DNA from: Candidatus Thorarchaeota archaeon | Lineage (GTDB): Archaea > Asgardarchaeota > Thorarchaeia > Thorarchaeales > Thorarchaeaceae | Length of the DNA stretch: 32,437 nucleotides | NCBI GenBank assembly: GCA_048882385.1 | Contig: JBHLRQ010000028.1 | Location: forward strand, 1 to 32,437 | Direction: 5' to 3' | Shown: one piece after another, positions 1-32,437 of the stretch | Layout of the letters: the number at the start of each line of letters is the position of its first letter | Numbering within the stretch: the first letter of the stretch is position 1 | Translations under genes and position numbers: made by a program | The notes under the pieces: generated by a model | Databases searched by the model: none | Seen by the model: only the letters and a program-made list of their open reading frames with translations | Told to the model about the DNA's origin: nothing

Positions 1-214
<214 letters not shown>

Positions 215-222
<8 letters not shown>

Positions 223-300
223 TCCAAAGTGTGATTCGCACAGTACCTAGAGTTGTCTAGGAGATTGTTGGTGAACCTCCATCCTTTGTTGGTTTTTTTC
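215..300 (+). repeat. 23S trailer repeat, copy A
   Basis: 251-290 equals 910-949 at 39/40 nt. 215-256 aligns ungapped to 2024-2065 at 32/42, including an exact GTACCTAGAGTTGT. Confidence 0.9.
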
Positions 301-370
301 ATTAGTCTGATGTTAACAGAACATGCTGCTGTATGGAACTATTGGTTAAGCATATCTGAACACAACAGGA

Positions 371-889
371 TTGATTAGACAATTTGCACTATATTTCTTG
401 GTAGACCTTAGGATGAGAGTTTCGAGAGCCATATTCTTGGCTTTATTGACAGTTGCTTTAGCAATACTACTACCGATGGGTACGGTAGTAGAGGTAATGT
501 TCTACCATGAAGGTGTGAACTTCATGGGGACAACTGATTTGATCATATATCAATTGGATTTTCTAAGCTTCTCGTATCCTGGAATCGTTTTTGTTTTCAT
601 ACTGTGGATATTCATTGCAATAATCCAAGCACTGAACCTGTTGTTATTTTCCCGTGAAATGCTCTCTCAATTGATATCCTGGTTGGTTTTTCTGCCTTTA
701 CTAATTGCTCAAATATATCTCCCGTCATTGGTTCTCGATTTAGCTATTCCGAACCCTATTCTCGTGAGTCACGTTGCTGAACCAAATGTTCTCTGTTCTT
801 TACCTGCAGCTCTTGGTCTATCTCTAATCACACTTGGTAATTGGCAGAAAGGTAGTAGTAACCAGTGGACAAGAATAGGCTATGGTTGA
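371..889 (+). CDS. Hypothetical multi-pass membrane protein (start may be later, at M-R-V-S-R)
   Basis: 172-aa ORF with about 4 hydrophobic segments; no family recognised. Confidence 0.65.
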   Translation: MIRQFALYFLVDLRMRVSRAIFLALLTVALAILLPMGTVVEVMFYHEGVNFMGTTDLIIYQLDFLSFSYPGIVFVFILWIFIAIIQALNLLLFSREMLSQLISWLVFLPLLIAQIYLPSLVLDLAIPNPILVSHVAEPNVLCSLPAALGLSLITLGNWQKGSSNQWTRIGYG

Positions 890-909
890 CATAGCTTCCA
901 TTCATTCTA

Positions 910-960
910 AGTTGTCTAGGAGCTTGTTGGTGAACCTCCATCCTTTGTTAGGTATTTTTC
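910..960 (+). repeat. 23S trailer repeat, copy B
   Basis: AGTTGTCTAGGAGCTTGTTGGTGAACCTCCATCCTTTGTT followed by a T-rich tail, near-identical to 251-300. Confidence 0.92.
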
Positions 961-1003
961 TCAATGTTTATGTAATCTCAGGAGTTATCTATATTGTAAG
1001 ACC

Positions 1004-1312
1004 ATGACAGAGGCTGAGGAAGAAGTAGAGGTTTCACTAAGACGAAGGACTGGCAAGATAGTAATCGTTGTAGGTATCCTCCTCCTTGTTCTCGTGATTG
1101 TTTTGGGAATGCTGACCTCCATTGTTTCAGCATATTATGGTCCGACAGAATCAGCTCGCGCATATGTTCAATTCAATACAATTGCAACGCCGGTTGTCAT
1201 TTTTGGTGTCCTGTTAGTGGTCGCTGGGTTGATAGCTATTCTCTTGCCAGAGGGTCAGCCTCAAGATGGAGTCTGGATTATGCAGCTTGGGCCATTTGGC
1301 AAGACAACGTGA
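1004..1312 (+). CDS. Small 2-TM membrane protein, paralog of 9216-9521
   Basis: Two hydrophobic helices; C-terminal P-x-G-x3-DG-x-W-x4-GP-F/Y shared with 9216-9521. Confidence 0.8.
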   Translation: MTEAEEEVEVSLRRRTGKIVIVVGILLLVLVIVLGMLTSIVSAYYGPTESARAYVQFNTIATPVVIFGVLLVVAGLIAILLPEGQPQDGVWIMQLGPFGKTT

Positions 1313-1328
1313 CCTCCATCTTCTGTTG
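1309..1328 (+). repeat. 23S trailer repeat, short copy D
   Basis: GTGACCTCCATCTTCTGTTG vs GTGAACCTCCATCCTTTGTTG (271-291), 18/21 with one gap; overlaps the TGA stop of 1004-1312. Confidence 0.55.
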
Positions 1329-1384
1329 ATTGCTCATTTGGGTCCGAATTATTTTACAGAAGAATCAGTATGTTTGAAGTTGAA

Positions 1385-1939
1385 TCAAACAATTGTAACA
1401 TCCCAAACCATAGAATCAAGGAACTCTCCATCACTTACTGAAACATTCAATTCATAAGATCCCATTTGAAACTGCGCTGCAAAAAGAATATAGCTCGTTG
1501 CATTATAATCCACAAGTGTATTATTTAATTCCCATGAAATTGCTAATGTATCATTATCCAAATCTATTACAGTGATATTGAATACCTGAGTAGTTCCAAT
1601 TGCCAGTTGGACTGATTGAGTTGGATAATACTCGGTGATCTCTGGAGGATGATTCTGGATTCCTTGGTTATCATTGAGTGTAGGCAGAATAATAAAACCA
1701 ATGAAGAGAACAGAGATTGTGGTTAAGCCCAGAAAACCTAGTGCTCTCCCTCTGGATTTTGAGAAGTATCCTCTTCCCCTTCTCCAAAACCCCTGCGTTT
1801 TGTCTTTCTGTGAACCTGAGAATCCCCTTCCTTTGTCTGACAGATTTTTACCATAACCTTTTGATTTCACTCTAGATTTTGAGAAGAAGCCTTTGATTTT
1901 TCCTCCAATTTTCTTGAGAAAGCTCGAAATCCTACTCAT
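1385..1939 (-). CDS. Single-pass membrane protein: basic 11-mer repeat N-terminus, TM helix, Ig/cadherin-like C-terminal domain
   Basis: Probable start M-S-R-I at 1939 (ORF open from 1978). TM is FLGLTTISVLFIGFIILP. NHPPEIT, DLDNDTL, W and VSVSDG motifs are typical of cadherin/PKD-like beta-sandwiches. Confidence 0.75.
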   Translation of the reverse strand: MSRISSFLKKIGGKIKGFFSKSRVKSKGYGKNLSDKGRGFSGSQKDKTQGFWRRGRGYFSKSRGRALGFLGLTTISVLFIGFIILPTLNDNQGIQNHPPEITEYYPTQSVQLAIGTTQVFNITVIDLDNDTLAISWELNNTLVDYNATSYILFAAQFQMGSYELNVSVSDGEFLDSMVWDVTIV

Positions 1940-2023
1940 TGGTTTTCTAACCTCTCTATCATGATAAACTGAATGCATTCAGAAATGACAGACATTTCGC
2001 ATGAAACTTACAGATTAGCCAAT

Positions 2024-2123
2024 CATACATATTAAAAGTATGCTTGGCCCTGTACCTAGAGTTGTTCAAGGCCTGCCGTGTTGTAGAACCATGACCTCCA
2101 TACTTTGATGTCCTTTTATTTTC
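2024..2123 (+). repeat. 23S trailer repeat, diverged long copy C
   Basis: 2052-2065 is identical to 243-256. ACCTCCATACTTTGATG resembles ACCTCCATCCTTTGTTG, followed by a T-rich tail. Confidence 0.75.
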
Positions 2124-2137
2124 AAATACTACTTCCT

Positions 2138-2692
2138 TCATTCCATCCACATTGTTGCATACCACACTGCAAATGTAAAATGGACCACTGTAGGTGCTTC
2201 AACTAACTCAAATTTGAGTTGGTAATCCTTCTCCCAAATATCCCCAACATCCAAATCACTGTTCAATCGTTGCTCAGTCCATACAGGAGAGGGGCCGATT
2301 CTTATCGAGTAATTGGACTGGTCTGTGATGTTAAATAACTGATGAACAGTCACATTATTTGATATGAAATACAAACTGAATGGAGAACCGTAGGTGTGAA
2401 GATCTATTACTTCTATTGCAAAGATGCCTGGATTAGGAGACAATCCTGAGGTCCAGTAATCACTTGCATTGATTATGTATGGGCTACTTGTTTCATCCAG
2501 AATTAAGTTGAACTCATCCCTAACAAAATAAACATTAAACCCACTTTCGTGTGGACCCCATATTCCCGCCCAAATGGAAATTGGAGTGAATAGAAGAAGT
2601 CCGAATAATACTCCAATAACGAATGATACAAACAGCTTTCTAGTTCCTCTCTTTGAGTTGTCGTTACTTCTCTTGCTAGAGTTACTAATCAA
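2138..2692 (-). CDS. Hypothetical N-terminally membrane-anchored (probably exported) protein
   Basis: Basic N-terminus, one TM (LFVSFVIGVLFGLLLFTPISIWA), beta-rich remainder with N-x-S/T sequons. Confidence 0.7.
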   Translation of the reverse strand: MISNSSKRSNDNSKRGTRKLFVSFVIGVLFGLLLFTPISIWAGIWGPHESGFNVYFVRDEFNLILDETSSPYIINASDYWTSGLSPNPGIFAIEVIDLHTYGSPFSLYFISNNVTVHQLFNITDQSNYSIRIGPSPVWTEQRLNSDLDVGDIWEKDYQLKFELVEAPTVVHFTFAVWYATMWME

Positions 2693-2939
2693 TTATGTTC
2701 ACTCCTTTTTCCTTGTACTCGATGTCTGCTGATGCAATGGGAAATCCAATCCAGACTTTTCTTCTCATACTCTCTCCTCCAGCTCAAAATCTAATCCGGA
2801 CTTATTCATTAGTCTACTTGTGTTTTAGAAGCTCTATACTTTGCTACCGAATATCTCCATTATCAATCGATGAGTATGCATAGATTTTTCGACTTTTAGG
2901 CAAATGATGATTGAAGAAATATAAACAGAGAATTTCACA

Positions 2940-3788
2940 ATGTTTCGAAGAATCCTCTTGTTCCGAAACTTAGTAGATAACATACCCAAGAACATTGGAC
3001 TCTACGCTATTGGAATCATGCTTCTTCTCATTTTTGATATCACGATAGATCCATTACATATCCTGCTGGGACTCATTGCTTTCCTGACTTCTTATTCCTC
3101 GATTTACATACTAAACGATCTATATGACGTTGAAGAAGATAAAACAGATGAGAGGAAAACTCCCAGAAAACCAATAGCTCTTGAGATTGTCAGTAAAAAA
3201 GAGGCTCTCGCTATTGCTGCTTCATTCATAGCTTTGGGTCTTCTGTTATCCATCATACTCAGCCTGCTATTCTTCTATGTTATCATTTCATTAGTTTTCA
3301 TCAACTTAATTTACTCTGTCCCCTCAGCCTACATCAGACACTGGAGTCAAGAAGAAAATCTACAAGCAAAAAGTTTGAAGCAGACGATTCTTGGGATACC
3401 ATTAATCCTTCTTATGCAGTCACTGAAAATTCTCCTACCATGGACGCTTAGCAATCAAGTTATACAGTTCCCTATTCTTTTTGCCATCGGATTTTCCTTC
3501 CTCTATATTGTAATCTTCAAAGGTTACAAAGAATATCTGACAATTGGACAATCCGTAGTGCGGGCTCCCTTCTTCTTTGGTTTTGCAGTTGCTTTTTTTA
3601 TAGCATCAATGAGCTTGTATCCTGCTCCTTTGATACAAGCATCAATTGTAACCTACCTGCTCGTAGGAATTGTGGTCTTTCGAAATTCACACATTACTGA
3701 TAGGAGGGTATTGCTATTGAGTCCTGTCTATATTCTTCTAGGAATTATCATTCTGATTTTCGTGATAACAACTATATTGCCAAATTAA
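2940..3788 (+). CDS. UbiA-family prenyltransferase-like membrane protein
   Basis: YILNDLYDVEEDK...RKPIA matches the first Asp-rich UbiA motif (NDxxDxxxD...RP); also LIYS.P and about 9 TM helices. The second acidic motif is not evident. Confidence 0.8.
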   Translation: MFRRILLFRNLVDNIPKNIGLYAIGIMLLLIFDITIDPLHILLGLIAFLTSYSSIYILNDLYDVEEDKTDERKTPRKPIALEIVSKKEALAIAASFIALGLLLSIILSLLFFYVIISLVFINLIYSVPSAYIRHWSQEENLQAKSLKQTILGIPLILLMQSLKILLPWTLSNQVIQFPILFAIGFSFLYIVIFKGYKEYLTIGQSVVRAPFFFGFAVAFFIASMSLYPAPLIQASIVTYLLVGIVVFRNSHITDRRVLLLSPVYILLGIIILIFVITTILPN

Positions 3789-3898
3789 AGTCTGAAAACA
3801 ACTTCTACAATCGTGACATCCCCTCTCGAATTATCGGCAATCGATTGCTCTAAACTGGTTTATTAAAAGTAAGTCACTCGAGTTCTGCTACGATTTAG

Positions 3899-4819
3899 AT
3901 GTATTTTCATTACAGGTCAACTCGATATCGTAGAGTAATCTATTCAACTTCTTTACTACTAATACTCATTCTAACATCAATACCTGCTACGCAGTGTGTT
4001 TCTGAAGAATCATCATCAACGCTATCCGACTTGAGTGACACGAAAGTAGCCATATACGGTGGAGTTGGAGTCCTTTCTAGCTCGATGGATGCACTCGATA
4101 ATATGTTTCTCTGGATGAACGCATCTGTCGATTTAATATATGCATTTCAAATTCTCAATGGCACCTTAGATTCTTATGATATCATAGTGTTTCCCGGAGG
4201 TTCAGCTGTATCTTATTCCCAAGGTTTGGGAACTGAAGGACTTGATATCGTTCGAAATTTCGTGATGAATGGAGGTTCGTATTTTGGCATCTGTGGGGGT
4301 TCATTGTTTGCTACAAATGCTATCTTGGGGCTGTTCAATGGCTCGTACAGCAATCCAATCAATGGCACTGCCATCTATCTTACAGAAATGAATGTAAACC
4401 ACAACTCAACAGGTCCTGATCTTTCCACCGAACCGGATTCTTATCTTACCATGTACTGGGGTTCAGCATATTTCTACGGTGATGACATGTCCAATGTCAT
4501 TCCCATCTGCACCTACCCTTCAAACAATAGACCTGGTATGATTGCATTTTCCTATGGAGAAGGTACAGTGTTTCTCAGTAGTCCTCATCCTGAATACGAA
4601 GAGGGTGATAGCAGAGATGGGATTGGACTGTATGATTACTTGAATGATCCAGATTCGGAGTGGGGTTTGATGCTAAAAGTATCGCGGTGGCTTGTTGATG
4701 AGTCTATACCCCAAAATAACCAAGATGGATTTCAAATCATATTCTATTTCATTCTTGGAACTGTAGCCTTCCTAGGATTGATATCTGTTACATACTTTGT
4801 CAAATCAAGAAAGACCTAA
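3899..4819 (+). CDS. Exported, C-terminally anchored BPL_N / class I glutamine-amidotransferase-like protein
   Basis: VAIYGG.G, IVFPGG, YFGICGG (nucleophile Cys) and SSPHPE (His-Pro-Glu); signal-like N-terminus, C-terminal TM plus KSRK. Confidence 0.8.
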   Translation: MYFHYRSTRYRRVIYSTSLLLILILTSIPATQCVSEESSSTLSDLSDTKVAIYGGVGVLSSSMDALDNMFLWMNASVDLIYAFQILNGTLDSYDIIVFPGGSAVSYSQGLGTEGLDIVRNFVMNGGSYFGICGGSLFATNAILGLFNGSYSNPINGTAIYLTEMNVNHNSTGPDLSTEPDSYLTMYWGSAYFYGDDMSNVIPICTYPSNNRPGMIAFSYGEGTVFLSSPHPEYEEGDSRDGIGLYDYLNDPDSEWGLMLKVSRWLVDESIPQNNQDGFQIIFYFILGTVAFLGLISVTYFVKSRKT

Positions 4820-4945
4820 TTCAAGTTGATGAATGACTCATCATTTTGTAGAAATCCTTCCTTCGTTGTCAAATTCCATCGAACTTCATTGTTCCACAAG
4901 AAAAACGTCATTTAAATACAAGAAATGCTTCATGGTCAGTTCTAA

Positions 4946-5305
4946 GTGGTGATTCCTGTGGTTTACTGTCAACATTGTGGACAACAGAATGACGATAATG
5001 CTGAGTATTGTGCTCAATGCGGTGCTGCTTTGCAAGCAAGAGAACCCGTAAGAGAAGTACGGGAATTCAGAAGATCAGGAGAACCCAAGGATGATGAATG
5101 CTTTGGACTTCCAAATGGTGATGCCATCTGCGGCATCATTTTTGGAGGAATTGTCATCATTGCAGGATTGTCCTGGGTACTTGGTTGGGACTTTTCAACT
5201 CTGTGGGAAACAGCAATTGGTCCGTATCTAGTAATAACATTTGGTGCATTGATTATTCTGGGTGCTGTCTACAGCTCAACTCGAAAGAAACGTCGATATC
5301 AATAA
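4946..5305 (+). CDS. Zinc-ribbon 2-TM membrane protein
   Basis: YCQHCG...YCAQCG zinc ribbon, then ECFGLP and two TM helices. Start may be the GTG at 4958. Confidence 0.85.
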   Translation: MVIPVVYCQHCGQQNDDNAEYCAQCGAALQAREPVREVREFRRSGEPKDDECFGLPNGDAICGIIFGGIVIIAGLSWVLGWDFSTLWETAIGPYLVITFGALIILGAVYSSTRKKRRYQ

Positions 5306-5408
5306 TCTCAGAGGATTAATCGAATATTCGTATAGCGGTCAATGAGTTTCCTTGACGTGTGACCGCATCACTGTTAGAGGATTAAAGATTCATCGTAATT
5401 CATAATCC

Positions 5409-6152
5409 CTAACCTAAAGGATGACCACAGCTTTCATCATCACATTGCAAACATATCCTTTCATGTTCGCTCTTTGACATCATTATTCTGTTTAGAATCC
5501 AGAGTAAAATGACACAAAGTATGTAAAAATCAACAGTGAGATTTCCAGTGATTTGATTTGCTCCAACAAGAACAAGAAATGACCCAAACACAAAGATGAC
5601 ATTCAAGACGAAACGGAAGAATCCCGTCTTGATTGAAAGAATTCTGTAGAATTGATGTTGCACAAGGCCAATGAACACGCATGAAAAACCTATCCCGAAT
5701 TGAACCCAACCACTGCTGAATGATATATTGAAGAAGAAGTAAGCCAGACTTCCAATAGTTGCTAGAACTGCGCCCGTTGTCAGTCCTGTACAACCTGCGC
5801 AAAAGACATTGCTTCCAATTAGAATTACATGATCTGAAAATAAATCACATGAATAATGATGTCCCCGAAGAATTGGTTTATGTTGTACTAAATCAAACCC
5901 TTCGGAATTTCTAACCTCATCTTTTTTTAATATGCGAGGAAATTGTCGAGAAAAACTGGAAGGGCGAACTCCTGCAATTGATCCTAATACGCAAATAGTG
6001 ATGAAAATAAGCCCGACTATCTGCGGTTGTGAAACCAGACCAGGAGGGTTTGTCATCGTACGATATACAATCAATGGTATCAATGCCAGTGCTATAATCG
6101 AAAATATTTGGAGCCATATTGAAACCTGTTTTAATGAAACATCACTAGACAT
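5409..6152 (-). CDS. Multi-pass membrane protein with His/Cys motifs (DUF2085-like)
   Basis: About 6 TM; GHHYSC...H...FCAGCTG and C-terminal HERICLQC...C. Starts 2 nt after the radical SAM stop. Confidence 0.75.
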   Translation of the reverse strand: MSSDVSLKQVSIWLQIFSIIALALIPLIVYRTMTNPPGLVSQPQIVGLIFITICVLGSIAGVRPSSFSRQFPRILKKDEVRNSEGFDLVQHKPILRGHHYSCDLFSDHVILIGSNVFCAGCTGLTTGAVLATIGSLAYFFFNISFSSGWVQFGIGFSCVFIGLVQHQFYRILSIKTGFFRFVLNVIFVFGSFLVLVGANQITGNLTVDFYILCVILLWILNRIMMSKSEHERICLQCDDESCGHPLG

Positions 6153-6154
6153 CC

Positions 6155-7579
6155 TTAGAACAATCCTCTCAAGGCTGCCATCACTCCTTGGCGAGCCATG
6201 TATCTGTAGGTTCTTCTCTTGATTTTATTACTTGAGAATACACCTGTTATCCTTCTTTTCCAAGAACCATAGAACCCTCTGTAGCACAGGTAAAGTTCCT
6301 CTTGGATTTCTGATAGGGACAAGTGCTCAGTTGGCATTACCGCGTGTATCATGTCATATTGAGCCCAGTTAGCATTTTCAATCCAACCATTTGCTAACGC
6401 TTCTTCATAGAGTCTGGTTCCCGGGAATGGAGTCAATAGCATGTATATCGCGATGTCTGGATCAAGATCATCGATGTATGCACGTAGGCCGCGAACGGTT
6501 TCACGAGAATCACTACGAGCTCCAATAATCAATGTGGCCTGCGCGAATATGTCATTTAGTTTCAAAACTTTCATTGCTTCTTTAGACGTAGTTGGATCAA
6601 TCTTCTTGTTAAATGATGCCAACACCTCAGAACTATGACTTTCCACTCCAGCAAGAATCCAAGTTAGACCCGCTTTTCGCATTTTTGGCATAATCTCTTT
6701 ATGATTGACTATATCATCACACCGCGCTTGCATGAACCACATGATGTCTTCAGCAATTCCTCTGCTAATGATTTCATCACATAATTCGTTAGTTCTTTTT
6801 CCCAAGCCAAAATTGTCATCAGTTAGCCAGAAGAACCTCGTACCAAATTTGTCATAACAGTACTCGAACTCGTCCGCAATTCGCTTCGGTGTTTTTGATC
6901 TCCACTTTCCACCCCAGAATACACATTGGGAACAAAAATTACAATCATGAGGACATCCTCTAGAAGCTTCAACAAGTGCATATGGAGTATCACGACCTGC
7001 CATCATTGTGAAATGATAGTCATTCATATATTTGTCAACTAAATCATATGCTGGAAAAGGCAACTTATTCAAATCATCAAAGAGAGCACGGTCTGGTGTT
7101 GCAATAATTTTCCCATTTTGTCTGAACGTAATTCCATTGACCTCAGAGAGAGATCTTTTTCCTTGAAGTGCATGAACCACCTCAAGAAGAGTCTGCTCCC
7201 CTTCTCCTCTGACAACTATATCCAATTCAGGATATGTTTCCAAGCTCTCGTGCGCCAATGCAGTGTAGTGCTGACCTCCAACAATTGTTGTAATATTTGG
7301 ATCAATTGTCTTTGCCATTCCTATCGTTCGAAGACCTCGATATGCATTACATGTGGCCAAAGCACTAGGAGCAACGATGTCCGGTTGAAATTGACCAATT
7401 CTCTCTTTGATTCCATCCCAACTAATTCTCTCTGCCTGACAGTCTACAATTTCTATCTCAATAGTTTCGTCATGTTTTCGTAAATATGCTGCTAGGTTGA
7501 GTATACCCAATGGAGGAGGAAGATACTCCCCCATTACAAACCAGAACTCCTTTGGAGGTTCCACAAACATGATTTTCAT
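6155..7579 (-). CDS. Cobalamin-binding radical SAM protein (class B / BchE-like architecture)
   Basis: PPLGILNLAAYL and IVGGQH (B12 domain); ASRGCPHDCNFC (CxxxCxxC), DDNF, GVES, LTPFPGT. Probable start M-K-I-M at 7579. Confidence 0.93.
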   Translation of the reverse strand: MKIMFVEPPKEFWFVMGEYLPPPLGILNLAAYLRKHDETIEIEIVDCQAERISWDGIKERIGQFQPDIVAPSALATCNAYRGLRTIGMAKTIDPNITTIVGGQHYTALAHESLETYPELDIVVRGEGEQTLLEVVHALQGKRSLSEVNGITFRQNGKIIATPDRALFDDLNKLPFPAYDLVDKYMNDYHFTMMAGRDTPYALVEASRGCPHDCNFCSQCVFWGGKWRSKTPKRIADEFEYCYDKFGTRFFWLTDDNFGLGKRTNELCDEIISRGIAEDIMWFMQARCDDIVNHKEIMPKMRKAGLTWILAGVESHSSEVLASFNKKIDPTTSKEAMKVLKLNDIFAQATLIIGARSDSRETVRGLRAYIDDLDPDIAIYMLLTPFPGTRLYEEALANGWIENANWAQYDMIHAVMPTEHLSLSEIQEELYLCYRGFYGSWKRRITGVFSSNKIKRRTYRYMARQGVMAALRGLF

Positions 7580-7922
7580 GGTATGACATCTCGTGTTGGG
7601 GTTCATCATAATTGGCAAGCCAGCTAAAATACCTTCTCAGTCAAGTTCAATTTGTTTCTCTATTTTATAGTAGCAGACTGTCATCTTAGAATGGTACCTT
7701 CTATCTAGTTCTGAGTTGACAAGGTATTGAGCTCTGATTCGTTATCTCCAATTAGTATGTTCTCGAGGGAATCTTCTATGCATATTTCGATTTGTCATGT
7801 GTTCGCATTGGTTTTAGTTGGTATAGACATTCTAAGAACTCTCAGGGCATTCTTTTTGCTCACTACTCAATACATCACCGAATAGAAGAAATCGAAGTAA
7901 GAATGATTATTATTGATGCATT

Positions 7923-8459
7923 ATGTCCTCTGGTACGAGAGCAGAGTATTTCTTCTATTTCAGAACCAGAGTCAAAATTCTATTCCTGTTTACTACAATA
8001 TTGACCGTTTCACTTTGCATTTTCGAAGTTATGGAATTAGATTCTCGTCTAACATTCCCGGATTCCAATGATATAGTAGAGTCCAGAACATTCCATGTTG
8101 AAAATGGTGATTACTGCAGACTGAGCATAGGTTCAGTGGACAATAACTGGCTCCTCCTTAAGATCACAACAAATGCAACATCCTATGTCTATGTCAGAGG
8201 GACCACAGATGGTGACCTGAAACAGTACAATACGAACCATCTCGTAGTAGAATGCGAGAACTGGTTCATAGTAACTGTACGTCCATATCAGGACTCTCAG
8301 GTCAATATTGAATGGGCATACTATGAACAAGAGGATGTTGAATCGGTACACGATTCTAACTCCATGATTCCTCAACCAATTCTACTACTTCTTACAATTC
8401 TTGTGAATTTCACCTCAATAGTAGCATTATGGCGTAGTCGACTGACAATCGTTGGGTGA
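7923..8459 (+). CDS. Hypothetical protein with N- and C-terminal TM helices and a beta-rich exported domain
   Basis: Hydrophobic termini; no family recognised. Confidence 0.65.
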   Translation: MSSGTRAEYFFYFRTRVKILFLFTTILTVSLCIFEVMELDSRLTFPDSNDIVESRTFHVENGDYCRLSIGSVDNNWLLLKITTNATSYVYVRGTTDGDLKQYNTNHLVVECENWFIVTVRPYQDSQVNIEWAYYEQEDVESVHDSNSMIPQPILLLLTILVNFTSIVALWRSRLTIVG

Positions 8460-8606
8460 TTTATGCAAAGTGGATAAATTGGAAAACAAGACTTTTGCCT
8501 AACATCGGTCTTGTCATCCAATATTTGCTATGACTCAAATCCTTTGCTTAAATGAGCAGTTTAATTTCATTCAATCTTAGATACGTAAAACAGGAGTGGA
8601 AATCTC

Positions 8607-9170
8607 ATGACAAAGATTGAAATTGACTCTGGAGGCTCTCCCTTTCCGAAACCTATTGTACTCATCGGATCCGTCGTCGAAGGCAGACCAAATTTCATCA
8701 CTGTTGCTTGGTTCAATCGAATGAGTAGGAGCCCAAACATCTGGGGGGCATGCATAGGAAAGACAAAGTACACACTATGTGGAATAAGGGAGAATAAAAC
8801 ATTCAGTGTCAATTTTCCAGATGCTGATTTAGTAATGAAAACCGACTATTGTGGTATCCGGTCCGGAAAGAGTGTTGACAAATCAAAGCTTTTTGACGTG
8901 TATTATGGAAAGCTCAATGACGCTCCAATGATAAGAGAGTGCCCAGTCACAGCAGAATGCGAATTATATGACCTCGTAGATGTTTCAACCCATAATCTTG
9001 TTCTTGGAGAAGTGAAACATATCTATTCGGAAGAACGATATATGACTGAAGGAGTTCTAGATCAGAAGAAGCTAAATTTCCTTCTGTTTACAAAACCAGC
9101 TACTCAGTATTGGACACTTGGTAATGTTGTTGCAGATGCCTACTCCATCGGCGAGCAACTTGATGAATAG
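8607..9170 (+). CDS. Flavin reductase family protein (flavoredoxin-like)
   Basis: FPKPIVLIGS, PNFITVAW, FSVNFP, DYCGIRSG..VDK, APMIRECP, HNLVLGEV; AGGAG upstream. Confidence 0.92.
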   Translation: MTKIEIDSGGSPFPKPIVLIGSVVEGRPNFITVAWFNRMSRSPNIWGACIGKTKYTLCGIRENKTFSVNFPDADLVMKTDYCGIRSGKSVDKSKLFDVYYGKLNDAPMIRECPVTAECELYDLVDVSTHNLVLGEVKHIYSEERYMTEGVLDQKKLNFLLFTKPATQYWTLGNVVADAYSIGEQLDE

Positions 9171-9215
9171 AATTTTACAAATCCTTAATTTAATTCTTGA
9201 GTAAATTGACTTGCA

Positions 9216-9521
9216 ATGAGTGGAAATAATGAAAATCCTAAGAAGGCATCAAAGCAGAGATCAACACATAGAGTGATTGGAAAAGCTCTATTGTTGCTAG
9301 GATTTTCAGTTTCGCTATTTACATTCATAATTGCTATGTACATCTCTCTTGCGGCATATACTGGGCAGAGCACTCAAATTACAGATTATCGAAGTTTATT
9401 GTCTCCTCTCACTCTAACTGGGGTTGTCATGATGGGTTTTGGTCTTGCCGCACTCCTCTATCCCTCTGGATTGTCCAAGGATGGCTCGTGGGTTCTTATG
9501 ACGGGACCTTATGTTAGATGA
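9216..9521 (+). CDS. Small 2-TM membrane protein, paralog of 1004-1312
   Basis: Two TM helices and the tail YPSGLSKDGSWVLMTGPY. Confidence 0.8.
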   Translation: MSGNNENPKKASKQRSTHRVIGKALLLLGFSVSLFTFIIAMYISLAAYTGQSTQITDYRSLLSPLTLTGVVMMGFGLAALLYPSGLSKDGSWVLMTGPYVR

Positions 9522-9890
9522 TTACTCTCTATTGAATTCGAGTAGTTCAAGGGTATTTCCAGCTGGATCCTTCATTGCCATAAAACGCCCCGCAACAAAA
9601 GGTTGTGGTTCATCATGCAAGAAATTAACCCCCTTATCTCTGAATTCTTCTGAGGTCTTCTCAATGTTGTCTGTTGCTACACACAATACGACCTGTGATG
9701 CGCCTGGATAGACTGCGTTTGATGGTTTGTCTACCTTTTCAAGAATCACAGTTGGACCATCACTCTTCAGTTGAATAATGCAGCCATCGTCGTATGTGCT
9801 TTCCACATCGAAACCCAGAGTATCACAATAGAACTCTCTAGCTTTATCGATATCATCCACATAGATTCCAATAACAGCGAAATTCGTCAT
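9522..9890 (-). CDS. VOC/glyoxalase family protein
   Basis: IYVDDIDKAREFYCDTLGF and MKDPAGNTLELLE. Probable start 9890 after GAGGAG. Confidence 0.92.
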   Translation of the reverse strand: MTNFAVIGIYVDDIDKAREFYCDTLGFDVESTYDDGCIIQLKSDGPTVILEKVDKPSNAVYPGASQVVLCVATDNIEKTSEEFRDKGVNFLHDEPQPFVAGRFMAMKDPAGNTLELLEFNRE

Positions 9891-9952
9891 TTGATCTCCT
9901 CTCTTCACATTAGAGATATCTGACATTGAATAAGTATTACCCACTGCGCATA

Positions 9953-11038
9953 CTAGTAGTCACGCTGCACAAGAAAGTTCGACATCTCAATGAGGAATTT
10001 CTTATATTTTGGATTCAATGCTGGTTTTGCATTGTCTAGAGCAGCTTGACCAGTAATCAGTAAATGTTCCATCAACTCCTGACAAGCCCTCAGGGCACCA
10101 GTGTCTTGAAAGATCTCCCTGACTCTGTCTACCTCCTCATCAGTCATCCCTTCTTTACCTAGCAGGTCGTCAAATTTCTTTCTCTGGTCTTTATTTGCCC
10201 TCGCATATGTTTCGAAGACTAGCATGGTCTTCTTGCCTTCTCGGATATCACCTGATGTTGACTTTCCAGTCTTTTCCTCATCACCAAAAGAACCCAGTAT
10301 ATCATCCTGAATCTGGAAAGCCTGCCCAACCTTGATCCCGAACTCCATGAGTGCTTCTAGTTGTGATTCGCTAGCTCGGGCCATTGCAGCTCCCATCATC
10401 AGAGATCTGTCGAACAAGACTGCAGTCTTCATTCGGACCATCTGGAGGTACATTTCAGAAGTTGCTGAGTCATCGATAATCATATTCATCTCCAGCAGAA
10501 CACCATCCACAAGATGTGAGTAGGCAAACTGGTAGTAATGCTGGCACTGCATTCCTATATCGGGATCGAGTTTGGCTGCAGTGATGGCTTCTGCACCAAG
10601 ATTGATGAGAGAGTCGCCACCCAGAATTGCCATCGTCATTCCATAGTCAAACGCAACCTCTTTGGATTCCCCCTTTTTCGTAGCCACATCCCGATAGGTT
10701 GCATGGAATGTCTTTCCACCACGGCGAGTTTCATCATGATCGATGAGGTCATCATGCAGGAGCGAGCCATTATGCAATATCTCTACAGAACAGGCGGCTT
10801 GGTAGACATGATCTATTTCCACCTCATCCTTGATTGCTTTGTATCCTACTACAACAAGAATCGGACGAAGTCTCTTTCCACCCCTTGTCATGTACTCCTT
10901 GATGTTTTCATAATACTGCTTATGCCAAGCGCTTAGCTTGCTTGCGCTTGTTATTTTGCTATCAAGGAATTTCCTTAGAGCTGCTTCAACGGAGTTGACT
11001 TCTTCTTTCAGGATATTCATGTACTCTGACAACGTCAA
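9953..11038 (-). CDS. idsA: Polyprenyl diphosphate synthase (GGPP synthase-like)
   Basis: GGKRLRP, LHDDLIDHDETRRG (first Asp-rich motif), MKTA, AFQIQDDILG, GK..GDIREGKKT. Confidence 0.9.
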   Translation of the reverse strand: MTLSEYMNILKEEVNSVEAALRKFLDSKITSASKLSAWHKQYYENIKEYMTRGGKRLRPILVVVGYKAIKDEVEIDHVYQAACSVEILHNGSLLHDDLIDHDETRRGGKTFHATYRDVATKKGESKEVAFDYGMTMAILGGDSLINLGAEAITAAKLDPDIGMQCQHYYQFAYSHLVDGVLLEMNMIIDDSATSEMYLQMVRMKTAVLFDRSLMMGAAMARASESQLEALMEFGIKVGQAFQIQDDILGSFGDEEKTGKSTSGDIREGKKTMLVFETYARANKDQRKKFDDLLGKEGMTDEEVDRVREIFQDTGALRACQELMEHLLITGQAALDNAKPALNPKYKKFLIEMSNFLVQRDY

Positions 11039-11121
11039 TCCTCTCTCTGACTGCTACCGGGTCATTCACCTTAATAGGATTGCTGAATCTGTCGACGATA
11101 GTTTAGTAAATTGCCGAACTA

Positions 11122-11574
11122 TTAAATCTGAGAGTCTTTGATTTTTACACTGAGTTCCCAAAGAGGGGGTGTGAGACCTAAGTCTACAAGAATATCGTAG
11201 AAGCAAAAAGCGCCCCATCTGTTCACAATTTTCCCATCTTGATTTATGTGAAGGATTGTTGCTCCCTCGAACTCCACAAACTTTCCAGTAGGTTCAAAAC
11301 CCCAAGCATTACCTTTGTGAGTTCCACTTCCCTTGTATTTTATCCAGACCTTATCATCATCAGCATTGATGTCAACAATCTCATACTTGAGGTCTGGAAA
11401 TACTGATCTGAAATATTTGATTTCGTGTTTGACTTGGTCAGGACCCACCTTGTCTATTGAAATCCAATCTGGGTTATAGTTGTCGTCGACGAGTTCATCC
11501 GCGAGGTCAAGGTCCGGTTTGCTCCACATCTCTTCAAACCATCTGCGACCTATCGATTCATTTCTTTGTTTCAT
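11122..11574 (-). CDS. SnoaL-like / ester cyclase family protein
   Basis: NTF2-like pattern FRSVFPDL...DDKVW...GTHKG..WGFEPTGK...DGKIV. Confidence 0.9.
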   Translation of the reverse strand: MKQRNESIGRRWFEEMWSKPDLDLADELVDDNYNPDWISIDKVGPDQVKHEIKYFRSVFPDLKYEIVDINADDDKVWIKYKGSGTHKGNAWGFEPTGKFVEFEGATILHINQDGKIVNRWGAFCFYDILVDLGLTPPLWELSVKIKDSQI

Positions 11575-11698
11575 AGTTGGTTTTCATAAGACTTCCAGTA
11601 TTTGGACGATTCGATATTACTCCTCAATCTCAGCACATTAGTCATAATGGTCAACATTATCAATGGGTTAGTCAAAGCTCAAGAATGGATGTTGCCTG

Positions 11699-12391
11699 AT
11701 GAGTAAAGGGATTCTCAGAGTTTTCTCAGAGGTTGCAGATCAGTATGAATTAATCAATCATGTTCTCACATTTTGGCTAGATATTCCTTGGAGAAAGAAG
11801 GCAGCTCAGGTGGCTGCAGCAGGGGGCGGAACACTTTGGTTGGAAGTCTGCAGCGGAACTGGAGATATGGCGATAAATCTCCAAAAGCATGCAAGTCATA
11901 GGACCAAACTCATAGTGACTGATTTCTCTTTACCAATGATATTGAAAGCCAAACAAAAGGAAGTACTCCAGACGGCATCGATATCCCTTGCCGACTCGAT
12001 GGAGCTACCATTTCCTGATGACACGTTTGATCTGGTAATGATTTCCTTCGCCACTCGAAATATCACCCCCACACGCAAAAAACTAGTGTCTTTCCTTAGA
12101 GAATTTCGTCGAGTCTTAAAACCAGGAGGTCGCTTCATCAATCTTGAAACCAGCCAACCTAAATGGACGCCAATCAGAATCGCATTTCGTTTCTATTCAA
12201 AACAAGTAATCAAGTTGGTTGGTAGACTAATATCAGGTTCTAAAACTGGATACACCTATCTTGCTCATACTGTATCACGTTTTTTTGATGCAGACGACCT
12301 TTCAGAAATCCTATACGAATCTGGATTTTCAAAAATCGATTATTGGACTATGACCTTTGGAGCAGTTGCAATTCATCGAGCAGTTAAATGA
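11699..12391 (+). CDS. ubiE: UbiE/MenG family quinone C-methyltransferase
   Basis: FSEVADQYELINHVLTFWLDIPWR, LEVCSGTGD, LPFPDDTFD, SFATRN, RVLKPGG, YTYL. Confidence 0.88.
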   Translation: MSKGILRVFSEVADQYELINHVLTFWLDIPWRKKAAQVAAAGGGTLWLEVCSGTGDMAINLQKHASHRTKLIVTDFSLPMILKAKQKEVLQTASISLADSMELPFPDDTFDLVMISFATRNITPTRKKLVSFLREFRRVLKPGGRFINLETSQPKWTPIRIAFRFYSKQVIKLVGRLISGSKTGYTYLAHTVSRFFDADDLSEILYESGFSKIDYWTMTFGAVAIHRAVK

Positions 12392-12415
12392 TTCATTTGA
12401 GTCTTCAAAAGGCGA

Positions 12416-12640
12416 ATGATTTTACTAGATGTTTTGAAATGTACTACGTTATCATTTCGCATGCTTCAGATATCATTGATTGGAATAACTTTCATGCTCA
12501 TCAGTATAATCACATTTCTGTTTCTTCTATACACAATATCAAATCTGAATCGATTAGGAATGTTTCAGCCACGAGCGATAGTCGAATTTTTTATTTTCAT
12601 TGGACCTCTCATTGTTGGATTCTATCTATGGTATTTCTAA
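12416..12640 (+). CDS. Small 2-TM hypothetical protein (start uncertain, possibly 12461)
   Basis: Two hydrophobic helices; fills the gap up to the convergent oxidoreductase stop. Confidence 0.5.
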   Translation: MILLDVLKCTTLSFRMLQISLIGITFMLISIITFLFLLYTISNLNRLGMFQPRAIVEFFIFIGPLIVGFYLWYF

Positions 12641-12641
12641 T

Positions 12642-13886
12642 CTACAAACTGATGACCTTCCCTTCTTTCCTACTTCGCTCGGCTGCAAATGTCATCAGAT
12701 GACTTTCAAGTGTTTCATCAGGTCCTGAAAGAATCTTGCTTGGATCATTCTCAGCAACAGCAGAAACAAAAGAGTCGATCAATGCATAGTCGCCACCACC
12801 GTGGTCCGCAAGTGATACTGGGTCCTCCTCAGATGTATCGATAATCACCTGAGCACCGTTCACAAAGTGATAGAGCTGTATCTTAGTTCCGTTGCCGTAT
12901 ATCTCGCCCTCTGTTCCAAATATCCTTGTTTCTCTCTGTCTTGCCTTGGTGAAACCAGTCATTGTGAATGAAGCAGTTTGACCACCCTCAAACTCCATGT
13001 TTACGACTTGGTGGTCCACAACATCGTTGTCACAGTCATAGACACAGCGGCCATAGGGTCCGTTTCTGATGGCCCAGATAATGCCTCCCTTGGTCAGTTC
13101 AGTCGTGATTACACTGACTGGCCATCCCTTCTTCCCTTTCTCAAACAACTGAAGGTAAATCCTCTTTGCAGAGTACGGACATTCAGGCTCATAGTCGCAC
13201 TCCATGCAGTTACTACCTGCATTTTCAGGTTTGTTCTCACTTCGAAAATGAGTTAGCGATCCGAAGGATGAAACCGCTGTACATTTCTGGCCCATAATAT
13301 ATCGAATCCAGTCTAAATCATGACATGATTTAGACAAAAGCATGAAAGAGGACTCCTTCTCATTCCTCCAGTTTCCCCTCACAAAAGAATGAGCCTGATG
13401 CCAGTATCCCACAGGCTCCAATCGCTGGATGTTTATTATGTCACCAATAAAGCCGGAATCAAGGATTGACTTAAGCTTCTGTGTATATCTGGTGTACCGA
13501 AGGACATGACCCACCGCAAAGATGATGTCTTGTGACTTGACTGCTTTTGCAATGTCTCTACAGCTCTTCTCATCTGGTGCCATTGGTTTCTCAAGGAGAA
13601 TGTGGTATTTCTTCTTGGCAAAAGCTAGCGTCGGAGCCTTGTGCATGTGATCCTGTGTCGCGATGATTACAGCGTCTGCGAACTTGTTTCTCTTTGCCAT
13701 ATCCTTCCAGTCTGTGAAGACATTCTCTTCTGGTATTTTATGCTGCTTGGCTAACCTCTCACGGTAGAAATCACGAGGTTCCGCAACTCCTACGATTTTT
13801 GCTCTTTTGGGGTGAACCTTTGCATAGGATGCATAGACAGATCCCCGGTCGCCAGCTCCTGCAATTATCAATTCTACTGGATTCAT
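12642..13886 (-). CDS. Gfo/Idh/MocA family NAD(P)-dependent oxidoreductase
   Basis: IIAGAGDRG, LLEKPMA, VGHVLRY, HSFVRGNW, KSCHDLD, Cys-rich insert, HGGGD. Probable start M-N-P-V at 13886. Confidence 0.93.
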   Translation of the reverse strand: MNPVELIIAGAGDRGSVYASYAKVHPKRAKIVGVAEPRDFYRERLAKQHKIPEENVFTDWKDMAKRNKFADAVIIATQDHMHKAPTLAFAKKKYHILLEKPMAPDEKSCRDIAKAVKSQDIIFAVGHVLRYTRYTQKLKSILDSGFIGDIINIQRLEPVGYWHQAHSFVRGNWRNEKESSFMLLSKSCHDLDWIRYIMGQKCTAVSSFGSLTHFRSENKPENAGSNCMECDYEPECPYSAKRIYLQLFEKGKKGWPVSVITTELTKGGIIWAIRNGPYGRCVYDCDNDVVDHQVVNMEFEGGQTASFTMTGFTKARQRETRIFGTEGEIYGNGTKIQLYHFVNGAQVIIDTSEEDPVSLADHGGGDYALIDSFVSAVAENDPSKILSGPDETLESHLMTFAAERSRKEGKVISL

Positions 13887-14007
13887 CTTGTACATCCAAC
13901 CTAGATGTACATTGCTGGACAATGGCTACATTTCAATCTATACCCCAAAGTCAATGTTTAGGAAGAATAATTAGGTCGAAGGAAAAGATTAGGTCAGGTA
14001 GTTTGAG

Positions 14008-14220
14008 TTGGGATTGAGTAAAGATTCTTCGGTACCTGATATCGATTTGGATAATTGTCAATACTGTATCGTTGTTATGATTGCCATCACGATATTTACT
14101 GGCTATCTTTCATTAGGAGTGTCATGGGACCCATTTCCTTTTGCAGTCGCTCTTGGTCTAGCAACAGTAGCGGCGTCAATTCTCTATCTAGCTAGATCAA
14201 TGCAGACTAACAAAGGATAG
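14008..14220 (+). CDS. Small 2-TM hypothetical protein with CxxC
   Basis: TTG start after AGGT; CQYC followed by two TM helices. Confidence 0.55.
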   Translation: MGLSKDSSVPDIDLDNCQYCIVVMIAITIFTGYLSLGVSWDPFPFAVALGLATVAASILYLARSMQTNKG

Positions 14221-14300
14221 ATTCAATCTCTCAACGAAATCTGTATTCATTCCTCAAAGTATAAATCAATAATTTTAACGATAGTTTATTGTGAACCGTC

Positions 14301-14594
14301 ATGAGAATTGTCATGCTATATCATACTAAAGTCAAACGAGACGCTGTTGAGAAGATGGATGAACTTCGAGAGAGTTTCCGCAAGCTATATGATCAACACG
14401 GAATTGAAGTGATAGGTCGCTGGAAGAGCGTTGAAACTCCCCATGAGAGCTATTACATGGTTAGCTATGATAGTGAAGATGATTATCAACAAAAGATCAA
14501 AACACTTCATGATGACGAGAACTATCTGAATTTGACCTCCCAACTCAATGAGATTCGTACAGACTTTAAAGCAATAAAGTTGATTTCTCAATAA
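14301..14594 (+). CDS. NIPSNAP-like dimeric alpha/beta barrel protein
   Basis: LYDQHGIEVIGRW...YYMVSYDSEDD pattern, 97 aa. Confidence 0.75.
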   Translation: MRIVMLYHTKVKRDAVEKMDELRESFRKLYDQHGIEVIGRWKSVETPHESYYMVSYDSEDDYQQKIKTLHDDENYLNLTSQLNEIRTDFKAIKLISQ

Positions 14595-14767
14595 TACGAA
14601 ACAAGTTCGAAGTTCTCTGTAAATCGCATCAATTAAGTGATTTAGATCAGTCAGTTTGAAAGAAACAATTTAAAATCTGAAACAAACGGAATTCTCGTCT
14701 CTAAACGCAGAGTTCATAATCCCTTGCTTAATCTTTCAATCGTATGGAATAGCAGGGAGATTCGAAT

Positions 14768-15331
14768 ATGGGAAAAACAGATGAAAAGGACTCCGAGATT
14801 GTCAATCCGAATATATCGAGATTACTTGTCATTCTCTCAATTATCATGGCTTTTCTAGCTCCAGTTGCTTTTTGGTACTATGCAGATTGGGGATTCTCCT
14901 TCTCAGTTATTGCCATACTCTGGCAACTGTACGTGTCCAATTATGGAATTGACTTCTATCTCGTTTCGCCTAGTATGTCGATGTTTCTTATGTTCCCATT
15001 TCTCCTACTTCGCCTAGCTTTGCCATATCAACTTAACAAGTACTATCAGAATCGAACTACTAGGCCACGTACTGCATTTGCTGCAGTTCTAGCTGACATT
15101 CCATATATCGTCGTTTTTCTGCCATCTATTATAATTAGTATCATCTCCGGAGGAATCTTTTACTTTAGTTGGCCAACCCCGATAATGATGGTATTTGGAC
15201 TTCTAGTTCTATGGAGAAGACCAATGCCCAAAGCTAAAGTTCCATGGGGTGAAGTTGAAAAGATAAAATATTGGTGGGAAGAAGAACAATCAGACACTCC
15301 TAGCTCCAGTAAGTCTAAGACTCCGTGGTAG
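14768..15331 (+). CDS. Hypothetical multi-pass membrane protein
   Basis: 4-5 TM helices; Pro/Trp-rich tail (VPW...WWEE...TPW). Confidence 0.8.
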   Translation: MGKTDEKDSEIVNPNISRLLVILSIIMAFLAPVAFWYYADWGFSFSVIAILWQLYVSNYGIDFYLVSPSMSMFLMFPFLLLRLALPYQLNKYYQNRTTRPRTAFAAVLADIPYIVVFLPSIIISIISGGIFYFSWPTPIMMVFGLLVLWRRPMPKAKVPWGEVEKIKYWWEEEQSDTPSSSKSKTPW

Positions 15332-15368
15332 GACTTTCAGAAATCAGATTTCTATTCTGATACATTAT

Positions 15369-15791
15369 CTAGGATAGATGGTTTATGGCAGTCTGATTCG
15401 CTTCTGCAAGTAGCTCGAAGGAATAGGCAGCTTCAATCAAGAAATCGATTTTGGCACCAGCCTGAGTGTAGAACTCCAAGAGTTTCTTCTCTATAGCCAC
15501 CGCTAACTCTTGAATATCCTTTTCTGTCCCACTGGAAGATATCTCAGTTTGTAGAATATAGTTCTCAGAATCCAGTCCAATTATAGGTTCAAGAATCATC
15601 TCAGTAACATTCTCTCTCCGGACTCTTTCAAGAGTATTGAGTCGTTTTCCTCCTCGCTTTTGCAAGTCTTGCAGGCGACCTGCTAGATTTTGATTCCGTA
15701 CAATCTTACTTACTGATTCGTAGAAACTAGTGGCTTCTTGTTCCAGTTTCATAGCAAACTTCAGAATTGCACCAAACGTTCCAAGTTCCAA
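15369..15791 (-). CDS. Ferritin/rubrerythrin-like four-helix protein with degenerate metal site
   Basis: ILKFAMKLEQEATSFYE and LAVAIEKKLLEFY are rubrerythrin-type helices; the ExxH ligands are absent. Starts 9 nt after the mmsA stop. Confidence 0.7.
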   Translation of the reverse strand: MELGTFGAILKFAMKLEQEATSFYESVSKIVRNQNLAGRLQDLQKRGGKRLNTLERVRRENVTEMILEPIIGLDSENYILQTEISSSGTEKDIQELAVAIEKKLLEFYTQAGAKIDFLIEAAYSFELLAEANQTAINHLS

Positions 15792-15800
15792 TCATATCAC

Positions 15801-17282
15801 CTAGAACCAACGAGTGATTACGACCTTGTTCTCTGTGAAGAAGTCTACTGCATCTCGACCTTGACCATGTAGATCACCCATGAACGAGTCTTTCATACCT
15901 GAGAATGGGAATGTCGCTATTGGTGCAACAACTCCTATATTGATGCCAATATTTCCAGCCTTCACTCTGTATTGGTACTCACGTGCAATCTTCCCACTCG
16001 ATGTGAATACAGATGATGCATTTCCGTATGGATTCGCATGTATGATCTCTATGGCCTCATCAAGACTACTGACCTGAACTATTGGAATGACTGGTCCAAA
16101 AATCTCCTCTTTGGCAATCGTCATCTCAGGAGTGACTTTGTCAAATATAGTAGGTCCAATGAAATAGCCATTTGGATGCTCTGGGATTTCAATTCCTCGT
16201 CCATCCAATATGAGTTCTGCACCTTCCTCGATACCCATCTTAATATATCCAAGAACCTTCTCCATTCCTTTCTTTGAAGCCAAGGGTCCCATCTGGACGC
16301 CCTCTTCCAAGCCATTACCAACGCTGTAGTTCTTGGCTGCTTCAACTAACGCTTTCTTTAGAGGTTCATAGATATCTCCAACGGCTAGTAGAACCCCTCC
16401 AGCCAAACAGCGTTGGCCTGCGCATCCATAGAATGATGTTATGAGGGCTGGAACAGTTCGATCCAAATCTGCATCAGGCATGATAGTGAGAAAGTTCTTT
16501 GCACCTCCCTGAACTTGAGCTCGTTTGCCATGTTCACCCGCTTTCTTGTATAGCAACTTTCCAACTGGAGATGAACCCACAAAAGACATGCCCACCGTAT
16601 CCGGACTTTCTAATAAGGCATTGACTGCCTCAGCACCACCATGGACCATGTTCAACACACCTCGTGGCAATCCAAGTTCATGAATGATTTCGAATTGCCT
16701 GACCTGGCTCAGAGGTACTTGCTCAGAGGGCTTCACGATGTATGTATTTCCCACCCCAATTGCAAAGGGCCAGAACCAAGTTGGTACCATGCCTGGAAAG
16801 TTGAATGGTGCCACACAGAAGAATACACCAAGCGGTTGTTTAATGACCATCTCGTCTATTTCTGCTGCAATATCTTCTGTGTTATACCCCATTTGAAGCG
16901 ATGGAACGCTGGTAGCACACTCTAGATTCTCTATAGTGCGACGATATTCACCCCTTGCTTCATCAATGGCTTTGCCTTGCTCCATGGTCAGAATCTTCGA
17001 TAGTTCCTCAAAATTCTCTTCGAAAGCATCTCTAATTCTATTCAGATGTCGAACCCTTGTAAAGACAGGAGTTCGCCTCCATCGATCGTAGGCTGCTTTT
17101 GCTGCGGCTATTGCTTCACGGGTCTCTTCAGCGGTACTCATCGGAGTTTTTGCTATCAATTCACCAGTGGCTGGATTGAAAACGTCTCTAGTTTCTTTTG
17201 CTTTGGACTCCACCCAACGTCCGTTGATGTAGTTCTTTACAATTTCTACTGTCAAGATGGTCACTTCCAGTTCGGAACTCAT
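15801..17282 (-). CDS. mmsA: CoA-acylating (methyl)malonate-semialdehyde dehydrogenase
   Basis: APFNFP, KPSEQVP, SFVGSS, QGGAKNF, AGQRCLA (catalytic Cys), EEIFGPV, terminal VITRW. Confidence 0.93.
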   Translation of the reverse strand: MSSELEVTILTVEIVKNYINGRWVESKAKETRDVFNPATGELIAKTPMSTAEETREAIAAAKAAYDRWRRTPVFTRVRHLNRIRDAFEENFEELSKILTMEQGKAIDEARGEYRRTIENLECATSVPSLQMGYNTEDIAAEIDEMVIKQPLGVFFCVAPFNFPGMVPTWFWPFAIGVGNTYIVKPSEQVPLSQVRQFEIIHELGLPRGVLNMVHGGAEAVNALLESPDTVGMSFVGSSPVGKLLYKKAGEHGKRAQVQGGAKNFLTIMPDADLDRTVPALITSFYGCAGQRCLAGGVLLAVGDIYEPLKKALVEAAKNYSVGNGLEEGVQMGPLASKKGMEKVLGYIKMGIEEGAELILDGRGIEIPEHPNGYFIGPTIFDKVTPEMTIAKEEIFGPVIPIVQVSSLDEAIEIIHANPYGNASSVFTSSGKIAREYQYRVKAGNIGINIGVVAPIATFPFSGMKDSFMGDLHGQGRDAVDFFTENKVVITRWF

Positions 17283-17318
17283 TAGTCGCTTCGATGTGTA
17301 TTTGATTCTTGTGTAATC

Positions 17319-18530
17319 TCAGTTTGTGTGTACAAAATCAATTGCATTATCTTTGCACACAACATAACAGAGCCCACACCCATCACATTTCTCAGGATTT
17401 ATGACCGCTTTTTTGTCTCTCATCTGAATAGCAACATACCCCCCATCTGCACAGGCAATGACACACTCCTTACATCCGGAGCAGTTATCATTCACACTCG
17501 CGATAACTGGAGGGAGTTTACTCAAAGCAGTCCATGTTGTGATCTTTGGTAGAGCTTTTCCAACAACCTCTTCGAGTCTATTGTAGCCCTTTCTTTTCAA
17601 AAACTTAGCAACACCCTCCGTGAGTTTTTTGATTATCGAGAACCCATACCACATCGCAGCAGTGCATATTTGAAGGGTTCTTGCTCCCACCATATGATAT
17701 TCTATTGCTGTTGTCCAACTATCAATTCCACCAATTCCGGAAATTGGAAAGGCCGGAATTGCCTTTGCAATTTGAGACACAAATCTAAGCCCCAATGGTT
17801 TGACCGCGGGACCACAAAAACCACCATAGGTACTGAATTGTTCCTTCTTGTCCACTCCATATGCAATGGGTAATGGAGTTGCACTTTCGATATCAATGCC
17901 AATGAGTGACTCCACCGTATTGATTGCCGAGATTGCATCAGCTCCTCCTCTAACGGCCGCTTGCGCAATGGGTACGATGTCTGTTACATTTGGTGTCAGC
18001 TTGACTATTATCGGAAGGTCCGTCCCTTTCTTGGCTGCTCGGGTCACACGTTCAACAAGTGTAGCGTCTTGACCAATGAAAGCTCCCATATGTTTCTCTG
18101 GTGAGCCATGAGGACATGAAACGTTCAGTTCGATAGCGTCAGCTCCTGTCTGAGACATAGTTTCAGCCAACTTTGTCCACCCTTCTGGTTCAGGTCCGCT
18201 CATCATGCTTGCTACGAAAATGAAGTCCTCTGGAGCTTCCTGTTTTATTCTCGGAATCCAGTCGTCGGTCCAAGTTGATAGAGGTTCACGCGAAAGTAGC
18301 TCAATATTGTTCATCCCGATTGCTCTTCCATCATGGCGAAGAACACCAAGTCGAGTCCTAGGATCAACTGTAGGTTCCTCCGTAATAGTCTTCATCACAG
18401 CGCCGCCCCATCCTAGTTTTGCAGCCCTGATTATATGACGTGCATCCATTGTAGGTGGAGCAGATGACAGCATGAATGGATTTTTGAATGTGATTCCTGC
18501 AAACTCGATTTCCAATTGCTTTGAGGTCAT
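17319..18530 (-). CDS. preA: Dihydropyrimidine dehydrogenase, PreA/PydA subunit (FMN barrel + 2x[4Fe-4S])
   Basis: NPFMLSSAPP, GMNNIEL, ELNVSCPHG, VKLTPNVTDI, GGFCGPAVKP; ferredoxin motifs CSGCKECVIAC and CDGCGLCYVVC. Confidence 0.93.
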   Translation of the reverse strand: MTSKQLEIEFAGITFKNPFMLSSAPPTMDARHIIRAAKLGWGGAVMKTITEEPTVDPRTRLGVLRHDGRAIGMNNIELLSREPLSTWTDDWIPRIKQEAPEDFIFVASMMSGPEPEGWTKLAETMSQTGADAIELNVSCPHGSPEKHMGAFIGQDATLVERVTRAAKKGTDLPIIVKLTPNVTDIVPIAQAAVRGGADAISAINTVESLIGIDIESATPLPIAYGVDKKEQFSTYGGFCGPAVKPLGLRFVSQIAKAIPAFPISGIGGIDSWTTAIEYHMVGARTLQICTAAMWYGFSIIKKLTEGVAKFLKRKGYNRLEEVVGKALPKITTWTALSKLPPVIASVNDNCSGCKECVIACADGGYVAIQMRDKKAVINPEKCDGCGLCYVVCKDNAIDFVHTN

Positions 18531-18569
18531 AATATGCTCTTCCTCCAGCTTTTTGGTGGTAATACTACG

Positions 18570-18589
18570 TCCCTAAAGGCCTTTAGGGA
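18570..18589. promoter_or_regulatory. Perfect 20-bp palindrome in the preA / aminotransferase divergent promoter
   Basis: TCCCTAAAGG|CCTTTAGGGA. Confidence 0.65.
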
Positions 18590-18634
18590 AGTGTTTCTTT
18601 GCAGTGTTCCGCGAAACCTGAAGTGGTGATTACG

Positions 18635-19972
18635 GTGAATGATGAACTAGTTCCAAAGGACCTGACAAAGAAATATTCACAGAAAGAGATTCTAGATATT
18701 GAGAAGAAATTCTTGGCTCCAGCAGTAGGTCACTATTATGAAGATCCCGTACTCTTTGTTGATGGGGAAGGTGCTGTCCTGAGAGACTCTAATGGAAAAG
18801 AGTACATTGACCTGTTTGCTGGTATCTGTACAACAATAACCGGGTACAAGCATCCAAAGTTTGTAGCCACAATACAGTGGCAGGCTGAACGACTCATCTA
18901 CACAAGCTCACTCTATGCTACAGTTCCATATGCAGTGCTGGTGAAACAGCTGGCTGGCATTGCTCCGAACGGACTAACTCGCTCATTCATTGTAAACAGT
19001 GGATCAGAAGCAAATGAAGCTGCTCTTACTATGGTCCGCAAGCACACTGGTAATCCATACATCATTACTTGTCAGCGTGCATACCACGGAAGGACAACTC
19101 TTGCGCGTGAGCTCTCAAGTGCTGGGTGGCGTACTTTCCCAGAAGCTCATCCATCAGGAGTGCGCTTCACACCTTACGGTTATTGTTATAGATGTCCATT
19201 CGGAAAAGAGCATCCTGGATGTGACATGGAATGTGCACACTACCTCAGAGAAGTGATTCGCACTCAGACAAACAGTGCAATTGCAGCATTCATTGCAGAA
19301 CCCATTCAAGGAGTCGGAGGAATCATCCAACCTCCTGCAGAGTATTTTCAAATCGCATATGAAATTGTGAAAGAATTCGGTGGTTACTACATTTCTGATG
19401 AAGTACAAACTGGTTTTGGTCGAACTGGAGGAAAATGGTGGGGAATCCAACACACTGGAGTAGATCCGGACATCATTACAATGGCAAAGGGGTTTGGTAG
19501 TGGTATTCCTATAGCTGGTTTTATCTCCAGACCTGAGATTGCAGAAGGCTATACTGTTACTGATGCATTCGCTACGTTTGGTGGAAATCCTCTTTCATGT
19601 GCTGCTGCGGTTGCTGTGATTGAAATCATTGAGGAAGAGAATTACTTGGATAAGGCTACTAAACTAGGCAAACACTTTAGGAAAAAACTAGAACAGCTTC
19701 AAGAGGACCATAGACTGGTTGGTGAGGTTCGAGGTCAAGGGATGATGCTGGGAGTAGAACTAGTCCGGGATAGAACTACAAAGGAACCTGCTACCCAAGA
19801 GATGCTTCACATGATGGAACTATGCCGAGAAAAGGGACTTCTCATCGGTAAGGGTGGACTTGACAATAATGTTATGCGACTTCAACCTCCACTAGAACTC
19901 ACTAATGAACAGATAGATGAAGCCTGTTCCATACTCGATGAGGCTCTGTCGGAAGCTGAGAAAGGACTCTGA
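18635..19972 (+). CDS. Class III PLP aminotransferase (AGXT2/PYD4-like; probable beta-alanine:pyruvate transaminase)
   Basis: YIDLFAG, NSGSEANE, YHG, AEPIQGVGG, SDEVQTGFGRTG, TMAKG (PLP Lys), TFGGNP. Substrate is inferred from context. GTG start follows GGTGA. Confidence 0.88.
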   Translation: MNDELVPKDLTKKYSQKEILDIEKKFLAPAVGHYYEDPVLFVDGEGAVLRDSNGKEYIDLFAGICTTITGYKHPKFVATIQWQAERLIYTSSLYATVPYAVLVKQLAGIAPNGLTRSFIVNSGSEANEAALTMVRKHTGNPYIITCQRAYHGRTTLARELSSAGWRTFPEAHPSGVRFTPYGYCYRCPFGKEHPGCDMECAHYLREVIRTQTNSAIAAFIAEPIQGVGGIIQPPAEYFQIAYEIVKEFGGYYISDEVQTGFGRTGGKWWGIQHTGVDPDIITMAKGFGSGIPIAGFISRPEIAEGYTVTDAFATFGGNPLSCAAAVAVIEIIEEENYLDKATKLGKHFRKKLEQLQEDHRLVGEVRGQGMMLGVELVRDRTTKEPATQEMLHMMELCREKGLLIGKGGLDNNVMRLQPPLELTNEQIDEACSILDEALSEAEKGL

Positions 19973-19976
19973 TCAA

Positions 19977-20852
19977 TTACAGCTTGGTAAGGTCGTCATA
20001 ACTATCTGGTCTGCGGTCTCTGAAGAACTGCCAGGTATTTCGCACCTCGCGAATCATATCGAGGTCAATGTCTGCCACCACAAGCTCTTCCTTATCACGA
20101 GATCCCTGCACAACTAACTGCCCTCTAGGATCTGCGATGTAAGAACTACCATAGAATGTTCCAGTATTCCATGGCTCTTCGCCCACTCGATTTATGGCAG
20201 CCATAAAGTATCCATTTGCAACAGCGTGTGCAGGCTGTTCAATACTCCACAGATGCTCAGATAGACCTGCAACAGTGGCTGATGGATTGAAGACTATTTC
20301 TGCTCCATTGAGTCCTAGAGCACGAGCTCCTTCTGGAAAATGTCGATCATAGCAGATATACACACCAATCTTCGCAACTGATGTTTTGAAGACAGGATAG
20401 CCAAGATTTCCAGGCCTGAAATAGAACTTTTCCCAGAAACCTGGATCTAGATGTGGAATGTGCATTTTTCTGAACTTACCTAAAAGGGTTCCATCAGAGT
20501 CAATTACAATCGCAGTGTTGTAGTATACTCCTACTGACTCTTCCTCATACATTGGAGCAATCAAGATTAAGTGATTGTCTTTCGCAAGTTTTTGCATCCT
20601 CTTAGAAAGTGGTCCCGGAATTGGCTCAGCGTACTTGTACCATTTTCGATCTTGCTCAGCACAGAAGTATGGTCCGTAGAACAATTCCTGGAAGCAGAGA
20701 ATCTGAACCTCTTGCTGCTTAGCAATTGTCGCAAATCCCTCATGCTTTCGAATCATTTTCTCGATATTTTCTTCGATTGATGCTTCATCCGAAACATCGC
20801 CTTCCCAAGTTGCTTGAACTAAACCTATGCGAACATTTCTCAATACTATCAC
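19977..20852 (-). CDS. Nitrilase-family beta-ureidopropionase (N-carbamoyl-beta-alanine amidohydrolase)
   Basis: E-K-C triad in FQELF, RKMHIP and ICYDRHFPE; FWEKFYFRPGNLG; WQFFRDRRP. Context supports the substrate. Confidence 0.88.
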   Translation of the reverse strand: MIVLRNVRIGLVQATWEGDVSDEASIEENIEKMIRKHEGFATIAKQQEVQILCFQELFYGPYFCAEQDRKWYKYAEPIPGPLSKRMQKLAKDNHLILIAPMYEEESVGVYYNTAIVIDSDGTLLGKFRKMHIPHLDPGFWEKFYFRPGNLGYPVFKTSVAKIGVYICYDRHFPEGARALGLNGAEIVFNPSATVAGLSEHLWSIEQPAHAVANGYFMAAINRVGEEPWNTGTFYGSSYIADPRGQLVVQGSRDKEELVVADIDLDMIREVRNTWQFFRDRRPDSYDDLTKL

Positions 20853-20951
20853 TCCAATATCTTCTAGAAAAGAACAGATATTCTATCATCTAATAGGCAT
20901 TTCCCAAAGCGATTTATGGTGAATTTAGCTTTAGTCTACGGAGGACTTTCC

Positions 20952-22343
20952 ATGTCCGAGCTAGATCTTATTGTCAAGAACGGTAATGTCGTGACTGCAT
21001 CTGATTCTTTCAAGGCTGATGTTGGAGTCAAGGATGGAATAATCACAACTCTTGGAGCTAATCTTAGTCCCGGGACAAATACCAATGTTATAGATGCAAA
21101 AGGGAAGTACATATTCCCTGGTGGTATCGATGTTCATGTTCACTTTCAACTTCCATTCTCTGGAACAGTTTCTGCGGATGATTTTGAAAATGGTACTAAA
21201 GCTGCTGCATGTGGCGGAGTGACAACAGTACTTGATTTTGCCATTCAAACCAAAGGACATCCCATCATGGAGGCTGTGGAAGCACGTAGAGCTGAAGCGG
21301 ATCCAAATGTCTGTGTTGACTACGGGCTGCATGCAGCAATAACTGATTGGAATACACAGACAAAGAAAGAGATCAAGAAAATCATTGACTATGGTATACC
21401 CACATTCAAGATGTTCATGATTTACAAGAATGAAGGATGGATGGCAGATGATGGTATGCTCTTCAGCGCCCTTGAAGAAACCTCCAAACTTGGTGGACAT
21501 ATTGGAGTCCATGCTGAGAGTGTTGATGTTCTAGACCTGTTGATTGAAAGATATGCCAAGGAGAAAGAGAAGTGGGGTGCATATGGTCACACACTCTCAA
21601 GACCCTGTTATACCGAAGAGGAAGCAATTGTTCGTGCAATCAAATGGGCTGAAGTCACTGGCGGGCAATTGTATATAGTTCATATGTCAACAGGGGAGGG
21701 AGCTGATGCTGTCGAAGCTGCAAGAGACCGTGGTGTGAATGTATATGCAGAAACATGCCCACAGTATCTACTACTAGACGACGAGGTCTTCAAGCGAGAA
21801 AATGGACATCTTTATGCTACCTGTCCACAAATCAAGAAACCACATGACAGTGAGCGTCTTTGGAAAGGGCTCGCAAATGGTGAAGTCCAGATTATAGCGA
21901 CTGATACATGCACTTTTGATACTAAACAGAAAGCAGCTTGGAATGGTGATTTCAGGAAGATTCCTTTCGGAATGCCTGGTGTCGAAACCATGGTACCATT
22001 GATGTATACAGAAGGTGTTGGCAAGCGTGGTTTCTCAGTTAATCATCTGGTGTCCCTCGTCAGTACCAATCCAGCCAAGCTATTTGGAATGTATCCTAAG
22101 AAGGGAACTGTTGCAATCGGAAGTGATGCAGACCTAGTTGTATTCGACCCTGAAAAGAAGATTACAATCAAAGCTGAGAATCTTCAATCAAACTGTGATT
22201 GGAATCCATTCGAAGGTTGGGCACTTACTGGTTATCCGGTTGTAACTATATCAAGAGGAAAAATTGTCGCAGAAGATGGCAAGTTTGTAGGAGAGGTTGG
22301 CCATGGGAAATTCCTGGAAAGAAAACCCTTCGGGAAACTCTAA
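20952..22343 (+). CDS. hydA: Dihydropyrimidinase (hydantoinase)
   Basis: PGGIDVHVH, AAACGGVTT, FKMFM, HAE, VHMS, AETCPQYL, IATD, GSDADLV. ATG at 20952 follows GGAGG. Confidence 0.95.
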   Translation: MSELDLIVKNGNVVTASDSFKADVGVKDGIITTLGANLSPGTNTNVIDAKGKYIFPGGIDVHVHFQLPFSGTVSADDFENGTKAAACGGVTTVLDFAIQTKGHPIMEAVEARRAEADPNVCVDYGLHAAITDWNTQTKKEIKKIIDYGIPTFKMFMIYKNEGWMADDGMLFSALEETSKLGGHIGVHAESVDVLDLLIERYAKEKEKWGAYGHTLSRPCYTEEEAIVRAIKWAEVTGGQLYIVHMSTGEGADAVEAARDRGVNVYAETCPQYLLLDDEVFKRENGHLYATCPQIKKPHDSERLWKGLANGEVQIIATDTCTFDTKQKAAWNGDFRKIPFGMPGVETMVPLMYTEGVGKRGFSVNHLVSLVSTNPAKLFGMYPKKGTVAIGSDADLVVFDPEKKITIKAENLQSNCDWNPFEGWALTGYPVVTISRGKIVAEDGKFVGEVGHGKFLERKPFGKL

Positions 22344-22365
22344 CCTCTTAAGATATTACTCATAG

Positions 22366-23217
22366 GTGAATTTCATGCGCCTTCCAACACGTAGAGCGTA
22401 TCATGTGATTTATGATGAGTCACTTGAAGACGCAATCAGATATGCTGCAGCCAATGACTGGACTGGGATTGTCCCAGATTTTGGAGTTCCGCCTTTCTCA
22501 CCTGATAGAATTCAATCAGAAGAGAGAATGAGGTTGAGAGATTTATCTCGTGATCTGTCAATTGAATGGGGTTTCCATGCACCAGGTGACGATGTCAGTC
22601 TTTTCACTACCTACCCTCCTGTTCGTGAAGGAATTATCAAGTATTTCAAACAGATAATCAATTTTGCAAGAGAAGTTAGTGTAAAACCCACAAATGTAGT
22701 GATTCACGCAGGGACACCTCCTTCCTTTCAAAAAGCCGGAGAACAGTATAATGGCTTCATTGAAGATCATCGGGCTGTCTATATGCAAACACTTCGAGAG
22801 AATCTGGCTGAACTTATCGAACATGGCAGGCCTCAGGTTAAGATTGTGCTAGAGAATGTTAATTGGACACCCTTAGTATGCGAAGTATTACAGAATCTCT
22901 TTCCCACTGGACTGAAGATATGTCTAGATATTCCAAAACTCTATGTCCCAGGATTTAGAATAAACGAGTCTGATTGGCAATTCATGCAGCAACATAGGGG
23001 TGCAATCGAAGTGGTCCATATCCATGACTATCACCCGACCTTGAAGGGTCATCAAATAGTTGGCGAAGGAGCCCTTGATTTTGAGAAAGTTCTACGCTTT
23101 CTTGAAGAACTCCAAGCAAAACCTCAGTATGTATTTGAAGTTAGACCTCGTGAAGCTGCTACTCAGAGTCTACACAATATCGCCAATTTAATGGAGATAC
23201 TAAAATTAGACTTATAG
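22366..23217 (+). CDS. Sugar phosphate isomerase/epimerase (AP endonuclease 2) TIM-barrel protein
   Basis: FHAP, VIHAG, LEN, CLD, VHIHD, H..VGEG.LDF, FEV. Confidence 0.85.
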   Translation: MNFMRLPTRRAYHVIYDESLEDAIRYAAANDWTGIVPDFGVPPFSPDRIQSEERMRLRDLSRDLSIEWGFHAPGDDVSLFTTYPPVREGIIKYFKQIINFAREVSVKPTNVVIHAGTPPSFQKAGEQYNGFIEDHRAVYMQTLRENLAELIEHGRPQVKIVLENVNWTPLVCEVLQNLFPTGLKICLDIPKLYVPGFRINESDWQFMQQHRGAIEVVHIHDYHPTLKGHQIVGEGALDFEKVLRFLEELQAKPQYVFEVRPREAATQSLHNIANLMEILKLDL

Positions 23218-23219
23218 AA

Positions 23220-23312
23220 TCAAATCAGTTCTGCCATCAGTAGGTACGCAATAAGAGCTGATACAAAAAGCAGTATTCCAATAAACACCAGTGCGACAAC
23301 ACGCAGTTTCAT
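23220..23312 (-). CDS. 30-aa single-TM microprotein (not in ORF track)
   Basis: MKLRVVALVFIGILLFVSALIAYLLMAELI*. ATG lies 5 nt after the upstream TGA, which is part of a GGTGA SD-like motif. Confidence 0.65.
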   Translation of the reverse strand: MKLRVVALVFIGILLFVSALIAYLLMAELI

Positions 23313-23317
23313 AATTA

Positions 23318-24076
23318 TCACCTTCTCGATTCTCGAAGAGCATCTCGGATCTCGATAAACGCTTGAAGTGTATCCCTGTTGAAGATTCTTGATCTTCCTT
23401 TTCCTTTTGCAGCCAACTCAATTGGAGGTAGTGTTCTACCAAAACCTCGAAGCTCACGTAGAATAAAGTCCCGCAGTTCCTCATGAAACTTCACACCCTC
23501 TATGTTCTCCTCTGCAGCACCACCTCTCATCGCTCTTTGAAGGAGCAGTGCAATAAGCCCCCCTCCTTGTGCAATATTTGATTTAGCTGCAGTTTCTATC
23601 TGAATTGTACCGATTCCGAAAAGCCTGTCAAATATCCCTCTTGTTGTTTTAACGTGAGTTATAGTGCGGAAGGGTACATGTCTCTGTGTAATTTGAATAA
23701 TTCCTTTCTTCACATAAATCTCTGGACTTACATCACCCTCCCAACTTGCCAATGAGTAATCTATACGCTTGACGTAGATATAGGTGTACAAAATCCAACA
23801 AAGCAAGAATCCACCCGCTACTATCCAGTAAGCTTGACTCACAAGTAACCATCCTGCATCGACAATAAGCTGAGTCCAATCAGCGAATAGAAGAACTATA
23901 CTTAGAATTGCTGAATGAGTAAAGAAAACTAACCACAGCAATACCCAAAAGAAGACCAAGACGATGAACACTCGAAACCATTTCTTATAGAGAAAGGCGT
24001 TGTCTGGATGGAATACTCTGCCACTGACAACCTGTTCAATGGGTGGTTTAATGACCCGCCCTTCTCTCTGAGGCAT
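23318..24076 (-). CDS. 2-TM + bPH_2 (YdbS-like) domain protein, paralog 4 (most diverged)
   Basis: IYVKKGII...HVPFRTITHV...GIFDRLFGIGTIQIETA; C-terminal FIEIRDAL. Confidence 0.9.
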   Translation of the reverse strand: MPQREGRVIKPPIEQVVSGRVFHPDNAFLYKKWFRVFIVLVFFWVLLWLVFFTHSAILSIVLLFADWTQLIVDAGWLLVSQAYWIVAGGFLLCWILYTYIYVKRIDYSLASWEGDVSPEIYVKKGIIQITQRHVPFRTITHVKTTRGIFDRLFGIGTIQIETAAKSNIAQGGGLIALLLQRAMRGGAAEENIEGVKFHEELRDFILRELRGFGRTLPPIELAAKGKGRSRIFNRDTLQAFIEIRDALRESRR

Positions 24077-24085
24077 ATAGTTATC

Positions 24086-24799
24086 TCACTCTCTCTCTTT
24101 CTTCAATAAATCACGGATCTCTCGAAGAACCAAGAGAATCTCATCCTCGAGATTGTCCTCGATTCGAATCACAGGTTCCTCTTCAGGATGAACAACTTCA
24201 GTGCCTGTCACGTATGGGTCCTTGAATTTCCTGAGCTCCATGAGTATAAAATCTCGCAACTCCTCATAGAATGTTAGTCCTTCTAGCTTTTCTTCTGAGG
24301 ACTGAAATGAGCTCCCTGACCCGCCAGCGGTTTCAACCTCAATTGAGCCAATCCCAAACAATCTGTCAAATGGTCCTGCAACGCTTTGAATATTTGTTAT
24401 TGTTCTGAAGGGAACATGCTTCCGAGTTATGTTGATGATGCCTTTCTTCACATAGATTTCTGGCATCGTTTTTCCGGATTCAGCAATGACCGAATACTCG
24501 AAGGACCGGATGTAGATTGGATACACAATCAAGTAGGGTATCAATACGCTGAGTACAATGAGCCAGAACCAGAAATTGAAGGGGATCCAAATAACCGCCA
24601 AATATCCAGTAGGCCCGCTAACCATTTCAACAAGCCAGAACACTAGCAGTATTGATGCGACTACAATCACCCATAAAATGAACGATCCGAAGATTCCAAT
24701 GAACCAGTTCTTGTTTCGAAAGTATTTCGATGGTTTGAAGACCTTCCCTCTGGCAATTTCTTCCATCGGTGGTTTGATGACCTTTCCTCTACCTGACAT
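24086..24799 (-). CDS. 2-TM + bPH_2 (YdbS-like) domain protein, paralog 3
   Basis: IYVKKGIINITRKHVPFRTITNI...GPFDRLFGIGSIEVETAG; tail LREIRDLLKK. Confidence 0.92.
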   Translation of the reverse strand: MSGRGKVIKPPMEEIARGKVFKPSKYFRNKNWFIGIFGSFILWVIVVASILLVFWLVEMVSGPTGYLAVIWIPFNFWFWLIVLSVLIPYLIVYPIYIRSFEYSVIAESGKTMPEIYVKKGIINITRKHVPFRTITNIQSVAGPFDRLFGIGSIEVETAGGSGSSFQSSEEKLEGLTFYEELRDFILMELRKFKDPYVTGTEVVHPEEEPVIRIEDNLEDEILLVLREIRDLLKKERE

Positions 24800-24805
24800 G
24801 ATTTT

Positions 24806-25594
24806 CTACCTTCTATTATCATCCATTCTCCTTTCAATTCGACCCAATGCATCTCTTATATCACGAAGTGTTATGAGTATCTCGTCGTCAAGACTGTCAC
24901 TCAGCCGTGGGACTGGTTCATCCTTTGGATGAACAACCTCTGTTCCTACTACATATGGGTCTCTGAAGCGTCTTAGTTCTTGAAGTACGAAGTCCCTCAC
25001 TTCCTCATAGAATGTAATACCTTCCAGTTTCTCTTCAGGACCGCCTTGTCCACTAGGACCACCTGAGTATCCAGCCGTCTGAATTTCTACTGTTCCAATA
25101 CCTAGCAATCTGTCTATTGGACCTGCTCGGGACGCAATGTTCGTTATTGTTCGGAAGGGAACGTGCTTCCTAGTGATATTGACCAGTCCCTTTTTGACAT
25201 AGATTTCTGGCATTGTGGTTCCTTTTTTAGAAATGACACTATACTCTATATTGCGAATGTAAAGTGGAATTCCAATCATGATTGGAAGCCACCAGAAAAT
25301 CATTGAGACTGCATACCAGAAAGTGAGCATGGGAAATACATCATAGACGATTGCGAAGAAAGTAGCCCATGTTGCACCACTTTGATCTGTCATATAGATA
25401 AAAGCTCCAAGTAAGAGGAAACCAATTGCTATAAGCCAGAATATCGTTGCACCAAGAATCGCTCCAATCCACTCTTTATAGTAAAACCTCCGATCTGGTT
25501 TGAAGACTCGACCTGCTGTCACATCTTCCATTGGAGGTTTAATCACTACTCTACGCGTGTCCCGTTCCATTATTATTTCATCTCCCCGTGTCAA
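24806..25594 (-). CDS. 2-TM + bPH_2 (YdbS-like) domain protein, paralog 2
   Basis: Same motifs; GPIDRLLGIGTVEIQTAG; tail LRDIRDAL. Confidence 0.92.
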   Translation of the reverse strand: MTRGDEIIMERDTRRVVIKPPMEDVTAGRVFKPDRRFYYKEWIGAILGATIFWLIAIGFLLLGAFIYMTDQSGATWATFFAIVYDVFPMLTFWYAVSMIFWWLPIMIGIPLYIRNIEYSVISKKGTTMPEIYVKKGLVNITRKHVPFRTITNIASRAGPIDRLLGIGTVEIQTAGYSGGPSGQGGPEEKLEGITFYEEVRDFVLQELRRFRDPYVVGTEVVHPKDEPVPRLSDSLDDEILITLRDIRDALGRIERRMDDNRR

Positions 25595-25787
25595 TTCTGT
25601 TTTCTTCTCTTATTGCGAACCCACCTAGAAAGAAGACAAATCCTAGCCCCTCAAGAAGTCCTCCTAGAAAGTAAAGAATCTCTGGTCCCCCAAGAGTGCC
25701 TGAGATTATTCCGACAATCTCAAAGATCATAATGAGACCACCAAATGACATGAGCACCGTACCTATGCTTCTTTTTCTTTCTGACAA
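25578..25787 (-). CDS. 69-aa Gly-rich 2-TM small membrane protein
   Basis: TTG start 1 nt after the upstream stop; two TM helices; overlaps the next start. Confidence 0.7.
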   Translation of the reverse strand: MSERKRSIGTVLMSFGGLIMIFEIVGIISGTLGGPEILYFLGGLLEGLGFVFFLGGFAIREENRIDTGR

Positions 25788-25788
25788 T

Positions 25789-25887
25789 TCATATCAACCC
25801 CATATACGTAACCAGTAAGAGGACAAAGAGAATGAGGGCCATCACTAAGACAATCACTTTTGCCGCCAGTCGAGCTGCACTCACCAT
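25789..25887 (-). CDS. 32-aa single-TM microprotein (not in ORF track)
   Basis: MVSAARLAAKVIVLVMALILFVLLLVTYMGLI*; GGAGG 8 nt before the ATG. Confidence 0.65.
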   Translation of the reverse strand: MVSAARLAAKVIVLVMALILFVLLLVTYMGLI

Positions 25888-25940
25888 TGTTGTTGCCTCC
25901 TTGAGTATCCATAACTCATTTCATCAAACTTCATTCTCAC
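25881..25940 (-). CDS. 19-aa micro-ORF, or frameshifted 5' part of the 32-aa gene
   Basis: (M)RMKFDEMSYGYSRRQQQW*; GGAGG 5 nt before the GTG; its stop overlaps the next ORF (ATGGTGA). Confidence 0.4.
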   Translation of the reverse strand: MRMKFDEMSYGYSRRQQQW

Positions 25941-25951
25941 TGTTTCCTCCG

Positions 25952-26686
25952 CTATAGCTTTGTCTTCAAAATCTCCCTGATGTCGTGAAGTGCCAGCAGA
26001 ATCTCGTCATCAAGGGTGATGTCACTTCTCTGAACTGGTTCATCTCGAGGTGCAACCACTTCAGTTCCAGTTGTGTAGGGGTCTCTAAAACGCCTGAGCT
26101 CACGAAGGACAAATTGTGTAAGCTCTCTGTAGAACTTGATACCTTCCAGTTTCTCTTCTGGGCCGCTTTGACCCGTCGGTCCACCAGAGTAACCTGCAGT
26201 CTGAATCTCTACAGTTCCAATCCTGAACAACCTATCAAATACGCCAGCTCTGCTTGCGATGTTTGTGATTGTCCTGAATGGGACATGTTTTCGAGTAATA
26301 TTGATGATACCTTTCTTGACATACACCTCTGGCATCGCTGTACCAGACTCAGATAGGACTGCATACTCTATGGACCTCACGTAGACGACTATACCTGCAA
26401 GTGCAGGGATCAACCAGATGATGTTGAATATCCAGATCCACTGACTAATCGTAGGAATCCAAGCAAGGAGTGCAAGTCGCTCACTTGATGCCCAACCTTC
26501 GAAGAACCCGATTAGCCAAGCAGTTCCATACATTACACCTAAAGTCAATAACCATGTTGCTACCGCAAAGCCAATGGCCACGAACCACCACTTGTTCCTC
26601 AATGCACTTGAGGGCCTGAATGTTTTCCCAAAGGACGAATCCTGTGGGGATTCCAAAATACCTCGTACTCCATTTTCAACAACCAA
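25952..26686 (-). CDS. 2-TM + bPH_2 (YdbS-like) domain protein, paralog 1
   Basis: VYVKKGIINITRKHVPFRTITNI...DRLFRIGTVEIQTAG; tail LHDIREIL. Confidence 0.92.
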   Translation of the reverse strand: MVVENGVRGILESPQDSSFGKTFRPSSALRNKWWFVAIGFAVATWLLTLGVMYGTAWLIGFFEGWASSERLALLAWIPTISQWIWIFNIIWLIPALAGIVVYVRSIEYAVLSESGTAMPEVYVKKGIINITRKHVPFRTITNIASRAGVFDRLFRIGTVEIQTAGYSGGPTGQSGPEEKLEGIKFYRELTQFVLRELRRFRDPYTTGTEVVAPRDEPVQRSDITLDDEILLALHDIREILKTKL

Positions 26687-26693
26687 TTATCTA

Positions 26694-27194
26694 TCACGAC
26701 TCCTTTCGTTTGTAACGCGGGATCTCCTTTGCTGCGAGCTTGTTAAAAATCGCAATAGACTGCTGAGTCATTGGGAGCTGTTCCTCATCAGGGCGGAGGG
26801 TAATGTTGTACTCCTCCATGATTGTATCAAGTGTCTCCCTGCACTCTGCTTCCTTTGGACAATCAGGGCAGAGTTTTCCCGCGTAGGAGTCATGTTTGTA
26901 CCATACGATAATACCAAGCTTCATTGTGAATATGATATATACTTGGGCGTTTGCCTGGTAGTCGAATCCGATGAGAATTCCCTTGTAGTCAAGCAAGCTC
27001 TCAACATCAAGTCTGTGACTACTTGCTTGTTGACTTAGCGTCTTAGCAATCTTTCTTCGCGCTCTATTGAGCACTCGCGATACATAGGCGGGGCTCCAAC
27101 CTTTCTTCACGTCTGACTCAGCGATCTCAGTGGTACTAAGTCCTTTCTGGAACTGTTCCCAGACCGCTGATTCATCTGTTGATAGTTGGGGCAT
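26694..27194 (-). CDS. Putative transcription regulator: sigma-region-4/LuxR-like HTH plus C-terminal His/Cys motif
   Basis: LSTDESAVW...GLSTTEIAE...SPAYVSRVLNRARRKI; WYKH...CPDCPKEAEC. Confidence 0.8.
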   Translation of the reverse strand: MPQLSTDESAVWEQFQKGLSTTEIAESDVKKGWSPAYVSRVLNRARRKIAKTLSQQASSHRLDVESLLDYKGILIGFDYQANAQVYIIFTMKLGIIVWYKHDSYAGKLCPDCPKEAECRETLDTIMEEYNITLRPDEEQLPMTQQSIAIFNKLAAKEIPRYKRKES

Positions 27195-27218
27195 TCTTGA
27201 TTCACCGCGTTTTGGTCA

Positions 27219-27325
27219 TACCACATATTTGAACCTTTTGTGGTAATTCCTTATTACATTCTTGGGAAAGTTTATATATAAATTTAGTGAATGTTTACCT
27301 AGATTTGGTAAACAAAATTGTTTAC
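27219..27325. promoter_or_regulatory. Divergent promoter with palindromic TATA box and inverted-repeat operator candidates
   Basis: TACCACA-N13-TGTGGTA (27219-27245); TTTATATATAAA (27271-27282); TGTTTACC-N7-GGTAAACA (27292-27314); GTAAACAA-N2-TTGTTTAC (27308-27325). Confidence 0.75.
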
Positions 27326-27339
27326 TTCAGGTGAAAAAA

Positions 27340-28110
27340 ATGGGAAATAACGGGATTGTTATTCGAACAAGCGGCCTGAACAAGAGATTCGATACTGTTC
27401 ACGCCGTTAGAGATCTGAACCTAGAAGTTCGGTCTGGCAGTAGGTTTGGTTTCCTGGGTCCTAATGGAGCTGGAAAGACGACCACAGTCCGGATTCTATC
27501 TGGACTCTTGAAACAGACAAGTGGCAACGCCGCTGTATGTGGCTATGATGTCAGTACACAGCGTGATGAGATCAAAGCTGTGACTGGTCTGCTTCCTGAG
27601 TCTCCTGGACTGTACTCAAAGCTGTCTGCAGTAGAATTTTTGGAGTTCATAGGAGCATTAAATGGAAGAAATGGTGAGAGTCTGAACAGACGCATTGACA
27701 TAATGCTAGGAATGCTCGGGCTAGAGGGTCGTCAGAACGACCTCTTAGAATCATATTCTTCTGGAATGAAACAGAAGGTGCTTGTAGCATCAACACTGTT
27801 GAGCGAACCCAAACTTGTCTTCCTAGACGAGCCAACTTCACGACTTGATCCAGCAGCAAGTGCTCTGGTGAAAGATCTCATTCTTATACTGGCTGAAGAA
27901 ACTGAAACAAGCTTCTTCATTTGCAGCCACCAGACATCATTCGTTGAAGATGTGTGTGACGTGGTAGGTATCTTGAATGAAGGCGCACTTGTTACTTATG
28001 GTTCTCCCCAGGAGATCATCGAAACAACTGGTGCGAAAGACCTAGAGGATGCATATCTAAAGGTCGTGGGTGGTCACGTGGACAGACAGACTCTGTTGGC
28101 TTGGAGGTAG
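27340..28110 (+). CDS. ABC transporter ATP-binding protein (ABC-2/drug-resistance type)
   Basis: GPNGAGKTT, YSSGMKQK, VFLDEP, CSH. Probable ATG at 27340 after AGGTGA. Confidence 0.95.
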   Translation: MGNNGIVIRTSGLNKRFDTVHAVRDLNLEVRSGSRFGFLGPNGAGKTTTVRILSGLLKQTSGNAAVCGYDVSTQRDEIKAVTGLLPESPGLYSKLSAVEFLEFIGALNGRNGESLNRRIDIMLGMLGLEGRQNDLLESYSSGMKQKVLVASTLLSEPKLVFLDEPTSRLDPAASALVKDLILILAEETETSFFICSHQTSFVEDVCDVVGILNEGALVTYGSPQEIIETTGAKDLEDAYLKVVGGHVDRQTLLAWR

Positions 28111-28115
28111 TGCTG

Positions 28116-29795
28116 ATGGTACGAACCTGGTTAGCGATTGCAAAGGCTGAGTTCCAGGTGTTGTCCTCAGGTTTGAGGGGTAATCGTAGGCTCTACGTGG
28201 GTATACTATATGTACTTGCTCTGGTATGGGCGACAATCATAACCCCTATGATGTACAATGCTATTCTCAGCGCACTATTCCCAATGGAATACTTACGACC
28301 CATGCTAATAGTGATGTTTCCAGGAATAATGCGGACGATTGGACTTTTCCTCTGGCTCCTCCTACTCCTGTTCCCGCTATCTTATGCGCTACAGGAGATC
28401 AAGATTGGGCAGTGGGAGATATTCCTTTCAAACAACGTCAGAACAAAGGACATCATGGCTGGTACATTCATAGGAAAGCTTGGTCTCTACGGACTGATTA
28501 TTGTCTTCCTTGCACCTTTGGTGATTACTCCGTTCATGCTGGCATTCGAAGTCAGCATCATTGGTCAACTGTTGGTCTACGGTGCAATGACAATGCTGGC
28601 AATGGGAAGTATCTGGCTTTCAAACTTCGTCACAAGTGTGGTTCAATCCAGACTTGGTGACTCATCACGAGGGAACGACATCGCAAAGGCACTAGCAATG
28701 GTAGTTGCCATAGTAGTAATCATTCCAATGTACGGACTGATGTTCTTCCTACCAACATTGTCTGAGATGATGGGAATGAACGCGTTCCTACTCCTCCCAT
28801 CAACTTGGTTCTCAGACCTAATCAGCTGGTTGGCAATATCATTCAACGGTATTGGTCTAACTAGCTCTCAGATACTAGGCTTCTCAAGTGTACTACAGGT
28901 TGACATGGTATGGACTTCACTCCTAGCAATAGGATTCACCCTAGGTACAGTTGGTCTTGCATTAGGTACAGCTGACAGGGTTTTCACCATTGAGGCTGGA
29001 GTCCGAACAGAAGTTGTGACAACAGTAGGCAGAGAAAACATCTTCCTCCGAGGAGTCAGGAGAGTCAACTCAGGACCCTTTGGATCACTGATGGTCACCA
29101 ACTTCAAGGACTTCCTACGCAAGGCACAGAATCTGTCAAAGATTGGATACGGGTTGGTCTTGGCAATAATCATGCCAGTCATCATGATGGCTATGGACAT
29201 CGAGTACTTGCAGTTTCGTGAATTGTTCATGATGCTGGTAATCATGATGTCATTGATTGGTGCTATGCCATTCGCTGGAACTGGATTCCTAGAGAGCAAA
29301 GACCAGCTCTGGATTATTCAAGGCGCTCCACATGGAGCATCGAGATATGTCAAGAGCAGGATTGCGTCACAGGCATTTATTGGCATACCACTGGCTGCTA
29401 TACCATCTGCGGTCATCTACTTCATGATTGAGATGACCTTCGCAGAATTACTAATCCTTCTAGGACTCGGATATGTTGCTGTTATCGGTGGAATGCTGAT
29501 GGCCACAGGTGTAACTGCACGCAACCCAAACTATGAGGATACGAAGTCACCCGCCCATCAGGCGAACATGATGACTTCAGTCCTGCTTGCTGAATTCTCA
29601 ATCATGGGTGTTCTTTTTGCAGACATATTTCTCACCATCGGTACTGGCATTGATTTCTTTGGATTCATGGCGAACATCTTTGGTCCAGGAAATATGATGG
29701 TTGGAGTTTCAGTTCTTGGACTAATTGTACAATGGACCATAGCTATCCTCCTAGTCTGGTCTGGAATAAGATACCTCTCTAGGCCAGAAACCTAG
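28116..29795 (+). CDS. ABC exporter permease (two fused ABC-2-like halves, about 12-13 TM)
   Basis: WLAIAKAEF and LMVTNFKDFLR helices open each half; coupled to the ATPase; GGAGGT before ATG 28116. Confidence 0.85.
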   Translation: MVRTWLAIAKAEFQVLSSGLRGNRRLYVGILYVLALVWATIITPMMYNAILSALFPMEYLRPMLIVMFPGIMRTIGLFLWLLLLLFPLSYALQEIKIGQWEIFLSNNVRTKDIMAGTFIGKLGLYGLIIVFLAPLVITPFMLAFEVSIIGQLLVYGAMTMLAMGSIWLSNFVTSVVQSRLGDSSRGNDIAKALAMVVAIVVIIPMYGLMFFLPTLSEMMGMNAFLLLPSTWFSDLISWLAISFNGIGLTSSQILGFSSVLQVDMVWTSLLAIGFTLGTVGLALGTADRVFTIEAGVRTEVVTTVGRENIFLRGVRRVNSGPFGSLMVTNFKDFLRKAQNLSKIGYGLVLAIIMPVIMMAMDIEYLQFRELFMMLVIMMSLIGAMPFAGTGFLESKDQLWIIQGAPHGASRYVKSRIASQAFIGIPLAAIPSAVIYFMIEMTFAELLILLGLGYVAVIGGMLMATGVTARNPNYEDTKSPAHQANMMTSVLLAEFSIMGVLFADIFLTIGTGIDFFGFMANIFGPGNMMVGVSVLGLIVQWTIAILLVWSGIRYLSRPET

Positions 29796-29854
29796 AGAGA
29801 GTGGCAAAGGTGGAGTTCTTTGGTGTTGGTAACTCCACCTTGCCACAACTTTTC
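29775..29854 (+). terminator. Tandem hairpins (terminator, attenuator or stabiliser candidate)
   Basis: CTCTCTAGG/CCTAGAGAG (29775-29799); GTGGCAAAGGTGGAGTT/AACTCCACCTTGCCAC (29801-29846), then ACTTTT. Confidence 0.6.
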
Positions 29855-29871
29855 TCACAGGAGGTAATGAA

Positions 29872-31362
29872 GTGAAACACGTTTGGAATAAGATTGGATT
29901 ATTCATTGTTTTGATAATATTTCTCAGTACTGGTATCCCAAAAACATCGACACAGGACACTGCCATCATCATTATGAAAAATGACTATGGTCTGACTGCC
30001 AACTCTGGAGAAGTGACAAACGTTCCATATGTCTGGCAGGAGCTGAATGGTTTCTGCTATTGGGCAACTCTTTCGATGGCACTACAGAGTATTGGAGCTC
30101 AACTAGATCTGGCAAAAGTATTAGCCGCATCAGGTGTAGGATTCTCAGCTGGCTACATTCGATATGAAGACACCTGGGGTTTTCTCTCTGGATCTTCTTA
30201 TAGACAACAAAGTGCTCTTGCCACTTTTGCAGACTTATATGGTTTTGATGTGGAGTTCTATATGGACCCTGATAGTACTGACTTGGGTTCCCCTTTTTCA
30301 ATGATTATGGATTTGTATAATATCAGCTGGATTGAGATTGATGGATGGGAGGACGCAATTCTGATTCTAAAGAATAGTATAGATGACGGTTTCCCGGCTG
30401 AGGTCTATGTAAATTTACAGAATCTCCCTGCATCTGACTATGATATTATCAGAAACCTAGGTATAACCGAAACCGATCCTACCCACTCGATTTTGGTTAC
30501 TGGTTACAATGAAACCTCGCAAACTGCTCATATCATGGACCCTGCAATTGGTCTATTTGATGACCCAGCATCTTTCCCTGATGATGGAAGTTGGTCTTAC
30601 GATATCAATTTCACATCACTGAATCAGGCTTGGCTTGGACTTTATGGCACCACAATTATCAAACCAGGATCAGGCATACCTGAAGATTTCACTAGTAATC
30701 TGGCAAACTACATCATAGACAGATTGCGTGGTGATAGAAACTCCTATGCACCTGACTCTGAAGAAGTTTTTTTCTGGAATTTTGGATCGAATGCATTCAG
30801 AGCTATGGCGGCTGATCTCACTCCTACAGGTTTTTCCTCATTCATGGATGAATATGATGAGTACAATTTACATACAAAATCGATTATCTTGCAGGATTTA
30901 GGTCTCCAGATTGAAGGAAGCTTGACTCGCCAGTACGAGTCTTATCGGGCCGCACTCGAAGTTCTCTCAAGTGTACTACCAGATCTCGAAGTCCAAGATT
31001 TTGTTACCGAGGCCAGCTCAGCTCTTGTACACTTTGAGTTGTTCTCTGACAATTCAACAGTCAACACTCCTTTCTATACAGGAGGCATAAAGCTAGTGAC
31101 AAAGACTTTCGAGTATATTGCCTATCAATATGAACATGTGCTAGATGGGGATTTATCAGCAGCAGCATCTGCATGTGAAGAAGATTTGGGAGAGATTCGA
31201 ACTCATCTCATTGCAATCGCAAATGCTTGGGATGCTGCAGCAGATGCACTTGAAAGGTCATTACGGGGACCTGAAACATTCCTTGTTATCCTACTTTCTA
31301 CGAGTGTAGTTGGTATGGTGGTATTGGTCATCTTTTTAGTACGACGAAGATTAAGCATGTGA
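29872..31362 (+). CDS. Exported, C-terminally anchored C39-like/BtrH-like papain-fold cysteine peptidase
   Basis: Signal peptide; VPYVWQ...FCYWATLSM (Gln, Cys), THSILVTGY (His), IMDP (Asp); C-terminal TM plus RRR; AGGAGGT SD. Confidence 0.82.
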   Translation: MKHVWNKIGLFIVLIIFLSTGIPKTSTQDTAIIIMKNDYGLTANSGEVTNVPYVWQELNGFCYWATLSMALQSIGAQLDLAKVLAASGVGFSAGYIRYEDTWGFLSGSSYRQQSALATFADLYGFDVEFYMDPDSTDLGSPFSMIMDLYNISWIEIDGWEDAILILKNSIDDGFPAEVYVNLQNLPASDYDIIRNLGITETDPTHSILVTGYNETSQTAHIMDPAIGLFDDPASFPDDGSWSYDINFTSLNQAWLGLYGTTIIKPGSGIPEDFTSNLANYIIDRLRGDRNSYAPDSEEVFFWNFGSNAFRAMAADLTPTGFSSFMDEYDEYNLHTKSIILQDLGLQIEGSLTRQYESYRAALEVLSSVLPDLEVQDFVTEASSALVHFELFSDNSTVNTPFYTGGIKLVTKTFEYIAYQYEHVLDGDLSAAASACEEDLGEIRTHLIAIANAWDAAADALERSLRGPETFLVILLSTSVVGMVVLVIFLVRRRLSM

Positions 31363-31364
31363 TC

Positions 31365-32126
31365 TCATCTCCGGGAGTAGATGACCATATTTCGGTCATC
31401 ACTCCCAACAAAGAGTGACTCTGAATAGTTAGAATAGAATTTGGTTTCTTGAAAACCCGCCTGTGCAAGGTAGCGAACCATAACCTCCGATGTTAGGTTT
31501 AACACCTTCTGTGTTGAAACTCTAGATTTCCACTCACCTTGTTCCTTCATCTGAGATGTCATTACCAGAGTTGACGAGGATGGCGGGTCTGTGTGATCAT
31601 AGAATCTTGAAAATACTACTTCCTCACCATTCTCCATTCTTCCAACCTTTTGTGGAAAGAATCTGAAACCCGATCTATGAATTTCCTCGAAATTAAGTGC
31701 CTGCGCAATGAACAATCCATCATCGGTTAGTGAGTTATAAATTAATGAAATGAGCTTTTCAAGTGTCTTGAAGTTCTCTAAGAGTGCCAGAGAATTACCA
31801 AGACAGAGTATCAAATTATACTGATTTGATACCAGAGACTGGAAGTCTGTCATTTCTCCTAAGATAAATACAGGTGTAACATTGTGTGACGCTGCATTTT
31901 CTTTTGCTCTAGAAATCATTGTTTCACTAATATCAATTCCAACAACATCCGCTCCTTCAAGCGCAAGGGCTACAGAGTGTCGTCCTGTTCCACATGCCAA
32001 ATCTAAGACTCGTTTTCCTTTAGGGGTTCCAAGGCGAGAAACAATGAATGGCATCTCTCTTGAGAGTCGTGCCTCCCAGTCAATTGCATCATCATACGCC
32101 AAGGCAATTATATTGAATGAACTCAT
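31365..32126 (-). CDS. Class I SAM-dependent methyltransferase
   Basis: RVLDLACGTGRH, VGIDIS..MI, ILCLGNSL. Confidence 0.92.
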   Translation of the reverse strand: MSSFNIIALAYDDAIDWEARLSREMPFIVSRLGTPKGKRVLDLACGTGRHSVALALEGADVVGIDISETMISRAKENAASHNVTPVFILGEMTDFQSLVSNQYNLILCLGNSLALLENFKTLEKLISLIYNSLTDDGLFIAQALNFEEIHRSGFRFFPQKVGRMENGEEVVFSRFYDHTDPPSSSTLVMTSQMKEQGEWKSRVSTQKVLNLTSEVMVRYLAQAGFQETKFYSNYSESLFVGSDDRNMVIYSRR

Positions 32127-32240
32127 TTCAAACTTTCAACCACTGAATCAAAATCACTTCAATATTGCCATAAATGACACTCTTGAGGGTAACATAACCC
32201 TATAAGCTTACACACCAACTTACATACAGGTGAAAGAGGA

Positions 32241-32437
32241 ATGCTTGGATTATTCGTGATTGCAATAGCACTTTTGGGTCCGCTCATTATCCTCGCTTTT
32301 CATGCAAATCGTAGAGGTGGGAGAGAGTCACTGCAACAAAGACAACATACGATGCTTTACGCTCCTGGTGATGCTGATATTGCTGCTGAAGCTTATCACC
32401 CTGCTCGAAAGGATGGTGCAATGCCATTTCCTCTAGG
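32241..32437 (+). CDS. Small membrane protein, truncated by the window end (not in ORF track)
   Basis: MLGLFVIAIALLGPLIILAFHANRRGG...KDGAMPFPL stays open to the end; AGGTGA..GAGGA upstream. Confidence 0.6.
   Translation, partial: MLGLFVIAIALLGPLIILAFHANRRGGRESLQQRQHTMLYAPGDADIAAEAYHPARKDGAMPFPL

Follow-up and report, generated by a model that had tools for sequence, protein, structure and literature searches.

The window analysed here, a stretch of 32,437 nt from a Candidatus Thorarchaeota archaeon, carries a minus-strand array of genes facing a shorter plus-strand array across a common intergenic region (Table 1). Every ORF that an earlier note on this DNA had named was recovered in place in the ORF listing, and the minus-strand genes are indeed tightly packed, overlapping or sitting at most 11 nt apart. 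They encode a regulator (REG), four bPH_2 membrane proteins (PH1 to PH4) and several very small ORFs, and the plus-strand genes an ABC ATPase, a permease and a C39-like protein. Profile searches recognised bPH_2 (four of four proteins), ABC_tran and Peptidase_C39_2; the ABC assignment held for the ATPase and found no counterpart for the permease, which had no Pfam match even at E ≤ 10.

Table 1. Genes and sequence elements of the locus (positions in the window).
Feature	Position	Strand	Basis or remark
TM33, single-TM, 30-33 aa by start codon chosen	23220-23321	-	directly after PH4
PH4, bPH_2, 252 aa	23318-24076	-	ORF listing, Pfam
PH3, 2-TM bPH_2, 237 aa	24086-24799	-	ORF listing, Pfam
PH2, 254 aa from probable ATG 25570	24806-25570	-	longest ORF begins at TTG 25594
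TM69, two-TM small membrane protein, 69 aa	25578-25787	-	ORF listing, hydropathy
mic32, single-TM microprotein, 32 aa	25789-25887	-	ORF listing, hydropathy
19-codon GTG ORF	25881-25940	-	read by eye from sequence
PH1, 244 aa, TTG start	25952-26686	-	ORF listing, Pfam bPH_2
REG, 166 aa	26694-27194	-	ORF listing
REG-side repeat TACCACA-N13-TGTGGTA	27219-27245	-	counted by hand
REG-side repeat GTAAT-N5-ATTAC	27243-27257	-	counted by hand
Palindromic TATA-like element AAGTTTATATATAAATTT	27268-27285		kept across Thorarchaeota intergenic regions
Putative REG operator TGTTTACC-TAGATTT-GGTAAACA	27292-27314		5-N9-5 palindrome
Third half-site TTGTTTAC	27318-27325		beside putative operator
ABC ATPase, DrrA-like (ABC-2 type)	27340-28110	+	ABC_tran; long ORF begins 27262
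Permease, 564 aa, 12 predicted TM	28101-29795	+	start overlaps ATPase gene end
C39-like papain-fold protein, 496 aa	29872-31362	+	PF13529

All four PH proteins matched PF03703 above its cut-off (E 1.3e-10 to 3.5e-9), which bears out the claim of four bPH_2 paralogs; the other three are 35-52% identical to PH1. A hydropathy script, used for all TM counts, gave two segments in each of PH1-3 and two to three windows in PH4, the most divergent paralog, with an insertion in its PH domain and an altered C-terminal segment. Across the family the N-terminus is better conserved (2.5-3.1 bits) than the TM region (1.4-2.0 bits). The N-terminal motif of PH3, KVIKPPMEEIARGKVFKPS, is near the family consensus; that of PH1 has diverged from it, and the loss of its VIKPP part in the gene adjoining REG is counted against the membrane-partner idea discussed below. 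In phylogenetic trees, PH1, PH2 and PH4 each form a supported genus-wide clade (SH-aLRT 97-100, with 100 for PH2), and the PH4 clade includes the third gene of three-gene arrays from another Thorarchaeota lineage; PH3 falls into one clade under FastTree, whereas the IQ-TREE subset splits it and leaves it unresolved. The four copies are old, position-specific orthologous groups. The array is not a chance arrangement, since the PH3 query, run on the 24 other genomes from this genus, matched in 22, mostly as three to four tandem matches; across all loci seen, PH copy number varies from one to four.

REG has no Pfam match even at E ≤ 10 and no NCBIfam match, and neither REG nor the PH proteins, the permease and the C39-like protein matched PADLOC. 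The description of the first gene as an HTH regulator agrees with the AF2 model of REG (pLDDT 89), which comprises an HTH, a long helix and an alpha/beta C-domain. In a structure search, the first ~60 residues matched sigma-70 region 4 and LuxR-GerE domains with Z 4-5.3, modest values in a range that the search tool calls common, and almost every one of the 50 best structural hits for residues 1-60 is such an HTH domain; EnfR of the Tfx family (8hno) is also among the matches (Z 4.5, 31% identity over 52 residues). The predicted N-terminus looks like a sigma-70-region-4/LuxR-type HTH, and REG probably binds DNA and represses transcription. It cannot be a sigma factor, because it lacks a sigma-2 domain and archaeal transcription uses TBP/TFB. 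The C-domain resembles no known fold clearly (best Z 3.5) and contains four invariant residues, H101, C109, C112 and C118, an H-C-C-C set also kept in distant paralogs.

We collected 687 REG homologs and surveyed 80 loci on Thor-, Hermod-, Hodarchaeota and Bathyarchaeia contigs. A bPH_2 2-TM gene directly follows REG in 79 of the 80, the remaining locus ending at a contig edge, and the REG stop and PH start codons abut or overlap. At 61 of these loci REG is accompanied by just one PH gene and faces no ABC genes, and C39-like, mic32 and TM69 genes are patchy. The synteny survey therefore upholds the pairing of regulator and PH gene, but not the conservation of the whole 8-kb unit that had been proposed: the conserved core is a two-gene cassette, REG plus one PH gene, smaller than the claimed locus. 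Of 16 Thor-like loci, 15 do have divergent ABC genes. In 22 of 24 genus genomes the cassette is present once and in the same position, but the whole neighbourhood, including amidohydrolase and TIM-barrel genes, is syntenic genus-wide, so that co-occurrence within the genus carries little weight. More distant relatives extend the pairing. REG-like genes in another Asgard family also precede bPH_2 proteins (3/3 partners sent to Pfam), and each of four distant REG paralogs in the same genome is followed by a membrane protein, three of these partners carrying N-terminal motifs (RVCQIPP, KICPTPPP and EACPIPP) that resemble the PH motif KVIKPP...GKxFKPS. At 20 further paralog loci, 16 had a close downstream ORF, and all 16 were predicted to encode membrane proteins.

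The small ORFs encode simple hydrophobic TM helices, with a hydrophobic fraction of 0.67-0.85 and two predicted segments in the 69-aa ORF and one in each of the 32- and 33-aa ORFs. The pN/pS is 0.34 for mic32 (ten distinct orthologs) and 0.28 for TM69 (eight distinct orthologs); both are limited to one subclade of the genus and occur in none of the lineages with one to three PH genes; these two microproteins are facultative. TM33 has 15 distinct orthologs across the genus, all hydrophobic, with a pN/pS of 0.55, no better than control. The least secure item of the locus is the 19-codon ORF, a possible leader whose stop codon overlaps the beginning of mic32 (ATGGTGA): of 12 distinct loci compared in relatives, 10 keep it open and the other two (L026 and L041) lack the ~50-nt segment that holds it, and its pN/pS is 0.56 against 0.58 for an out-of-frame control.

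On the opposite strand, the ATPase (ABC_tran, E 4e-25) has as its best NCBIfam match the drrA subfamily, at 206 bits under a cut-off of 312, and probably starts at ATG 27340, since relatives align from residue ~20-27 of the long ORF. The permease, with 12 TM segments by hydropathy, also had no PDB sequence match; its ESM Atlas neighbours carry 12TM_1 / ABC_tran_2 (score 0.96), which we take as a lead only. The C39-like protein matched Peptidase_C39_2 (E 6e-8; 33.8 bits, cut-off 24), its residues Q56, C62, H205 and D223 are invariant in 10 orthologs, and its TM segments at 4-22 and 472-490 would provide an N-terminal signal or anchor and a C-terminal anchor. Its gene is a facultative neighbour: it is missing between the permease and methyltransferase genes in several relatives and is split in one. 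At one non-Thor locus (L121), a C39-like gene diverges from REG.

The intergenic region (27195-27339, 145 bp) is as rich in palindromes as had been claimed, with four inverted repeats. From standard archaeal BRE/TATA geometry, we presume the TATA-like element to be a shared or bidirectional promoter core. Between it and the ABC ATPase start codon lie the 5-N9-5 palindrome and its third half-site, presumably the REG operator. Within 160 nt upstream of REG, 52 of the 61 distinct non-Thor sequences contain TTTAC-N9-GTAAA with at most one mismatch, 44 of them exactly, and so do 22 of 27 Thor-like ones (16 exact), as compared with 63 of 4400 shuffled sequences. In REG promoters of other phyla it directly follows the TATA box, and distant REG-like/PH pairs have the same geometry with other half-sites (TTACC-N7-GGTAA and GCTAC-N9-GTAGC). 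The 23-bp extended form occurs once in the 3.7-Mb genome, at this very place, and the 19-bp core twice. Overlap of the site with the expected transcription start suggests that REG is a repressor. Its REG-side copy is degenerate in the window, which makes autoregulation less clear here than in relatives; the TACCACA-N13-TGTGGTA repeat, both of whose arms differ between relatives, could be a second site or could form a hairpin in the REG leader RNA.

The same palindrome links the two arms beyond adjacency, as the earlier note had supposed, since the element of REG promoters in other phyla stands here before the ABC ATPase gene. It also precedes unrelated ABC operons beside REG-PH at five Bathyarchaeia loci. 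Away from REG promoters there were eight exact sites in 852 kb, five of which immediately precede an ABC ATPase gene; these five cover three arrangements and at least two types of permease. Among ABC ATPase ORFs near REG-PH in non-Thor loci, 5 of 15 have the site (137 of 3000 random windows) and 10 of 15 do not.

From these sequence data, the locus looks like a real, candidate membrane-linked control module. The earlier interpretation is partly supported: a regulator and linked arms are retained, a peptide substrate and an 8-kb unit are not. We give an even chance to its being a lineage-specific expansion of a widespread archaeal REG-PH module, with repression by REG and a PH membrane partner. 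REG would be a small dimer-type repressor with a Tfx/EnfR-like layout plus the His-Cys3 site, binding TTTAC-N9-GTAAA just downstream of the TATA box, where transcription is expected to begin. Under the control of this site, in most lineages, would be REG together with one PH gene translated immediately after it; Thorarchaeota would have expanded that gene into two or three position-specific paralogs, and into four at this locus. Since the intact operator copy is the one facing the divergent ABC-2-type exporter, the probable role of REG is to repress that operon while tuning its own. Each PH protein combines two TM helices with a PH domain and a conserved N-terminal peptide, both cytoplasmic; these proteins would be intramembrane sensors or anchors that contact REG through this peptide and hold or release it upon a signal, in the manner of anti-sigma factors or of the membrane inhibitors in LytTR systems. 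A mixed assembly of the four paralogs is proposed. The C39-like protein and the small TM peptides would be accessory.

It is possible, if somewhat unlikely, that REG belongs instead to a one-component stress regulon, sensing a cytoplasmic cue (metal, redox or electrophile) through its His-Cys3 site, with the PH proteins as regulated output only and ABC exporters recruited occasionally. The PH proteins would then be membrane-protective or membrane-organising effectors, as YdbS/YdbT in Bacillus are thought to be. Since the H-C-C-C set, invariant in REG and its distant paralogs, is a candidate sensing site of its own, REG may need no partner, and the two TM helices of PH are joined by only a short, weakly conserved loop in which no sensor domain is evident; the four-ligand site may, however, be purely structural zinc. 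In four of five complete Bathyarchaeia genomes, REG's own operator is the only one above background, which makes PH the sole regulated product there and means that it could be an effector, not a sensor. What a stress regulon leaves unexplained is the membrane protein after every REG paralog examined, often with only the N-terminal motif in common.

An improbable reading makes the locus one for peptide export or immunity of the leaderless-bacteriocin type, its micro-ORFs being exported or immunity peptides, the PH proteins export accessories beside the ABC transporter, and the C39-like enzyme processing or degrading peptides outside the cell. The inventory of small ORFs, YdbS/T-like PH modules and ABC transporter agrees with it, as do the same-strand run of ABC ATPase, permease, REG and PH genes at two Bathyarchaeia loci and the divergent C39-like gene of L121, and enterocin DD14 export requires DdE and DdF (PMC8657885). 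The micro-ORFs, however, are TM helices and not soluble amphipathic peptides, so that nothing points to peptides as the substrate that had been proposed; moreover, mic32 and TM69 are missing in part of the genus and in all lineages with fewer PH genes, the C39-like gene is lost or broken in relatives, and most loci are REG plus a single PH gene facing no ABC genes. Very improbable, finally, is a mobile defence or toxin-antitoxin-like cassette, an HTH antitoxin or regulator with a membrane-damaging PH protein, horizontally spread among sediment archaea. REG identity of 70-78% between Asgard and Bathyarchaeia is unusually high for vertical cross-phylum descent, and the two-gene autoregulated layout is typical of such cassettes, but PADLOC recognised none of REG, the PH proteins, the permease or the C39-like protein, the genus flanks are stable housekeeping genes in which we noticed no integrase or repeats, the copy is single and keeps its place in 22 of 24 genus genomes, and the PH tree roughly tracks taxon groups.

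Among known systems, YdbS/YdbT belong to the Bacillus SigW envelope-stress regulon. According to PMC8657885, B. subtilis YdbS (one) and YdbT (three) amount to four 2-TM+PHb2 modules, and YdbS/T-like proteins act beside ABC transporters in leaderless-bacteriocin loci. The PH proteins share with YdbS/YdbT, DdE/DdF, LnqC/LnqD and Orf7/Orf8 the bPH_2 block, two TM segments and then a cytoplasmic PHb2 domain, and with YdbS plus YdbT the total of four modules. The count of four thus has a precedent, although we found no description of the REG-PH cassette itself in the literature searched. Unlike these proteins, they are archaeal, are encoded by four separate genes here and by one to four elsewhere, have long conserved N- and C-terminal extensions, and always follow a dedicated regulator; unlike the bacteriocin loci, this one has no bacteriocin-like peptide gene. 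REG resembles the Tfx family (EnfR/TON_1525, PDB 8HNO; MTH0916) in being archaeal, in its size (about 140-170 aa) and in the order of its modelled parts, a sigma-70-region-4-like HTH that superposes on 8hno, a long central helix and an alpha/beta C-domain. For EnfR, PMC10570040 describes dimers bound to a pseudo-palindrome that spans -44..+3 of the target promoter. In contrast with Tfx, REG has no TFX_C match at E ≤ 10, aligns to 8hno over residues 1-55 alone, bears H-C-C-C in a C-domain lacking a clear match to any fold, and is encoded beside membrane-protein genes.

LytTR regulatory systems, the subject of PMC6193735, consist of a regulator and a co-transcribed membrane inhibitor. Like these and ECF sigma/anti-sigma pairs, REG-PH is an apparently autoregulated two-gene operon, DNA-binding protein then membrane protein, in which the short cytoplasmic N-terminus is the best-conserved part of PH outside the PH domain and C-terminal segment, and the partners of REG paralogs have varied extracytoplasmic domains. 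The predicted HTH is of sigma-4 type as in ECF sigma factors; unlike them, REG lacks sigma-2 and its site suggests a repressor, and unlike both kinds of pair, its binding to PH is surmised. The regulator-coupled detoxification ABC exporters of Bacillota, the Bce-type modules, offer a further parallel, with a putative operator of a dedicated regulator before an ABC exporter and a presumed membrane sensor devoid of a large extracellular domain. Here, by contrast, no histidine kinase or response regulator is involved, and the exporter types vary, ABC-2-like in this locus and MacB/FtsX-like in some Bathyarchaeia.

The ORF table, the sequence and Pfam searches bore out the gene inventory and tight packing described in the earlier note. 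A minus-strand run, with gaps of at most 11 nt or overlaps, holds the gene of an HTH regulator (REG), four genes for membrane paralogs (PH1 to PH4) and several small ORFs (among them mic32, TM69 and TM33, with transmembrane (TM) segments); 145 bp from REG, a divergent ABC ATPase gene opens the plus-strand arm, followed by genes for a permease and a C39-like protein. Profile searches recovered bPH_2 in all four PH proteins, ABC_tran in the ATPase and Peptidase_C39_2 in the 496-aa protein. The protein that the note had taken for an ABC permease gave no match in Pfam or in a PDB sequence search (both at E ≤ 10), nor in NCBIfam; it has 12 hydropathy segments, and its ESM Atlas neighbours carry 12TM_1 and ABC_tran_2, which we treat as a lead. 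The best NCBIfam match of the ATPase is the drrA subfamily (206 bits, under the 312-bit cut-off), and PADLOC matched it with generic ATPase models alone. A scan for bacterial sigma-70 promoters and terminators, which is irrelevant to archaea, returned the same counts as shuffled sequences.

Coordinates of genes and candidate regulatory elements (contig names C mark loci elsewhere in the window's own assembly)
Feature	Coordinates	Strand	Product, domain or remark
REG	26694-27194	minus	166 aa; ORF table and sequence
PH1	25952-26686	minus	bPH_2
19-codon GTG ORF	25881-25940	minus	
mic32	25789-25887	minus	32-aa ORF
TM69	25578-25787	minus	69-aa ORF
PH2	24806-25570, counted from ATG	minus	bPH_2
PH3	24086-24799	minus	bPH_2
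PH4	23318-24076	minus	bPH_2
TM33	23220-23321	minus	30-33-aa ORF
ABC ATPase	ATG 27340 to 28110	plus	Pfam ABC_tran
Permease	28101-29795	plus	564 aa; overlaps ATPase gene
C39-like protein	29872-31362	plus	496 aa; Pfam Peptidase_C39_2
Flanking amidohydrolase (475 aa) and xylose-isomerase-like TIM barrel (283 aa)	within 20916-23217		
Flanking class I methyltransferase	31365-32126		253 aa
Inverted repeat	27219-27245		presumed REG leader
Palindromic TATA element	27268-27285		
Candidate operator, exact	27292-27314		
REG paralog	C169:3662-4129	minus	
REG paralog	C34:21901-22392	plus	
REG paralog	C207:390-860	plus	
REG paralog	C62:14470-14976	minus	

A PH3 query matched 22 of the 24 other genus genomes, mostly with three or four tandem matches each. 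Across the 20 genus loci fetched, the entire neighbourhood is syntenic, including the amidohydrolase, TIM-barrel and methyltransferase genes, so that co-occurrence inside the genus is weak evidence; these three flanking genes do not belong to the module. A search with REG gave 687 homologs at E ≤ 0.001, among which are proteins labelled Thorarchaeota, Bathyarchaeota, Hodarchaeota and Promethearchaeota; the best 120 of the 687 are all at least 71% identical. In a scan with one genome per species, which gave 132 relatives and 80 retained loci, a PH gene directly follows REG in 79, the remaining locus stopping at a contig edge. The conserved core is therefore the REG-PH pair. Multi-copy PH arrays, like divergent ABC genes, are confined to Thorarchaeota-like loci; the scripted count of facing ABC genes ran too low for four-PH arrays because their stop-to-stop ORFs overlap, and Thorarchaeota-like loci were counted by eye. 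The synteny that the earlier note proposed to survey was found for the REG-PH pair across phyla and for the ABC arm in 15 of the 16 Thorarchaeota-like loci (read from locus maps), and broke down in 61 of the 80 loci, which carry a single PH gene without facing ABC genes. A REG profile matched 101 of 301 sampled phylum genomes (64/76 in the window's family, 15/19 in a second Asgard family, 17/21 in a third, there as distant matches, and few or none elsewhere), and the REG-PH pair is widespread in Bathyarchaeia. One locus from a record titled Patescibacteria group bacterium (L057) also holds the pair, 73% identical to the window's REG, and is probably an archaeal contig binned into a bacterial MAG. 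In a Thorarchaeota locus (L107:5650-6871) the divergent ATPase match spans just ~195 nt and the permease is partial, REG and three PH genes being intact; this exporter may be decaying.

The upstream regions of REG genes from Bathyarchaeia, Hermod- and Hodarchaeota have a TATA box with GTAAA-N2-TTTAC-N9-GTAAA directly behind it. The palindrome TTTAC-N9-GTAAA, presumed to be the REG site and here called the operator, occurs, with one mismatch allowed, no farther than 160 nt from REG in 52 of 61 distinct upstream sequences from non-Thorarchaeota loci (44 exact) and in 22 of 27 Thorarchaeota-like ones (16 exact), versus 63 of 4400 shuffled sequences. Distant REG-like/PH pairs from another Asgard family keep this geometry with changed half-sites, as expected for a cognate operator. 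The window has an exact copy, TGTTTACC TAGATTT GGTAAACA, on the ABC side of the palindromic TATA element, 9 nt off that element and 25 nt ahead of the start codon of the ATPase; with the spacing that is usual in archaea, the ABC transcription start would fall within this copy. Its REG-side counterpart is degenerate in the window and exact in the subclade with a 218-aa REG. At one mismatch, a scan of the window gave two matches versus 0.96 expected; the 3.7-Mb assembly contains the 23-bp form once and the core pattern twice, and a search of it for a REG regulon found no other good site. The inverted repeat in the presumed REG leader (TACCACA-N13-TGTGGTA) changes on both arms in relatives (ACCAG/CTGGT, CCTCCA/TGGAGG), and in the subclade with long REG proteins the homologous stretch is the second operator; the repeat may fold as an RNA hairpin or serve as a second site for a protein.

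Exact operators away from REG promoters number eight in 852 kb of fetched loci, and five of the eight lie directly upstream of ABC ATPase genes. Operator, ATPase, permease, REG and PH form one same-strand run in two loci (L073, L084), REG and PH are followed by an operator, an ATPase and further genes in two more (L086, L105), and L124 has the order operator, ATPase, a 507-aa protein, a MacB/FtsX-like permease, REG and PH. Of the ABC ATPase ORFs in non-Thorarchaeota loci, 5/15 have an operator and 10/15 have none (random windows, 137/3000). Of five complete Bathyarchaeia genomes, four have REG's own operator as the sole one above control frequency, and the fifth has a one-mismatch operator at REG. 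These patterns indicate that REG is primarily autoregulatory and that ABC exporters joined its regulon repeatedly. The linkage of regulator, PH array and exporter proposed in the earlier note gains its footing here, from the operator before the ABC ATPase in the window and before other ABC operons. Two metatranscriptome libraries of one marine-sediment study contain contigs 94-96% identical to REG (26742-27221) and to the ATPase and permease (27335-29352), and none over the PH genes or the intergenic region, a missing cover that carries no weight; being assembled contigs without starts, strands or levels, they are compatible with expression in a relative and are no proof of transcription or operon structure.

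REG matched no Pfam family at E ≤ 10, TFX_C (PF14601) included, and no NCBIfam model; its best match in a PDB sequence search had E 0.62, and PADLOC has no family for REG or the PH proteins. An AlphaFold2 model from 50 sequences (pLDDT 89) comprises two short helices, a long helix (residues 35-59), four strands and three helices. By structural comparison, residues 1-55/60 align to sigma-70 region 4 and LuxR/GerE domains (Z 4.0-5.3, rmsd 1.2-3.0 Å), and the HTH aligns to that of EnfR (8hno, archaeal Tfx family) with Z 4.5 and 31% identity over 52 residues; Foldseek with the whole model returned nothing at E ≤ 0.001. The C-domain modelled separately (pLDDT 86) had a best VIA-align Z of 3.5 and an empty Foldseek result at E ≤ 0.001, which does not establish a new fold. 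The model thus has the parts of a Tfx regulator in order, namely an N-terminal sigma-70-region-4-like HTH, a long helix and an alpha/beta domain; because it shows this order and TFX_C is absent, REG would be Tfx-like in layout alone, and ESM Atlas returned Tfx clusters at just 0.80-0.83, which we treat as a lead. PMC10570040 describes EnfR as having the same order of parts and as dimeric, protecting a pseudo-palindrome of 36 bp that spans positions -44 to +3 of the target gene. H101, C109, C112 and C118 of REG are invariant, even in paralogs only 26-33% identical, on which Pfam gave just sub-threshold PCYCGC and HTH_23 hints. An identity as ECF sigma factor was rejected, as the 166 residues make up one HTH and an unrelated C-domain, with no sigma-2 domain; archaea are known to lack sigma factors. 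A longer REG of 212-218 aa occurs in six genus relatives (L026, L031, L033, L034, L038, L042), with an insertion of ~46 residues in the HTH turn and a second one before the Cys motif; these loci carry two exact operators, one on each side of a central TATA element.

PH1 to PH4 match bPH_2 (PF03703) with 37-42 bits (cut-off 22) over profile positions 12-60 of 78, and each has two hydropathy-predicted TM segments ahead of the PH domain. With 123 PH proteins, FastTree groups the sequences by array position, one clade for each; in an IQ-TREE tree of 55, the PH1, PH2 and PH4 clades have SH-aLRT values of 97-100 and PH3 is split and unresolved. A sister relation of PH1 and PH2 is probable (support 97 in FastTree, 88 in IQ-TREE), and the PH4 clade includes the third gene of three-gene arrays from another Thorarchaeota lineage. 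Such old, position-specific clades favour non-interchangeable subunits, which may form a mixed PH complex. Multi-stretch bPH_2 proteins exist among distant matches (e.g., P0233, 857 aa, five stretches). Besides the array, the window's assembly has a fifth bPH_2 gene (C65:2014-2250, plus strand; L003/L128), in a 180-aa open frame with a full-length Pfam match. In one genus genome the PH3 ortholog is broken (G024:C87:15641-16355), with an internal TGA and TAA and a match in two pieces.

The PH proteins may be partners of REG or simply products under its control. The window's genome has four distant REG paralogs (L126, L127, L158, L159) of ~155-165 aa that keep the H-C-C-C motif, and behind each comes a membrane-protein gene, the codons at the junction overlapping or abutting. 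An N-terminal xCxIPP-type motif is common to three of these partners and one, with C-terminal TM helices, is without it; two are listed as 4-TM proteins starting ...RVCQIPPTL..., and single-TM partners of 417 and 454 aa start ...KICPTPPP... and ...EACPIPPTP.... Other Asgard genomes supplied 20 more paralog loci. A closely spaced ORF lies downstream in 16, and every one of these 16 ORFs is predicted to encode a membrane protein, in many cases with a [VIA]C[RQP][ILM]PP motif close to the N-terminus; Pfam found bPH_2 in three of them, and others have a beta-helix or no known domain. A related motif, [KR]VI[KR]PP-x5-SG[KR]xF[KR]PS, occurs in nearly all PH orthologs (PH1 of the window's genus has lost its first half), and the N-terminal 30 residues of PH proteins are more conserved than the TM region. 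A short cytoplasmic N-terminal peptide common to otherwise unrelated membrane partners would look like a docking motif, which favours the prediction that PH proteins are REG partners. The strong rival is that PH is an effector, a product regulated by REG, in which case the operator would still mark a compact envelope-stress regulon. Building on PH as partner, a wider scheme is possible, if on balance unlikely: REG and its paralogs would, with membrane partners bearing the docking peptide ([VIA]-[CI]-x-[IPT]-P-P), make up a so far undescribed transmembrane signalling system of Asgard and TACK archaea, equivalent in function to bacterial ECF sigma/anti-sigma pairs and based on a Tfx-like repressor, and the four-PH array would be a hetero-oligomeric intramembrane sensor gating REG and thereby the ABC exporter.

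The C39-like protein matches PF13529 with 33.8 bits (cut-off 24) and nothing in a PDB sequence search at E ≤ 1. The residues Q56, C62, H205 and D223 do not vary among 10 orthologs and, from the papain-fold pattern, would be catalytic; with an N-terminal signal/anchor, a C-terminal TM segment and a gene of its own, the protein is probably extracellular. Its gene is missing between permease and methyltransferase in several genus genomes (L030, L038, L041 and others) and split in one, and the protease is not supported as a part of the system. In a Promethearchaeota record (L121:1094-2668, minus strand) a C39-like gene faces away from REG, ABC genes being absent between the two; among non-Thorarchaeota loci, this is the sole one in which the C39-like protein was seen. 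Among the small ORFs, mic32 and TM69 are confined to one subclade and the 30-aa TM ORF after PH4 is genus-wide. Their pN/pS values are 0.34, 0.28 and 0.55, respectively, that of the 19-aa ORF is 0.56 and that of an out-of-frame control 0.58, so that only mic32 and TM69, clearly under the control, show codon-level constraint. The 30-aa ORF is supported as a gene by its persistently open, hydrophobic frame, and the coding status of the 19-aa ORF is doubtful.

The module is real, conserved and apparently undescribed. Its membrane domain is known and its ABC exporter ordinary, and the regulator represents a new Tfx-like family; no description of the cassette was found in the literature covered, which excludes subscription journals and supplements. 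It is testable, with a regulator family lacking Pfam, NCBIfam and PDB relatives, a clear candidate operator, an obligate putative membrane partner and an ABC exporter that, in several lineages, shares the candidate operator of REG-PH. To our knowledge, little is known about how signals cross the archaeal membrane without two-component systems, and bPH_2 proteins are poorly understood, including in Bacillus. If REG and PH interact, they would be a simple signalling module, accessible to experiment, in the prokaryotes most closely related to eukaryotes, and bPH_2 proteins would gain a defined partner.

Several known systems share parts with this one. In the structural paper PMC2817789 (2010), DUF304-type PHb domains are predicted to be intracellular and membrane-anchored, and ring formation is shown for PHb domains of another family. 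PMC8657885, on enterocin DD14, gives YdbS a single PHb2 domain with two TM helices and YdbT three such domains with six, and states that the YdbS/T-like DdE and DdF are required to export a leaderless bacteriocin whose gene neighbours an ABC transporter. PH proteins adjoining an ABC transporter, as in that DdEF-HIJ type, are also present here, and the cluster has no gene for a soluble leaderless-bacteriocin peptide: its small ORFs are hydrophobic TM peptides plus the doubtful 19-aa ORF, and the peptide substrate suggested in the earlier note is not supported. Unlike the bacteriocin-processing C39 domain, the C39-like protein is encoded separately and not fused to the exporter N-terminus on the cytoplasmic side. 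PH1 to PH4 resemble YdbS and YdbT in the TM pair before each PH domain, and a total of four modules is not unique, as YdbS and YdbT together also have four. In contrast with the YdbS/T pattern of a one-module and a fused three-module protein, the window has four unfused one-module genes; such separate PH genes, together with a dedicated regulator and conserved terminal extensions, distinguish it from both the YdbS/T and the DD14 systems.
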